DNA of 64,000 nucleotides from Myxococcota bacterium (lineage in GTDB: Bacteria; Myxococcota; JACRCW01). Made by a program: the position numbers and the translations under genes. The stretch lies in the NCBI GenBank assembly GCA_040752415.1, contig JBFMGU010000024.1, positions 1-64,000 of the forward strand, given 5' to 3'. Under the pieces are notes generated by a model, which had not been told where the DNA came from, did no database searches, and saw only the letters and a program-made list of their open reading frames with translations. Below, in pieces: positions 1-64,000 of this stretch (its first letter is position 1; each line of letters begins with the position of its first letter).

Positions 1-261
1 CGCGGGCGGGGTGGCCGCGGCGGCCGGTCCGTCGCCAATCACGGCGATCACCGTCTTGATCGGGACGGTCTTCCCCTCGGGGACCTTGATCTCCTGGAGG
101 ACGCCGGCGGCCGGGCTGGGCAGCTCCGCTTCCACCTTGTCCGTCGAGACCACCAGCAGGTCCTCGTCGCGCTTGACGGGGTCCCCCACCTTCTTGAGCC
201 ATTTGACAATGGTGCCCTCGGCAATGCTCTCGCCAAGCTGCGGCATGATGACGTCGGCCAT
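1..261 (-). CDS. 2-oxoacid dehydrogenase E2 (dihydrolipoamide acyltransferase), N-terminal lipoyl domain; runs off window edge
   Basis: Manual translation MADVIMPQLGESIAEGTIVKWLKKVGDPVKRDEDLLVVSTDKVEAELPSPAAG; TDK lipoyl-lysine motif; GGAG RBS upstream. Confidence 0.9.
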   Translation of the reverse strand, partial: MADVIMPQLGESIAEGTIVKWLKKVGDPVKRDEDLLVVSTDKVEAELPSPAAGVLQEIKVPEGKTVPIKTVIAVIGDGPAAAATPPA

Positions 262-362
262 GGGTGCTCCTGAAGACGGGTGTGACGCCTGCGGGTGGAA
301 GAGGCGCGGGGCAATCGCACACAACTCCGCCGGCGATCAAGATCAGGTTGTGGATGCGTGGT

Positions 363-2513
363 CTAGCGATGGGCGGTGGCGTCGTCCGCCGGGGCCGGCT
401 TCAGCTCGGTGGCGGCGGGGGCGCCCTTGCGCTCAGGCAGCTTGATCCGACCGGTTGCCACCAGGCCAAACGTCACCGCCATGAAGATCACCGCCGCCGT
501 CAGCATCCCCAACAGCGTGGCCTTCATGCGCCCCATCCCGACGGTGGGCGGCGGCGCCTCCTCCACCTCCGGCGGCGGACGCACCAACGTGGTGGCCGCG
601 CGGTGGGGAGGCGGGACCTCCCGGCGTGGGGGTGGTGCGGGCGGCTCCGGCTCGGCGGGGAGCTCGGGACCCAGGTCCAGGTCTTCCAGCTGCGCCACCG
701 GTGGCGGTGGCAACGGTCGGGGTGGCGGCGCGGCCGGCAGCGAGGGAGCGGAGGGCGGCTTGGCGCGCGCCGGCGGTGGTGGCGGCGGCGGTGGTGGTGG
801 CGCGGGCTCGTCGCCGGTGTCGTCGGAGGCTTCCAGGGCTTCCGCCTGGGCCAGCGCGCTCTGCACGGAGATGGCGCTGACCTCGCTGAGCTCCACGAGG
901 TCCAGGTCGTCGCCGCCATCCAGCGTGGGGCCGGCGGGGGGCGGGGACAGGGAGGGGAGCGCGCGCTCCGACATCGTCGGGTCGCCGCCCTCGGCCATCA
1001 TCACCTGGTCCTCGCCCACGTCCTCGGCGCTGTTGCTGTGGATGGCCGCCAGCTCCGCGCTGTTGAGCTCAATGGCCTCGGTGGCCTGCGCGTTGGCGTC
1101 GGCCAGGGTCACCACGCGACCGCCCTGCGGCGGCACCGGCGAGGGCACCACCTCGGTGGAATCCGGCCGCTCCGCGGGGGCACGCTTGCTCAGCACCGCG
1201 CCCTTGGCCGCGCCGCGCTCGGTGGGCGGGATGCTGACCTGGCCCGGCGGGCCGTCCATCATCGCCTCCACCTGCACCATCTTGCTCCACGCCGGGCCGG
1301 AGGGACGGGTGGTGACCTTCTCGAAGTCGCTGGCGCTCTCCTCGACGAGGTTGCGCGGCTTTGGCACCGCGCGCTGCTCCCCGGTGGTGCCGCGCTTGGC
1401 GGCGGGAGGCGGCGCCTTGCCCGGCGGAGCCACCTTGCCGCTGGGCACCACGCTGGCCCCGCCCGTCCCCCGCCCGGAGCCCGGCGCGCGCGCCGCCGCT
1501 TCCCCCGCCGGGGCGCCCTCGTCGGCGGCGCGGATGAGGTCGGCCACGCGCAGGCGGTCCTTGTCGGTGGTCTTGGGGAACAGCGCGTCCATGAACGCGC
1601 CCAGGTGCTGGCTGCCCGCGCCCTTGCCGGTGGAGCGGACGTAGTCCTCCAGCGCGCGCCGCATCTCCCCCGCGCTCTGCCAGCGACGGTTGCGGTTCTT
1701 CTCCAGCGCCTTGAGGCAGATGTCCTCCAGCGTGGCAGGCACCGAGGGGTTCAGCGTGCGCGGCGGCGGCGGGTCGCGCGTGGAGACCGCGGTGAGGATC
1801 TCCATCTCGTTGTTGCCGGCAAAGGGCACCGTGTACGTCAGCAGCTCGTAGAGCGTGACGCCCATGGCAAAGATGTCCGCGCGACCGTCCAGCTTCTCGC
1901 CGCTGATGGCCTCCGGCGCCACGTAGCCCAGCTTGCCCTTGATGACGCCCACCTGCGTGCGGCCCTCCATGTTGGCCGCTTTGGCAATGCCAAAGTCCAC
2001 CACCTTCACCACCCCGCCGTAGGTGATGACGATGTTCTCCGGGCTCATGTCGCGGTGGACCAGGTTGAGCGGCTCCCCCTTGGGGCCCTTCTGGTTGTGG
2101 GCGTGCTCCAGCCCGGCCAGGCTGTCGGCGACGATGCGCCCCATCAGCTCGTAGGGCACGTACGCCCGGCGCTGGTAGCAGGCGCGCGCCACGCGCAAGA
2201 GGTTGCGCCCGTCCAGGAACTCCATCACCAGCGCGTAGTTCTGGCCGTCCTGGCCCACCTCCATGACGCGCACCACGTTGGGGTGGTTGAGCATCTGGGC
2301 CAGGCGCGCCTCGTCGCCGAACATCTGCACGAACTGGGGGTCATCCAGCAGCGTGGGCCGGATGCGCTTGACCACCAGGAGCGGAGCGTCCCTGGGCGCA
2401 CCCAGCTTGCGCGCCAGGTACACCTCGGCCATGCCGCCCTGGGCCAACAGCCCCAGGATGCTGTAGCCAAGGACCCGGGAGCCTGCCTTGAGCTCCGCCG
2501 CCGCGCCTTCCAT
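363..2513 (-). CDS. Hanks-type Ser/Thr protein kinase with long Pro-rich linker and C-terminal TM helix
   Basis: LAQGGMAEVYLA, VVKR, HRDMSPENI, DFGIAK, YVAPE, DIFAMG motifs; start set at MEGAAAELK. Confidence 0.92.
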   Translation of the reverse strand: MEGAAAELKAGSRVLGYSILGLLAQGGMAEVYLARKLGAPRDAPLLVVKRIRPTLLDDPQFVQMFGDEARLAQMLNHPNVVRVMEVGQDGQNYALVMEFLDGRNLLRVARACYQRRAYVPYELMGRIVADSLAGLEHAHNQKGPKGEPLNLVHRDMSPENIVITYGGVVKVVDFGIAKAANMEGRTQVGVIKGKLGYVAPEAISGEKLDGRADIFAMGVTLYELLTYTVPFAGNNEMEILTAVSTRDPPPPRTLNPSVPATLEDICLKALEKNRNRRWQSAGEMRRALEDYVRSTGKGAGSQHLGAFMDALFPKTTDKDRLRVADLIRAADEGAPAGEAAARAPGSGRGTGGASVVPSGKVAPPGKAPPPAAKRGTTGEQRAVPKPRNLVEESASDFEKVTTRPSGPAWSKMVQVEAMMDGPPGQVSIPPTERGAAKGAVLSKRAPAERPDSTEVVPSPVPPQGGRVVTLADANAQATEAIELNSAELAAIHSNSAEDVGEDQVMMAEGGDPTMSERALPSLSPPPAGPTLDGGDDLDLVELSEVSAISVQSALAQAEALEASDDTGDEPAPPPPPPPPPPARAKPPSAPSLPAAPPPRPLPPPPVAQLEDLDLGPELPAEPEPPAPPPRREVPPPHRAATTLVRPPPEVEEAPPPTVGMGRMKATLLGMLTAAVIFMAVTFGLVATGRIKLPERKGAPAATELKPAPADDATAHR

Positions 2514-2727
2514 GCCCGTCCTGTCCCGCCCGTACCCAGAGGAGGGACGGCACAGCCTAGTGCAGGCAGGCGGCGGTGCGCAGGTTTTTGCACGTGCCCC
2601 AGCCCACGCCGGCGGATCGGACGTGTGGCGCCACGCCGGCATCCGACGCCGGAACATTGCGCCCACCGCCCCGGCGAGGGAGCATCACCGCCCCGCGCCA
2701 GTTCCGGTCACGCGCGGCCACCTGCCC

Positions 2728-3669
2728 ATGCGACTCCACGCCACCCTCCGCCTCCGTCGTCCCGCCCTGCCCCTGTGCCTGGGGGCGCTGAGCCTGCTCG
2801 CCTGCGAGAAGCCCAGGGACGCCGCTCCTCCCGTCGCCACCGCGCCCGCCGCGCCGGTGGGGCCCGCCTCGGTGCCCGCCGGTGGGGACCAGCCCACCAG
2901 CATGCCGGCGGAGGTGCAGGCGCGCACCGCGTTCGTCGCCACCGACGGAGGCAAGGCGCTGGACCCGGAGATCGCGGAGCTGCTCAAGACCACTCCGCCG
3001 CCGGCCAACCCGGACAAGGTCCACACCGCCGCCGACGGCGTGGGCGGGATGCAGCTGCAGATCATCACCTTCAAGCCGCTGGACCTGCACTTCACCATCC
3101 CCAGCAACTGGGAGGTGGCGGAGACCAAGGACGCCTACTACCTGCGCGCGCCGCAGAGCCATAAGCTCGCCGGCACCGCGGTGAAGGTGCAGGCGGTGAA
3201 GGCCGGCGCGGGGGAGAACGCGCAGGTGCTGGCCAAGCGCGTGGAGGAGGACTCCCGCAAGCGCAAGGACCTGGAGGTGGAGCGGGTGGGCACGCCCACG
3301 CTGGCCGAGGGGCTGAAGGCCCACGTGGTGCAGGTGGCGCAGAAGGACAAGGACGGCAAGGCGGTGTTGCGGCGCGTGGGCGTGTTCGTCGACCGGCCGG
3401 AGAAGATCATCACGCTCACCTACGAGGTGCCCATGGAGAAGGCCGACGCGGCCAGCTTCACCTGGGCGGGCATCCTCAACAGCATGGTGTTCATCACCGA
3501 GGAGGACGCGCGCCGCATCAACGAGAAGCAGCAGCGCATTGCCGAGGCGGTGAAGGCCAACAACCCCACCGACAGCCACCCCAAGCTGGACCCCGGCGCG
3601 CACGCGGACGGGCCCCACAGCCAGCCCAGCAGCGGCGGTCCGGCCAGCCAGCCGGGGCCGGGGCACTGA
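2728..3669 (+). CDS. Putative lipoprotein (possible PsbP/DcrB-like domain)
   Basis: Lipobox LSLLAC; strong GC3 codon bias; fold assignment is a guess. Confidence 0.7.
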   Translation: MRLHATLRLRRPALPLCLGALSLLACEKPRDAAPPVATAPAAPVGPASVPAGGDQPTSMPAEVQARTAFVATDGGKALDPEIAELLKTTPPPANPDKVHTAADGVGGMQLQIITFKPLDLHFTIPSNWEVAETKDAYYLRAPQSHKLAGTAVKVQAVKAGAGENAQVLAKRVEEDSRKRKDLEVERVGTPTLAEGLKAHVVQVAQKDKDGKAVLRRVGVFVDRPEKIITLTYEVPMEKADAASFTWAGILNSMVFITEEDARRINEKQQRIAEAVKANNPTDSHPKLDPGAHADGPHSQPSSGGPASQPGPGH

Positions 3670-3672
3670 GCC

Positions 3673-4308
3673 ATGGCACGCGCACGCCGCTCCGCCCTCG
3701 TCGTGGCGACGCTGGCGCTGACCGTGCTGGCGCTGCAGTGTCGTCGGGAGGACAAGCCGTTCACGGTGGGGAAGTTCCAGTCGGTGTTTGCCACCACCGG
3801 CGGGCAGGCCATCAGTGAGGCGCACCTCAACCTGATGGGCGGCGGGACGCTGGCCTACTTCTTTGACCCCAACGTCCCCCAGGACCTGCTGGGCCTGCGC
3901 GACGTCACCAGCATGGCCATGATCGAGCGCGACCGCGGCCTGGTCTGCTACACCTTCACGGTCACCGACGTGCCCAAGGACTTCTGGAGCAAGTACATGT
4001 CCGGGCGCTCCTGCCTGCTCATGAAGGCCACGCCGGAGGTGCTGGAGGCCTTTGGCGGGCCCCCGGCCGGCACGGTGATGATCCTGGACCGCATCAACCA
4101 GGTGTGGTGGCAGCAGGAGCGGCCCTTCAACCTGCAGATGCTCTCGCAGGCGGTGGCGCACCATCGCGTGGAGGGCACCCGGCAGGCCATCGAGCGCTTC
4201 AAGGCGGCGCAGGACGCGCGGCTGCGCGGCGACGGCGGCACCCCGGTGATGCCGCGGGAGCCCACCGAGCCCGCGCCCGACGCCGGCCTGGTGGTCCCCA
4301 CCCGCTGA
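3673..4308 (+). CDS. Hypothetical exported protein or lipoprotein
   Basis: Signal peptide ending in ALQC; directly follows previous gene; GC3 bias. Confidence 0.7.
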   Translation: MARARRSALVVATLALTVLALQCRREDKPFTVGKFQSVFATTGGQAISEAHLNLMGGGTLAYFFDPNVPQDLLGLRDVTSMAMIERDRGLVCYTFTVTDVPKDFWSKYMSGRSCLLMKATPEVLEAFGGPPAGTVMILDRINQVWWQQERPFNLQMLSQAVAHHRVEGTRQAIERFKAAQDARLRGDGGTPVMPREPTEPAPDAGLVVPTR

Positions 4309-4311
4309 GTT

Positions 4312-5265
4312 TCAGCCCGGCAGCAGGCGCTGGCACAGCGCGGCCGCGTCGTGGGCGGGGCGTGCGCCGGGGCCGGAGAACACCCCCTGCAGCCGGCCCT
4401 GCGCGTCCACCACCGCCACCGCCGCGCTCTTCAGCGGCAGCCCCACGCCCACCGCGGCAAACAGCCGACCGTCGTAGTCGGGGAGGAACCAGATGAGGTC
4501 CTCCACGTCGGGAGGGAGCGGCTTGCCATGGCGCTTGAAGGCGGCCTGGAACTGGCGCACCGCGTGGCTGCGCAAGGTGGCAATGGCGCTGCGGGCCACC
4601 GGGAGCAGCATGCGGGGCACGTCGGTGCCGTCCAGCAGCGTCACCAGGAGCACGCGCTCGTCGCCCGCCAGGTGCTCTCCCAGCGTCTCCGCCAGCAGCT
4701 GCGCGTGGTCCTGCACCCCGCGGGAGGCGCACAGGATGCAGGAGAGCCGGCCGCCCTGCGCGCGCAGGTCAAAGGTCTTCCCGCGGCTGTCCTCCGCGCG
4801 CAGGTCCAGGGGCTTGCCGGGCGGCAGCGCCACGTCGGGAGTGGGGAGCGCGGGCGGCGGGGTCTGCGCGGCGTGCAGCTCCGGTCCCTCCCCCGCGCCG
4901 GGGAAGAAGAGCGAGGCGTCAAAATACGTGCGCGCCTCCTCCACCTTGCCCGCGCGCGTGCGCAAGAGCGTCACCGCGTCCAGCGTGTGGCTGCGCGGCG
5001 CGGGCAGCTCCGCCACCCAGCGCGCGCAGGCGGCCTCGTGGTCGGCCAGGATGTCCAGCGGGGTGAGCGCGGCGCCCTGCAGCGCGTCGCACAGGGCCTG
5101 CAGGTGCTCCCGCACCGCCGCACTCCCCGACGAGACGCCGGTGCGGCACGGGTCCGAGTACGCCGGCGTGTCCGCCACGAACAGGTCCAGCAGCGCGGGC
5201 ACGTCCCGTCGGGAGAGCGCCGCCAGGTAGGCGTGGGTCAGGCGGATGGTGTCCTCGCGTCGCAC
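4312..5265 (-). CDS. SnoaL/NTF2-like domain fused to a thioredoxin-like (ATP10/YtfJ-like) domain
   Basis: N-term YLAALSRRDVPALLDLF..YSDP..GSAAVREH..GKVEEARTYFD; C-term LRAEDSRGKTFDL..FLPDYDGRLFAAVGV..VAVVDAQGRL. Confidence 0.65.
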   Translation of the reverse strand: MRREDTIRLTHAYLAALSRRDVPALLDLFVADTPAYSDPCRTGVSSGSAAVREHLQALCDALQGAALTPLDILADHEAACARWVAELPAPRSHTLDAVTLLRTRAGKVEEARTYFDASLFFPGAGEGPELHAAQTPPPALPTPDVALPPGKPLDLRAEDSRGKTFDLRAQGGRLSCILCASRGVQDHAQLLAETLGEHLAGDERVLLVTLLDGTDVPRMLLPVARSAIATLRSHAVRQFQAAFKRHGKPLPPDVEDLIWFLPDYDGRLFAAVGVGLPLKSAAVAVVDAQGRLQGVFSGPGARPAHDAAALCQRLLPG

Positions 5266-5502
5266 GCTTCTGTCCGTCCGTCCCGGGCATTTCTCCGTCT
5301 GGAGCGTGGGCGTTGTGGCGCCGGTGCGGGAAGGCGTCAAGCCGCCCCCGTCCGCCGCCGGATGGCCCTCCTTAACGTTTGACTTCCGGAGCGGCTGCCG
5401 GTACCTGCCGCGCCCCTGGTGCGCGATCCCGCGCCCGACCGTGACAAACCATCCGTGGCCCCGGGCGGAGGTACCGGGCCTGTGATCTAGAGGGAGTGCC
5501 CC

Positions 5503-6759
5503 GTGCTTGAGCGTGATTACCTGTTCACTTCCGAGTCCGTGACCGAGGGTCACCCGGACAAGATCTGCGACCAGATCTCCGACGCCATCCTGGACGCCAT
5601 CCTGGCGCAGGACCCCAAGGCGCGCGTGGCCGCCGAGACGCTCACCAAGACGGGCTTCGTGGTGATTGCCGGTGAGATCACCACCAGCTGCTACGTGGAC
5701 ATGCCCTCCATTGTCCGCAAGACCATCAAGAAGATTGGCTACAACCAGAGCTCCATCGGCTTTGACTGGGAGACCTGCGGCGTCCTCACCGCCATCGAGA
5801 AGCAGAGCCCGGACATTGCCATGGGCGTGGATGAGAGCGGCAGCCACGAGCAGGGCGCGGGCGACCAGGGCATGATGTTCGGCTTCGCGGTCGACGAGAC
5901 CCCGGAGCTGATGCCCATGCCCATCAGCTTTGCCCACAAGCTGGCGCGGCGGCTGGCGGAAGTGCGCAAGAGCGGGGAGCTGGACTTCCTGCGCCCCGAC
6001 GGCAAGAGCCAGGTCACCGTGGAGTACAAGGGCGGCAAGCCGGTGCGCGTGGACACCGTGGTGGTGAGCACGCAGCACAGCCCCGACGTGAAGCCCAAGG
6101 TGCTGCGCGAGGCCATCCTGGAGACGGTGATCAAGCACGTGGTGCCCGCGCACCTGCTGGACAAGAAGACCAAGTACTTCGTGAACCCCACCGGGCGCTT
6201 CGTCATCGGTGGTCCGCAGGGCGACAGCGGCCTGACCGGTCGCAAGATCATCGTCGACACCTACGGCGGCATGGGCCGTCACGGCGGCGGCGCGTTCAGC
6301 GGCAAGGATCCCTCCAAGGTGGACCGCAGCGCCGCGTACATGGCGCGTCACGTGGCCAAGAACCTGGTGGCCGCGGGACTGGCCCGGCGCGCGGAGGTGC
6401 AGCTGGCGTACGCCATTGGCGTGGCGCAGCCGGTCAGCGTGATGGTGGACAGCTTTGGCACCGGCGTGCTGGCCGACGACAAGCTGGCCGACATCGTGCG
6501 CGCCGCCTTCCCGCTCACCCCCAAGGGCATCATCGAGTACCTGGACCTGCTGCGCCCCATCTACGAGGCCACCGCGGCGTACGGTCACTTCGGTCGCACC
6601 GAGAAGAGCTTCACCTGGGAGCGCACCGACAAGGTGGCCGAGCTGCGCGACCGCTCCGGTCTCACCACCGCCACCGGCCGCGTGGCCAAGGCCAGCAACG
6701 GGCACGGCGTGAAGGCCAAGCGCGTGGGCAAGCAGCCCCGCCTGGCCGCCGAGGCCTGA
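5503..6759 (+). CDS. metK: S-adenosylmethionine synthetase
   Basis: [42 protein letters not shown]. Confidence 0.98.
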
Positions 6760-6878
6760 GAAAAACTCCCCTCATCCCACCAACATCCGCGGTAACCCTT
6801 GCGTTTTGTGAGGGCGAGGCGTACACGTGACCCGCGTCACGGGTGCGTTGTGGCTCGCTTGGCGCGGGGGAGGGACGC

Positions 6879-7289
6879 ATGGAACGGGGGGAAGGGCCCA
6901 TGGGCTCCCGTGGACCAGACACTGAGCCCAACGGTGGGGTCCTGGTGGTGGAGGACGACGCGGGCGTGCGCCTCCTGTTGCAGCGGGTGCTGCAGAACGC
7001 CGGCTACCGCGTGGTGGTGGCCAGCGGACCGGAAGAGGCCCTGGAGCTGGTGGAGCGCGGCTGCGTCCGGGTGGACCTGCTGGTGAGCGACCTGGTGATG
7101 CCGGTGATGACCGGGCGCGCGTTGGCGGAGCGGCTGGCGCGCTACCTGCCGGGCCTGCGCACCCTGCTCATCAGCGGCTACCCCGACGACAACGACCCCG
7201 AGGGCGAGCTGCCGGTGGCCTTCCTGCAGAAGCCCTTCACGCCCCTGACGCTGACCCGCACGGTGGAAGCGGTCCTCAGCGCCGGCTGA
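6879..7289 (+). CDS. Single-domain response regulator (receiver)
   Basis: VLVVEDD, LLVSDLVMP, ISGY, FLQKPF. Confidence 0.88.
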   Translation: MERGEGPMGSRGPDTEPNGGVLVVEDDAGVRLLLQRVLQNAGYRVVVASGPEEALELVERGCVRVDLLVSDLVMPVMTGRALAERLARYLPGLRTLLISGYPDDNDPEGELPVAFLQKPFTPLTLTRTVEAVLSAG

Positions 7290-7398
7290 TCCCAACGGGC
7301 GAGATTTCCGATGCGCCGGAGCACCGGTCGAAAAGCCCGGGGCGTGACCCGGTGTTGCGCCGGACCACGCCCCGTGGAAGTCACTCTTGTGTTGGGTT

Positions 7399-8283
7399 TC
7401 AGGCGCTGGTGGCGTCCTGCAGCACCGCGCTGTGGGCGGTCAGGTAGCCCTTGATCTTCTTGATGGCGCTGGCCTCGATCTGGCGGGCCCGCTCCCGGCT
7501 CACTCCCCAGCGCTCGCCAATCTCGCGCAGGGTGGGGCCGTCCTCCTCCATCAGGCGCTCTTGGACAATGGTGCGCTCCTTCTCGTTGAGCACCTCCAGC
7601 GCGGCCTCCACGTCCCGCTTGAGCAGGCCGCGGACCTCACGCTGGGCCACGTTGTCCTCCTGGCTGGCCTGCGCGGAGGGCAGCAGGTCCAGGTGGGTCT
7701 CCTTGCCGTCCTCACCCACCTCCATGTCCAGCGAGAAGTCCCGGGCCGCCAGGCGCAGCTCCATCTCCATGACGTCGGAGTCCTGGACGCCCAGCTCTTC
7801 CGAGAGGCGCTCCACGCGCTGCTCCGGACTCAGCTCCTCCCCGCCGGCCTCCGCCTCCAGCTTGGCCCGGGCGGAGCGCAGCCGGAAGAACAGCTTGCGC
7901 TGGGCCTGCGTGGTCCCCAGCTTCACCATGGAGTAGCTGCGCAGGATGTACGCCTGCAGGAAGGCGCGGATCCACCACACCGCGTAGCTGATGAGCCGGT
8001 AGCCGCGGTCGGGGTTGAACTTCTGCACCGCCCGCATCAGGCCCATGTTGCCTTCCTGGATGAGGTCCAGCATCCGCATCCCATAGGAGCGGAACTGGTA
8101 GGCAATCTTGACCACAAACCGCAGGTTGGCGGTCACCAGCTTGTGGGCGGCCTGCACGTCGCCCTCGTCGCGGTAGCGGCGCGCCAGCGCGTCCTCCTCC
8201 TCCCGCGAGAGCATGGGGATGCGCTTGACCTCCGCCATGTACCGTTCCAGTGCCGCCCCTTCCTGACTGACCAGCGCGTTCAT
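7399..8283 (-). CDS. RpoH/sigma-32 family RNA polymerase sigma factor
   Basis: ANLRFVVKIA, DLIQEGNMGLMRAV, RLISYAVWWIRA, RpoH box TTQAQRKLFFRLR, GVSRERARQIE. Confidence 0.93.
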   Translation of the reverse strand: MNALVSQEGAALERYMAEVKRIPMLSREEEDALARRYRDEGDVQAAHKLVTANLRFVVKIAYQFRSYGMRMLDLIQEGNMGLMRAVQKFNPDRGYRLISYAVWWIRAFLQAYILRSYSMVKLGTTQAQRKLFFRLRSARAKLEAEAGGEELSPEQRVERLSEELGVQDSDVMEMELRLAARDFSLDMEVGEDGKETHLDLLPSAQASQEDNVAQREVRGLLKRDVEAALEVLNEKERTIVQERLMEEDGPTLREIGERWGVSRERARQIEASAIKKIKGYLTAHSAVLQDATSA

Positions 8284-8325
8284 GAGCCTGCCTCCCTCAG
8301 TATGGCCTGGCGTCCAACCGCCACC

Positions 8326-8341
8326 TGCAATCCCATTGCCA
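8326..8341 (-). promoter_or_regulatory. Sigma-54 (-24/-12) promoter upstream of the RpoH-family gene
   Basis: Minus strand TGGCAATGGGATTGCA fits GG-N10-GC, about 43 nt before the ATG. Confidence 0.65.
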
Positions 8342-8556
8342 AAGCCGACCGTTCAGATGCGGATCTCGTGAGCCGGTTGCGGGGTTCATCAACCCTTCAC
8401 AATCGTCCGGCGGGGGTTTCCCTGGCGTCTCGCGAGTTTAGCACTCACGGGGCGAGAGTGCTAACCGGTATCCTACCTGTCGTCAAGCGGGGCCGACGGC
8501 CCCAACCCCCGTGGGCGGGCTGCCGCACCGGGGGGCGGGCGAGTATCATGGGACAC

Positions 8557-9075
8557 ATGCCCAAGCTCCCCGACTACCGCCTCCAGACCCTCTTTGACAT
8601 GCGGGAGAAGGCCCGCAAGGAGGCGGAAGACGCCTACGCCGAGGCCATGAAGGCCAAGTTGGCGGAGGAGAAGAAGCTGGAGGAGATGAAGCAGGAGCTG
8701 GAGCGGATGATCCAGGCCCGGGAGGCCAAGCGCCTGGAGTACGCGGAGCGCGCCGCCAAGGGCGAGTACAACGTGAGCCAGATCCAGGCCAACCACCGCC
8801 ACATCGACCGCATGAAGGAGAAGGAAGGCGCCTTCAAGATGGAGATCGAGAAGCAGAAGGACGCCATCAAGCGGGCCGAGGAGGTGGTGGAGGAGAAGAA
8901 ACAGGCCATGATCGAGGCCACCCAGGAGTTCAAGGCCCTGGAGAAGCACAAGGAGAAGTGGGCCCAGGAGGTCAAGCGCGAGATGGCCATCAAGGAGGAG
9001 GACAACCTGGAGGACATTGCGCAGACCATCTTCCTGCGTCGCATGCGCGAGGCGAAGGAGGACGAGGGCGGCTGA
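8557..9075 (+). CDS. SctO/YscO (FliJ-like) type III secretion stalk protein
   Basis: About 170-aa all-helical coiled coil with N-term YRLQTLFDMREKA and C-term QEFKALEKHKEKW..KEED, the FliJ/YscO pattern. Confidence 0.72.
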   Translation: MPKLPDYRLQTLFDMREKARKEAEDAYAEAMKAKLAEEKKLEEMKQELERMIQAREAKRLEYAERAAKGEYNVSQIQANHRHIDRMKEKEGAFKMEIEKQKDAIKRAEEVVEEKKQAMIEATQEFKALEKHKEKWAQEVKREMAIKEEDNLEDIAQTIFLRRMREAKEDEGG

Positions 9076-9188
9076 GCCCCGCCCCGGTCGGGATTGGGCG
9101 TGGGGGGTCTCCCAGGCCTTTGACCGCGCGGCCGAGGCGATGAAGGATTTGCGCCCGCCGGAGGATGCGCTCCGGCAGGGGGCGTCCC

Positions 9189-10919
9189 ATGACCACGGGG
9201 AATGGAAGCACGGCGCTGGCGGTCTCCGGACCCACCGCGCCTCGTCGAGCGGGCGACCCGGTGCGGGTGGTGGTGCTGGGCGGCGGCTTCGCGGGGGTCT
9301 ACACCGCGCGGTACCTCACCCGGTTCCTGCGCGGGCGCTCCGACGTGCAGGTGGAGCTCCTCAGCGAGGAGAACTACTTCGTCTTCCAGCCGCTCCTGCC
9401 CGAGGTGGCCGCCGGCGGCATCAACGCCACCCACGTGGTCAATCCCATCCGGGAGCTGGTGCCGGGGGCGCGGTTCCGGTGTTGTCGGATCCGGCAGGTG
9501 GACCTGGAGCGGCGCTGCGTGCTGGTCAGCCAGGGCCAGGGGCTGGAGGTGGTGGCCGTTCCGTATGACCACCTGGTCTTCTGCCTGGGGAAGGTCAGCA
9601 ACTTCTCCGCCATGCCCGGCGTGGCCGAGCACGCGCTGGCCATGAAGGACCTGGGCGACGCCTTCCGCCTCCGCAACCACGTGGTCAACTGCCTGGAGAC
9701 CGCGGACATCGAGACCGACCCGCAGGTGAAGGAGGCGCTGACCACGTTCGTGGTGGCCGGCGGCGGCTTCTCCGGCGTGGAGACCATTGGCGAGCTGCAT
9801 GAGCTGGTGGAGCGCAGCCTCAAGTACTTCCGCAACATCCCGCAGGTGCGCTTTGTCCTCATCCACTCCCAGGACACGCTGCTGCAGGAGATGCCGCCGG
9901 CGCTGGGAAAGGCCGCGCAGCGCATCTTGGAGAAACGCGGCATCCAGATGGTGCTCAAGGATCGCGTGCGCTCCGCCTCACCGGACCGGGTGTACCTGCA
10001 GAGCGGGAAGGTCATCCCCACGCGGACCTTCGTGTGCACCGTGGGAAACGCGCCCAACCCCGTGGCGAAGGCGGTGATGGCCAAGGGCGGCTTCACCGAG
10101 GCCACCGTCAAGGGCAAGGGCGCCGGCATCTTTGCCACCGAGCGCACGCTGCAGTGCGTGGGCAAGCCCGGCTACTGGGCCGTGGGAGATTGCGCCGGCA
10201 TCCCCGCTCCCAGCGGTGAAGGGTTCTGTCCGCCCACCGCGCAGTTCGCCATCCGCGAGGCGCGGACCTGTGCGCGCAACATCGTGGCGGCCGTCGACGG
10301 GAAGCCGGGGGAGGAGTTCCGGTTCAAGGCGCTGGGCTCGCTGGCCTCGCTGGGCAAGCGCAGCGCGGTGGCCGACATCATGGGCCTCAAGCTCACCGGC
10401 TTCCCGGCGTGGTTTGCCTGGCGCACCATCTACCTGATGAAGCTACCCGGACTGGTGCGGCAGGCGCGCGTGGCGCTGGACTGGACGCTGGACCTGTTCT
10501 TCCCGCGCGACATCACGCAGCTGCAGGTCTTCCGCAATGACCGACTGCGCATGCACCACCACGAGCCCGGAGAGATCATCATCCGCAAGGGACAGGTGGG
10601 GCGCGAGTTCTACATGATCGCCAAGGGGGAGGTGGAGGTGTTCCTCCCCGACGAGGATGGCGGCGGAGAGAAGGTCCTGGCGCGGCTGAGCGCGCGGGAT
10701 GTGTTCGGGGAGCGCGCGTTGCTCGAGGATGCGCCGCGGAATGCGTGCGTGCGCGCGGCGACGGCAGTGGATGTGCTGGTGATGTCGCGCGCGGATTTCC
10801 GGTCCGTGGTGGCGCAGTTCCCGGTCCTGGAGGAGCACTTCCACCAGCTGCTCAAGGAGCGGCACCCGCAGCAGGTGGGGGACCAGCGGCTGCTGGAGTC
10901 GGTGGCGGAGCACCACTGA
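9189..10919 (+). CDS. Type II NADH dehydrogenase (NDH-2)-like flavoprotein with C-terminal cyclic-nucleotide-binding domain
   Basis: VVVLGGGFAG, FQPLLPEVAAG, VVAGGGFSGVE, WAVGDCA, PPTAQFA; C-term IIRKGQVGREFYMIAKGEVEV..FGERALL..PRNACVRA. Confidence 0.9.
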   Translation: MTTGNGSTALAVSGPTAPRRAGDPVRVVVLGGGFAGVYTARYLTRFLRGRSDVQVELLSEENYFVFQPLLPEVAAGGINATHVVNPIRELVPGARFRCCRIRQVDLERRCVLVSQGQGLEVVAVPYDHLVFCLGKVSNFSAMPGVAEHALAMKDLGDAFRLRNHVVNCLETADIETDPQVKEALTTFVVAGGGFSGVETIGELHELVERSLKYFRNIPQVRFVLIHSQDTLLQEMPPALGKAAQRILEKRGIQMVLKDRVRSASPDRVYLQSGKVIPTRTFVCTVGNAPNPVAKAVMAKGGFTEATVKGKGAGIFATERTLQCVGKPGYWAVGDCAGIPAPSGEGFCPPTAQFAIREARTCARNIVAAVDGKPGEEFRFKALGSLASLGKRSAVADIMGLKLTGFPAWFAWRTIYLMKLPGLVRQARVALDWTLDLFFPRDITQLQVFRNDRLRMHHHEPGEIIIRKGQVGREFYMIAKGEVEVFLPDEDGGGEKVLARLSARDVFGERALLEDAPRNACVRAATAVDVLVMSRADFRSVVAQFPVLEEHFHQLLKERHPQQVGDQRLLESVAEHH

Positions 10920-10994
10920 ACGCGCGAGGGCGTCGTCCGCGTGGGCGACGGGCTCACCGCGGGTTGTCGACGAGGAATGGCGAGCGAGGAGGGC

Positions 10995-12236
10995 TCAGCC
11001 CGGAGAGGCTTCCACCGGCGAGGAGCTGCTGGCCACGGGCGCGGGGGCGACGGGCGCCTCGGCGGCCACCGGCTCGGCGTCGATCTTGCCCACGCGGGCG
11101 CGGCGCTTCTTGATGGCGTCGGCCTTGATGGGGGTGACGTCCACCTTGCCCGCGAACGCAAAGTCCGTCCGACCCGGCGCCAGCGTCCACACCGTGTTGC
11201 CGGTGCGCAGGTCCACCAGGCGCTCCCCGTCCTCGGTGTAGCAGGTGCCGGTGCGGTAGAGCGCCTTCAGCGCCTGGAAGAAGCCCATGGTCTGGTAGCG
11301 GTTCCCGTAGTGCTTGCGCAGCAGCTCCGAGAGCATGGGCGCGTAACGCACGTCCATGGACGGGAACAGGTGGTGCTCCACGTGGTAGCCGAAGTTGCCG
11401 TGGAACCACTGGAACGGCTTGCTCGTGATGATGGTCAGGCTGTTGTACAGCGGGTCATTCACCGGCGCGCGCGGGCTCAGGTGATGGTTGCTGTGGATGT
11501 AGATCATGTTGAACCAGTTGGCGATTGCGTGCGGCAACAGGTTCACCAGGAACACCGCGGGCCAGCCGTAGAAGTAGAACAGCACCGCCCACGGGCTCAT
11601 CATGATCAGCGTCTCCACCACGATGCGCAGACGCTGCCCCTTGGCGTTGCCGTGGCTGCGCGCCGTCAACAGGCGGAAGGTGGCGAAGTTGTAGTCCAGC
11701 GTGAAGGTGTAGAACGGCGCGACGTAGCTGAGCAGCCCGCCGTGGCCGGGAACCAGGCGCTGCGCAAAACGCATGGCCGGGTCGGTGCGCACCAGGTCCA
11801 GGTAGGGGAGCGCGTCGGGGTCAATGCGACCCACCTGGGTGTTCCGGTGGTGCGTGTCGTTGTGCCACAGCTTCCACGCCGTGGGGCTGGCCGCGTTCAG
11901 GATGGAGAAGAAACCACCGGCCCAGTGCTCCAGGAAGCCGCGCTTGAGCACGCTGCCGTGCCAGATCTCATGCGCAAAGAACCCCAGGATGGCGTGGCTG
12001 TGGCCCGCGACGACGGCACACAGGATCTTGGCCCACAGCGGGACGTCCGTCTCCAGGCACACGTAGCCCATGGCCACCACGATGCCCATGTGCATGAACC
12101 CGAAAGCCAGACGGTCCGGGTTGGGCTGGAACGCCTTGTCCGGCATCTGCTTGCGCAGGAACTTGCCGTAGTGCGAGGTGCGGTAGGCCTGATTCGGGAG
12201 CGTCTCGGGCGCCGTGAGGTTCTCGGTATTTTCCAT
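10995..12236 (-). CDS. Membrane fatty acid desaturase
   Basis: Three His boxes HEIWH, HNDTHH, HVEHHLFP; TM segments. Confidence 0.9.
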   Translation of the reverse strand: MENTENLTAPETLPNQAYRTSHYGKFLRKQMPDKAFQPNPDRLAFGFMHMGIVVAMGYVCLETDVPLWAKILCAVVAGHSHAILGFFAHEIWHGSVLKRGFLEHWAGGFFSILNAASPTAWKLWHNDTHHRNTQVGRIDPDALPYLDLVRTDPAMRFAQRLVPGHGGLLSYVAPFYTFTLDYNFATFRLLTARSHGNAKGQRLRIVVETLIMMSPWAVLFYFYGWPAVFLVNLLPHAIANWFNMIYIHSNHHLSPRAPVNDPLYNSLTIITSKPFQWFHGNFGYHVEHHLFPSMDVRYAPMLSELLRKHYGNRYQTMGFFQALKALYRTGTCYTEDGERLVDLRTGNTVWTLAPGRTDFAFAGKVDVTPIKADAIKKRRARVGKIDAEPVAAEAPVAPAPVASSSSPVEASPG

Positions 12237-12496
12237 GGCCATCCATTGCCGCGCCTTGCACTGGCGAGGGCCCCATGCCCTTCCCTCCGTCGCGGCGCGC
12301 GCGCCCCTGTACCAGGCCCGCTCCGAAAAGTCAGCGCCCAACGACGGCAAATCAATTCAATGTGAGGAGAATTCTGCGTGGGACCGGCAAATTCAGCGTG
12401 AGCGTGAATTCCATCCTGCCGCGGTGACGACGTGCGAAGCGCGCGCTGTGCTGTCGGTCACGCGGCGGGTGACGCAACCCTGGCCGGCAACCTGGG

Positions 12497-14074
12497 TCAG
12501 ACCGGCGTGATCTCGCGACGGCGCGGCGGCCGCTCCACGGTCTTGTTCACGGTGGTGGCCAACGCGTGCGCCACCACGGCGCGGGTCTCGTGCGGGGCAA
12601 TGATGTCGTCGATCATGGCGAGCGCGGCCACGCGGTAGGGGTCGATGGCGGGACGGATGTTCTCCGCCAGCTGCTTCTTCATCTCCGCCTTGTTCTCCGC
12701 CGCCTCCAGGATCTTGTGCGCGCCAATGGAGACCATGCCCTCCGCGCCCATCACCGCAATCTCCGTCGTGGGCCAGCCCACAATCAGGTCCGGCTCATAC
12801 GCGCGACCGCACATCACGTAGTACCCCGCGCCGTAGCTCTTGCGGACCACCACGGTGATCTTGGGAACCGTGGCGGTGGCCACCGCGTAGAGCATCTTGG
12901 CGCCGTGCCGGATGATGCCCTGCTGCTCCACCTTGCTGCCCACCATGAAGCCCGGCACGTCGGCAAGGAAGAGCAGCGGGATGGAGTAGGCGTCGCACAG
13001 GTTGATGAAGCGCGCGGCCTTGTCGCTGCTGTCCACGTCCAGGATGCCGCCCAGGTGCATGGGGTTGTTGGCCACGATCCCCACGCTCCACCCGTCAATG
13101 CGCGCCAGCGCGGTGATGATGTTGCGCGCCCAACGCGGCTTGATCTCCAGGAAACGCCCACCGTCGACGAGGTTGGTGATGACCTTGCGCATGTCATAGG
13201 CCTGGCGGCTGGACTCCGGGAGGATCTTGTCCAGCTTCTCTCCCGCTCCCTCCGGCGGCGGCACCGGCGTGATGCGCGGCGGTTTCTCCATGCAGTGCGA
13301 GGGGAAGTACGAGAGATACTGGCGCACGGTGTCGATGCACTCGTCGTCATTGGGGACTTCCAGGTCCGCCACGCCGCTCACCTCGGTGTGGATGCGGCTG
13401 CCGCCCAGATCTTCCTCGCTGATCTTCTCCCCCACCACGCCCTCGACGAGGTACGGCCCGCCAATCGCAATCGACGACGTGCCCTTCACCATGGGGACGA
13501 AGTCGGCGAGGCCCGGGATGTACGCGGTGCCGGCGGCGCCGGGGCCCATCATCGCCGAGACCAGCGGGATGACGCCGCTCATGGCCACCTCCTCGCGGAA
13601 GAGGTAGCCGGTGTCAGCGAAGCGGCTGATGGACGTGGACATGTGCTGCGGGTCCATGGTGTCCGTGTTGATGCGCGCGCCGGCGCTGTCGATGAGCCAG
13701 ACCATGGGGATGCGGCGCTTGAGGGCCTGCTCGCGCAGACGCGTCACCTTGCGCTCGCCGATCTCGCCAATGGAGCCGCCGAACACGGTGAAGTCATACG
13801 CGGCGCACGCCACGGGCCGACCGTTCACCATGCCAATGCCGGTCACCACACCGTCGGCGGGAGCGAGCGTCTTCATCTCGCTGGCCAGCAGGCCGCGGTC
13901 CCCGGCCAGCAGGCCGTGCTCCTGGAAGGTGCCCTTGTCAAAGAGCTTGTCGATGCGCGCGCGCACGTCGAGCTTGCCGCGTTTGTGCTGTCGCTCCACG
14001 CGCTCCGGGCCGCCCATCTGACGGTACTGCTCCCGGCGTTGCATCAGCTGCTCAATGCGCTCGTTCATCTTCAT
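12497..14074 (-). CDS. Acyl-CoA carboxylase, carboxyltransferase (beta) subunit
   Basis: QHKRGKLDVRARI, PADGVVTG, DFTVFGGS, DSAGARI, DVPGFMVG, GIIRHGAK, RKSYGAG. Confidence 0.95.
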   Translation of the reverse strand: MKMNERIEQLMQRREQYRQMGGPERVERQHKRGKLDVRARIDKLFDKGTFQEHGLLAGDRGLLASEMKTLAPADGVVTGIGMVNGRPVACAAYDFTVFGGSIGEIGERKVTRLREQALKRRIPMVWLIDSAGARINTDTMDPQHMSTSISRFADTGYLFREEVAMSGVIPLVSAMMGPGAAGTAYIPGLADFVPMVKGTSSIAIGGPYLVEGVVGEKISEEDLGGSRIHTEVSGVADLEVPNDDECIDTVRQYLSYFPSHCMEKPPRITPVPPPEGAGEKLDKILPESSRQAYDMRKVITNLVDGGRFLEIKPRWARNIITALARIDGWSVGIVANNPMHLGGILDVDSSDKAARFINLCDAYSIPLLFLADVPGFMVGSKVEQQGIIRHGAKMLYAVATATVPKITVVVRKSYGAGYYVMCGRAYEPDLIVGWPTTEIAVMGAEGMVSIGAHKILEAAENKAEMKKQLAENIRPAIDPYRVAALAMIDDIIAPHETRAVVAHALATTVNKTVERPPRRREITPV

Positions 14075-14152
14075 GGCCGCGCCCCGTGGTAATGGAGCGG
14101 GAGAGTTGCCACGAACTGGCGGGGAGACGCCAGCGGACGCAGACTCCTGGCC

Positions 14153-15013
14153 ATGCCTGAACGCCCGGACCTGGAATACGTCATCCCCATCCTCGACAAG
14201 CAGCTCACGGGCCAGCGCATCACCGGCGTCAAGGTGGGCAAGCCCGTGGTGCTGCGCGTGGCGCTGCCGGGAAAACCCGACGAGCTGCTGGTGGGGCAGA
14301 CCTTCCGCTCCGTCGGGAGACGCGCGCACTTCGTGATGTTCACGCTGGAGGGACCCACGCCGCTGGAGCTGGTGGTGAGCCCCATGCTGGCCGGGCGCTT
14401 CCTCATCTGCGAGGCCAAGCAGAAGGCCACCGCGGATACCGCCATGACGTTCATGCTCGGTGACGGTCGTGAGCTGCGCTACCGCGACGACGTGCAGATG
14501 GGGAAGGTCTATCTCATCGCGCCGGGGAGCTGGGAGCAGGTGCCGGGGCTCAAGGACATTGGCGTCGACGTGCTGGATGCCAAGAAGTTCACGCGCGAGG
14601 CGTTCCGCGCGCTGGCGCGCAAGCGTCGCGACCAGGCCAAGGTGTTCCTGATGGACAAGAGCGCGCTGGATGCGCTGGGTAACGCCTACGCCGACGAGGT
14701 GCTGTTCGAGGCGGGGGTGCATCCCAAGACGTTCGTGAAGAGCCTCTCCGACGCGGAGCTGGACACGCTGCACGACGCGCTGGTGCGCGTGCTCACCGAG
14801 GCGCGGGACACCATTGCCGCACGCAAGCCGCCGCTGGACGAGAAGCTGCGGGACTTCCTCAAGGTGCGGCTGCGTCACGGCGAGAAATGCCCGCGCTGTT
14901 CCACCACCATCCGCAAGGCGGGTGTGCACGGTCACGACGCATTCTTCTGCCCGCAGTGCCAACCGGAGACGCGCAAGAGCGGGATTGTGGACTGGCGCAA
15001 GGCGCCGGGCTGA
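14153..15013 (+). CDS. Fpg/Nei family DNA glycosylase/AP lyase
   Basis: N-term MPERPD, H2TH LGNAYADEVLF, zinc finger CPRC..CPQCQ. Confidence 0.92.
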   Translation: MPERPDLEYVIPILDKQLTGQRITGVKVGKPVVLRVALPGKPDELLVGQTFRSVGRRAHFVMFTLEGPTPLELVVSPMLAGRFLICEAKQKATADTAMTFMLGDGRELRYRDDVQMGKVYLIAPGSWEQVPGLKDIGVDVLDAKKFTREAFRALARKRRDQAKVFLMDKSALDALGNAYADEVLFEAGVHPKTFVKSLSDAELDTLHDALVRVLTEARDTIAARKPPLDEKLRDFLKVRLRHGEKCPRCSTTIRKAGVHGHDAFFCPQCQPETRKSGIVDWRKAPG

Positions 15014-15236
15014 ATGGCCGTGCCCGGGGTCAAGCCGAGGGGGCGGCTTCCGGGAGGTCCGCCTTGACACCCATCCGCCCGCCTTTCTACGGTGCCCGCC
15101 GCTTGTTCCCTCCTCGGGAAAGCGCCGCGACAAGCGCCTTTTCCATGGTCCTGGCGCGGCACTCCCGCGGCGGCCACTCCAGAGGCGTCCTCGTCGGAGG
15201 CGTCATTGCTGGCATTGAAATGGGATGGCCGTGGAC

Positions 15237-17396
15237 ATGACCCAAGCTTCCGCTCCCGCACCCCTGCCTGACCCCGCCACCCCCGCCGCCGTGGGTGCGC
15301 CGCGGCCGGAGCCCGAGCCCACCCGCGTGGGCATCCTGTGGCAGGCCCTCGCCCGGGTGCCGCCCGAGCGATTGGCCTTCACCTTCGTCGTGACGCTGGC
15401 GGCGAGCATGCTGCTGCCCTACCTGGGCGCGGTGGGGCTGTATGACCCGTGGGAGACGCACTACGCCGAGGTCAGCCGCGAGATGGTGGCGCGCGACGAC
15501 TACGTCCACCCGCACTGGAAGGAGCACTATTTCTTCTCCAAGCCCGTGCTGCTCTTCTGGCTGAGCGCGGTGGGCTTCAAGCTGCTGGACGTCGTCACCG
15601 GACAGATCAGCGGGCCCGGCAACTTCCCCGCCCTCACCGAGCTGGCCGCGCGCCTGCCCGTGGCGCTCATTGCGCTGCTGTGCGTGTTCTGCCTGTACCG
15701 CATGGTGAACCGCTTCTTCGGTCGCGCCGCGGCGGTGTTGAGCAGCGTGGTGTTGTGCACCATGCCGTTCTTCATCATGGTCGGGAGGCAGCACATCACC
15801 GACATGCCCTTCGTGGGCCTGATGACGGCGGGATTGTGCCTGATGGTGGAGTCGCTGTTCGGCACCGAGGAGGAAGCGAGCTCTCCGCTCACGAAGTTCT
15901 TCCTCGTCTGCCTCGCGCTCGTCACCGTGCCGCAGTACCTGCAGATCTGTCGGGGCACGCAGCTGCTCTCCGGGGTGGCGCCGGTGATGCGCTACGTGGT
16001 GTTCGCCGGGAGCCTCGTCGTGCTGGGCGCGGTGGGGATGTGGCTGATGAAGAGCGCCAGGGACAGTCGCGCGCACTTCTTCTACCTGCTGTGTGGCCTG
16101 GCCACGCTGGCCAAGGGGCTGCCGGGCATCCTGCTGCCGGGGCTCATCTGCCTCGCGTACACGGTGTGCTCGTGGGAGTGGTGGCGCCTGCGTCGCATCC
16201 GCGCCGTCACGGGTTCGATTGTGCTCTTGCTGGTGGCCGCGCCGTGGTTCGTGGTGATGAGCCTGTTCACCGGCCGTGACGACGAGCAGAAGACCTTCTT
16301 CCAGCGCTTCTGGATCCACGACCACCTGAACCGCCTGGGCGGCGGCGTGCACGGTGAGCGCGGCACGTTCGAGTACTACATCAAGCAGCTGGGCTTCGGG
16401 TGCATGCCGTGGAGCGGCCTGCTCCCGTTTGCGTGGCTGAAGATGGCGGTGCCGGAGCGTGAGGCCACCCGCGACGAGACGCAGCGCGCGGTGCGGCTCT
16501 TTGTGGCGTTGTGGGCGCTGACCTGCTTTGCGCTCTTCTCCATCTCCACGACGAAGTTCCACCACTACATCCTGCCCATGGTGCCGCCGCTCAGCATCTG
16601 CGCGGGCGTGTTCCTGGCCGAGCTGTGGGAGAAGCGTGAGAGCCCGCCGCTGCTGGTGGTGCTGGGGATGGCGATTGCGTCGGTGGTGATTGCGCAGGAC
16701 CTGTGGCGCAACCCGCACATGATCGTGGACCTCTTCACCTACCACTACGTGAGCTACAAGCCCGACTACTACATGCCCACCGACTGGCCCTACGGGCTGG
16801 CCTTTGGCGTGGTGGGGCTCGCCGCGGCGGGCGTGATGGTGGCGGGTGCGCTGGTGTCCAACGTGGAGAAGGTGCGGGAGCATCTCAACGCGCCGGTGCC
16901 GGGCGTGCTGGAGCCGGTGCGCTGGGTGCTGCGTGAGCTTGTGGAAGCGGTGATGTGGCTGGTGGAGCTGCCCACCGCGCTCGTGGTCAAGCCCGCGGCC
17001 CGGGCGGGGGGACGCATCTTCGTGACCGGCGCCGCGCTGTGCGGGCTGGCCATGGGCTACTTCCTCACCGACGTGTACTTCCTGAAGCTCGCCCCGCACT
17101 GGAGCCAGCGCTACCTGTTCAACACCTACTACTCCATGAAACAGGGCGACGAGCCCATCATCGCCTACCTCATGAACTGGCGCGGGGAGAGCTTCTACTC
17201 CAAGGGGCTGGACGCGCAGATCAATGACGGCAACCAGCTCAAGGCTCGCGTCAAGCAGCCCGGCCGGGAATTCATCCTGGTGGAGACCACGCGCTACAAG
17301 GGGCTGGAGAATACGTTGGGCGCGGACTTCAAGGGTAAGATCAACATTGTCGATAGGTCCAACAGCAAGTGGTACCTGGTGCTGGTGGACGAGTAA
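15237..17396 (+). CDS. ArnT/GT39 (GT-C) family membrane glycosyltransferase
   Basis: GLYDPWETHYAEVSREM, FFSKPVLLFW, AARLP, TDMPF, LAKG, TKFHHYILP; many TM helices. Confidence 0.9.
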   Translation: MTQASAPAPLPDPATPAAVGAPRPEPEPTRVGILWQALARVPPERLAFTFVVTLAASMLLPYLGAVGLYDPWETHYAEVSREMVARDDYVHPHWKEHYFFSKPVLLFWLSAVGFKLLDVVTGQISGPGNFPALTELAARLPVALIALLCVFCLYRMVNRFFGRAAAVLSSVVLCTMPFFIMVGRQHITDMPFVGLMTAGLCLMVESLFGTEEEASSPLTKFFLVCLALVTVPQYLQICRGTQLLSGVAPVMRYVVFAGSLVVLGAVGMWLMKSARDSRAHFFYLLCGLATLAKGLPGILLPGLICLAYTVCSWEWWRLRRIRAVTGSIVLLLVAAPWFVVMSLFTGRDDEQKTFFQRFWIHDHLNRLGGGVHGERGTFEYYIKQLGFGCMPWSGLLPFAWLKMAVPEREATRDETQRAVRLFVALWALTCFALFSISTTKFHHYILPMVPPLSICAGVFLAELWEKRESPPLLVVLGMAIASVVIAQDLWRNPHMIVDLFTYHYVSYKPDYYMPTDWPYGLAFGVVGLAAAGVMVAGALVSNVEKVREHLNAPVPGVLEPVRWVLRELVEAVMWLVELPTALVVKPAARAGGRIFVTGAALCGLAMGYFLTDVYFLKLAPHWSQRYLFNTYYSMKQGDEPIIAYLMNWRGESFYSKGLDAQINDGNQLKARVKQPGREFILVETTRYKGLENTLGADFKGKINIVDRSNSKWYLVLVDE

Positions 17397-17425
17397 GCCA
17401 CGACGACGACGAGGAAAGGCACGCC

Positions 17426-18334
17426 ATGACGCTCCTGAGGGGACATGTTGCAACCGCTCTTGTGGGCCTCACGCTGGTGACTGGCTGCGCCAAGGAGGAG
17501 ATCGTCCACGGGCTGAGCGAGTACGAGGCCAATGAGATCCTGGTGGTGTTGGAGGCCAACGGGCTCAAGCCGATCAAGGAGAAGGAGGAGGGCGGCCGCA
17601 CGGTGACGTACAAGGTGGTGATGCCCGGCGCGGAAGCCTCCGACGCGCGCAAGATCCTGGTGGACAACAAGCTGCCGCGCCCGCAGCAGATGGGCCTGGG
17701 CAAGGTCTACGACCCGGCCAACAAGGGCCTCATCCCCACCGCCACCGAGGAGAAGGCCGGCTACCAGATGGCGCTGCACGGCGAGATCGTGGCGAAGTTG
17801 AAGACCATCCCGGGCGTGCTGGAAGCACACGTCACCGTGGTGAAGCCGGACCGCGACATCGTCCGCGACCTCAACGACAAGCCGCCGCCCGCCACCGCTT
17901 CCGTCGTCATCCTGTACAACACCATCAACGGCACCAAGCCCTTCAAGGAGCAGGACATCCAGAAGCTGGTGGCCGCTTCCGTCGAGGGGATGGACCCCGC
18001 CAACGTCACCGTGGTGGCCACCGCGAACGTGCCGGCGGACCGCCAGGTGTCCACCGCGTCGGCGGCGGCGGGTGGTGAGGAGGGCGGGGGCGGCATCGAC
18101 AAGGCCAAGGCGCCCAAGGTGATGGGCGTGGTGGTGGCCGACGACGGCGAGAAGAACAAGCTCAACCGCCTCATGGGCATGGGCGCCGGTGCCATTGGCA
18201 TCCTGCTCCTCGCGGTGTTGATCCTGCTGGGCGCGTTCACCAAGGTGCGGGGGAAGGTGACGCAGCTCAACGCGGAAGTGGCGGCGCTGAAGAAGGCGCG
18301 CGCGCGTGCGGCAGACGCTCCCCCGGCGGCGTGA
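17426..18334 (+). CDS. sctJ: SctJ/YscJ family type III secretion inner-membrane ring lipoprotein
   Basis: Lipobox LVTGC, HGLSEYEANEILVVL, LIPTATEEKA, LKTIPGVLEAHV, ATASVVI, LVAASVEGMDPANVTVV, C-terminal TM. Confidence 0.9.
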   Translation: MTLLRGHVATALVGLTLVTGCAKEEIVHGLSEYEANEILVVLEANGLKPIKEKEEGGRTVTYKVVMPGAEASDARKILVDNKLPRPQQMGLGKVYDPANKGLIPTATEEKAGYQMALHGEIVAKLKTIPGVLEAHVTVVKPDRDIVRDLNDKPPPATASVVILYNTINGTKPFKEQDIQKLVAASVEGMDPANVTVVATANVPADRQVSTASAAAGGEEGGGGIDKAKAPKVMGVVVADDGEKNKLNRLMGMGAGAIGILLLAVLILLGAFTKVRGKVTQLNAEVAALKKARARAADAPPAA

Positions 18335-18345
18335 GGGCCTGACCG

Positions 18346-19365
18346 ATGCTGGGCGGCCTGCTGTACCCGCTGGACCGTGAGCAGAGCGCGCTGCTGCTGG
18401 CCGCGCTCACCTTCGGCGGCAGCGACGGACACCAGCTCCTGGACCTCCTCCCCGACGAGGCCGCCGCACCCCTGAAGGCCAAGGTGCAGGCCTTCCAGGA
18501 CATCCCCAAGGAGAAGCGCATCCCGCTGATGCTGCGTGAGCTCAAGCGCTACATGCAGTACCGGCACACGCGCGGCATCGAGGGTGTGGACCCCTCCTGG
18601 CTGGCGGCGGGCTTCCGCGGGGAGAGCCCGCGCGTGGTGGCGGCGGCACTCATGCACCTGCCGGCGAGCCTGGCGCGCCAGATCGTCGACAAGCTGCCGC
18701 AGGAACTGAAGGGCCAGCTCCCGCCGCGCTCCGAGCTGCAGAAGGTGCCGCTGGAGATCCTCAAGCTGGTGCGCGCCCGCTACGACGAGAAGTTCGCCTC
18801 CATGCCGGTGCTGGAAACCGAGCTGAAGGTGATGAGCTTCAAGTCGCTGATGGTGCTGGAAGGCAAGGAGCTGGTGGCGGTGACGCGTGCCATCGGCATC
18901 GACGAGCTGGCCTGCGCCTTCGCCGCGGTGGGCAAGCGCGCCCTGGCGGAGCTGCTGGCGCGACTGCCGCGCAACAACGCCGAGGAGCTGATTGCGGCGG
19001 TGCGTCGCGTGAACCTGGCCGACGTGGAAGAGCTGAAGGTGGCCCAGAAGTTCCTCAGCCGTGTGCTGGACGGCTTCACGCACACCGAGGAGCTGTTCCA
19101 GAAGGCCGGCCTCTACCGCCTGGCCAAGGCGCTTCCGTACGAGGACGCGGACCTGGCACGCCAGATCTGTCAGCGCTTCCCACGCGCCCACGGCAAGCTG
19201 CTGCAGGAGTACATGCAGAAGGCCAGGGACCTGCGCGAGAGCTGGCCCGAGGAGCGCGCGCAGCGCACACAGGACGCCATCCTGGACCAGGTCAAGGAGC
19301 TGGCCGGTCGCGGGAAGATTGCCAGCAAGTACCTGGCCTGTGAGTTCCAGTACCGCGCGCGCTGA
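18346..19365 (+). CDS. FliG-like / SctK-position type III secretion accessory protein
   Basis: Directly after sctJ; ESPRVVAAALMHLPASLARQIVDKLP resembles the FliG middle-domain EHPQ..A..L motif. Confidence 0.55.
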   Translation: MLGGLLYPLDREQSALLLAALTFGGSDGHQLLDLLPDEAAAPLKAKVQAFQDIPKEKRIPLMLRELKRYMQYRHTRGIEGVDPSWLAAGFRGESPRVVAAALMHLPASLARQIVDKLPQELKGQLPPRSELQKVPLEILKLVRARYDEKFASMPVLETELKVMSFKSLMVLEGKELVAVTRAIGIDELACAFAAVGKRALAELLARLPRNNAEELIAAVRRVNLADVEELKVAQKFLSRVLDGFTHTEELFQKAGLYRLAKALPYEDADLARQICQRFPRAHGKLLQEYMQKARDLRESWPEERAQRTQDAILDQVKELAGRGKIASKYLACEFQYRAR

Positions 19366-19473
19366 GCGCATCGTGGTGGCCGAGGCCGCGTCGGGAGATG
19401 TCGCGGGTTCGCCGCGCGGAGCGTTGGGGGCTTTGCGTCTCCCCCGGCTGATTGGCTAGCGTGCCGCCCCGTC

Positions 19474-19749
19474 ATGGACCTGGGACGCGTCATTGGAACC
19501 GTGGTGGCCACGCGCAAGGTGGACGGGCTCACCGGCGTGAAGCTGCTGGTGGTGGAGCCGCTCAACCACAAGCGTGAGGTGGTGGGGCCGCCCTTCGTGG
19601 CCATTGACGTGGTGCAGGCCGGGCCCGGCGCCATTGTGAACTGGGTGGCCAGCCGGGAGGCCGCCATGGCGCTCCCCGACGCCTTTGTGCCGGTGGACGC
19701 GGCCATCGTCGGGCTGGTGGACAGCATCGACGTGGAGGCGCGCCGATGA
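19474..19749 (+). CDS. Bacterial microcompartment vertex protein (BMC-P, EutN/CcmL family)
   Basis: LGRVIGTVVATRK..LTGVKLLVVEP..VAIDVVQAGPG..PVDAAIVGLVD. Confidence 0.93.
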   Translation: MDLGRVIGTVVATRKVDGLTGVKLLVVEPLNHKREVVGPPFVAIDVVQAGPGAIVNWVASREAAMALPDAFVPVDAAIVGLVDSIDVEARR

Positions 19750-20015
19750 GGTACTGCGAGGTGCTGGGCAGCGTGACCCAGACCATCCATCACCCCGACT
19801 ACGACGGGCAGAAGCTCCTGGTGGTCCAGCCGCTGGACGAGCAGAGCAAGCCCACCGGGAACAGCTTCCTCGCCGTGGACAACGTGCAGGCCGGCCCGGG
19901 CGACCGCGTGCTGGTGCTCATGGAAGGCAATGGCATCCGGCAGATCTTCGGGAAGAAGCAGCTGCCCATCCAGAGCCTGATTGTCGGGATTGTCGACGCG
20001 GCGGAGCTGGGCTGA
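19746..20015 (+). CDS. Bacterial microcompartment vertex protein (BMC-P, EutN/CcmL family)
   Basis: [47 protein letters not shown] overlap with previous gene. Confidence 0.92.
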
Positions 20016-20019
20016 GGCC

Positions 20020-20694
20020 ATGCCGTACCACCGCCTGCGCCAGGATGTGGCCCGCTACGCCCAGATGCTGCACGAGCGCGGCTGGGTGGCCAACCACGAC
20101 GGCAACGTCTCCGTCCGCGACGCCCCCGGCGAGTTCCTGTGCACGCCCACCGCATGGAGCAAGCGGCTGGTGACGCCGGAGGACGTGCTGGTGGTGGACA
20201 TGAGCGGCAAGGTCCGCTCCGGGCGGCGCAAGCCCTTTGGGGAATGGCACCTGCACAAGGCGGTCTACACCGCGCGCCCCGACGCCATGGCGGTCCTGCA
20301 CGCCCATCCCCCGACGGCAACCGGCTTCGCGGTGGCGGGTCGGAGCCTGGGGCGCCCGGCGATTGCGGAGATGGTGGTCTCCATTGGCGAGGAGATCCCG
20401 CTGCTGCCCTTCACGCCGCCCCGGTGCGACAAGGGCGACGAGACCCTGCGCAAGGCGGTGGAGATCCACGACGCGGTGGTGCTGGCCAACCACGGCGTCA
20501 TCACGCTGGGCGACGACCTGGAGCAGGCGTTCCTGCGCATGGAGCTGGTGGAGCACTGGGCGCGCATCCTGCTCACCGCGACGCAGCTGGGGGGCGCGGT
20601 GCCGCTGCCCGGTGACGACGTGAAGAAGCTGCTGGAAGCGCGCACCAAGGCGGGGCTGGGGCCGCAGGGGCGCAGCCCGTTCAAGAAGGCGTGA
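20020..20694 (+). CDS. Class II aldolase/adducin family protein (FucA-like)
   Basis: [31 protein letters not shown] metal-binding His motifs. Confidence 0.92.
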
Positions 20695-20845
20695 CCACGG
20701 GCGTCAGCCCTTTCGGACTGCGGTATGAAGTACCGCTTTGACTTGGGCGGATGTTGTCGTGGGACGGGCCGGGCGGCTTGAGCGAAAGCGGCACTTCATG
20801 CACGCAGTCCGAAAGGGCTGGCGCCCGTTGGATTCGCTCCCCTCT

Positions 20846-21124
20846 GCTCGCATCAGGGCGCCAGGGGCAACAACGGCGCGAGCTTTGGGAGTGCGTGTGC
20901 AAGCGCCCCGTGCGGCAACCCCAGCGCAGTGGGGGCGCGCAGCACCGCTTTGGCTCAGAGGCTCCGTTCGCCACCGCGGCTCCCCGTCGGGCGGGCGGTC
21001 GCCGATGTCACCGAGACGAAAGCGGTGCTGCGCGCCCCCACTGCGCCGGGGTTGCCGCACGGGGCGCTTGCACGCGCACTCCCAAAGCTCGCGCCGTTGT
21101 TGCCCCTGGCGCGCTGGTGCGAGC
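20846..21124. repeat. 106-bp near-perfect inverted repeat with 67-bp spacer (MITE/REP-like)
   Basis: Arm 20846-20951 is the reverse complement of arm 21019-21124, with 4 mismatches counted by eye; lies between convergent genes. Confidence 0.9.
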
Positions 21125-21137
21125 TGGCCGGAGCAGC

Positions 21138-21494
21138 TCAGCGCTTGCTGTGCTCCACGCGCACCGTGGTGCCAATCCCGCCGCGCACGAAGAACTCCCC
21201 CTCCACCACCAGCTTGCGGGGGTCCACCGCCTTGATGACGTCGTTGGCGATCTGGTTGGTCACCGCCTCGTGGAAGGCGCCCTTGTCCCGGTAGCTCCAC
21301 AGGTAGAGCTTGAGGCTCTTCAGCTCCACGCACAGCTGGTCCGGGACGTAGCTGATGCGGAAGCGCGCAAAGTCCGGCTGCCCCGTCATGGGACAGAGGC
21401 AGGTGAACTCCGGGCAGTCGAAGCGGATCTCGTAGTCGCGCTCCGGGTTGGGGTTCTTGAAGGTGTCGAGGTGGGTCTGCGGCTGGCTCGGCAT
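21138..21494 (-). CDS. queF: NADPH-dependent preQ0 reductase (7-cyano-7-deazaguanine reductase)
   Basis: [43 protein letters not shown]. Confidence 0.96.
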
Positions 21495-21548
21495 GGCCGG
21501 CCCCACCTAGCAGCTTGTCCCGCGCGCGTCAGCCGTGGGCGTGGGCGG

Positions 21549-21941
21549 TCAGGACTGCACTTCGTCGTCGTAGTCGCGGATGCGGAAGTTCAACGCCTTC
21601 TTCACCGCGCTCATCACCGCCTTGGGCGCCCGCTGGCTGATCACCACCGCGCGCGGCGCCGCGGTGCGGGCCCGGGGCTCCGTCTCCGCGTCGACCCCGT
21701 AGAGCACCATGGGCAGGTCCCGCGTGGCCTTGGTCTTGGCCAGCACGCGCGCCACCTCCCGCCCGTGCGCCGGCTGCTCCCCCAGGTCCACCACGATGAC
21801 GTCCGGCAACATGCTCTTGGCCTTGCCCACCGCGCTGTCGCGGGGCTCCTCCTGCTCCACCTCGTGCCCCGCCTCGTCGAACGCCTCGATGACCTGCGTC
21901 CGCGCGTCCCCCTCCCACGAAATCACGAGCACCCTGGCCAC
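21549..21941 (-). CDS. Atypical receiver-domain protein
   Basis: ARVLVISW..PDVIVVDL..GREVARVLAKTKATRDLPMVL; N-terminal acidic pair degenerate. Confidence 0.7.
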   Translation of the reverse strand: MARVLVISWEGDARTQVIEAFDEAGHEVEQEEPRDSAVGKAKSMLPDVIVVDLGEQPAHGREVARVLAKTKATRDLPMVLYGVDAETEPRARTAAPRAVVISQRAPKAVMSAVKKALNFRIRDYDDEVQS

Positions 21942-22072
21942 GACGCACCCCTCGGCTTGGATGCGCGAACTCTACCATGCCCGCGCCGGGCACAGGGGGG
22001 GTGTCGTCGGGATTTCTGAGGGGAACCAAGGTGGTTGCCGCGCCTACCGGCACACCCACCGGCCGGACCGCT

Positions 22073-23168
<1,096 letters not shown>

Positions 23169-23185
<17 letters not shown>

Positions 23186-23600
23186 CACCACTCCCTGTGG
23201 CGGGCTCGGTCCCGGCCGGCGCGGCGGGCTCCGTCCCCTGGACGGGCGCGGCGGGCGGCGGGGGAGCCAGCTGCTTGTTGAGCTCGATGCTGGGCGGCGC
23301 GTCCTGCAGCCCGCGGTTGCGGCTCACGATGGCATTCATGAAGACAACCAGCAGCACCACCAGCATCCCGACGAAGACGGCGAGCGGAACCCGGTCCACG
23401 TTCATCATGCCCAGCAGCTCGCGGGCGCGGTGCTGGGTGGCGGGGTCCATCGAGGAATCGTTGAGGATGGCGTGGGCCAGGCGTCGGCCCCCGACGTAGT
23501 TGCCGCTTTCCCAGTGACGCTCCAGCTCGGCGAGCTTGGGGTTGGTGACGGCGGCGCTCCCGGTGGCCGCAGGCGTGGCGGGACTCTTCTTCTTGGCCAT
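23169..23600 (-). CDS. Hypothetical single-TM membrane protein
   Basis: MAKKKS start, one hydrophobic helix; stop overlaps nagZ start. Confidence 0.65.
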
Positions 23601-23671
23601 GGCGCGGCGCACCCTAGGCGAGAGAGGGGTGGGGCGCCAGCGGCATGCGCAGGACGGTGTGCTAGAGCCGT

Positions 23672-25501
23672 GTGGTCGTGGCCGAGCCGCTCCCGCCCCC
23701 CACCGTCGACGACGACGAGCACACGCCGCGCGCCCCGGGCGCCTGGCGCGGGGATCTCACGCTCCTGCTCGTGATGACGGGGCTGTACACGCTCACCGCC
23801 ACCACCACGCTGCAGGGCGCCGACAACCCCGAGTGGGTCTCCATGCTCGCGCTGGGCGGCACCGCGCACCCGCCGGGCTACCCGCTCTACAGCCTGCTGC
23901 TGCGTGCCTGGGGGCTCCTGGGGTGGGGCAATCCGTCGCATGCGGCGGCGCTGCTCTCGTCGCTGCTCATGGCGGTGGCGGTGCTGTTGCTGGCGCGCGC
24001 CGTCGAGGAACGGGCCGGCCACGTCTTCACCGCGCGGCTGGCGGCGGTGTGCTTCGGGCTGACCCTGCCGGTGTGGCGCATGGCCGGCGTGGCGGAGGTC
24101 TCGCCCTTGCTGGCGGTGAACGCGGCGGCGCTCTTGTGGGCGGTGAGCCACGTCGAGAATGAGCCGGAGCTGCGACCCTGGCACGGGGCCCTCATCGGTG
24201 CATTGCTCGGCATGGGCGTGGCGCACCACCACTCGCTGGTGTTCCTGATTCCCGTCGTCATCGGGCACGTGGTGGTGGTGTTCTCGCCGGCGGGGGCGCG
24301 TGCGTGGGCGTTGGCGCTGGGCGCGGGCCTGCTGGCCGGGACCGCGGTGCTGGTGGGGAGCTGGCTCCTCTTTCTCTCGTTGCCCAGCGCGAGCCAGGCC
24401 TACCACTTCACGCAGCTGCAGACCCTCTCCGACGTGGTGGCGCACGTGCTGCGCCGGGAGTACGGCACGTTCTCGTCGTCAAACCTGGCGGGGGAGTGGT
24501 CCCTGGAGCCCACCCGCGCGCTGCTTGCCGACACCATCACCGGCCTGCACCTGCTCTTCCCGCTGGCGCTGATTGCGCTGCGCGCCCGTCGGGGCTGGCC
24601 CGCGTTCATCGCCTGGCTGCTGGCCGGACCTTGGCTGCTGGGCACGTACACCGTGGTGGAGGGCGGGGTGCAGAATCCGGCGCCGCTGGACATGCGGGAG
24701 CGCTTCCACGTCCTGCCGCTGATGCTGATGACGCTGCTGGCCGGCGACGCGCTGGCCGCCGCCGCGCACCAGATCCCCGCGCGCAAGACCGCGGCGTTCG
24801 CGCGTTCACTCGGCGGGCTGGTGGTGTTCGCGGTGGTGGCGGGCGGCCTGATGACGCTGCCGCAGGCTTCCTGGCGCGGCGAGACGGCGCTGGAGCACAC
24901 CTTGCGCACCGCGGTGCGCACCGCGCCCAAGGACGCCGTGGCCATCCTGGGCGGAGACCCCTGGCCCTTCGGCTGGCAGCTGGTGGCGTGGCAGGAGGGG
25001 CGTGACGACGTGGTGAACCTGGATTGGCCGCGCTCCCTGGTGGGGCGACGCCTGGATGCGCGCAGCCGGGAGCTGCTGACCCGCGTCTGCCCCCCACCGT
25101 GCGTGCCCCCCGCGCTGGGGAGATCCTTCCGCGCGCTGGCCGCCGAGCGACCGGTGGTGGTGTTCCCCGCCCGCCTCTTCGACGCGGTGCTGCCCGGGGA
25201 GCCGCTGGCCGTGGAAGGGCTCTTCGCGCGGCTGCAGCCGGATCCGCCGCCCCTGCGGGCGCAGCAGGAGGCGCTGGAGGCGTTCCAGGGTCGCATGGGG
25301 GTGCCCGGGCCGCTCACGTCCGCGCGGCGACACGCCGAGGGCCACGCCATTGCCTGCTGGGCCATGCCCTGGCTGCTCCTGCACGGGGCCGCGGTGCGCG
25401 CCGGTGACGACGAGGTGGCGCGCGCGGCGGAGGCGCGGGCGGGGGCGGTCCTGTCACGGCTGCGGACGGAGGCGGCGGCGCCCGCACCCGCGGTCCGCTA
25501 G
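23672..25501 (+). CDS. DUF2723/TMEM260-like GT-C membrane glycosyltransferase
   Basis: [45 protein letters not shown]. Confidence 0.82.
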
Positions 25502-25628
25502 GGGTCGGGGCCCGGATCCGGTTGACACCGTGGGGCGCGTCGTGGTTTGTCGGGCGCCCTTTTTTGGATGCATCCCGGGCGGTGCCGCCACCTGTGGCGT
25601 TCCTCGCACGGACCCTCTGGAGTCTCCC

Positions 25629-25790
25629 ATGCCCAAGACCGGAAAGCGCACCTATCAGCCGAGCCGCGTCAAGCGGCGCCGTACCCACGGCTTCCGCTCC
25701 CGGATGGCCACGCCCGGTGGCCGCAATGTCTTGAAGCGCCGTCGTGCCAAGGGCCGCAAGTCCCTGACGGTCAAGACCTACAAGAAGTGA
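25629..25790 (+). CDS. rpmH: 50S ribosomal protein L34
   Basis: [41 protein letters not shown]. Confidence 0.97.
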
Positions 25791-25866
25791 TCCGGCCGGC
25801 GCCGGGTTGGGCGTCTCCGCAGCTCTGACCGCTCCCCCGACGCCGCACGGCAGGATGTCTTTGCGG

Positions 25867-26400
25867 ATGTCCGCGCCTGCGCAAGATCCTCCGCGCCCCG
25901 CCCCCGTGGCGGGCGAGAGCCCCAAGGGCGCGTTCCGCTTCCCCAAGACCCGTCGCATCCGGGACCGCCGGGACTACCAGCGCATCCAGAACCGTGGGGT
26001 GCGGCTGGGCGCGAGCCATTTCCTCGTCATGGCCATGCGCCAACCCGGACCGCCCCAGCCGGCGCGCCTGGGCATCACCGCCAGCAAGAAAAGCGGTGAG
26101 TCGGTGGCGCGCTCCCGCATCAAGCGCCTGGTGCGCGAGGCCTTCCGGCTGAACCCCGGCGTGTTCCCCGACGGCTGGGACTTCGTGGTCATTGCCCGCG
26201 AGGGCGCCGACCAGCTGGCGCTCACCGAGGTGGTGGCCCAGCTGCGCGGCGCTCTGCAGAAGCTACATCACGGCGGCGGACAGCGGTCGCAGGGCGGGGG
26301 AGGCCGGGGCGGCCCACCGCGTGGCAAGCAACCGGGTCCCCGCAAGGGCGGCCCGCCGTCGGGCAAGACGCCCAGGGAGCAGGGAACGCCGTCGTCATGA
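25867..26400 (+). CDS. rnpA: Ribonuclease P protein component, with Gly/Arg/Pro-rich C-terminal tail
   Basis: [44 protein letters not shown]; synteny with rpmH. Confidence 0.93.
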
Positions 26401-26675
26401 GCGCACCGGAACCCTCGCCATCCCTCGCGGCCCGCACCGCGCATGCGCTGCTGCGCGGGTACAAGCGGTTCGTCTCCCCGGTACTGCCGCCTGCGTGTCG
26501 TTTCACGCCCACCTGCTCGGAGTACGCGGCCGAGGCGGTGATGACCCACGGGTTCTTTCGCGGCGGGTGGCTCGCGTTCAAGCGCATCCTGCGGTGCAAC
26601 CCGTTTGGCGGCCAGGGGTATGACCCGGTGCCGCCGCGACAGCTCCCTCCGTCGACGGGACATACCCATGGATGA
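26397..26675 (+). CDS. yidD: Membrane protein insertion efficiency factor
   Basis: [40 protein letters not shown]. Confidence 0.95.
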
Positions 26676-27063
26676 CGTGGCCTTCCTGCGCGCGTTCGAG
26701 GACGGCACCCTCCCGCCCGACGAGCTGACCCATCGCGCGCACGTGCGCGTGGGGTGGCTGTACCTGACGCGCTACGGGGATGACGACGGGGCGCGCCGGA
26801 TCGACGACGCCCTGCGTCGCTACGTGGCGGCGGTGGGGGCGGCGGACCGGTATCACGTCACCCTCACGCGTGTGTGGATTGCGCTGGTCCAGCACGCGCT
26901 GCGGCGCGGGAGTCACGACGGATTCGACGCGTTCATGGCCGCGAATCCGGAGCTCGGCGAATCACGGTATGTGCTGCGCTTCTACTCGGAGCAGCGGCTC
27001 TGGAGTGAGGAGGCGCGCGCGCGGTTCGTCGCGCCGGATGTGCGACCGTTGCCGACGGGGTGA
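26668..27063 (+). CDS. Conserved hypothetical protein
   Basis: [50 protein letters not shown]; overlaps yidD stop. Confidence 0.78.
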
Positions 27064-27354
27064 GCCCGTTCCTTCGGTGATGGAACCGGCGCTGCCCCCT
27101 TGGGTGCCTCACCGTGATGAAGGCGTCGCGTGGGACGTGGTTGGGTTGGGAGGGCGTGTCCGACGGCAGCCGCTGGGGGACGGGGGGCCCCGTGGCGGGC
27201 ATGTCAAGTATTGTGTGAGGTGTAATACACCTTACGCGCCAGGACGGGTCTCCGCGCAGTCCAGCCGTCCGCCCTCCCAACCCTGCAACGCCTCGCAGCG
27301 ACGCCGACGCCCCGGGATGGCACCAGCCCGACGTGAACTCGTGGCGAGCGGGTG

Positions 27355-28152
27355 TCAGTCCCACCAGAGCATCACCAGCCAGAAGCCGCGCTCATCACCA
27401 CCCAGGGCGTTGTCGAGATCTTCCGGCGGGAGGATGCACACCTCGTCCGCGCGCCACCGCTCCTTCATGCTCCCAATGTGCTCCGCGTCCTCGCGGGACC
27501 GGGCCAGCACGTACAGCGTGTCGACGTTGTACACGCCTGAATCCATGTCGCGGAGCTTGATGAGCAGACTGGAGGGGGCCTCATCCGCCAGACCCGCGTT
27601 ATCCACCAACGCCGCCACCCAACGCTCCGACATCTCCACCAGCTCCTCCGCCACCACCTCGCCGTGCAGCAGGTTGTGCTTCGTGTACCGCAGCAGCTGG
27701 AGATGGGAATGCTGCGCCAGGGTGAAGGGACGCGGCGGCGACGGACGCACGGGGTCAGCCAGTTGCTCGGACCAATAGGCCTCCGAGCCCTCCGGGTCGA
27801 ACTGCTCCATGACGTGGTCCTCCGGACAGTACGTCCAGCTCCAGCTCTCCGCGTGTTCGTGTGCGTCGTCGCGCATCGCGATGCAGAGGGGACAGTCGTC
27901 AACGCCCATGTCGGCGACCTTGTCCGGAGGGATGGGGTTTTTCTCGTCGCGAAGCTCACGCCAGATGATGTCGCGCGGTGCATAGCCCAGGAGGTCCTCC
28001 TGGGGTGCTGCAAACCAGCGACGGATCTCCGCGTCGATGCGGTCGCGGAACTCACCTTCCGAAGTGGCAGGAGCATGTTGCGTCAACGAGCGCGCCGCGA
28101 AGTCGCGTAGCCAGAGAATGAGATCACCATAGAGGGACAATTGCTGGATCAT
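27355..28152 (-). CDS. Hypothetical protein (CPLC motif, C-terminal LWWD)
   Basis: Long acidic ORF with protein-like composition; start uncertain. Confidence 0.6.
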   Translation of the reverse strand: MIQQLSLYGDLILWLRDFAARSLTQHAPATSEGEFRDRIDAEIRRWFAAPQEDLLGYAPRDIIWRELRDEKNPIPPDKVADMGVDDCPLCIAMRDDAHEHAESWSWTYCPEDHVMEQFDPEGSEAYWSEQLADPVRPSPPRPFTLAQHSHLQLLRYTKHNLLHGEVVAEELVEMSERWVAALVDNAGLADEAPSSLLIKLRDMDSGVYNVDTLYVLARSREDAEHIGSMKERWRADEVCILPPEDLDNALGGDERGFWLVMLWWD

Positions 28153-28323
28153 GATGGCTCCGTCATGAGGGGACCCGGCTGGACCTTGCGCGGAACGTGC
28201 CACCGCCACGTGTGGGGAAGACGCGTCGTCAATCCCGTTTCGCTGTCCGGAAATCAGACAGGGTGGCTCATTCCACGACACCCGCGGCCTGAACCCGTCC
28301 CTGCACTCAGCTATGTTGCGAGC

Positions 28324-28989
28324 ATGGGCGCGTTCCTCAACATCGACGCCGGTGAGCTGCCCGATGAGCCGGACGAGCTCTACGCGCTCGCGGGAATGCT
28401 CAACGTGGCGTGTGGCGGTCACGCGGGAGATCCCCGCTCCATTCAACATGTCCTCGAACGGGCCGCCCCGGACACCCGTATCTCCGCGCACCTGTCCTAT
28501 CCCGACCGGAAGAACTTCGGGCGCGCCACGGTGAAGCTCCCGCCCGACGAGCTCGCGAGCTCGCTGCGCCAGCAGTTGGCTCTCCTGGACGCGGCGACGC
28601 ACACCCTCCAGCACATCAAGCTGCACGGGGCGCTCTATCACGACGCCGCGCGGGACCCGTCACTGGCGTCGCTGGTGGTGCAGGTGGCGAGAGAGAAGGC
28701 GCGACGCTGGACGTTCATTGGCCCGAAGGCGGGCGCGTTGCGGGAGGCGGTGGAGAGGGAAGGATGGGGATATCTGGTTGAGGGATTCGCGGACCGGCGC
28801 TACGCGCCCGACGGAAACCTGGTCCCGCGCTCCCAGCCCGACGCGCTTATTCTCGACCCGCAACTGGCCGCGCAGCAAGCGGTGCAGTTGGTTCAGGAGC
28901 AGCACGTGGACACCGTGTGCGTCCACTCCGACACGCCGCGGGCCGTCGAGATTGCTCGCGCGGTCAGCAAGGTCCTCAAGCAACACTGA
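28324..28989 (+). CDS. pxpA: LamB/YcsF family protein (5-oxoprolinase subunit A-like)
   Basis: LNIDAGE, NVACGGHAGD, AHLSYPDRKNFGR, HIKLHGALY, EGFADRRY, TVCVHSDTP. Confidence 0.88.
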   Translation: MGAFLNIDAGELPDEPDELYALAGMLNVACGGHAGDPRSIQHVLERAAPDTRISAHLSYPDRKNFGRATVKLPPDELASSLRQQLALLDAATHTLQHIKLHGALYHDAARDPSLASLVVQVAREKARRWTFIGPKAGALREAVEREGWGYLVEGFADRRYAPDGNLVPRSQPDALILDPQLAAQQAVQLVQEQHVDTVCVHSDTPRAVEIARAVSKVLKQH

Positions 28990-29039
28990 CCACGTGGATC
29001 GCAGACAGGAATGTCCGCGCCACGGTGGAGGTCGCTGCG

Positions 29040-30443
29040 TCAGGGCTCGCCGGTGAGATCGTGCAGCCAGGCTTGTTCCAGCGTCGCCAGGTCGGAGCCC
29101 CAGGTCAGTAACACGGCTTCCTCGAAGCTCCTTCCGCCGACGAGCGCGGCCAAGAGCGTAGCGAATACGCTTGAGCCACCGCGCTGCTCCAGCCACCGCA
29201 CGATCAACAACGACTCACCGTAGGCAACGCGGGCCTGTCCGCGCGGCAGCTGCAGGAAACCCGCGCGCAATGCGGCCCACTGCGGCAGCGCGTTGCTCTC
29301 CAGCGCCCGCGCAACGACGGGGAGCGGGTCCTTCGTCGCGCTGCCCGGTTCCAGGTGCTGCGCCAGTCCCTCGTGGAACCACGTCGGCAACGCGGTGCGG
29401 ATGTTCCCGCGCAAGAGCGCGTGCACGTACTCGTGGTACAGCGTGTTGCGCAGGCGGTCAGGGTGCGTGTCGCCCTCGCGGATGCGGATCTTTCCGTCGA
29501 AGACGCCGCCGGTCCAATCCGGCACGTCGTTGGCCTCCAGGTACTGCGCGCCGGTGTAGATGACCACCGGGATGTCCTGCGGCGGATAGAGGCCCAGGCG
29601 CAGGCCCACCACGTTGTGCGCCTCGTCGAGGATGGCCACCACCGTGTCACCCAGGCTGGCGCGCTCCTCTCCCTCCCAGTGCACCTTGAAGCGGCTGCGC
29701 TGCACCTGCTGGAAACGTCCCTCCACCTTCTCGTGACGACGCAACTCCGCGAGACGCTCCTTCGCCCGCGGCGGAACCTCGTCGGACGACTGCAGCGCCC
29801 GCTCCAGGTAGCCGATGGCCTCGCCGAGCTGGTTGCGACGGTCCGCCATCTCCCCCAGCGCGAGGAGGGCCTGCGCGTTGCCCGGCTCCAGCTCCAGCAC
29901 GCTCTTCAACAGCCACTCCCGACGCAACAGGTCCGTCTCCGCGCGCGCCTGCGCCAAGAGCAGGTGGACCCGGACCTTGCGCGTGTCCTCGTCATCACGG
30001 CATTCCCGCGTCAGCCGCGCCACTCCCTGCTCCGCCTCCGCCAGCTGCCCGCCCTCCACGAGGTCGACGGCGCGCTGCGCCTGAACGTGGCAGAGCTGTC
30101 GCATGAGCGCGGGGTTGTCGGGATGGTCCGCTTGCAGCGCGTCCAACAGCTCCAGCGCGTGGTGAAGGTCCCCCGCACGGATGACGTCCTGGATCTCGAC
30201 CAGCGCCTCCCGCAGCTCCGTCGACGTCGACGACACCACGGGCGCAGGGCTCGCCGCGGGACGGGGACGGTCCGCCACGCCCACCTGCTTGACCCACGGA
30301 CGGGCCCGCGTCTCCGACGGAGAAACCGCGGCGGGAGCCTCACTTGTCGACGGAGCGGTCGGCGCGTCCAGCCAGCGCACCCCCACGCCCACCACGCCCA
30401 TCGCCGTGAGCACGAGCAGCGGGGCCAACCACCAGCGACTCAT
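29040..30443 (-). CDS. TPR-repeat protein with peptidase MA (HExxH) domain
   Basis: N-term TM, TPR-like helices, TLYHEYVHA..WFHEGLAQHLE. Confidence 0.85.
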   Translation of the reverse strand: MSRWWLAPLLVLTAMGVVGVGVRWLDAPTAPSTSEAPAAVSPSETRARPWVKQVGVADRPRPAASPAPVVSSTSTELREALVEIQDVIRAGDLHHALELLDALQADHPDNPALMRQLCHVQAQRAVDLVEGGQLAEAEQGVARLTRECRDDEDTRKVRVHLLLAQARAETDLLRREWLLKSVLELEPGNAQALLALGEMADRRNQLGEAIGYLERALQSSDEVPPRAKERLAELRRHEKVEGRFQQVQRSRFKVHWEGEERASLGDTVVAILDEAHNVVGLRLGLYPPQDIPVVIYTGAQYLEANDVPDWTGGVFDGKIRIREGDTHPDRLRNTLYHEYVHALLRGNIRTALPTWFHEGLAQHLEPGSATKDPLPVVARALESNALPQWAALRAGFLQLPRGQARVAYGESLLIVRWLEQRGGSSVFATLLAALVGGRSFEEAVLLTWGSDLATLEQAWLHDLTGEP

Positions 30444-32092
30444 GCCGGAACGCGTTTCTCGTCGACGCGCTCCGCGGTGGGCGCCACCACGCGCGGCGGC
30501 GGAGGCGCGGGGAGCCGCGCGAGGAACTGCTGCAGCTCGTCGGGCTGGGGCGTGCCCTCCTCGGTCAGGATGTCACCCAGCGCGGCCGCCATCTCATCCG
30601 CGGTCTGGAAGCGCTTGTCCGCCTCCCGCTGCAGACCCTTGCGCATGAACGCCTCCCACCTCTCCGAGAGCGAAGGCCGGAGCGTGGTGGCCGACGGAAT
30701 GGGCGCCTCCAACACCGCGTACATGGTGGCCGCGTCCTCCTCCCGGTTGAACAGGGGACGCAGACACAACAATTCCCAGATGATGATGCTGGCGGCGAAC
30801 AGGTCCACCCGCTCGTCGATGGGACGGCCCGAGATCTGCTCCGGCGCCATGTAGCTCATCTTCCCCACCACGCTCTGCGTGTTGCTCTGCTGCATGGTCT
30901 TGAGCGCCTTGGCGATGCCGAAGTCGAAGATCTTCACCTGGCCGCCGTGGCTCACCAGGATGTTCGGCGGGTTGAGGTCGCGGTGGATGACGCGCAGCAC
31001 CTGGCCCTGCTCGTCGACGGCGCCGCGGTGCGCGAACGCCAGCCCCTTGCAGATCTCCCGCGCCATCCACGCCACCAGGTGCGAGGGGATGTTCTCCCGG
31101 CTCACGCGCGCGCGCTGGATCACCTCCAGGAGCGTCATGCCGTCCACGTACTCCATGGCCAGGAAGTACGTGTTCTCGATGCGCCCGAAGTCCAGCACCT
31201 GCACGATGTTGGGATGCACCAGCCGCGCGCACAGCTCCGCCTCATTGCGGAACGCCTCGACGAGATGCGGGAACTGCATGAGGTGCGGATGCACGCGCTT
31301 GAGCGCCACCTGCCGCTTGAAGCCCCCCTCCGGGCAGTACAGCGCGCGGTACACCACGCCCATGCCACCCGCCGCCACCTGCTCCCCGATGCGGTACTTG
31401 CCGAACAACTCGTGGCTGCGCACCTCACTGGAGGCCTGGCCCACCGCCCGACGGATGGCCATGCCCACCAACGTCCCCACGCCCCCGGCCAGCAAGAGCA
31501 CCACCGAGCGCATCAGGATCATGTCCGTGCGGTAGGCGGGATGCTCCAGGAGCGCGGCGGGCATCTGCGGCCGGATCACCGCCAGGTACACCAGCGCGTA
31601 CTGCACCGCCGCCACCGCCCCGACGAGAAGCGGCATCCAACGCTTGAGCCGCAACACCGCCACGCAGCAGAACACCACGTAGAACTGCAGCGGCACCGGC
31701 GAGGCCAGCGCGTACTCCGGGCCCTGCGTGCGCGTGTCAATGAGGACGAGCGCGGTGGGGATGGTGATCTCCGCGAGCGGATTGAGCCACTGGAAGACCC
31801 GCGGCCCCACGCCGTAGCCCAGGCACAACCGCACCGCGGCGAACCAGCCCAGCAGCACCAGCGCAAAGGCCATCAGCGGCAGGCCCAGCGCGCGCGAGAC
31901 GAAGAGCGCGGTGTAGACCGAGAGGATCACGCCCGCGCCGGCCAGGATGATGCCCGACAACGCCACCACGCGTTCCAGGCGGATGATTTCCTCGTCCAGG
32001 GCGTCGCCCAGGGCGGCTTGATGGGTGTGGGCGGTCTTGGCCACGCGGGGCTCCGTCGGAGGGGCGCGTGAGGCAGGCGCGGCGGAACTCAT
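30440..32092 (-). CDS. Ser/Thr kinase with N-terminal multi-TM sensor domain
   Basis: About 5-6 TM helices, then FGKYRI..AGGMGVVY..VALKR..HRDLNPPNIL..DFGIAK..YMAPE. Confidence 0.92.
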   Translation of the reverse strand: MSSAAPASRAPPTEPRVAKTAHTHQAALGDALDEEIIRLERVVALSGIILAGAGVILSVYTALFVSRALGLPLMAFALVLLGWFAAVRLCLGYGVGPRVFQWLNPLAEITIPTALVLIDTRTQGPEYALASPVPLQFYVVFCCVAVLRLKRWMPLLVGAVAAVQYALVYLAVIRPQMPAALLEHPAYRTDMILMRSVVLLLAGGVGTLVGMAIRRAVGQASSEVRSHELFGKYRIGEQVAAGGMGVVYRALYCPEGGFKRQVALKRVHPHLMQFPHLVEAFRNEAELCARLVHPNIVQVLDFGRIENTYFLAMEYVDGMTLLEVIQRARVSRENIPSHLVAWMAREICKGLAFAHRGAVDEQGQVLRVIHRDLNPPNILVSHGGQVKIFDFGIAKALKTMQQSNTQSVVGKMSYMAPEQISGRPIDERVDLFAASIIIWELLCLRPLFNREEDAATMYAVLEAPIPSATTLRPSLSERWEAFMRKGLQREADKRFQTADEMAAALGDILTEEGTPQPDELQQFLARLPAPPPPRVVAPTAERVDEKRVPA

Positions 32093-32281
32093 AACACAGG
32101 TTGCACGGACCCGAACCCCGGGAAGGAAAGCGGAAACTCCCCGACGTGCCACGACGTCGCCAACGCCAACGGCAGCGCGAGCGGGGATGGGCAGGACGTT
32201 GACGGCGAGAGCGGCGCGCCGTAGCGCTGGGAACCGTGGCGCCGCGGGAGCTGCGTCCACGACGAGCCGAAGGAGCCGGGT

Positions 32282-32992
32282 ATGGCGATGACCGTGGGGA
32301 TTGGGGTGATGGCCAAGGCGCCGGTGCCGGGCCACTGCAAGACGAGACTGACCCCGCCGCTCACTCCCGTGCAGGCCGCGCGGCTCTACGAGGCCCTGCT
32401 GCTCGACACGTTGGACCTGGTGCGCTCCATCCCAGGCGTGCGGAAGTATGTCTTCGTGGCGCCGGAGCACGACGGTGTGACCACGCTGCAGCGGCTGGCG
32501 CCGGATGCGCCGGTGATTCCGCAGCCCGCGGGGAACCTGGGTGTCCGGCTGGATGCAGCACTGCAACACATGCTCTCCCACGGTTGTGACGCCGCCATGA
32601 TGCTCGGCAGCGACGCGCCCATCATCCCGCTGCAGGAAGCGGTCACGGAGTGCGCCTGGCTCACCGCGGGACCGCAGCGACGTGCGCTCCTGGGACCGGC
32701 GGATGATGGCGGGTACTACCTCATCGGCGTGGCGCGGCACTGCCCGGAGCTGTTCCACGACGTGCCGTGGAGCACCGAGCAGGTGGCGGAGGTGACCCGG
32801 CAGCGCGCACGGGAGGCCGGCGTGGTGCTCCGCGAGCTGGGCGTGGGCGCCGACGTGGATGACGTGGCGGGATTGCGCGCCCTGGCCTCGCACCGTCGGG
32901 GCGCGGCGCGGACGCGGGCGCTGCTTGACGAGAAGGAATACCAGGCCGTGCTGAGTGCTAGCGGAGATGGCAGTACTGGCACATCCCGTTGA
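32282..32992 (+). CDS. DUF2064/TIGR04282-family glycosyltransferase-like protein (CofC-like fold)
   Basis: MAKAPVPGHCKTRL, QPAGNLGVRL, GSDAP, LGPADDGGYYLIG, VPWST, DVDD. Confidence 0.88.
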   Translation: MAMTVGIGVMAKAPVPGHCKTRLTPPLTPVQAARLYEALLLDTLDLVRSIPGVRKYVFVAPEHDGVTTLQRLAPDAPVIPQPAGNLGVRLDAALQHMLSHGCDAAMMLGSDAPIIPLQEAVTECAWLTAGPQRRALLGPADDGGYYLIGVARHCPELFHDVPWSTEQVAEVTRQRAREAGVVLRELGVGADVDDVAGLRALASHRRGAARTRALLDEKEYQAVLSASGDGSTGTSR

Positions 32993-34022
32993 GCTGGATG
33001 TCGTTGCGGTTGTGGTCCAGGTTCCAGCCGGGTGGATGCGGGTTGCCGCCCACGCCGCCCACCTGGTGACACTGGATGCAGTTGGATTGCGGTCCCTGGT
33101 CATGACAGGACGCGCACTGCTGGATGTCCCGACGAGCCGCCGCGCCGTGGAGCTCCGTTCCGCCCATCACCCAGCCGCGCGGATGCGGGTTGCGCGGGTT
33201 GCTGCCGGTGGAGGTCAGGTTCTGCATGCGGTGACAGTCGTTGCAGAAGCTGTTGCCGTGACACCGGAAGCACTGCGCCGGGTCGGCCTGCGCCTCGATG
33301 TTGTGACGGGAGATGAAGTCATTGCGGTGGATGAAATTGCTGGTCACCGCCTCGGGACGCCGCAGCTCCACCCGCACCGGCGGCGTGGCGTTGTGACAGT
33401 CCACGCACTGGTTCTGCGTGTGACACAACATGCAGCTCTCCGAGCTGGCGCGCGCCGAGAAGCGGTGCTGCAGCACGAAGTTGCCCTGGTGCGTGAACTC
33501 GCGCAGCGGCTGCACGCGCTCCTTCACCAGGTCGGTGTGGCACTGGTCGCAGCGACCTTCCCGGAAGGTCACCTTGTGCTCGTGACAACCCAGGCAGCGG
33601 TCCATGGCCACCGTCTCGCCGCCGCGCTTGGGCTCGGAGAGGGCGGTGTGACAACGCGCGCAGTCTTCCTCCGTCCGCTCCAGGTGCTTGACGTGGGAGA
33701 ACTCCAGCGAGGGAAGGCTCGCCTCGCGCGGCTGCGCGGCCTGCACGTCGGTGTGGCAGAAGATGCAGCGGCCCTGCTCCTTCTCCTCGGCGTGACACTC
33801 CAGGCACTTGTCCTCGCCCGGGAGGTGACGCGCCTGCAGATCCTCCGCGTCGTACACCGTCTCGTGACAGGCCAGGCATTCCACGTCCGCCTTGGCGTGG
33901 CGGGCGTGCGGGAACTTGATGTGGTCCTGACGCCAGGGCGGCATGAAGTTGGGTCGGCCCAGCAGGGCGCACGCCGTCATGATGGGCAAGAGCAGCCAGC
34001 CCAGGGCCCGGTGGTTCCTCAT
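32958..34022 (-). CDS. Multiheme c-type cytochrome lipoprotein (cytochrome c3/c7-like), 13 CxxCH
   Basis: Lipobox IMTAC; CLACH, CLECH, CIFCH, CARCH, CLGCH, CDQCH, CMLCH, CVDCH, CFRCH, CNDCH, CASCH, CIQCH, CQYCH. Confidence 0.93.
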   Translation of the reverse strand: MRNHRALGWLLLPIMTACALLGRPNFMPPWRQDHIKFPHARHAKADVECLACHETVYDAEDLQARHLPGEDKCLECHAEEKEQGRCIFCHTDVQAAQPREASLPSLEFSHVKHLERTEEDCARCHTALSEPKRGGETVAMDRCLGCHEHKVTFREGRCDQCHTDLVKERVQPLREFTHQGNFVLQHRFSARASSESCMLCHTQNQCVDCHNATPPVRVELRRPEAVTSNFIHRNDFISRHNIEAQADPAQCFRCHGNSFCNDCHRMQNLTSTGSNPRNPHPRGWVMGGTELHGAAARRDIQQCASCHDQGPQSNCIQCHQVGGVGGNPHPPGWNLDHNRNDIQLNGMCQYCHLR

Positions 34023-35365
34023 GGCAGAGGGATCCCCGCGTTGTAGGAAACGCGCGCCAACGCCTCCACGCGCGCCGTGGCCAGCGGTGAGCTTCCCGCC
34101 GCAACCTGCAGCGCCACGTCCCAGCCTGGTCGGAACATGATGCCGTTGGTCCACGAGACCATGGCGGTGAAGCGCTGCCCGTGCACCGGTTTCTCGAGGA
34201 GATACACGTCGCCATCCACGGTGGTGGACAGGCCAAGGGGCAGCTTCTGCGAGCCGAACGCCCGCGCCATCAGGAAGCCGGAGCTGGGAACCTTGAGCAC
34301 GCGCGCCTGCGTGCCCAGCGTGGTGGAACGGCGTGGGCCAAGACGCGTGGCCAACCTGGCTCCACCCTGCGCGCCAAAGCCCGAAGCGGTGGAGAGCGCC
34401 GCGGCGTCGACGTCGAAAGTGAGCCACTGCCGGATGCGGGTGGCCACCGTGGCGCCCAGCTGGTCGCGCTGCTCCGCCGAGAACACCGAGAAGATGGAGG
34501 AGCGCGGAATGAACAGCGAGAGCGAGGTCCGTCGGTATTCCGCCGTCACCTGCAACGCCTCCAGCGGCTGGAAGCTCAGCGCCAGGTCCGCCTCCGCCAG
34601 GCTGGGCAAGGCCCGCTGCAGCGCCTCCGCGGGAGCCACCGCGCGCGCCAGCATGGCCTCGAGGTCGCCACCGTCCTTGGTCCGCGGCCACAACGCCAGC
34701 AGCGTGGAGCTTCCCGGCAGCGTGGACCAGCGCACCATCCAGGAGAGCACCAGCATGCGCATGAGCGCGGTCCGTCCGTCGAGACCCACGTGCTGGTGCG
34801 CATGGCGCCCCTGCTCCAGCACGTGCAGCGCGGAGATGCCCAGCTGCGTGTCGTAGGACTTGCGCCACGAGACGCGCCCGCCGGCCATGGCCAGTCCGCG
34901 GTGGTCCTGCAGCAGCGGCACCACCGGCGCGCCGGCGAACACCGAGACGCCCAGGCCCTCCCACGGCCGCGCCGAGGCGGCAATCCCGTCGAGATGGGCG
35001 CCGCGCGCCACGCCGTCAAAGACCAGCTGGCGACCCGCGCGCACGCCGAAGGGGCCGGCGCGGCTCTCCAAGTAGGCCAAGCTGATGTCCCCGTTGAGAT
35101 AGCCGCGGTCCACCGGGTCTCCACCGTTGATGCGGCCCCAGCTGGACACCACCACGTCGGCTTCCATCTTCTTCACCAGCCGCACCTTGCGCGCCTGCAG
35201 GTTGAAGAGCGTGTAGGCGGGGACGGTGGTGTAGACGCTGCCGTCGCGCGGGTCCTGGCGCAGCTGCAGCAGCGTGGTGGCCTTGACCTCCGGTGCCAGC
35301 GCGTACGCGGGGACCGTTGTCGTCGTCACCAGGGCCAGCGTGGCAAGGAGCTCATGGCGTCGCAT
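34019..35365 (-). CDS. Putative outer-membrane beta-barrel (porin of a porin-cytochrome complex)
   Basis: Signal peptide (AYA), alternating amphipathic strands, VRAGRQ and HLDG motifs; overlaps both flanking cytochrome genes. Confidence 0.72.
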   Translation of the reverse strand: MRRHELLATLALVTTTTVPAYALAPEVKATTLLQLRQDPRDGSVYTTVPAYTLFNLQARKVRLVKKMEADVVVSSWGRINGGDPVDRGYLNGDISLAYLESRAGPFGVRAGRQLVFDGVARGAHLDGIAASARPWEGLGVSVFAGAPVVPLLQDHRGLAMAGGRVSWRKSYDTQLGISALHVLEQGRHAHQHVGLDGRTALMRMLVLSWMVRWSTLPGSSTLLALWPRTKDGGDLEAMLARAVAPAEALQRALPSLAEADLALSFQPLEALQVTAEYRRTSLSLFIPRSSIFSVFSAEQRDQLGATVATRIRQWLTFDVDAAALSTASGFGAQGGARLATRLGPRRSTTLGTQARVLKVPSSGFLMARAFGSQKLPLGLSTTVDGDVYLLEKPVHGQRFTAMVSWTNGIMFRPGWDVALQVAAGSSPLATARVEALARVSYNAGIPLP

Positions 35366-36941
35366 TGGCCACTCCGTTGAGGTGCAGACTGGTGCCGTCG
35401 GGGTTGATGATGATGCGGCCCCAGCGGTCCACGCTGCCCGCGTGACAGTTCACGCACTGCAGACTGGTCATGGTGTCGTCGTGATTGGGGTCCGCGGGCG
35501 GGATGCCGTGGCAGCTGCCGCAGTAAACCAGACCCTGGCCCGCGGACGTCCACGTCAGGTTGCGCAGGATGCTGGGGGAGGTGTCCAACCGCGCCACCTC
35601 GCCACCGCCGTGACAGTAGGTGGCCGCGCACCCGCCGGTGGCGACGTCATAGACGGGCTCCGCGCCACGTGCCGCGGCCAGCCCGGGCTCCCGCGGCCTC
35701 CACGCGAACACCTCCGCGGGCAGGTCGGAGTCCAGGTGTCCCGTCTCACCCGGCGTGGCCGGCGTGCGGTGACAGTCCGCGCACTTCAGGGGAGCGGAGA
35801 GCTGGTGCGGTGCGGTCAGGTGCACCTCGTGGGCGCCCACTGGCCGCGTGGCGGCGTCGTTCCCTCCGTGCGTGTCGCGGAACGGAGCATCCTGGTGGCA
35901 GGCCTGGCAGTTACCGCCGGCGGGCCCCACCTCGACGACACCGTTGAGATGCAGCGCGCGGTCCACCAGCGCGTTGCTGCCGTCCACCACCTGCTCATGA
36001 CACTTCAGGCACGGCAGGGAATGCTGGTGTGACGACGGAGGCGCGCCGTGACAACGCAGGCAGCCCTGGTTGCGCGTGGGCTCCTGCCAGTTGAAGGTGC
36101 GGTCCGCTACCGAGCTGTCGCCGAGCGTGGCGCCGTGACAGGCGATGTTGCTGCAGCCCACGCCGTCCCATGCCGCCGGTCCCGCGCGCCGCTCCGGGTG
36201 CACGTCATTCATGGCGCCGGGACCGAAGGTGACCTCGACGGGAGCGGGGTCCAGGCTGCCGTCGGCGAGGAAGATGTGGCCGGGGGCGCGCCAGTTGGTG
36301 GGGACCTTGTGGCACGCGGTGCAGTTGGCGCTGCGACCGGTGACCGGGCCGCTGGCGTGGGTGGCGTGCGCACCGGAGGTGGGGTCCTGGCTGTGACAGG
36401 TGGTGCAGCCGGTGGGCCCGTCGACGTGACAGCCGTAGCACGAGGCGTTGGCGTTGCCGCCGCGGAAGTCCTCGCCGTGACAACGTGCGCACGAGGACAT
36501 GTCCCAGCCGGACTCCCGCAGCTTGCGGCCGTGGAAGTCCTGGTCCGCCGGGTTGGCAATCCCGCCTTCATGGATGCCAAAGCCGGAGTAGGAGAGGCTG
36601 CAATCCACCACCCACTCCTCGAGCAGGGAGTGCACGTCGGTGTGATCGACGTGGGGACCGGTGGCGGCGCCGGGGCGCACGGCTTCCAGCAGGGTGCTGC
36701 GGGGGTCTCCCGCCACGGCGTTGGCGTTCCCATCCGAGCCGCCACCCAGCACACCGTTGTAGCTGAACATGTCGTATCCGGCGGCGGCCGCCTGGCCGGA
36801 GTGACAGCGGATGCAGCGCGCCTCCACCACCACGCGCACGTCGTCCTTCCAGTGCACGCAGCGCCGGGTACCTTCCACGGGACCGGCCCTGGTGCAGCCA
36901 AGCAGGAGCAACAGCAACGTGGTGATGGCGGCGGGCTTCAT
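35352..36941 (-). CDS. CxxxxCH/CxxCH-domain multiheme cytochrome lipoprotein (11 CxxCH + 2 CxxxxCH)
   Basis: Lipobox LLLGC; CSNIACH and CAATYCH plus 11 CxxCH; repeated LHLNG motif. Confidence 0.92.
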   Translation of the reverse strand: MKPAAITTLLLLLLGCTRAGPVEGTRRCVHWKDDVRVVVEARCIRCHSGQAAAAGYDMFSYNGVLGGGSDGNANAVAGDPRSTLLEAVRPGAATGPHVDHTDVHSLLEEWVVDCSLSYSGFGIHEGGIANPADQDFHGRKLRESGWDMSSCARCHGEDFRGGNANASCYGCHVDGPTGCTTCHSQDPTSGAHATHASGPVTGRSANCTACHKVPTNWRAPGHIFLADGSLDPAPVEVTFGPGAMNDVHPERRAGPAAWDGVGCSNIACHGATLGDSSVADRTFNWQEPTRNQGCLRCHGAPPSSHQHSLPCLKCHEQVVDGSNALVDRALHLNGVVEVGPAGGNCQACHQDAPFRDTHGGNDAATRPVGAHEVHLTAPHQLSAPLKCADCHRTPATPGETGHLDSDLPAEVFAWRPREPGLAAARGAEPVYDVATGGCAATYCHGGGEVARLDTSPSILRNLTWTSAGQGLVYCGSCHGIPPADPNHDDTMTSLQCVNCHAGSVDRWGRIIINPDGTSLHLNGVANATP

Positions 36942-36948
36942 GGTGACG

Positions 36949-37323
36949 TCATGGCCCGAAGGCGCGGCTGTACTGGATGAGGGCGTCAACCTCTTCCGGC
37001 TTCAGCTTGTCCTTGTAGGGCTCCATCTCCTGCTTGATGCCGTTCTTCTCGCGCTTGAAGCCCTCGAGGATGGCCTTCTTCATGTCCGCGTCGGTGCGGG
37101 CCTTCTGCCACTCCTTGGTGGTCATGTCCTCCGCGCCCTTCTTCCTGCCCTGCTCGGTCTGGCCCTTGCCGTCGGCGCCGTGGCAGGAGGCGCACTTGGC
37201 CTTCCACAGGCGCTCCAGCTTCTTGTCCGGGGCGGCGCCGGCCTCACCACCGGGCGCGGCCAGCACCGCGAACATCCCCGCCAGCACGGCGACCATCAGC
37301 TTCATCTCGATACCGCGTTTCAT
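36949..37323 (-). CDS. Monoheme periplasmic cytochrome c (c6/c553-like)
   Basis: Signal peptide, CASCHGADGKG, distal Met in QEMEPY. Confidence 0.92.
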   Translation of the reverse strand: MKRGIEMKLMVAVLAGMFAVLAAPGGEAGAAPDKKLERLWKAKCASCHGADGKGQTEQGRKKGAEDMTTKEWQKARTDADMKKAILEGFKREKNGIKQEMEPYKDKLKPEEVDALIQYSRAFGP

Positions 37324-37391
37324 GGTTCTCTCCCTCAAGGGCGCGGCGCGCCCCGTCTCCATCATCGCTTAGAACGTCATTAGGGCTGGTT

Positions 37392-39698
37392 TCAGGGATC
37401 CATCAGGTGCATCACGTCGATCCCGAAGGCGGAGCCCGAGGCGTGGCACACGATGCAGCTCTCGTTGGTACCCACGATCATCGTCTCGGCATGGGCCACG
37501 GCCGCGGGTGAGTCGTGACAGGAGATGCAGGTGGCGGTCACCGGCAGGTAGGTCCAGGTCTCCAGCGCCACGAAGTCTGCCGGGGTGCAGTAGTCGTCCG
37601 TGTCGGCGGCGGGGTCCTCCACGCAGCCATAGGTGGCTTCCACGGTGGGCTGCAGGCCCTCGCTCTCCGGGATCTCGTGGGTGCCGGCCTCGTGGCACGC
37701 GGTGCAGCGGCGCAGGTCGTTGGGATAACGAACCTCCGCGAAGTCCACCGGGGTGCCGGTGGGATTGGAGGCGTTGGCCGCTGGGTAGCCGCCCACCGTG
37801 TAGCCCTGGTCCAGGTCCTCACCGCGGTGGATCTTGTGGATCATGAACTTGAAGCCCACGTTGCGGACCTCCACCGTGCCGTCCTCGGGGTGCGGCGCGC
37901 GCTCGTCGCCCAGGTTCCCGGGGATGTGGCACATGATGCAGTACTCGGGGTTGTTGCGGGACCCGCCGTGTGCGCTGAGCGACTGGTGGCAGCCGTTGCA
38001 GTTCTCCATGTTCACCACCGCGCGCCGCGCCACTGCCTCGTCGTCGGTGACCGGGAAGTAATAGACGTCATTAGGAGCGGCATAGCGCGGTCCGCCGTTG
38101 GCCTGGATGTATCCCTCCACGCCAATGGCGTAGCTGCCGGTGGCCAGCGCGGGGATGCCGGAGGCGGCGGGCAGCTCGTAGCGCCAGACGTTGTCGGCCA
38201 GCGCGGTCAGCGTGCCCACCGCGCCGGAGCCCTGCGCCTTGGCGGTCCAAAAGGACGCATAGTCCGTGGTGGGACCGGCCACGGTGAAGGAGAGGCTGGT
38301 GAGCGGGCTGGCCGAGAGGTCCCGGGGCGCGCCGTCCACCGTGGCGGTGAAGAGCACGGCCAGCGTGCCGCCGGGGGCGTTGCCCTCCACGCCGGTGATG
38401 TCCAGGCGGAGCTGGGTGGCGGCGGGGTCGCGCAGCGGGGTGAGGTGCTTGGTCACCACGCTGGCCACCGGGCTGTCCGCGGTGTGGCAAGTGGAGCAGG
38501 CGTTGTCGTCGGGGAAGAAGCCGCCGCTGTGGGCGGTCATGCCCGCGGGCGGGGTCTCCTCGAAGCTGGTGAGGTCATGGCAGCTGGTGCAGGCGTTCTT
38601 GTTGGAGCGCGTCTGCCACACGTCTCCCTGGCTGCCCTGGTGGCACGTCTCACAGCTCTGCATCTCATAGGGGAACTTCACCGTGGAATAGTCATTCACG
38701 GAAGCGTTGAAGCCGATGACCTGGTAGGGCGTGCCCGCCGCCACGCTGGGCAGGTGCTCACCCATGTGGATCTTGTGGATCATCACCGGGAAGTCCACGG
38801 TGTTGCCGGTGTCCGGGTCCATGGCCTGCGGCTGATGACAGATGATGCACAGGGCCACGTCGCGACGTGATCCGCCGTGCAGACGCAGCTCCCCGTGGCA
38901 GTTGAAGCACGCGGTGTTGTTGACGATGTCGCGGGTCACGGTGACCTGGGAGCCATCCGGGACGAAGTTGAACGTCGCGTTGGCCACGTGGCGCACGTCG
39001 TCAATGGTGCGCGTGGCGGTCATGCCCACGGTGTGCGTGCGGTCCAGGTGGTCCGTGGAGACGGTGGCGCCGAAGGCGTACTCATAGATGCCGTCCTGCC
39101 AGCTGATGAGCGTCAGGGTGCCATTGGAGTCGGTGGTGGGTTGCTGCGTGGTCACCTGGGTGATGGAGCTGGTGGCGGTCCGGGTTGCATAGGACGTGTA
39201 TTGACCGGGTGTTCCGTCCTCCGCCTGGTCCAGCCAGGCCAGCAGGTAGCGCAACGTGACCGCGCCCTCGGTGAACGTGCCGTCGACGTCGAGCGGGGTG
39301 TCGTTGCCGTCGGTGATCTTGAAGGTGACCTTGGCGCCGGTGGCGTCGAGGGTGGCGCTGAGGATCTCCAGCTCCAGGCCATCCTCGGTGATGTACGCGT
39401 TGCGGCCGTCCTCACCGTCCTCCCCGTCGAGACCACCACCCGCGGGGCCTTCCGGGCCCTGGGGTCCCTGCGGACCTTGTTCGCCTTGCTCGCCTTGCTC
39501 GCCCTGCTCGCCCTGCTCGCCTTGCGAACCGGGGTCACCCTGGGCGCCGGTGGGGCCCTTTTCGCCTTGCGGTCCCGTGGGGCCCGTTGGACCCGCAGGC
39601 CCCGCCGGTCCCTCAGGGCCGGCCGGTCCCTCACAAGCCGACATCACCGACGCAAGAAACAACCCTAACGCACCAGACACCACCCGAACGCGCTTCAT
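37392..39698 (-). CDS. OmcA/MtrC-family decaheme cytochrome lipoprotein with N-terminal collagen-like region
   Basis: Lipobox VMSAC; 10 CxxCH in a 5+5 layout separated by beta domains; CxxCH..L.xHGGSR..CxxCH and MIHKIH repeats typical of MtrC/OmcA. Confidence 0.93.
39441..39629 (-). repeat. Collagen-like (Gly-X-Y)21 coding repeat
   Basis: [24 protein letters not shown]...[27 protein letters not shown], starting two residues after the lipidated Cys. Confidence 0.95.
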
Positions 39699-39729
39699 GG
39701 CTGAGGCCTCCGAATCCAGCGGGCCCATG

Positions 39730-39745
39730 TTCAAGCCCCATGCCT
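39730..39745 (-). promoter_or_regulatory. Possible sigma-54-type promoter for the cytochrome operon
   Basis: Minus strand AGGCATGGGGCTTGAA (GG-N10-GA; -12 position non-canonical). Confidence 0.35.
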
Positions 39746-39990
39746 AAGCGCGATCCACCCTGCGCGGAGACCGGGAATACGCGTTTCGCGAAAAGAACGC
39801 GCAGCGACACCCGGCGAGCTCCAAGGCAACGCACATTCTGCTGTGCTTGGTTTTCCTGGGGCGCACCTTCTGCGGATCGGATCCGTCGTCGCGGCACGGC
39901 CTGCGCCAGGCCCCCGCCTCCGACGCGTCAACCGCCTGTCGCGGGCTTCGGCCCGGAGGATGCTAGGGGACGCCGCAGAGGTGGAAGCAC

Positions 39991-41439
39991 ATGCATGCAC
40001 TCATCGCATTCGTTCGGCGGCTGTTGAGCAACAGGCTAAGTCAGCTGGGAACGTACTTCACGGCGGTGTCGGGGCTGGGGATCCTGTTGCTGGCGTTCGT
40101 GGATGCGGCCCTGGGTCCCGTCAACGACTACGCGAGCCTGTTCATGATGGCGGTGTTGGCGCTGGCGTTCCTCTTGGGGCTGGTGCTCATTCCGGTGGGG
40201 TTCCTGCTGGATCGTCGTCGTCACGGCATGGGGATCCGTCACGTGCCGCACACGCCGCATCGCCTGGGGGTGGCGGCGGAGCGTGCGGCGTTCATCGCCA
40301 TGGCCACCATCCTGAGCCTGCTCATCCTCGGCGCGGCCGGTCAGAAGACGGTGCGGGTGATGAACTCCGGTCAATTCTGCGGCACCGCGTGTCACACGCC
40401 CATGCAGCCGGAGTGGACGGCGTACCAGGAGAATCCGCACTCGCAGGTGCGTTGCGTGGAGTGTCACGTGGGCTCGGGCGTGGTCTGGGGCTTGCGCGCC
40501 AAGCTGGACGGCGCCAAGCGGTTGATGAGCATGCTGACGGAGGAGTACGCGCGGCCCATCCCCACGCCGGTGCACGGCATGCGCGCCGCGGCGGACACCT
40601 GCGGGAGCTGCCACGCCGCCTCCGACGGGATGAAGGGCAACAAGGTGAAGGTCTATCCGCGCTACGGCGAGGACCGCGACAACAAGCCCGCGTTCAACGT
40701 GGCGCTGCTCTACCTGGGCGGCGTCAATCCGCGCACCGGCCGCGCGCAGGGTATCCACGCGCACGCCGACGCGAAGCGCCAGATCCGCTACGAGACAATG
40801 GACGAGAAGCGCACGCGCATTGGCAGGATCAGCGTGTATGAGGAGGGCCAGCTGGTGGCGGAGTACCGTCGTCCCGACGAGAAGGGCACGCCGGTGGCGG
40901 AGCGGGTGATGGACTGCCTGGATTGCCACAACCAGCCCAGCCACTCCTTCGTGGGGACGGCGCGGCTGGCGGTGGACAACGCGCTCTACAATGGCACGCT
41001 GGATCCTAAGGTTCCCTATGTCAGCAAGGTGGCGGTGGCCCTGCTCATGGCGGCCACGCCGCCGCGTGAGCAGGCCGCGGAGCATTTCCGCAAGGCGGTG
41101 AAGGAGACCTACGCCCGGGACCACGCCGACGAGAAGGTGGCGGAGGAGGACCTGGAGCGCCTGGCCCGGGGGCTCAACGCGCTCTACCAGCGCAACATCT
41201 TCCCGGACATGAAGGTGGGCTGGGGCACCTTCCGCACCCAGCTGGACCACCGCGACGAGAAGGACCAGGTGGGGTGCTTCCGCTGTCACAACAGCGACTA
41301 CGAGGCCACCGTGCTGGCCAGCGGCCGGAAGAAGAAGCTGGACCAGGACTGCGAGGCCTGCCACGCCATGCTGGCCAGCGAGGAGGACCCGGCGGAGATG
41401 GAGGAGGCGCTGCAGCCTTTGGTGCTCATCGACCCGTGA
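39991..41439 (+). CDS. NapC/NirT-family membrane-anchored multiheme cytochrome (6 heme motifs)
   Basis: Three N-term TM helices, FCGTACHTPM, SQVRCVECH, CGSCH, CLDCH, CFRCH, CEACH. Confidence 0.9.
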   Translation: MHALIAFVRRLLSNRLSQLGTYFTAVSGLGILLLAFVDAALGPVNDYASLFMMAVLALAFLLGLVLIPVGFLLDRRRHGMGIRHVPHTPHRLGVAAERAAFIAMATILSLLILGAAGQKTVRVMNSGQFCGTACHTPMQPEWTAYQENPHSQVRCVECHVGSGVVWGLRAKLDGAKRLMSMLTEEYARPIPTPVHGMRAAADTCGSCHAASDGMKGNKVKVYPRYGEDRDNKPAFNVALLYLGGVNPRTGRAQGIHAHADAKRQIRYETMDEKRTRIGRISVYEEGQLVAEYRRPDEKGTPVAERVMDCLDCHNQPSHSFVGTARLAVDNALYNGTLDPKVPYVSKVAVALLMAATPPREQAAEHFRKAVKETYARDHADEKVAEEDLERLARGLNALYQRNIFPDMKVGWGTFRTQLDHRDEKDQVGCFRCHNSDYEATVLASGRKKKLDQDCEACHAMLASEEDPAEMEEALQPLVLIDP

Positions 41440-41519
41440 GCCGGGTGGAACGTGGTGCCACCCCGACGCGATGGCGCCAGGGGTTGAAACCACCGGCCCC
41501 GGGATGCCATGGCGCGGGC

Positions 41520-43403
41520 ATGGAGCACACGCGAGTGGTCACCGGGCGCATCCGCCCCCATCCCCGGGGTTTCGGCTTCCTCAACGTGACGGAGGGCGAC
41601 GCGGTGTTGCGCGCCTTCATCACGCCGCCGGATCTCAATCCCTTCCTTGCCGACGACGAGGTCATGGCCACCATCACCCGCGCCGCCGACGGGAGGTGGA
41701 GCGCTTCCGGGCTCACGCTGGTGCGACGCCACCGCCGCGAGCTGTTCGGGACGGTGGTGATCCGTCGGGGCGGCACGTTCATCAAGGCGGATCCCGACGT
41801 GGCCAACACCGACTGGCCGCTGGATACCGGTGGCGTCGAGGTGAAGGCCGGCGCCACGGTGTTGGCCGCGGTGGAGACCGGCCGTGCGCACCTGTCCCGC
41901 GTGCTCCCCGCCGACGCGGACCTCTCCCTGGAGCGCGTGATTGCGCGCTACGGCCTGCACGCGGAGTTCCCGACCGACGCGCTGCAGGAGGCCCAGGCCG
42001 CGGCGCTGCGACCCCACGTGCTGGGAGCGCGACGGGACCTGCGCGGCGTGCCCACCATCACCGTGGACGCTCCCTCCACGCGCGACATCGACGACGCCAT
42101 CAGTGTGCTCCCCGCCGGATCCGACGGTGCGCTGCGCGTCATGATCTCCATTGCCGACGTGGCGGAACACGTTCCCGGGGGCGGTGCCCTGGACCGCGCC
42201 GCGCGCCTGCGCGCCACCAGCACCTATCTCGCCGGCCGGGTGCTGCCGATGTTCCCCGAGGAGCTGAGCGCCGGTCACCTCTCGCTGCTGCCGCAGCAGG
42301 ACCGCTCCTGTCTCACCGTGGAGCTGCGCCTGGATCCGGAAGGCAACGTGGCCGCAGTGGACGTCTATGAGAGCCTCATCCGCTCCTGGGCGCGCCTCAA
42401 CTACGACGAGGTGGCGGAGTTCCTGGACCACGGTCGCATCTCCGAGGCCATGGCGCCGGTGAAGGAGGCCATGCCGTGGTTCCGCACCGCCGGGGCGCGC
42501 ATGGGAATGGCGCGGGCGCGTCGGGGTGGCCTGGTGATCAGTCGCGACGAGGCGCGCGTGACCTTTGACCGGCAGACCGGCACCGCCACGGGAATTGAAC
42601 GCGTGCGCTCCAATTCCGCGCACACGCTGGTGGAGCGTTTCATGGTGCTGGCCAATGAGGCCATTGGCGCGTGGTTGCATGACCGCGGCGTGCCCGCGCT
42701 CTACCGCGTGCACGACGAGCCCGACGCCGAGCGGATTGCGGAGATGGTGGAGTTCGCGCGGCACAGCGGGTTCATGGCCGGGTTTGCGCGCAAGCTCACG
42801 CCGCTGGCGTTGGCGGCGTTTGACCTGCAGATCCGCGGCGCGGCGTGTGAGCCGGCGTTGCGCTCGGTGTTGCGAAGGGCGCTGGGACCGGCGCGGTACA
42901 CGGTGCATCCCGGCGGACACTTCGGGCTGGGCGCGCCGCTGTACCTGCACTTCACCTCACCCATCCGTCGCTACGCGGACCTGGCGGTGCACCGCACCAT
43001 CAAGAGCTACCTGCACGGCGCGCGCAACTTCCAGGTGGAGGATCCCGCGGTGGAGACGCTGGCGCAGCACATCAACGAGCGCGCCTTCAACGCCTCCCGC
43101 GCGGAGAGCGAGCGGCACCGCATCCTGGAAGCGCAGCTCATGACCGCGCGCGTGGGTGAGGAGTTTGCCGCGCACATCACGCGGGTGCGTCCTTTTGGTT
43201 TCCTCGCGCAGATCGACGAGACGCTGGTGGAAGGCCTGGTTCCCACCGACGCGCTCCCCGCCGGTCCCTACCGCGCCGACGACCGCGAGACGCTCCTCAC
43301 CAACGGGACGCGCAGCTTCACCGTGGGCATGCCGGTGCGGGTGCGCCTGGTGGGCACGGACACGCAGCTCGGTCGGCTGGAGTTCGCGCTGGTGGGCGGG
43401 TAA
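41520..43403 (+). CDS. RNB-domain exoribonuclease (RNase R/II family)
   Basis: HPRGFGF, ITVDAPSTRDIDDAIS, IADVA, FMVLANE, HFGL..YLHFTSPIRRYADL, S1 domain. Confidence 0.93.
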   Translation: MEHTRVVTGRIRPHPRGFGFLNVTEGDAVLRAFITPPDLNPFLADDEVMATITRAADGRWSASGLTLVRRHRRELFGTVVIRRGGTFIKADPDVANTDWPLDTGGVEVKAGATVLAAVETGRAHLSRVLPADADLSLERVIARYGLHAEFPTDALQEAQAAALRPHVLGARRDLRGVPTITVDAPSTRDIDDAISVLPAGSDGALRVMISIADVAEHVPGGGALDRAARLRATSTYLAGRVLPMFPEELSAGHLSLLPQQDRSCLTVELRLDPEGNVAAVDVYESLIRSWARLNYDEVAEFLDHGRISEAMAPVKEAMPWFRTAGARMGMARARRGGLVISRDEARVTFDRQTGTATGIERVRSNSAHTLVERFMVLANEAIGAWLHDRGVPALYRVHDEPDAERIAEMVEFARHSGFMAGFARKLTPLALAAFDLQIRGAACEPALRSVLRRALGPARYTVHPGGHFGLGAPLYLHFTSPIRRYADLAVHRTIKSYLHGARNFQVEDPAVETLAQHINERAFNASRAESERHRILEAQLMTARVGEEFAAHITRVRPFGFLAQIDETLVEGLVPTDALPAGPYRADDRETLLTNGTRSFTVGMPVRVRLVGTDTQLGRLEFALVGG

Positions 43404-43406
43404 GGC

Positions 43407-43958
43407 TCACGCGGCGCGCACGGCGCCGGAGAACCCCTCCACGTCGTCGAGCGGGATGTGATCCGAGATGTTCTTGCCGTAGTACGCGGTCTGGATGATG
43501 CCGCGCTCGTCAATGAAGAAGTCGGCCGGCACGCGCGAGATGCGCCCGTCCGCGCCCTTGGGAAGGTCCGCCAGCACACCCTCCCGTTGCGCCTCCCGCA
43601 GCTTGCCGATGTTGGCCGGCGACAACACGCCCACCACGGAGGTCTCCACGCCGTAGCGGCGGTAGAGATCCTCGTCGGGGTCGCACAGGATGGGGAAGGA
43701 CACGTTGCGCCGCGCCACCATCTCCGCCACCGCCGCGGGTGAGGAGTGGAACACCGCCAGCATCCTGAGTCCCCCCGCCTGCCAGCGCGGTGCGCCGTCC
43801 ATGAGCTGGTGCATGCGCAGGTTGCAGAAGGGACAGCTGGCAAAACGGTAGAACGCGAGCCACACGCGCTGCCCGCGCAGCGACGAGAGCGTCACCGCCC
43901 GACCATCATGGGTCAGGGCCGTGAAGTCCGGCGCGGGTTGTCCGGGAAGGAGTCTCAT
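43407..43958 (-). CDS. AhpC/TSA peroxiredoxin-like protein
   Basis: GQPAPDF, FYRFASCPFCNLR, FPILCDPD, PADFFIDERG. Confidence 0.9.
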   Translation of the reverse strand: MRLLPGQPAPDFTALTHDGRAVTLSSLRGQRVWLAFYRFASCPFCNLRMHQLMDGAPRWQAGGLRMLAVFHSSPAAVAEMVARRNVSFPILCDPDEDLYRRYGVETSVVGVLSPANIGKLREAQREGVLADLPKGADGRISRVPADFFIDERGIIQTAYYGKNISDHIPLDDVEGFSGAVRAA

Positions 43959-44048
43959 GTCGCAGTCCTGTGGGTGCCCTGCACACCCGACGTGGGCGGC
44001 CAGGTGCGGACTTCGGATGCGGGTGCCGGGAAAAGGATTCCGCGCTGA

Positions 44049-44969
44049 TCAACCGGGAGCGGGCTGCCAGCGCACCACGCGGTTGCGTCCCTGACGTTTG
44101 GCCTCGTAGAGGGCCTGGTCGGCCAGGCGCACCAGGTCACGCGCGTCGGCGTCGGGAGACATGTCACTGAGTGCCAGGCCCACGCTGGCGGTCACCCGCG
44201 CGCGGTGCTCACCGCTGACGCATTCCTGGCTCTCAATGACGCTGCGCAGCCGCTCCGCGAAGAATGCCGCGCCTTCCGCGTTGGTCTCCGTCAGCACCAC
44301 CAGGAACTCGTCGCCGCCGTAGCGCGCCGCCAGGTCGGTCTCCCGCACATTGCCGCGGATCACCGCGCCCAGCTGGGCCAGCACGTAGCTGCCAAAGAGG
44401 TGGTCGTGCGCGTCGTTGACGTTCTTGAAGTGGTCCAGGTCAATCATCACCACGCCCACGGTGCGCTTGTAGCGACGCGCGCGCTTCAACGCGTTGTCGA
44501 TGCGCGCATACATGGAGCGCATGTTGTAGAGCTGGGTGAGGTCGTCGATCTCTACCTGTTCCTGGAGGCGACGGTTGGCGTCGGCCAGGCGGTCATGCAG
44601 GTCCTTGATGCGCAGCTGCACGCGCACGCGCGCCTGGAGCTCCTCGGGGTCGAACGGCTTGCAGATGTAGTCATCCGCGCCGGCGTCCAGGCCCCGCACC
44701 ACGTCGGGCTTCTCGCTGCGCGCGGTGACGAACACCACGGCCACGTACTGTTCGCGCTGGCGCACCAGCTTGAGGGTCTCCAGGCCGTCCAGGCCGGGCA
44801 TGTTGAAGTCCAGCACCACCAGCTCCGGGGTGGACTCGTTGAGAATCTTCAGCGCCTGGACCCCGTTGGCGGCCACGGAGACCCGGTGCCCGTCGGCGGC
44901 GAGCGTGGCCGCCAACAGCGCGCGGCTGTCGGTGCTGTCGTCGACAACGAGAATGTGACGGCCGGTCAT
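44049..44969 (-). CDS. Response regulator diguanylate cyclase (REC-GGDEF)
   Basis: ILVVDD..VLDFNMP..KPF; DDLTQLYN, DLDHFKNVND, RETD I-site, RYGGDEF. Confidence 0.95.
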   Translation of the reverse strand: MTGRHILVVDDSTDSRALLAATLAADGHRVSVAANGVQALKILNESTPELVVLDFNMPGLDGLETLKLVRQREQYVAVVFVTARSEKPDVVRGLDAGADDYICKPFDPEELQARVRVQLRIKDLHDRLADANRRLQEQVEIDDLTQLYNMRSMYARIDNALKRARRYKRTVGVVMIDLDHFKNVNDAHDHLFGSYVLAQLGAVIRGNVRETDLAARYGGDEFLVVLTETNAEGAAFFAERLRSVIESQECVSGEHRARVTASVGLALSDMSPDADARDLVRLADQALYEAKRQGRNRVVRWQPAPG

Positions 44970-45082
44970 CCGCGTGCGTTCCCCGTCAATCCTCGGCGGA
45001 GGCGCAGGTCCAGTCAAGAAAAGGCCCGGAAACGCGCGCGGTTTGCCTCCCGCGTCCCCGACGGTGCTAGAGAGTGGGGCGC

Positions 45083-47137
45083 ATGCTGGAGCAGACGCGC
45101 ACCTTCCGCCTGGCCGCCGTGGAGCTGCTGGCCATCAGCCTGGTGGCGCTGTTCCAGGAGCTCACGCTCATCCGCTGGGTTCCCGGGCAGGTCCGCGCGC
45201 TCGCGTATTTTCCGAACCTCATCCTGCTCAGCGCGTTCCTCGGTCTGGGCCTGGGGTGCCTGCGCGCGCGCGGGAAGTCGCTGCTGTGGTTGTGGCCGGT
45301 GTCCCTGGTGGCGCTGGTGCTGGCCGCGGTGGGCATGGGCCAGGTGGTCTTCACCCACGAATCCACCGACGAGCATCTCTGGCTCCTCTACTACGACCTG
45401 CCGCCGGGCGCGCCGGTGGTGCGCAACCTGCACCTCCCCATCATCTCGCTGTTCACGCTCAGCGCGGTGAGCTTCATCCCGCTGGGGCAGCTCCTGGCGC
45501 AGCGGCTGCAATCCTTCCGGGAGCGCGGTCAGTCGCTGTGGGGCTATTGCCTGGACATCCTGGGCTCCCTCACCGGCGTCATCACCTTCACGTGGCTCTC
45601 CATCAGCGGGCTGCTGCCGGTGTGGTGGTTTGCGGCGCTGTTGCTGCTGGGGCTGCTGCTGGTGTTCCGGCATGGTCGCGTGACGGTGGGCTACGCGGTG
45701 GCGGGTGCGTTGACGTTGACGGCGGTGCAGCTGAGCGAGCGCAATGAGCGCTACAGCCCGTACTACGCCATCACGCGCAAGGCGGGCCTGGAGCCGTGGC
45801 AGGGCTTTGACGTGCTGGCCAACGGGTCGCTGCACCAGTGTGCGCGCTCGTTGCGCCGGGACACGCCCGGTCTCGACGAGAAACACCGCGTGGTGCGCGA
45901 GGGCTATCACCATCCGTACCGTCTGCTGGCCAAGCCGCCGAGGCGCGTGCTGGTGTTGGGCGCGGGCACCGGCAACGACGTGGCGGTGGCGCTGGATGAA
46001 GGCGCAGAGCAGGTGGATGCCGTCGAGATCGACCCGGTGATCCTGGAGCTGGGGAAGCAGCACCACCCCGACCGTCCCTATGACTCGCCCAAGGTCCGCA
46101 TCATCAACACCGACGCGCGCTCCTTCCTCAATGAGTCCACGGAGACCTATGACCTCGTCGTGTTCGGGACGCTGGACTCGCTCACGCGGCTGAGTGCGCT
46201 GTCCAACGTGCGCCTCGACAACTTCGTGTACACGCAGGAGTCCATCGAGGCGGCACGTCGTCACCTGGCGCCGGGTGGCGGCATGGTCCTCTATTTCATG
46301 GTGCTGGCCACGTACATTGACGAGCACATCCTGGGCATGCTGGTGCGCGCTTTTGGGGAGCCGCCCGGCGTGGTGCGCGCGGACCGCCACCTCTTCAACA
46401 ACATCTATCTCGCCGGGGAGGCCTTCTCGGCGGTGCGTCCACCCGCTTCGTCCGACGAGGTGAAAGCGCTGATGGAGCTGGACGTCCCCACCGACGACTG
46501 GCCGTACCTGTACCTGCGCGGTCGTGAGCTGGGCAGCTTCTACCTGAGCATCATGGCCATCCTGGGATTGCTCGCCGTGGCGGCGGTGATGTTGGTGAGC
46601 CGGCAGATGCGGGAGGGGATGCTCAAGCTGCGCGGCTGGGACATGCCGATGTTCCTCTTCGGCCTCGCGTTCCTCCTGCTGGAGACCAACTCGGTGACGC
46701 GCATGGGCCTGGTGTGGGGCGCCACGTGGCTGACCAGCGCGGTGGTGTTCGGGGCCATCCTGGCGATGATCCTGCTGGCCACCGTCGTCACGCAGCTGCG
46801 CACGTTGCCGCCGCTGCTGGTGGTGCCGGGGCTGGTGGTGACGCTGGTGGTGGGCTACGCGCTGCCCACGGAGATGCTGTTGCAGATGGACGGCGCGTTG
46901 CGTCTGTTGCTCTCCACGCTGTTCGTGGGCGCGCCCATCTTCTTTGCCAGCTGCTGCTTTGCCACCGCCTTCCGTGACCGCGACGAGAGCGACCACGCGC
47001 TGGGATGGAACCTGCTGGGCGCGGTGACCGGCGGTCTGCTGGAGATGCTCTCGATGGTGCTGGGATTCAAGGCGCTGACGTTGCTGGCGTTGCTGGCGTA
47101 TCTGCCGGCGGTGCTGCCGGGCCTGCGTCGTCGATGA
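45083..47137 (+). CDS. Membrane-bound spermidine-synthase-like SAM-dependent transferase
   Basis: TM blocks flanking VLVLGAGTGNDV, AVEIDP, DARSFL, PTDDWPYLY. Confidence 0.85.
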   Translation: MLEQTRTFRLAAVELLAISLVALFQELTLIRWVPGQVRALAYFPNLILLSAFLGLGLGCLRARGKSLLWLWPVSLVALVLAAVGMGQVVFTHESTDEHLWLLYYDLPPGAPVVRNLHLPIISLFTLSAVSFIPLGQLLAQRLQSFRERGQSLWGYCLDILGSLTGVITFTWLSISGLLPVWWFAALLLLGLLLVFRHGRVTVGYAVAGALTLTAVQLSERNERYSPYYAITRKAGLEPWQGFDVLANGSLHQCARSLRRDTPGLDEKHRVVREGYHHPYRLLAKPPRRVLVLGAGTGNDVAVALDEGAEQVDAVEIDPVILELGKQHHPDRPYDSPKVRIINTDARSFLNESTETYDLVVFGTLDSLTRLSALSNVRLDNFVYTQESIEAARRHLAPGGGMVLYFMVLATYIDEHILGMLVRAFGEPPGVVRADRHLFNNIYLAGEAFSAVRPPASSDEVKALMELDVPTDDWPYLYLRGRELGSFYLSIMAILGLLAVAAVMLVSRQMREGMLKLRGWDMPMFLFGLAFLLLETNSVTRMGLVWGATWLTSAVVFGAILAMILLATVVTQLRTLPPLLVVPGLVVTLVVGYALPTEMLLQMDGALRLLLSTLFVGAPIFFASCCFATAFRDRDESDHALGWNLLGAVTGGLLEMLSMVLGFKALTLLALLAYLPAVLPGLRRR

Positions 47138-47204
47138 CCGTGGAATTCCCCATGCGGCGTGGGGCCGATGCCGCGTGTCCGGCGTCCCTGGTAGCAAGGA
47201 CGTG

Positions 47205-48587
47205 ATGCGGAACCGCCTCCTGAGTCTGTGGCTCGCCGTGGTGACGACTGCGTGCACGCCGCGCGCTTCCACGTCGGTAGCCGATGTGGGGCACGCGCTC
47301 GACGCAGCGGTGGCTCGTGACGCGGGGATGCGCGCGGATGCCGCGGAGACGCGTGATGCCACGTCGTCCGACGCCAACACGGGTGATGCCGGCGATCCCG
47401 ACGAGCGACCGCGGGATGCCGGCACGCGCGACGCCACGCTCGTGGTCACTGATGCTGGTGATACCGTCGAGCCGCCCGAGCCCGATGAGCCGGATGCCGG
47501 GATTCCCGACGCCGCGACGGGCGTCCCGGATGCCGCTGGCCCCGTCGACGCGACGCCGCCTCCCGCGGTCGCGGCCTACTTCAACGCGCCCCACGGCGAC
47601 GACCAACCCGACGACACGCTGGAGCTCGTCCTCAAGGAACTGTTGTCGCACGCGGCGGTGGGGTCGCAGGTGCGCGTCTCCCTGTTCACGCTGACGCGCG
47701 GGACCATGGCGCAGGCTTTTGTGGCGGCGTTCAACCGCGGCGTCGACGTGCGCCTCGTCCTCGACGGACACAACGCCACCTACGCGGCCTACCAGACGCT
47801 GGTCGACGGACTGGGCGCGGAGCGCATCACCCTGTGCGGCACGGTGGCGGCGGGCTCCTGCATTGGCACCGGGATCAATCACAGCAAGTTCTACCTGTTC
47901 TCCCAACTCGACGACGGCACGGCCAACGTGGTGGTGCAGAGCTCCGCGAACCTCTCCTCGCCCATGCTCAAGGAGCACAACAATCTCGTCGTGGTGCGGG
48001 ATGACGCCGCGCTCTACAGCGGATACCTGGACGTCTGGCAGGACCAGCAGGCGCAGGCGCGCAACGATGATTACTACCGCGTTGTCGTCGGGGACCGGCC
48101 CATCCGCACGTATTTCTACCCGCGCGCGCAGGGAGACACGGTGGTCTCCGTGCTCAGCAACGTGAGCTGCGGTGGGGGAGGGCGGGTGCTGCTGGCCATG
48201 TCCCTGTTCACCAATGCGCGCGTGGCCATCGCCGACCGGCTGGCCGAGCTGAAGGGACAGGGATGTGACGTCCAGGCCCTGCTGCGCGACGACGGAACCA
48301 CGCCGGGCGACGCCATCGTGAACGCGTTGGCCGACGGAAACGTGCCCTATCGTCGCATCACGCAGACCGCGACGCGGTCCACCATCCACAGCAAGATCCT
48401 CATCATCGACGCGCCCTACGACACCGGCAGCGGTCCCACCCGACGGAAACTCGTCTTCACCGGCTCCCACAACTACACGGGCGGTGCGCTCACGGACAAC
48501 GACGAGCAGCTCATGCGGGTGGACAGTCTCCCGGTGTTCGAAGCGTACCTGGCCAACTGGAACGCCATCCGCGCCACCGTGCCCTGA
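47205..48587 (+). CDS. Phospholipase D-superfamily lipoprotein
   Basis: Lipobox VTTAC, DAG-rich linker, NHSKF..SSAN and HSKILIID..TGSHN motifs. Confidence 0.88.
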   Translation: MRNRLLSLWLAVVTTACTPRASTSVADVGHALDAAVARDAGMRADAAETRDATSSDANTGDAGDPDERPRDAGTRDATLVVTDAGDTVEPPEPDEPDAGIPDAATGVPDAAGPVDATPPPAVAAYFNAPHGDDQPDDTLELVLKELLSHAAVGSQVRVSLFTLTRGTMAQAFVAAFNRGVDVRLVLDGHNATYAAYQTLVDGLGAERITLCGTVAAGSCIGTGINHSKFYLFSQLDDGTANVVVQSSANLSSPMLKEHNNLVVVRDDAALYSGYLDVWQDQQAQARNDDYYRVVVGDRPIRTYFYPRAQGDTVVSVLSNVSCGGGGRVLLAMSLFTNARVAIADRLAELKGQGCDVQALLRDDGTTPGDAIVNALADGNVPYRRITQTATRSTIHSKILIIDAPYDTGSGPTRRKLVFTGSHNYTGGALTDNDEQLMRVDSLPVFEAYLANWNAIRATVP

Positions 48588-48588
48588 G

Positions 48589-49368
48589 TCACGACGTCAG
48601 GTGCGTGTGGACCTCCGCGCAGCTCCGCAGCGTGCGACCGTGGGGCGGGTGCTGCGGCCAGGCGCCCCGACCAACAAGCACAAGCTGCAGGTGCTGCAGT
48701 CGACACGCGCGTCCCAGCAACGCCGCCTGCGCCGCCAGCGGCTCCGCGCGACCCGTTTCCGACGCGGCGACGACGATCATGTCCAGCCGCTGCGTATGTC
48801 CCGCGCGCGCCACCACGCTCATGGGAACGCCCGCACCCAGCCACAGCGTGTTCCACCCCGCCTCACGCAAGCACAGCTCGACGAGCGACAACGGCAGCAT
48901 CCGGCTCTCCCCCTCCGCGAGGGCAAGGAGCGCGCGGGGCGCGTCGGCGCGCTGGGGAATCCACTCCGCAAGGTGGGCGAGCGCGCGCTGCAGGCGCTCC
49001 TGGGCCAGCCGCAAGTCCAGCAGCATCACCGTCCCCGCCCGCCACCGCGCGCGCAGCTCCAGCATGGCCACGTCGAGGGCATCGGCAACCTTCCACCAGG
49101 AGCCGCTGGTGGCGCGCTGTTGCAGCAGGAGCGCTTCCATGCGGCGCACGTCGTCAACGGCCAGCAGCTCGCCCACCCAGGATTGCGTCCGCCCGCCCCC
49201 TTGACGACGACGGAAGTCCTCCAGCGCATGGGGATCGAAGCGGCGGTGCCTTCCCGCGGTGCGGATGCTGGGGAGCACGCCCGCGTCGGCCCAGCGCTTG
49301 ATGGTGGCGGTGCTGACGCCAAGCGTGCGCGCCGCGTCCGTGCTGCTCACCAGGTCACGTTCCGCCAT
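48589..49368 (-). CDS. Excisionase/MerR-type HTH regulator with degenerate B12-binding (CarH/LitR-like) domain
   Basis: AARTLGVSTATIKRWADAG..RTAGRHRRF; W..G helix bundle; Rossmann LREAGWNTLWLGAGVP, LVGRGA. Confidence 0.8.
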   Translation of the reverse strand: MAERDLVSSTDAARTLGVSTATIKRWADAGVLPSIRTAGRHRRFDPHALEDFRRRQGGGRTQSWVGELLAVDDVRRMEALLLQQRATSGSWWKVADALDVAMLELRARWRAGTVMLLDLRLAQERLQRALAHLAEWIPQRADAPRALLALAEGESRMLPLSLVELCLREAGWNTLWLGAGVPMSVVARAGHTQRLDMIVVAASETGRAEPLAAQAALLGRACRLQHLQLVLVGRGAWPQHPPHGRTLRSCAEVHTHLTS

Positions 49369-49601
49369 GGGAGCCAGCGTGTCACGAAATGAGCGGAGCA
49401 GCCACGCCGCCAGGACCGAAAAATCGCCCAAACCGCTCCTCGGATGCCGCCGTCCCGTCACGGCCCCGCTCGCGGCCGATACCCAGCGTGAACCGACAAC
49501 CCGGCTTCGCGCGGTGAATGCGGCGGTGGCTGCACGGCCTCCCCGTCTTTTCCGAGCGTGGCGAAAGCGTGGGACCTGATGCGTCCCGTCGTGGAGAGCC
49601 C

Positions 49602-50498
49602 GTGCGCTTCCTGTTCCTCCTGACATCATTCCTGCTGTTCCTCACCAACCCCGCCCACGCGCAGTACCGCGACAACGGATTGCTTCTCGAGGTCGGCGGA
49701 GAGACGCATGATGTCCTGCCGCTGACGTTGATGAACGTGGTGGGCAGCGAGGTGGCGCACCGTGCCTGGTACGAGGGCCGCGTGCGCAACCGCCTTCCGC
49801 CCAAGCCCACGTGGCTGCGCAGTTGTGGGAAGGACATTGCACGTGGTCGCGGCCTGCCATGCGAGTACGATTGGATGGGCATCACCGACGGACCCATCCT
49901 CACCGTGGGTTACCAGCGGGTCCTCGGCGACCTGCTCCTGGACCTCAGCGAGCAACCCATCCTGAAGAACCTGGTGCTCACCTACCGGGCTTCGTTGGGA
50001 ATCGCGGGAACGCTGCCGGTGTGGGAACCGCTCACGCCGGTGTTTCCCGTCGGGTTGCTGCACCAGGAGGTGGGGCTACGGTGGAACGTGTGGGACGAGA
50101 AGCTGCGGCCGTACGTCGGGCTCAACGTGGGCATGACGGCGATGTTGAACCCCGTGCGCACGCTGACCCGCGTGCAGGAGGTGCCGGGCGTGTGCGAGCG
50201 CGTGGAGCGGCGGGAGGAGGTGGCCGTCGACGAGGTCTGCGTGCGTGATGCGCAGGTGGGACCGTCCGGACCGACGAGCGTGGACCCGAATGCGGCGCTG
50301 TTCCTCATGCACACCATCCCCGTCTTCGTCGGTGCGCGACCGGAGCTGGGTGTGGAGTACTTCCTTGCCGAGGACATCTCGGTGCAGCTCTCGGGCTCGG
50401 CGGCGGTGCGCGGGACGGTGTTGCCGGAGTACCTGCTGAAGGCCCCGTTCGCGGGAGTGAGCGCACGCGTGGGCGCGGCCGTGGTGGCGTACTTCTGA
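49602..50498 (+). CDS. Putative outer-membrane beta-barrel protein
   Basis: Signal peptide AHA/Q, LRPYVGL and LGVEYFL strands, terminal aromatic VAYF. Confidence 0.7.
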   Translation: MRFLFLLTSFLLFLTNPAHAQYRDNGLLLEVGGETHDVLPLTLMNVVGSEVAHRAWYEGRVRNRLPPKPTWLRSCGKDIARGRGLPCEYDWMGITDGPILTVGYQRVLGDLLLDLSEQPILKNLVLTYRASLGIAGTLPVWEPLTPVFPVGLLHQEVGLRWNVWDEKLRPYVGLNVGMTAMLNPVRTLTRVQEVPGVCERVERREEVAVDEVCVRDAQVGPSGPTSVDPNAALFLMHTIPVFVGARPELGVEYFLAEDISVQLSGSAAVRGTVLPEYLLKAPFAGVSARVGAAVVAYF

Positions 50499-50517
50499 CT
50501 TCTGACTCCTGACTTCC
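50491..50517. repeat. Short 7-bp tandem repeat (ACTTCTG, about 4 copies)
   Basis: ACTTCTG ACTTCTG ACTCCTG ACTTCC across the stop codon. Confidence 0.6.
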
Positions 50518-50588
50518 TTTTGGGGAATCCCCGACAACCCATGACGTTGGACGAGCGCAGCCAGGACGTGCGAGCAATCATCCCCGCG

Positions 50589-51590
50589 ATGAGCACCGAG
50601 GCTCCACCACCTCCCGCCTGCCCGCTGGGTCACGCCGCGCCGCTGGTCCCCGCCATCCCGGAGACCACGGACCAGTTCTTCGGCGTCGACGGAACGTTCT
50701 CCTATTCCATGTGTCCCACGTGCCAGACGCTGGTGCTCTCACCACGACCCGCGCCGCACGAGCTCGGTCGCTACTACGCGCCGTACTACCCGGAGTCCCT
50801 GCTGTCCCAGCTGCGCGCCAAGGCCGCGGCCGGTCTTCCTCCGCGTGGTCCCGCGCGCCTGCGCGCCATCGGTTTCCTGCGCCAGCTCACCTCCATTGCC
50901 GGACGTCCCCCGCCAGGAACCCGGCTGCTCGACGTGGGCTGTGGACTCGGCCAGTTCCCGCGCTGGGTGCGGCAACTCGCGGGCCTTGACGTGCGCGGCC
51001 TCGACTTCGACCCGGTGTGCAAGACATTTGCCGCGGAGGTGCATGGCGTCGAGGTGGACACGGGGGAGCTGCGGCAACAGCGTTACCCGGATGGCGCGTT
51101 TGACATCGTCACCGCGTGGCACGTGATGGAGCACGTCTACGACCCGCAGACCGAGCTCCACGAGATGGCGCGTGTGCTCAAGCCGGGCGGTTACATGATG
51201 GTGGAGACGCCCACGCCGTCGATCTGGATGCGCATCTTCCGTCGTCGCTGGCTGTACCTGCAGGCGCCCACGCACCTCTATCACTACGCGCCGGAGACGC
51301 TGGCGGAGCTGATGCGTCGTGCCGGGCTGGAGGTGCAGCTCATCAAGCGGCCGTGGTTCCCGGGTGAGCTGGCGGGCAGCCTGTTCCTCACGCTGGGGCT
51401 GAACGGCTTCGTGCCCAAGTTGTTCCGCCCCGGCCGCACCACGTGGCAGCGCGTGCTCACCTGGTTGTTCCTGATGCAGATGATCTATGACCTGCCGGTC
51501 TCCATCCTGCTCGCGCTGTTGGGGAAGGGCGGCATCGTCCGCATCTTCGCGCGCAAGCCGGGTCCGCCCGCGTGGCCTCCGCAGGCCTGA
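50589..51590 (+). CDS. Class I SAM-dependent methyltransferase with N-terminal Cys motif
   Basis: CPTC, LLDVGCGLG, FDIVTAWHVMEH, LKPGG, PTHLYHY. Confidence 0.9.
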   Translation: MSTEAPPPPACPLGHAAPLVPAIPETTDQFFGVDGTFSYSMCPTCQTLVLSPRPAPHELGRYYAPYYPESLLSQLRAKAAAGLPPRGPARLRAIGFLRQLTSIAGRPPPGTRLLDVGCGLGQFPRWVRQLAGLDVRGLDFDPVCKTFAAEVHGVEVDTGELRQQRYPDGAFDIVTAWHVMEHVYDPQTELHEMARVLKPGGYMMVETPTPSIWMRIFRRRWLYLQAPTHLYHYAPETLAELMRRAGLEVQLIKRPWFPGELAGSLFLTLGLNGFVPKLFRPGRTTWQRVLTWLFLMQMIYDLPVSILLALLGKGGIVRIFARKPGPPAWPPQA

Positions 51591-51688
51591 GCCATTGCCC
51601 CATCACATCATGGGAATACGTATGGGTGGTTGGCGAATGGCTGCTTCGGCGCCGGCGAGCCCCAAGGCCATTGACGTTGCCTGCGACT

Positions 51689-51709
51689 TCACATAATGAC
51701 GTTATGTGA
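51689..51709. promoter_or_regulatory. Palindromic operator overlapping a putative promoter
   Basis: TCACATAA-TGACG-TTATGTGA perfect 8-5-8 inverted repeat, with TTGACG at 51671. Confidence 0.7.
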
Positions 51710-51775
51710 GGCAGCCAGTGACAGCCGCGGAGCGGGTAGCCGGGCTGTGTCGCGCACTGGCAACGGAGCGACTCC

Positions 51776-52891
51776 ATGAGCACGATCACCGGCCCCAAGG
51801 GCCACATTCCCGTTGGCAACCCGACCATCCAACCTGCCGCCACGCCGAAGACCGAGGCGCCCGCGGAGGTTGCCCGCCCCAGGCAGACCGACCCCTACGC
51901 GTCCAGTCCCACGCCCACCGCCGAGCCTTCCGCGCTGGCGCGCTCCGCGGGGAACGGGCCGCATGGGTCCGTGACGGGTCTGCGCATGAATGAGCTGGGC
52001 CAGGCCGCCAAGACCGCTCCGGTGCAGCTGGACCCGGCGCAGCTTGGCCAGGTGGTTGCCAAGAAGGCCACGTGCCCCTTCATCGGCGCGGCGGTGCAGC
52101 AGGGTGCCTTGCCGGTGCGCAACAATGCCGAGACGCCGCTGGCCAGCATTGCCGACGTCACCGCGCTGGGGAACACCGGCGGTGGCGACCTGGGAGAGGT
52201 GCTCAAGATCTTCGCCAAGGGAAATCACAGCCGGATGCCGTCGTCGGGAGGAGGGGAGGGCCTGACGCCCGCGGGGCACTTCAGCCTGGACTTCCCGGGC
52301 TCACAGGGATCCCATCCGGGACACAGCGGCATCCTCCAGGGAGATCCCACCCAGCGCGACTCGGGACGCTTCAGCGCCGCGGACATGGACCGACTCCTGA
52401 GCCGCGCCAAGGACGGCGTCATCCGTCGCTCGGACATCGGCAAGTTCATCGCCGAGAACCTGGTGAAGGATCCGGACTCGAAGGTGTTTGGCGCCAAGGT
52501 CACGGGCCTGCTGCTCGGGGACATCGGGCACACGCTGGCGCGCACCGGGCCCGCGTTGATGGAGGCCATTGCCAACCGGTTCCGCCAGGTCGACGACCAC
52601 ACCGAGAACGTCCGTCTCTTCGAGGCGCTCACCAAGACGCTGGGCGAGGACAACCTGGTGGGCTCCGCGGGTGAGTTCGGACTGCTGATGGCGCTGCTGG
52701 CCAACAGCCCCAAGACGCGGAACGTCGACGGGGAACCCGCGATCTCCGTCGAGGATCTCAAGGCCATGTTCGTGGAGAAGCGTTTCCCCGACGGGTGGGA
52801 GAGCTGGCCCAAGACGCGTCATGACTGGGTGGTGGCAACCACCGCGTTGACCCTTGAGGCCGGTAAGGAGTACGCCAGGCTCAAACACTGA
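51776..52891 (+). CDS. Hypothetical protein, possible heme-thiolate peroxidase/caleosin-like
   Basis: TCPF, GSHPGHSGIL..GRFS, SAGEFGLL..SVEDLKAMFVEKRFPDGW; low-complexity N-terminus; GGAG RBS. Confidence 0.6.
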   Translation: MSTITGPKGHIPVGNPTIQPAATPKTEAPAEVARPRQTDPYASSPTPTAEPSALARSAGNGPHGSVTGLRMNELGQAAKTAPVQLDPAQLGQVVAKKATCPFIGAAVQQGALPVRNNAETPLASIADVTALGNTGGGDLGEVLKIFAKGNHSRMPSSGGGEGLTPAGHFSLDFPGSQGSHPGHSGILQGDPTQRDSGRFSAADMDRLLSRAKDGVIRRSDIGKFIAENLVKDPDSKVFGAKVTGLLLGDIGHTLARTGPALMEAIANRFRQVDDHTENVRLFEALTKTLGEDNLVGSAGEFGLLMALLANSPKTRNVDGEPAISVEDLKAMFVEKRFPDGWESWPKTRHDWVVATTALTLEAGKEYARLKH

Positions 52892-52935
52892 CGCCGGGCT
52901 CCGCGTTTCGCCTGGCAACGGCCAGCGCGCAAACC

Positions 52936-53595
52936 ATGCCCCGCTCCTCCGCAACCCGGTCCAGGAAGAAGACCCGCTCTCGGCCGGCGCGGCCCGACGA
53001 CAACAAAGTCAGGCCCAAGGACGTGCAGGCGGAGGCCACGCGCCAGGCGCTCCTGGCCAGCGCGCGGCGCTTGTTCGCGGCGCGGGGCTACGCCGCGGTG
53101 GGAATGGTGGAATTGGCCAAGCACGCGCGCGTGACCACCGGCGCGGTCTACCACCACTTCGGGAGCAAGCAGCAGATCTTCCGCGTGGCGGTGGAGGACA
53201 TCACGCGTGAGGTGGCGGAGAAGGCGGCGGCGGCCATGGCGCGCTCCGACGACCCGTGGGGCAAGCTGATGGCGGGCATCGACGCGGTGCTGGATGCGTG
53301 CCTGCTGCCCGAGGTGCGCATGGCCTACAACGAGGCCCCGGTGGTGCTGGGCATCGAGCAATGGCGCGCGCTCGAGGAGGCGCAGTCCAGCGGGCTCCTG
53401 CTGGGCACGCTGGCTTCCTTGGTGGAGCTGGGCGTGGTGCGTCGCACGCCGCTGGAGCTGTTGGTGCCCATGGTGAAGGGCGCCATCGTCGAGGCGGCCA
53501 TGTCCATCACCAGGGCCAGGAATGCCGCGGCGGCGCGCCGTGACGCCGGCATCCTGCTCGACGCCATGCTGGGCGGCCTGCGCGTCCGGGCGTGA
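52936..53595 (+). CDS. TetR family transcriptional regulator
   Basis: EATRQALLASARRLFAARGY..VTTGAVYHHFGSK. Confidence 0.93.
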   Translation: MPRSSATRSRKKTRSRPARPDDNKVRPKDVQAEATRQALLASARRLFAARGYAAVGMVELAKHARVTTGAVYHHFGSKQQIFRVAVEDITREVAEKAAAAMARSDDPWGKLMAGIDAVLDACLLPEVRMAYNEAPVVLGIEQWRALEEAQSSGLLLGTLASLVELGVVRRTPLELLVPMVKGAIVEAAMSITRARNAAAARRDAGILLDAMLGGLRVRA

Positions 53596-53673
53596 CGTGG
53601 TCCCGGTGGCGCGGATTGCACGGCGTGGTGACGTCGTGCTGGGGTTCACCAGGACAACAGCAACGGACTCCCG

Positions 53674-54117
53674 ATGACGACACACGTGGAGCAGTACCGC
53701 GCCCGGTGGGCGGACATGGATTTCAACCAGCACATGCGCAACGCCGCGTTCCTGGGCGTGGCGGAGGAGACGCGGATGCGCTTCCTGGAGGCCCATGGCT
53801 TCGGCATGGCCGAGTTCCAGAAGCGCCAGCTGGGCCCCGTGGTCCTCGAGGACAAGCTCACCTACAAGCAGGAGCTCAAGCTGCTGGAGCCCTTCAGCGT
53901 GGACCTGGCGCTGGCCGCCATCACGTCGGACGCGCGGCGCATGAAGGTCCGCAACCGCGTCATGAAAGCGGATGGCTCGCTGGCTGCCGTCGTCGACAGC
54001 GTGGTGCTGTGGTTCGACCTTGTCGCGCGCAAGCCGGTGACGCCTCCGCCGGAGCTGGTGCGCCTGTGGCAGGAGTTGGACCGGACGAGTGACTTCGAGG
54101 CGTGGTCACGCGCGTGA
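53674..54117 (+). CDS. Acyl-CoA thioesterase (4HBT/hotdog fold)
   Basis: RWADMDFNQHMRNAAFL, YKQELKL, WFDLVARK. Confidence 0.9.
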   Translation: MTTHVEQYRARWADMDFNQHMRNAAFLGVAEETRMRFLEAHGFGMAEFQKRQLGPVVLEDKLTYKQELKLLEPFSVDLALAAITSDARRMKVRNRVMKADGSLAAVVDSVVLWFDLVARKPVTPPPELVRLWQELDRTSDFEAWSRA

Positions 54118-54424
54118 CGACGTGCCCCGCCTACTCCGTGGACCACAGCTCGGAGCCGAGCGGGACCTCTTCGGGGCGCAGACCGATGAGCAACACGACG
54201 ACGCGACGGTCCCCTGGTCCAGCGGTCGCCCGCAGGTGCTCCCACCGTGCTCGCTCCCACCATTCTCCGGGCTCGGATTCCGTTCAGCCATGGCTTCCCT
54301 TTCCCGGGCAATCCGCTCCAGCGCCTCTTTGTCCCGTGGCCTTCCCGCAGCGATGATGGGCTCAATGACCGCCACGCTTCGCAGCGTGGCCAAGCGGCGC
54401 CTTCGCGGCAAAACGACGACGTGC

Positions 54425-54871
54425 TCACTCCACGTTCTTGCAGAACTCCAACGGACCCAGCTTGGTCTCCGGCGTGCAGCGCCACTTCTCGCGCAGGCGC
54501 TCCTGCTTCTCGGCCTCAATGGTCTTGTACGAGGCCACCCAGATCACGTTGCCATCCCGCTGCATGTCCAGGCCCTTGGCGCGCAGCACGGCGTGGAGCG
54601 CCTCCTGCCAGCTCACGTTGCGCAGCCGCAGCGTGATGCGTCCCTTCACCTCGTCGCTGATGACGATGTTGACCCGCCCGATGGCGGCGAGCCGCTCGAG
54701 CACCGCGGTGACGTCGGCGTCCTTGAGGTCCAGGTTCACCCGTTGTGAAGGACCCACGGTGATGGCGTCGTGCGCCAGCATGCTCACCGTGCCGGGTCCC
54801 GCCAGCGCGGTATGCGCCAGCGTTGTGATTCCCACTGTCAGGACAAGCCCGATTGCGTGTGTGCGCGACAT
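54425..54871 (-). CDS. Stand-alone secretin/TonB N-terminal (STN, PilQ N0-like) domain protein
   Basis: Signal peptide; RVNLDLKDADVTAVL..VNIVISDEVKGRITLRLRNVSWQEALHAVL. Confidence 0.82.
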   Translation of the reverse strand: MSRTHAIGLVLTVGITTLAHTALAGPGTVSMLAHDAITVGPSQRVNLDLKDADVTAVLERLAAIGRVNIVISDEVKGRITLRLRNVSWQEALHAVLRAKGLDMQRDGNVIWVASYKTIEAEKQERLREKWRCTPETKLGPLEFCKNVE

Positions 54872-54995
54872 GGTCTGCCTCCGTGGTGGTGGCGGAACGG
54901 TACGCCGCGAAAACGCATAACAACAGCGAAATGAGGGTGAATTGATACGTCAATGATGGGAAAGAGAAGGTGGGCTCCTGGCGGGGGATGTGTGT

Positions 54996-56189
54996 TCACT
55001 GCAGCGTGATGCTGTCCTGGAGGACCCCGCTCAGGTTTCCCGCGTCGTCACGGACCTGCACCGTCACCGTCTTCACGCCGGGTGAGCTGTCGAACGTCAC
55101 CGCCTGGCGGGACTGGTAGCTCGTCCACGCCATGTCCTCGACGGTGTCCGGGCACGTCAACGGTTGGCCCGCGGCGTCCTGGGTGGCGCAGAGGTGCACG
55201 CGCATCTGCGTGGCGTCCTGCGCGGTGACCTCCAGCGACATGGTGGCGTTGCTGGTGGTGGCGTCGTCGTTGTTGAGCGTGACCGCGGAGAGTGTTGGCG
55301 GCGTGGTGTCGCGCACCAGGGTCAGCGTGAACACCGGAGAATCCACGTTGCACACGTCGGTGAACTGGAAATGCAGCACGTGCTCGCCCTCGGGCAGGTT
55401 TTGGAAGCGGTACCCGCCGGGCTGGAAGGGCTCGTAGTCCGGAGTTTCCGCAACGCCAAACCAGTAGCGCCCGAGCGCCGCGGTCCCGCTTGCGACGAGC
55501 ACGGTGATGTCGTCGGTGGTGAAGGACCAGGTGCTTCCGTCGACGCTGACGTCGGGCGTGGAGGTGCTGAAGGCGAAGGTGAATGGCACAATGTCAAGGG
55601 GCGGCACCACCACTTCTTCCTCGTCGGAGGAGACCACGACGGGGATGGGACACGTGGCGGTGGAAGGAAGTGCGTGGCCGGAGAGGTCGACGCGCAGCTG
55701 GTAGGTGCCGACAGAAATCTCGGTGAACACAAAGGCGCCGCCGACGGAGGTGTTTGTCTCGATGATGGCGTCGGGCGTTGGGCTCAGGATGACCCTGGCA
55801 ACCAAGCCCCCGTCGACGCCCCGCACGATCCCCGACACCCTTCCGCTTCCCACCTCCAGCGCGATGCCGCCGACGTTCACGGTCTGGCCCGCTTTGACGC
55901 TCACCGAGCGATGCGCACGACGGTAGGGAGAGCCCGTCGCGCCCAGGCCCTGGTAGCCGACGGCGAGCTCGTAGTTGCCTTCGTGCAGGTCGGCGAACGC
56001 GAATGTCCCGTCGTCGTTGGGAACGGTGGTGAGGTTGGCGCCCTGCAGCAGGACGTTCACCCGGCTGACGTCATTGAGCCCCGGCGCGTCCACCAGGATG
56101 ACCCGCCCGGAGATGGCGCCCCGCGACGTTCCCGGCTCCGCGCTCCCGCAGCCCAGCACCAGCAGTGACAGCACCAGCATCCAGCGCAT
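54996..56189 (-). CDS. Lipoprotein with carboxypeptidase-regulatory-like/Ig-like domains
   Basis: Lipobox LVLGC; GAISGRV..DGTFAFADL.EGNYEL; DTTPP; GVKTVTVQVRDDAGN. Confidence 0.8.
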   Translation of the reverse strand: MRWMLVLSLLVLGCGSAEPGTSRGAISGRVILVDAPGLNDVSRVNVLLQGANLTTVPNDDGTFAFADLHEGNYELAVGYQGLGATGSPYRRAHRSVSVKAGQTVNVGGIALEVGSGRVSGIVRGVDGGLVARVILSPTPDAIIETNTSVGGAFVFTEISVGTYQLRVDLSGHALPSTATCPIPVVVSSDEEEVVVPPLDIVPFTFAFSTSTPDVSVDGSTWSFTTDDITVLVASGTAALGRYWFGVAETPDYEPFQPGGYRFQNLPEGEHVLHFQFTDVCNVDSPVFTLTLVRDTTPPTLSAVTLNNDDATTSNATMSLEVTAQDATQMRVHLCATQDAAGQPLTCPDTVEDMAWTSYQSRQAVTFDSSPGVKTVTVQVRDDAGNLSGVLQDSITLQ

Positions 56190-56220
56190 GCTTCGCCTCC
56201 GTGACTCCCCGATACCCCGC

Positions 56221-56236
56221 TGGCACGGGGTTGGCA
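56221..56236 (+). promoter_or_regulatory. Possible sigma-54 promoter
   Basis: TGGCACGGGGTTGGCA (GG-N10-GC) in the divergent intergenic region. Confidence 0.4.
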
Positions 56237-56397
56237 CCGGGCACCCGCGTGATGCCAGGAAAAGCGGGCTCCCCCCGGAAAACGCGAAAGTGTTTCCGGA
56301 CGGCGCCACGCGACAGGAAATCTCTGCGCGTTTTCCGGGCGCAACATGCCTGGTGGGCGGACGTGTCTCCGACGCCGGGCTCCCTGGGAGACGCACC

Positions 56398-57978
56398 ATG
56401 AACAACGTCACCGCCCCCTCGCTCCGGCTCTCGGAGCAGCAGCCAACGCCTGTCGTCGTCAAGCCGGAGGGGCGGGAGTGGCCGTGGACGCGCGCCTTCT
56501 GGCTGGGGGAAGGCGACCTGCGTCCGCTGGGGCTCTACCGTTTCATCGTCGGGATGGTGGCGCTGTGGGACATCTTCAAGCGCTCCTTCTACCTGCGGGA
56601 ATGGCACACCGACGAAGGCGTGCTCCCACGCATGGCGCTGCTGGAGGGCATTGCGCGCCCGTGGCGACTGAGCCTGCTGGACGCCCTGGGCACCACGCCG
56701 ATGGTGACCTTGTTCTTCATCTTCGGCGCGGTCTCGGCGGCGTGCCTGGCGGTGGGCTACCGCACGCGACTGGCCACGTTCTGCACCTGGCTCTTCGTGG
56801 TGAGTGTGCAGGAGCGCAACCTGGGCGTCACCGACAGTTCCGACACGCTCTACCGCGTCATGCTCTTCTGGCTCATGTTCGCCCCGGCGGGCGCGGCGTA
56901 TTCGCTGGACCGCGCGCTGGCCAGGGAACCGGGCGCGTGGCCGCCGCGGGGCAGCCAGGTGGCGCTGCGCTTCATGCAGTTGCAGGTGATCATCGTCTAC
57001 TTCGTCACCAGCGTGACCAAGAACGGGCCGCAGTGGATCGAGGGGAGCGCGGCCTACCGGGCGCTGCAGGTGTGGGACTTCGCGCGCCCCACCGCGGCGT
57101 TCCTCGTCGAGCACGCGGGCTTCATGGCCCGGTTCGCCACCTGGGGGACGTTGGTGCTGGAGTTCGCGCTGGCCGCGTTGCTCTGGTACCCGAACATCCG
57201 GCTGCGCAAGCTGCTGTTGCTCGGCGGGCTCATGCTGCACGGATTCATCGAGGCCACGCTGAACGTGGGGATGTTCTCCCTGATGATGTACAGCGTCTAC
57301 ACGCTCTTCTTCTGGCCGGAGGCCATGGACTTCATTGACCGTCGACGGCCCCGGCTGCGCGCGGTGAAGGAAGGGCTCGTGCGACTGGCGCAGAAGCTCC
57401 CCGCGCCCGCGCCGCACCTGCCCGCGTGGGTGGGGCAGTGGCAGAACACGTTCATCCTCGGCGTCATGGGCACCATGATGGGCATCATCCTGTGGGACCA
57501 GGCGCACGAGGTGAACAACCGCATCCCGCGCCCGCCCGCGCCGGCGGTGGCGGTGATGGAGAGTCTCTCGTTGTGGCAGAACTGGAAGATGTTCGCGCCC
57601 AACCCGGTCTTTGACAGCGGACAGTGGACCGGCCAGGGCACGCTCACCGACGGAACCCCCATCGACGTGCTGGCCCACGGCGCGCCCACGTTCCTCAGCC
57701 CGCCCGAAGGTCGCTGGTGGTACGAGCGCTGGGCCAAGTACCGGCTGCACATCCGCCAGTCGGACCAGCGCGGCTATCTGGCGTGGTTCGGCAAGTACCT
57801 GTGCCGGCAGTACAACAACGGTCGCCGGCCGGGTGAGCCGCTGCTGGACCGCTTTGAGCTGGTCTATCACCTCAAGCGGCACCGCGCGCCGTGGGAGCCG
57901 GATTCTCCCGCCACGCCCACCTCCATGTGGACGCACTACTGCATCAAGGTGCCCGACACCCTGAAGGACAAGTCGTGA
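56398..57978 (+). CDS. HTTM-domain membrane protein (vitamin K-dependent carboxylase-like)
   Basis: DLRPLGLYR, GYRTRLA, SVQERN, YSLD, QVIIVYF..K.GPQWIEG, WQNWKMFAPNP. Confidence 0.87.
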   Translation: MNNVTAPSLRLSEQQPTPVVVKPEGREWPWTRAFWLGEGDLRPLGLYRFIVGMVALWDIFKRSFYLREWHTDEGVLPRMALLEGIARPWRLSLLDALGTTPMVTLFFIFGAVSAACLAVGYRTRLATFCTWLFVVSVQERNLGVTDSSDTLYRVMLFWLMFAPAGAAYSLDRALAREPGAWPPRGSQVALRFMQLQVIIVYFVTSVTKNGPQWIEGSAAYRALQVWDFARPTAAFLVEHAGFMARFATWGTLVLEFALAALLWYPNIRLRKLLLLGGLMLHGFIEATLNVGMFSLMMYSVYTLFFWPEAMDFIDRRRPRLRAVKEGLVRLAQKLPAPAPHLPAWVGQWQNTFILGVMGTMMGIILWDQAHEVNNRIPRPPAPAVAVMESLSLWQNWKMFAPNPVFDSGQWTGQGTLTDGTPIDVLAHGAPTFLSPPEGRWWYERWAKYRLHIRQSDQRGYLAWFGKYLCRQYNNGRRPGEPLLDRFELVYHLKRHRAPWEPDSPATPTSMWTHYCIKVPDTLKDKS

Positions 57979-57990
57979 CGCGGTGAGCGT

Positions 57991-59613
57991 TCACAGCGTC
58001 ACCGGCATGCTGGCCACGGGATCCTCCACCAGCGTGGCCACGCTGCGTCGCAGCAGGTCATCCACCACGTTGTCGACGAGGAGCGGCGGGTAGATGTCCG
58101 CGGCCAGCAGGTGGCGGGGCGGCACGCCGTGCACCAGCGACCGCACCACCTCCTGCACCACCGGGGCGCTGTTCACGAGGTACGCGTCCAGGAGCGTGGG
58201 ATTGAACTGCAGGAAGCCGTTGTCGGCGAGCAGGTGCTGTGCGTTGGTGCGCCACAGCTCGTTCAGCTCGTCGCACAGCTGGTCCATGAGCGGGTGGAAG
58301 GGCACGCCGCCGGGGGCGCTGGTCTCGTCGCTGCGCTCGAAGTCGAACTGGCCCTGGTCCAACGTGAGCAGCCACCGCAGCGCTTCCCGTCCCGCCTGGT
58401 GCTGGCTGCCCATGGCGCTCACCGCGTGCTCCACCGCGCCGCGGCTCAGCGACACCTCGTGGTAGCTCCAGGTGTCCATCACGCGCAGCCTTCCGCTCAC
58501 CCGCGCGCGCGCCAGCCCGTCCAGGAGGTGTTGGATGCCCACGCCGCGCAGCTCACCCCGCACGCTCACGCCTTGCGCCGCCTGCGCCACCACGCCGTCG
58601 ACGTTGTGGGCGGCCTGCTGCAGCCGCGCGGCAATCTGGTCCACCCTGGTGCCCTTGGGGAAGCAGCCGTTGGCGGCCAGCAGCACGTCCAGTTTCTCGA
58701 CGTGACAGCTGAGCACGAAGAACGGGGTCTCGCGCAGGTGGAAGTCTTGGCGCACCAGGGAGAGCAGGCCCCACCCGTCGACCCCGGGCATCATCAGGTC
58801 GGAGAGGATCACGTCCGGAGCGCGTCGCAGCGCGATCTCGTAGCCCTTGCGCCCGTCGGGCGCGGTCTCCACCTTGAGGCCCGCGCGGCCCAGCAGGCGG
58901 GAGTAGAGGAAGCGCATGTCCGGGTCGTCGTCGACGAGCAGGCAGCGCACCGGGGCGGGCTCCTGCACCGTGATGGCGGCGGGCGGCGCGGTGGACGTCG
59001 TCGACGCGGGAAGGAACTGGAACTCCCATGGCTCCTGCGCCGCGGGTGAGTGGAGCGCATCCCGGAGCATCGCCGGGTACGCGCCTGCTTCGCTGGCAAC
59101 CGCGCCGTCGACGTAGGGAACGCTGCTGTCCCGCCCGGCGTGCCGCACCACGAGCTCACCGCTGCCACCCTTGCTGGAGAGCAGCTGGTGGATGCGCGCC
59201 AGCGTGGCCGCGCCGTGATGCCAGCGGGCCGCGGCAAAGCGCCCGTCGTCGGTGCTCTCCCCCACCAGCTCCTGCAGCGTGCGCAGCAGCTCCGCGGCGG
59301 GCAGGTCCGCGGGGAACTGGCCGCTCACGCCCAGGGAGAGCGCACGCACCACTCCGGCCACGTCCGACCACGAGGTGACAAGCACCAGCGCCGCCGCGGC
59401 GGGTGCGCACAGCGCGTGCAACCTGGCCACGTCCGACTCCGCCGGCGTGGCTCCCAGCAGCGCCACCACCGAAGGGCGGAAGCTGGTCAGCAGCGCGGGC
59501 ACGTCGTCGATCCGCGCGCAGTCCCTCACCGTGGCGCCACACGCGCCCAGGGACCGCACCAGGGCGTCGCGCTGCGCGGCGTCACCGGCGACGAGGAGGA
59601 GGCGATGGTTCAC
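57991..59613 (-). CDS. Multi-domain response regulator with DUF4388 (PATAN-like) domains
   Basis: Pseudo-receiver; CLLVDDD..ILSDLMMPGVDGW; RGELRGVGIQHLLDGL..SGRL..GQFDF. Confidence 0.82.
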   Translation of the reverse strand: MNHRLLLVAGDAAQRDALVRSLGACGATVRDCARIDDVPALLTSFRPSVVALLGATPAESDVARLHALCAPAAAALVLVTSWSDVAGVVRALSLGVSGQFPADLPAAELLRTLQELVGESTDDGRFAAARWHHGAATLARIHQLLSSKGGSGELVVRHAGRDSSVPYVDGAVASEAGAYPAMLRDALHSPAAQEPWEFQFLPASTTSTAPPAAITVQEPAPVRCLLVDDDPDMRFLYSRLLGRAGLKVETAPDGRKGYEIALRRAPDVILSDLMMPGVDGWGLLSLVRQDFHLRETPFFVLSCHVEKLDVLLAANGCFPKGTRVDQIAARLQQAAHNVDGVVAQAAQGVSVRGELRGVGIQHLLDGLARARVSGRLRVMDTWSYHEVSLSRGAVEHAVSAMGSQHQAGREALRWLLTLDQGQFDFERSDETSAPGGVPFHPLMDQLCDELNELWRTNAQHLLADNGFLQFNPTLLDAYLVNSAPVVQEVVRSLVHGVPPRHLLAADIYPPLLVDNVVDDLLRRSVATLVEDPVASMPVTL

Positions 59614-59726
59614 GAGCCCTCCGGCGGAGCACACCTCGGGAGGACTGCAAGCCACGCACCAGGCGCGCAACCCCGGCGGTGGGTGCTCCAGCCCGCAGGC
59701 TTTTCCGACGACGGAAACGGCGCGCC

Positions 59727-60314
59727 TCACCCGTCCCGGTGGTGGCGCAGCCAGGCCAGCAGGTAGGCCAGGTCGCGGTTCTCCGCGCGTACGCGCTCCA
59801 GGTCCTGCTCCAGCGAGTGGCGCTCCGTGATGTCGCGGTGGAGCGCGTGGTTGGCGGCGTCGGTCTCGTCGTGGGCGCGGCGCAACGCATCCCGCTCACC
59901 GGCCAGCACCGCCCGGGTCTCCGCCAGCTCGACGCGCAGCCGCGCTTGCTCCTGCCGCAGCTGCTCCACCTCCTGTGCCAGGCCCAGTTTCTCCACGCGC
60001 AGCTGCGCCAGCTCGGCAAAGGTCTCGTCCAGCGTCAGCCAGGCGCCGTCCAGGTCCTCCCGCAAACGTCGCAGCCGACGACGCAGCATGCGCACCGCGG
60101 ACGCCGCCTGGGCCCGACGCTGCGGCGCGCTCACGCACAACGCCTCCGCGGCGCCCGGCTGGGCAAGCGTCTCCCGCGCCCGCGCGGCGGCCTGCGCAAT
60201 CCTTTCCTCCTCGCGAAGCACCTCTGCGCTCACGCTGGAGAGCACGGCATCCAGCGCGCCGCGCGCGGGGTCCTGCGGGGTCGCCCTCGACGTGGGACCA
60301 GGAAGGGTGGGCAT
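59727..60314 (-). CDS. Hypothetical coiled-coil protein
   Basis: Heptad-rich E/L/R ORF; GGAGG RBS upstream of MPTLPG. Confidence 0.6.
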   Translation of the reverse strand: MPTLPGPTSRATPQDPARGALDAVLSSVSAEVLREEERIAQAAARARETLAQPGAAEALCVSAPQRRAQAASAVRMLRRRLRRLREDLDGAWLTLDETFAELAQLRVEKLGLAQEVEQLRQEQARLRVELAETRAVLAGERDALRRAHDETDAANHALHRDITERHSLEQDLERVRAENRDLAYLLAWLRHHRDG

Positions 60315-60371
60315 CTGGGCCTCCCAACGGCACGCGCACCCGTGATGCGGGCGGCGAGCAGGGCCTGGGCG

Positions 60372-60387
60372 TGCAGCCTCCGTGCCG
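60372..60387 (-). promoter_or_regulatory. Probable sigma-54 promoter
   Basis: Minus strand CGGCACGGAGGCTGCA (GG-N10-GC), about 58 nt before the coiled-coil gene. Confidence 0.5.
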
Positions 60388-60417
60388 TGAACCCACCGAG
60401 CCCCACCGTGCCGGCGC

Positions 60418-60717
60418 TCAGCGACGACGCGCGCGCGTGCGTGTGTTGGTGGCCTTGGGTGAGTGCAGCTCGCGGGTCTGCTGTTGTCGGCGGCTGCCCT
60501 CGGTCTTGGTGCGGTTGGCGCTGGCGCGCGTGGAGCGGCGGGAGGGGCGTCCGGTCTCACTGGCTTCCAGCGCGTAGGAGGCCTTGCGCGCCATGCCCAC
60601 GTCTCGTCGGGCGGCGGGGGCGGCCTTCCGGGCCGCGGCGCGACCCTTCTGCGTGCGCTTTCCCCGACGGGGCTGATTCTCCAACGCGGTCACATGGTCT
60701 TCAGCCTTGGTCCCCAC
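60418..60717 (-). CDS. Small very basic hypothetical protein
   Basis: K/R-rich; KASYALEASETGRPSRRSTRASANRTK; AAGGAG RBS before GTG. Confidence 0.6.
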   Translation of the reverse strand: MGTKAEDHVTALENQPRRGKRTQKGRAAARKAAPAARRDVGMARKASYALEASETGRPSRRSTRASANRTKTEGSRRQQQTRELHSPKATNTRTRARRR

Positions 60718-60844
60718 GGCAGGCTCCTTGTCGTCTTCCCTGGGGATAACGGCGCACCCGCCCGGTGCAATCCCGCGACGTCACGCGCGGCGGGAATAGC
60801 GCTCGCCCGTCGGGGTGTTGCAGGGAGGTTCCCCGGGGGGGCGC

Positions 60845-61249
60845 ATGGGACAGGACGCCACGTCCGTGCTGGTGGTGGAGGATGACCGTGACCTGCGGGA
60901 GATCCTCACCGAGGTCCTGGAGAACGAGGGTTGTCGCGTCACCGCCGTGGCCAACGGCGCCGAGGCCCTCGCGCTGCTGCGCAACGGTTCACGGCCCGAC
61001 CTGATCCTGGTGGACCTGTGGATGCCGGTGCTGGACGGCCTGCAGTTCCGACGGAAACAGCGCGGCCTGCGCGGCGCGGCGGAGATCCCCACGGTGCTCT
61101 TGAGCGCGGATGGCGACGGGGTGCGCGCGGTGCGCGAGCTGTTCAACGAAGCCCTGGTCAAGCCGCTGGAGCTCAGCGCGGTGCTGGCCTTGGTGCAGCG
61201 CCACCTCACCCGGTCGCGCCGGCGTCCGGTGGTCACGGGTGGGAGCTGA
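60845..61249 (+). CDS. Single-domain response regulator
   Basis: VLVVEDD, PDLILVDLWMP, LLSA, LVKPL. Confidence 0.88.
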   Translation: MGQDATSVLVVEDDRDLREILTEVLENEGCRVTAVANGAEALALLRNGSRPDLILVDLWMPVLDGLQFRRKQRGLRGAAEIPTVLLSADGDGVRAVRELFNEALVKPLELSAVLALVQRHLTRSRRRPVVTGGS

Positions 61250-61288
61250 TCTTCGTCGTCACCGTGAGCGTGCATCCGCACCCGGAGT

Positions 61289-61297
61289 TGCTAGAAT
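61289..61297 (+). promoter_or_regulatory. Extended -10 promoter for the intergenic RNA
   Basis: TG-C-TAGAAT. Confidence 0.6.
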
Positions 61298-61443
61298 GGC
61301 GCTCCATCAGGGCCGGCCACACACCGCTGCCCGAGTCGGGGAATCAGCCCCGGCGACGTTCGGACGTGGGCCTCTCGGCGGCCACACGTCTGCGCGGTGA
61401 GGAAGGGGCTCCTCGTGCCCGCGCCGAGAAAGGAGGTGATCCA

Positions 61444-61482
61444 GTGTCCAACCCTATGGCCAGTGAGGTGGCGGCGTCCTAG
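61444..61482 (+). CDS. Putative 12-aa small peptide MSNPMASEVAAS
   Basis: GTG start directly after a maximal Shine-Dalgarno; TAG stop. Confidence 0.4.
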   Translation: MSNPMASEVAAS

Positions 61483-61600
61483 CGCCAGCCAGGAAGGTTC
61501 CGTCGGGGTCTGAACGCTGACGGCACCACGCCTCCGGAAGGATCACCTCCATTCGGAGCGTACGAGAACCTGGTGGAGCAGGATGGCCCTGCTGCCACCG

Positions 61601-61670
61601 ACCCCGGAAGCCGCGGGTTGCCACCCGCCCGCCGTACCTCGGCGGCACCGGCTTCCGGGGTTTTTTATTT
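61601..61670 (+). terminator. Intrinsic terminator with branched loop
   Basis: ACCCCGGAAGCCG pairs with CGGCTTCCGGGGT, then a TTTTTATTT tail; two small hairpins inside the loop. Confidence 0.8.
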
Positions 61671-61781
61671 CCGCCCGCTCCACGTCCCGTCGTGACCGCG
61701 CCGCACGCCCACGCTGGCGACTCCGCCGGGGGACACCGACGCCACGGTTTGCTAGAACGGCCGTTCACGGAGACCGAGCAC

Positions 61782-62759
61782 ATGGCCAAGACCCTGCTGG
61801 AGCAGCTGAGCGAGATGACGGTGGTGGTGGCAGACACCGGGGACTTCAACTCCATCCAGAAGTTCAAGCCGCGCGACGCCACCACGAACCCCTCCCTCAT
61901 CACCGCCGCGGCGCAGATGCCGGAGTACGCGGATGTCGTCGCGGGGACGTTGCGCTGGGCGGCGGGGCAGGGCGGAGACAGGAAGGCGCAGATTGCCGCC
62001 GCGGTGGACCGGCTCAGCGTGGAGTTCGGTCTGCGCATCCTGAAGATCGTCCCCGGGCGGGTCTCCACCGAGGTGGACGCGCGGCTCAGCTATGACACCG
62101 CGGCTTCCATTGCCAAGGCGCGCCACCTCATCAGCATGTACGAGGCCGCGGGCGCCAGCCGGGACCGCATCCTCATCAAGCTGGCCACGACGTGGGAAGG
62201 CGTGAAGGCCGCCGAGGTGCTGGAGAAGGACGGCATCCACTGCAACATGACGCTCTTGTTTGGCCTGCACCAGGCGGTGGCGTGCGCCGAGGCCAATGCG
62301 CAGCTCATCAGCCCCTTCGTGGGTCGCATCCTGGACTGGTACAAGAAGAACACCGGCAAGGAGAGCTACGCGCCACACGAGGATCCGGGCGTGCTCTCGG
62401 TGACGCGCATCTACAACTACTACAAGCACTTTGGTCACCGGACCGAGGTGATGGGCGCGTCCTTCCGCAACCTGGGCGAGATCACCGAGCTGGCCGGCTG
62501 CGACCTGCTCACCATTGCGCCCAACCTGCTGGCCGAGCTGCAAGGCCAGACCGGCGAGCTGCCGCGCAAGCTGGACCCCAAGGTGGCGGCGTCGCAGAAG
62601 GTGGAGCGCATCAAGATGGATGAGGCCACCTTCCGCGCCATGCACCAGCAGGACCGCATGGCGAGTGAGAAGCTGGAGGAGGGCATTTTGAACTTCTCCA
62701 AGGCGCTCGAGCAGCTGGAGAAGCTCCTGGGCGAGAAGCTGGCCACCATCGCCGCCTGA
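61782..62759 (+). CDS. tal: Transaldolase
   Basis: [64 protein letters not shown]. Confidence 0.97.
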
Positions 62760-62764
62760 GCCCC

Positions 62765-63442
62765 ATGCGCGGCGCCTCCCTGGCGTTGTTGACGTTGCTT
62801 TGCGGTTGCGCGGAGGACCTCTGCGGAGCGTTTCCTCCCGGGCCGGCGCGCGTCCTCATCCTTGGCGACAGCGTCCTGGCGTGGAACTCCAGCATCTGCC
62901 AGTCCGTGGCCCACCACGCGGCGTGGACGTTGGGCAAGGCCGCGGACATCCGCGCGGTGATCTCCACCCAGCTCATGGAAGGAGACGCGCTGCTGCCCGC
63001 CATCACCGACCAGTATTCCGACGGAGACTGGGAGTGGGTGGTGCTGGATGGCGGCGGCAATGACCTCAACAAGAAGTGCGCGTGCGGGGAGTGCGGGGAC
63101 CTGCTGGACCGTCTTGTCGACGTCGGCGGGAGGAAGGGCGCCATGCCGGAGCTGGTGGACCGGGCGCGCGCGCGGGGCGCCAAGGTCATCCTGCTGGGCT
63201 ACTACGACGTGGGGCCCGACGCCGCGTACGGCTTCGCGGAGTGTCGCGACGAGATCCACGAGCTGAACCGGCGCTACCGGCACGTGGCGGCGCAGCGTCG
63301 CAACGTGTTCTTCGTGAGTGGCGGGGACGTGCTCAACCCGGACCGCACGCCCGACCTCTACGACGTGGACCGCGTGCACCCCGCGCCCAACGGCGCCGAG
63401 AAGCTGGGGCAGCTCATCGGTCGCACCATGCGGGAGAACTGA
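62765..63442 (+). CDS. SGNH/GDSL hydrolase lipoprotein
   Basis: Lipobox LCGC; LGDSV, GGGNDL, DRVHP. Confidence 0.9.
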   Translation: MRGASLALLTLLCGCAEDLCGAFPPGPARVLILGDSVLAWNSSICQSVAHHAAWTLGKAADIRAVISTQLMEGDALLPAITDQYSDGDWEWVVLDGGGNDLNKKCACGECGDLLDRLVDVGGRKGAMPELVDRARARGAKVILLGYYDVGPDAAYGFAECRDEIHELNRRYRHVAAQRRNVFFVSGGDVLNPDRTPDLYDVDRVHPAPNGAEKLGQLIGRTMREN

Positions 63443-63451
63443 CGGCCGACG

Positions 63452-64000
63452 TCACGGCAGGTACTCGACCCAACCCACGGAGCTGGGTTGACCGGGCCAC
63501 ACGTCGAATCCCCAGATGGCGCTGCCGGTGCCGCCCTCCGCGCTGAGCCCGTGCCAGAAGGGCTGGTAGTCGTTGAAGATGAGGCCGCGTCCCGTGGTGA
63601 GGTCGTGGAAGGAGACGTCCTGCGCCTGCCCGAGCCCGCTGGCGGAGACCACGTTGCTGCCGTTGCCCTGGATGCCGCTCCCGCGCACGAACAGCATGCT
63701 GGCGCCCACCGTCATCTGCGGGCCGGTGAAGACCACGGGCGGGATGGGCATGGTGGTGCTGTAGCTGCGCAGGTGGCGCTTCACGTGGAAGTAGTCCAGG
63801 TCCACGCCGTGGTCGTCGGTGCCGTTCCCGTCGATGTCGATCCCCAGCTCCGGGGTGGCAAGCGCGCCGCCCACGTCCGCCAGCACCGCCACCAGGTACT
63901 TGTCCGCGTTCTCCGTGCCTGCGCCGTAGGGAAGCGTGAAGTCGCCCTGGTCTCCGTAGGCCTTGCACTGCGGGAGCGCATAGAGTCGATTCGCGGAAGC
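63452..64000 (-). CDS. Hypothetical (likely secreted) protein, C-terminal part; starts beyond window
   Basis: Open frame to the edge (..YGDQGDFTLPYGAGTENADKYLVAVLAD..WVEYLP), GC3 bias. Confidence 0.6.
   Translation of the reverse strand, partial: ASANRLYALPQCKAYGDQGDFTLPYGAGTENADKYLVAVLADVGGALATPELGIDIDGNGTDDHGVDLDYFHVKRHLRSYSTTMPIPPVVFTGPQMTVGASMLFVRGSGIQGNGSNVVSASGLGQAQDVSFHDLTTGRGLIFNDYQPFWHGLSAEGGTGSAIWGFDVWPGQPSSVGWVEYLP

Follow-up and report, generated by a model that had tools for sequence, protein, structure and literature searches.

Ordinary Shine–Dalgarno (SD) sites pair with 4–9 bases, and in the mRNAs of type I toxins and in SD-sequestering leaders the ribosome-binding site is masked intramolecularly by a distant complementary tract. 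The closest described counterparts of the RNA reported here are, however, small mRNAs of the rre (ribosome-regulated expression) kind, namely rreB of Bradyrhizobiaceae and rreR of Rhodobacterales, whose hallmark, in the accessible text of the report describing them (Hahn et al., RNA Biol 2016/17, PMC5711450), is a long complement of the 16S rRNA 3′ end that ends on the G of a GTG start codon. As presented there, rreB is 165 nt long and has 14 codons, and rreR has 18 codons. It was demonstrated experimentally for rreB that the RNA binds 30S subunits, is weakly translated and decays in a start-codon-dependent manner, its half-life rising from 10 to 37 min once translation was blocked (PMC5711450). 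It was found for the most part in the ribosome fraction and associated with 30S subunits, likewise when the start codon had been turned into a stop codon, and overproduction of this ribosome-binding RNA left growth unchanged, ribosomes far exceeding the RNA in number (PMC5711450). The same text describes RreB and RreR as conserved within their respective clades and the synthetic peptides as unstructured. Additionally, two Rfam families have to be considered: CC2171, a Caulobacter sRNA family that the accessible part of a preprint reports as validated by Northern blotting in Methylorubrum (bioRxiv 10.1101/2022.01.24.477521), and Ms_IGR-5 (Rfam RF02471), a family of actinobacterial sRNAs of unknown function.

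The DNA analyzed here (the window) is a stretch of 64,000 nucleotides from a Myxococcota bacterium, and positions 61304–61666 of its forward strand, on which all features described below are found, are read as a free-standing rre small mRNA, longer than the published ones at about 363 nt, with a probability of roughly 0.75. Its behavior in the cell we infer, with 30S binding, weak translation and ribosome-dependent decay carried over from rreB. As in rreB and rreR, insofar as these are described in the accessible text (PMC5711450), a perfect 16–18-nt complement of the 16S rRNA has as its last base the G of GTG and is followed by a micro-ORF of 12–18 codons; in the window, G61444 opens a GTG-initiated frame of 12 codons. 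The locus also resembles them in being a free-standing gene without fixed neighbors and in that pairing is predicted for the 3′ part of its SD, the 5′ part being left as a seed, and it shares with rreR-type loci the in-frame GUGAGGUG (…CEV..), termed motif 2, and the TAG stop, motif 2 having been in the search pattern. On the other hand, unlike the 165-nt rreB, the window RNA has in addition a covarying 5′ domain about 120–130 nt long, and it differs from both rreB and rreR in its occurrence in Myxococcota, its 12 codons and its lineage-specific perfect anti-SD module, and in being known from sequence alone. The original prediction had taken the RNA to be undescribed, which proved incorrect, its kind having been published as rre small mRNAs and relatives being covered by CC2171 and Ms_IGR-5. 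What is new is the long form with its 5′ domain and the Myxococcota locus, the rre kind itself being known but obscure; no title found in a literature search, whose coverage excluded subscription journals, extends rre genes beyond Alphaproteobacteria.

The 5′ end of the RNA is predicted at about 61304 from the position of an extended –10 element, TGCTAGAAT (61289–61297, with the hexamer TAGAAT at 61292–61297), read from the sequence, and TAGNNT-type boxes are found in homologs at a matching distance, about 135–140 nt upstream of the SD. The promoter initially proposed stands as regards this extended –10 at 61289, but it consists of that element only and has no good –35. A consensus promoter and terminator scan of 61100–61900 returned no –35/–10 pair and no terminator, such scanners being blind to an extended –10 without a –35 and to terminators with a branched loop. 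The 3′ boundary is an intrinsic terminator (61601–61666) with a U-tract read at 61661–61666; the terminator with U-tract placed earlier at 61601–61670 is thus present, but it has the shape of a three-way junction, with an outer stem (61601–61612/61650–61660) and inner hairpins at 61613–61628 and 61629–61645, and it ends at 61666. The segment 61304–61668 folds with a minimum free energy (MFE) of –200.6 kcal/mol (z –4.9; equaled by none of 100 shuffles), and every hairpin listed at the outset is present in this fold. The earlier view of a self-contained structured RNA gene is supported; in the flanks examined, no homolog has a tal or response-regulator gene beside it, and the genes downstream vary by clade. 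A 283-nt soil metatranscriptome contig (depth 42) matches both flanks of the RNA and ends at the U-tract (61666), a weak sign of a discrete RNA that comes from a relative and possibly from contaminating DNA. Small shares (0.04–0.12) of the stretch were contained in four sequencing runs, the pieces being mostly conserved ORF-end segments of relatives. Since the three further genome copies of the 13-mer GGAGGTGATCCAG all fall within long reading frames, no second copy of the RNA was found in the assembly.

The most conspicuous element of the RNA is the tract AGAAAGGAGGTGATCCAG (AGAAAGGAGGUGAUCCAG) at 61427–61444, which is perfectly complementary over 18 nt to the 3′ tail of 16S rRNA and ends in the G that opens the start codon. 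The host's own 16S gene is absent from the 520-contig assembly, and the tract was compared with the 16S ends of relatives: those of a genome of the same class (G002) and of one of the same phylum (G007) both end in ...GCGGCTGGATCACCTCCTTTCT and match the tract at 18/18 positions, which bears out the anti-16S tract originally noticed there. For the host, the rre reading presumes the 16S 3′ end CUGGAUCACCUCCUUUCU. The 18-mer occurs once in the window, where the chance expectation is 4e-7 (8e-5 per 11-Mb genome). Across 104 distinct homologous loci the complement measures 18 nt in 46, 17 nt in 23 and 16 nt in 16, a 13-nt minimum having been imposed by the search pattern. The exact 15-mer GGAGGTGATCCAGTG was found in 9/401 genomes of a sample of the phylum, including 1/172 in the largest family, and a reversed control gave 0; this census is an undercount, because G027 combines a one-mismatch SD with a TTG start and metagenome pieces carry further variants. 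Docking of the window RNA on the 30S subunit is plausible, since experiments have established it for rreB, an analogous RNA.

From the GTG, a micro-ORF of 12 codons (61444–61482; peptide MSNPMASEVAAS) runs to a TAG stop at 61480–61482. It contains motif 2 (61463–61470), which includes the SD-like GAGGUG (61465–61470), and the stop codon ends 12 nt after this motif. In the 97 distinct loci, GTGAGGTG is in frame with the GTG start in 92, the ORFs having 12–19 codons, and the distance from motif 2 to the stop codon is constant in 82; the stop is TAG in 79, TGA in 12 and TAA in 6. The closest peptide is MSNPTSREVAAT, from G027 (TTG start, TGA stop). In 5/97 loci (Burkholderiales, Rhizomicrobium) the motif 2 sequence is retained in a different reading frame, and it is therefore constrained at the RNA level. 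Among 37 fourteen-codon homologs, the entropy at codon positions 1, 2 and 3 was 1.18, 1.32 and 1.10 (codons 2–8), and the codon-position pattern expected of protein-type selection was not found in the ORF of these homologs. Judging from these sequence comparisons, selection preserves the docking site, how long the frame is and where it ends, and the fold, rather than the peptide sequence.

Homologs were searched for in two ways. BLAST gave matches in 4 of 41 genomes, including the window's own, and a pattern scan retrieved 117 loci from Myxococcota, Binatia, NC10, Acidobacteriota, Alphaproteobacteria and Burkholderiales (at least six phyla according to the sequence records), among them the rreR-type 18-codon loci of Rhodobacterales. 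According to the record titles, cultured carriers include Lujinxingia vulgaris TMQ2, with the long or a related form, and Aliishimia ponticola and Thetidibacter halocola, both of the rreR type. Because the search pattern fixes the SD and motif 2, both are conserved by construction among these loci; the 3′ domain lies outside the pattern and yet fits a model built from other phyla. In fact, a 3′-domain covariance model made from Binatia and NC10 only matched the window at 61588–61668 with 46.9 bits (E 2e-7), the next match in the window having an E of 0.33. The SD, the GTG micro-ORF, GUGAGGUG, a long-range helix and the three-way-junction terminator are the traits of this multi-phylum family, whose 3′-domain model the window fits. 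The same model matched 0/6 alphaproteobacterial and rreR loci and 0/2 Acidobacteriota loci at E up to 1; unlike the alphaproteobacterial loci, the window has an Ms_IGR-5-type terminator and long-range helix. The case for kinship with rre genes therefore consists of the SD, the start codon and, where rreR is concerned, motif 2, a likeness that could have arisen by convergence, given a 16S tail that is identical throughout.

The comparison with Rfam that had been suggested for this RNA found no family at its gathering score in the window. The best match was Ms_IGR-5, with 22.9 bits (E 0.005) against a gathering score of 45; it extends over the full model length (61422–61668) and aligns the SD region, GUGAGGUGGC, UAGC and the long terminator, whereas the 5′ domain and the middle module are absent from the model. 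NC10 loci scored 67.7 and 57.8 bits, above 45, and Binatia 41.3, just under it. By sequence and predicted structure, the window RNA is a sub-threshold relative of Ms_IGR-5, a family found in Mycobacterium smegmatis. CC2171 (RF01867) reached 20 bits against a gathering score of 75: its consensus start, GAAAGGAGGUGAUCCAGUGUC, is identical to window positions 61428–61448, but the SD and start region alone aligns, and body and terminator differ. Alphaproteobacterial loci, on the other hand, gave 81–97 bits against the CC2171 threshold of 75.

The 5′ domain (61304–61426) is present in long forms only and consists of hairpins, a conserved CGGCGG and a CGCCG just before the SD. Its predicted hairpins include 61335–61341/61348–61354 (GUCGGGG/CCCCGGC) and 61361–61372/61380–61391. 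In an alignment of 35 long-form homologs, compensatory changes were observed in 20 of the 30 predicted pairs, and the GUCGGGG/CCCCGGC hairpin covaries, on direct reading, in loci L002, L004, L058 and L074. Further downstream, the long-range helix joins GGUGGCGGCG (61467–61476) to UGCUGCCACC (61590–61599), the latter immediately before the terminator and inside the model match 61588–61668. In the window this helix is readable from the sequence as 10 bp including 2 G-U pairs; it is absent from the MFE fold, which has a local hairpin in its place. Across 40 homologs it is 97.8% paired with compensatory changes in 3/7 pairs, and the outer stem of the terminator shows such changes in 8/11 pairs. 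These alignment-based counts replaced a simple search for the longest helix that could link the ORF end to RNA further downstream, which did no better than shuffles (8.7 bp vs 7.8), and an anchored helix search, which gave a modest excess (3.4–3.8 of 5 pairs vs 2.7 in shuffles). For the structure on 40 homologs, 82.9% of the cells were paired vs 74.6% in shuffles, and the covariation score was 0.285 vs 0.144 in shuffles and 0.066–0.104 with slid partners, both observed values being reached by 0/500 shuffles, these shuffle statistics being inflated by relatedness among the homolog sequences.

The lineage-specific middle module (61494–61585) contains a hairpin (61500–61506/61517–61523), an anti-SD and a competing strand. 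The perfect 11-nt anti-SD GGATCACCTCC (GGAUCACCUCC) at 61540–61550 pairs with 61432–61442 in the MFE fold with a probability of about 1.0, and its flank (61552–61559) with 61421–61428, leaving only AAA (61429–61431) of the tract unpaired, while GGUGGAGCAGG (61572–61582) competes for the 3′ strand 61588–61599. The SD-to-middle duplex reaches –22.2 kcal/mol (z –6.8) in the window against a family mean of –12.2. When the SD 13-mer was set against the middle domain across the family, this –12.2 compared with –10.6 for shuffles and –11.9 for a reversed probe, with z below –2 in 23/108 loci; the pairing is hardly enriched, so that a perfect anti-SD does not characterize the family. In the 283-nt metatranscriptome contig, 91 different letters replace the window's 92-nt middle module. 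As judged from these sequences, the perfect anti-SD is specific to the window's lineage and an outlier in the family. The internal anti-SD of the original prediction is thus present at 61540–61550 and predicted to pair with the tract, but in its perfect form it is not conserved in homologs. What is predicted to recur across the family is masking of the 3′ half of the SD together with the start codon: in 106 folded homologs the pairing probability averages 0.71 over the SD core vs 0.37 over its first five bases, and a recurrent mask, C[GA]CUGGGUCACC, appears in the thermodynamic prediction once the start codon is included. Such fold-back masking resembles that of type I toxin mRNAs, although a hydrophobic toxin peptide is lacking, and unlike in SD-sequestering leaders the masked SD spans the full 16S tail. 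The earlier suggestion of a fold-back-inhibited micro-peptide mRNA came close to the truth as regards a masked micro-ORF mRNA, but not in its toxin-like part.

If translation were irrelevant, the RNA could be a pure ribosome binder acting as a sponge, as a cap against 3′ exonucleases or as a storage partner for the 16S tail of idle 30S subunits, the short frame being a by-product of a start codon needed for stable docking. We consider this unlikely. An 18-nt duplex spanning the whole free 16S tail, no sign of selection on the peptide sequence, and the presence of rreB, start-to-stop mutant included, in the 30S/ribosome fraction (PMC5711450, accessible text) all accord with it. However, the frame is kept in 92/97 loci despite length changes and the stop distance is fixed in 82/97, which argues that ribosomes translate as far as a set position; strong masking of the SD, as predicted for the unbound RNA, would be odd for a sponge. 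The unchanged growth on rreB overproduction and the far greater number of ribosomes (PMC5711450, same text) also speak against it, and against titration of 30S subunits as the main job, as had been proposed.

A gene for a micro-protein, with the 12-residue peptide as the product and the leader tuning its synthesis, is still less probable. The frame is conserved, a C-terminal pattern [CG]-E-V-[VIA]-x-[ST] is found in most clades, and RreB and RreR are described as conserved within clades, but third codon positions are no more variable than first and second ones and the N-terminal residues vary freely. The conserved C-terminal codons overlap motif 2 and the long-range helix, and motif 2 is kept in another frame in 5/97 loci; the synthetic RreB and RreR peptides, as far as the accessible text goes (PMC5711450), are unstructured.

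It is very improbable that the RNA is a leader or attenuator forming the 5′ part of the transaldolase (tal) transcript, with a terminator that is conditionally read through. Both share one strand, with 115 nt separating the end of the U-tract from the tal ATG at 61782, and the 11-Mb genome has just two copies of the 12-mer TTGCTAGAAYGG, before the RNA and before tal. However, the terminator is strong and a conserved part of the family, and tal has a –10-like element of its own, TGCTAGAAC (61750–61758), read from the sequence. In the flanks examined, no homolog has tal beside it, the downstream genes being clade-variable or convergent: tblastn with the window's tal and response regulator gave no matches at any of the loci, and Pfam matches for the longest downstream frame, obtained in 17/103 loci, revealed no family common across clades. 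Because neighboring genes differ between clades, the RNA is not a tal leader, as had been suspected from the start. Finally, a type I toxin-like mRNA, a chance occurrence and a 16S-derived fragment are scarcely credible and refuted as far as sequence allows: fold-back SD masking does recall type I toxin mRNA architecture, but MSNPMASEVAAS has 12 residues, is non-hydrophobic and shows no codon-position sign of protein selection, chance alone would yield 4e-7 occurrences per window, structured homologs number more than 100, and the identity to the 16S complement ends after CCAG, where the window has TGTC and the relatives' complement CCGC.

As an rre small mRNA, the RNA would dock on the 30S subunit by pairing of the 18-nt tract with the entire single-stranded 16S 3′ tail and, as the tract runs into the GUG, the docked ribosome would sit on the 12-codon frame, which is probably weakly translated. 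As long as the RNA is free, an internal partner would mask the SD over its 3′ half: in the window the perfect anti-SD of the middle module, and in relatives, where the start codon is covered as well, C[GA]CUGGGUCACC downstream of the ORF or CACUGGA within it. Some of the A-rich 5′ portion of the tract would remain unpaired as a possible seed. A translating ribosome would then pass the 5′ strand of the conserved helix linking the end of the ORF with the terminator base and would stop at a stop codon placed at a constant distance from the SD-like GAGGUG, so that translation would remodel the RNA and probably set its lifetime. Our best guess for the cellular role is that the state and abundance of the RNA follow free 30S subunits or initiation capacity.

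As a more tentative proposal, which we regard as possible but doubtful, the rre mini-mRNAs, CC2171 and Ms_IGR-5 may be one old multi-phylum superfamily of translation-coupled switches with two docks for the 16S tail. The 18-nt site would capture the 30S subunit at the GUG, and GAGGUG, placed 6 nt away from the P-site codon once the stop codon occupies the A site, would re-pair with the 16S tail and hold the terminating ribosome where the clamp between ORF and terminator is melted. If this is true, the RNA would report free-30S or termination capacity (RF1, given the UAG), or guard the 16S tail of idle subunits. On this proposal, the self-masking module of this lineage would make for a very stiff switch, with a predicted opening cost of about 16 kcal/mol, and the covarying 5′ domain of long forms may sense a ligand or a protein. 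In any case, the pairing with the whole 16S tail, held in one register with the GUG across six or more phyla, indicates that a small RNA and the 30S subunit interact in a conserved way. The rre concept, published for Alphaproteobacteria, reaches Myxococcota-type genomes, and CC2171 and Ms_IGR-5, Rfam families of unknown function, join the rre picture. The conserved docking site, frame end point and fold provide concrete mutants to make.

The predicted RNA lies on the plus strand at about 61304–61666, upstream of tal, and every sequence feature named in the original prediction is present on that strand: an extended –10 (TGCTAGAAT, 61289–61297), a 16S-complementary tract (AGAAAGGAGGTGATCCAG, 61427–61444), an anti-Shine–Dalgarno (anti-SD) sequence (GGATCACCTCC, 61540–61550), a T-tract (61661–61666) and a TGCTAGAAC element ahead of tal (61750–61758). 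The minimum predicted fold of 61304–61668 (–200.6 kcal/mol, z –4.9) was equalled by 0/100 shuffles and contains all the hairpins previously listed, and the terminator is a three-way junction with compensatory changes in 8/11 outer pairs. Additionally, the 12-mer TTGCTAGAAYGG, with an expected count of 0.14 in the window, was found in only two copies in the 11-Mb assembly, on the same strand and 461 nt apart: in the –10 region of the RNA (61288–61299) and 22 nt ahead of the start codon of tal (61749–61760). This pair may reflect promoter duplication, a site for a shared regulator or an insertion of the RNA gene between tal and its promoter.

Since an assembled 16S gene was not found in the window's genome (520 contigs, 96.8% complete), 16S 3′ ends were taken from one relative of the same class (G002) and one of the same phylum (G007). 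Both end in ...GCGGCTGGATCACCTCCTTTCT, and thus the tract is an 18/18 complement of their tail, ending at its last base. The 18-mer occurs once in the window, its chance expectation being 4e-7 per window and 8e-5 per 11-Mb genome at window composition (69% G+C). Over 104 distinct loci, the complement spans 18 nt in 46, 17 nt in 23 and 16 nt in 16. Elsewhere in the genome, the 13-mer GGAGGTGATCCAG has three further copies, each representing codons (L/T/V-E-V-I-Q) within long reading frames; one of these, at 31115–31127 on the minus strand of the window, was rejected as a second RNA gene, being a coding coincidence in a Ser/Thr-kinase-like frame (..LLEVIQRARV..HRDLNPPNILV..).

The tract's final G (61444) doubles as the initial base of a GTG start codon at ideal spacing (GGAGG, 7 nt, GTG), opening a micro-ORF of 12 codons (MSNPMASEVAAS) with a TAG stop at 61480–61482. 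A search for this arrangement in a sequence collection, using SD and start followed within 15–45 nt by the SD-like motif GTGAGGTG (motif 2), yielded 117 loci, from which one inside a coding region (L087) was removed; BLAST against 40 relatives had given three homologs. According to the record labels, the loci belong to Myxococcota, Myxococcales, Bradymonadales and 'Deltaproteobacteria', Candidatus Binatia, NC10/Methylomirabilota, Acidobacteriota, Alphaproteobacteria (Rhodobacterales, Rhizomicrobium, Dongiaceae) and Burkholderiales, with further loci in a few singly labelled MAGs that may be binning errors. Four loci, labelled Verrucomicrobiia (L053), Nitrosopumilus (L083), Patescibacteria (L115) and Rickettsiales (L024), carry ORFs identical or nearly so to alphaproteobacterial, Binatia/Myxococcota-type or NC10 members; these are more probably mis-binned contigs than true occurrences, although horizontal transfer is possible. 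The exact 15-mer was detected in 9/401 genomes sampled from the phylum (reversed control, 0), which is an undercount because one genome (G027) has an SD with one mismatch and a TTG start (peptide MSNPTSREVAAT). In the window genome's class, the exact 15-mer GGAGGTGATCCAGTG gave two matches on separate contigs in each of G002 and G003, so the RNA gene may be present twice in some relatives; inspection covered one G002 site, L004. Metagenome and metatranscriptome contigs of relatives, with loose ends at 61448–61449, contain the same ORF-end motif downstream of altered docking sites, such as GGGAGGTGATTCGGTG and GGAGGTGGTCCAGTG; therefore, exact-pattern searches understate the breadth of the family, and not all its members have full complementarity.

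Motif 2 was found in the frame of the start codon (..E-V..) in 92/97 distinct loci, with ORFs of 12–19 codons, and preserved in another frame in the other five; in 82/97 the stop codon ends exactly 12 nt past it (stops: TAG 79, TGA 12, TAA 6). Protein-type selection was not seen among 37 distinct 14-codon ORFs, whose third codon positions are no freer than the others (entropy at positions 1, 2 and 3 of codons 2–8: 1.18, 1.32 and 1.10). Both the third positions and the out-of-frame motifs therefore argue that selection constrains the RNA itself and the point at which ribosomes stop rather than the peptide.

The conserved structure includes a long-range helix between GGUGNNN at the end of the ORF and NNNCACC just ahead of the terminator (97.8% paired, compensatory changes in 3/7 pairs, 40 sequences); it would lie at 61467–76/61590–99 in the window. 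Of the cells in the full 39-pair structure, 82.9% are paired, compared with 74.6% under shuffling; the covariation score of 0.285 compares with 0.144 for shuffles and 0.066–0.104 for slid partners, 0/500 shuffles reaching the observed value, although kinship among the sequences inflates such figures. Long forms, of Myxococcota and Binatia type, additionally have a 5′ domain ~130 nt long (20/30 predicted pairs compensatory, 35 sequences), whereas short forms (NC10, Alphaproteobacteria, Acidobacteriota) begin about 10 nt before the SD.

In the predicted free state of the window RNA, 61432–61442 pairs with the anti-SD with a probability of ~1, and this fold-back is extended by 61421–28/61552–59, leaving AAA (61429–31) as the sole free part of the tract; forced opening of 61427–61460 would cost ~16 kcal/mol. 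This perfect anti-SD is an outlier within the family: the duplex between the SD and the middle module reaches –22.2 kcal/mol (z –6.8) in the window, whereas the family averages –12.2 and shuffles –10.6. The anti-SD sits in a 92-nt middle module, in place of which a near-identical relative (a 283-nt soil metatranscriptome contig) has 91 other letters. This module also holds GGUGGAGCAGG (61572–82), a competitor of the ORF end for the 3′ strand 61588–99; the window lineage has local decoys for both family-wide contacts. Masking of the SD as such is predicted to recur across the family, with mean pairing probabilities of 0.71 for the SD core and 0.37 for its first five bases in 106 folded homologs. 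In NC10 forms, UCCAGUG is predicted to pair with CACUGGA within the ORF, and in long forms GGUGAUCCAGUG with C[GA]CUGGGUCACC, which is conserved and lies downstream. Since the latter doubles as one arm of a covarying hairpin, two exclusive states are suggested for the long forms.

No Rfam family reaches its gathering score anywhere in the window; at relaxed thresholds, weak matches were obtained with Ms_IGR-5 (RF02471; 22.9 bits, E 0.005, full length, 61422–61668) and CC2171 (RF01867; 20 bits), whose consensus starts with 21 bases identical to 61428–61448. The CC2171 threshold (75 bits) is passed by four alphaproteobacterial loci (81–97 bits) and not by rreR-type loci (35–42 bits). The Ms_IGR-5 threshold (45 bits) is passed by two NC10 loci (67.7 and 57.8 bits), with a Binatia locus just under it (41.3 bits), and hence the window RNA forms the far end of a series running into Ms_IGR-5. 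A model of the 3′ domain only, built from 32 Binatia and NC10 sequences and independent of the search pattern, matched 61588–61668 (46.9 bits, E 2e-7; next window match, E 0.33) and 9/10 Myxococcota-type loci searched (E 7e-6 to 0.008; none in L088), and 0/6 alphaproteobacterial and rreR loci, so the window RNA has its body in common with the Ms_IGR-5-like branch.

A mere tal leader is contradicted by the neighbourhoods, since within the flanks searched neither tal nor the response regulator adjoins any homolog and downstream genes vary by clade. These include a convergent alpha/beta hydrolase, DUF420, DUF188 (four alphaproteobacterial loci) and NUDIX (three Acidobacteriota loci), with Pfam matches in 17/103 downstream frames. 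Among these matches, the arfB gene (GGQ-motif ribosome rescue factor, RF-1 domain) accounts for three Rhodobacterales loci; in the Rhodobacterales loci L020, L031, L069, L071 and L102, the rreR-type RNA directly precedes arfB on the same strand, a linkage not seen in any other clade. In two Burkholderiales loci (L011, L073), a convergent cspA thermoregulator (RF01766, 92–93 bits, minus strand 625–947) adjoins the docking RNA, L073 having an additional weak sX6 match. The relative's 283-nt RNA-library contig ends at the U-tract with a depth of 42, compared with 2 for the other piece from that run, a weak hint of a discrete RNA because such libraries can contain DNA.

The RNA had been proposed as undescribed, but its kind is already published: Hahn et al. 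(PMC5711450) describe 'rre' (ribosome-regulated expression) small mRNAs, with analogs reported there in Alphaproteobacteria only. According to this source, rreB of Bradyrhizobiaceae is a weakly translated 165-nt mRNA of 14 encoded residues, found on 30S subunits, whose 17-nt tract base-pairs with the 3′ end of 16S rRNA and takes in the initial base of its GTG start codon, and whose half-life lengthens from 10 to 37 min once a stop takes the place of the start codon; in rreR of Rhodobacterales, the frame is 18 codons long. The Rhodobacterales loci of the scan are rreR-type (18 codons, e.g., MSRKMLERGVGTACEVRL), and the window RNA has the hallmark of rreB, a 16S-tail complement running into a GTG start. 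What it shares with the published genes is limited to the docking site, the start codon and, in the case of rreR, motif 2. The predicted masking of the homologs agrees with the seed-and-melt idea proposed for rreB in that article. No paper taking rre genes beyond Alphaproteobacteria was found in the literature searched; the new elements are a long form that has a 5′ domain, a covarying clamp helix together with a fixed stop, a link to Ms_IGR-5, a self-masking module and the occurrence in Myxococcota. By analogy with rreB, the window RNA is probably, at roughly three chances in four, an rre-type docking mRNA: it would bind 30S subunits through the full 16S tail and initiate slowly at GUG, and its turnover would be ribosome-dependent because a short read-through would melt the clamp helix and end at the fixed stop.
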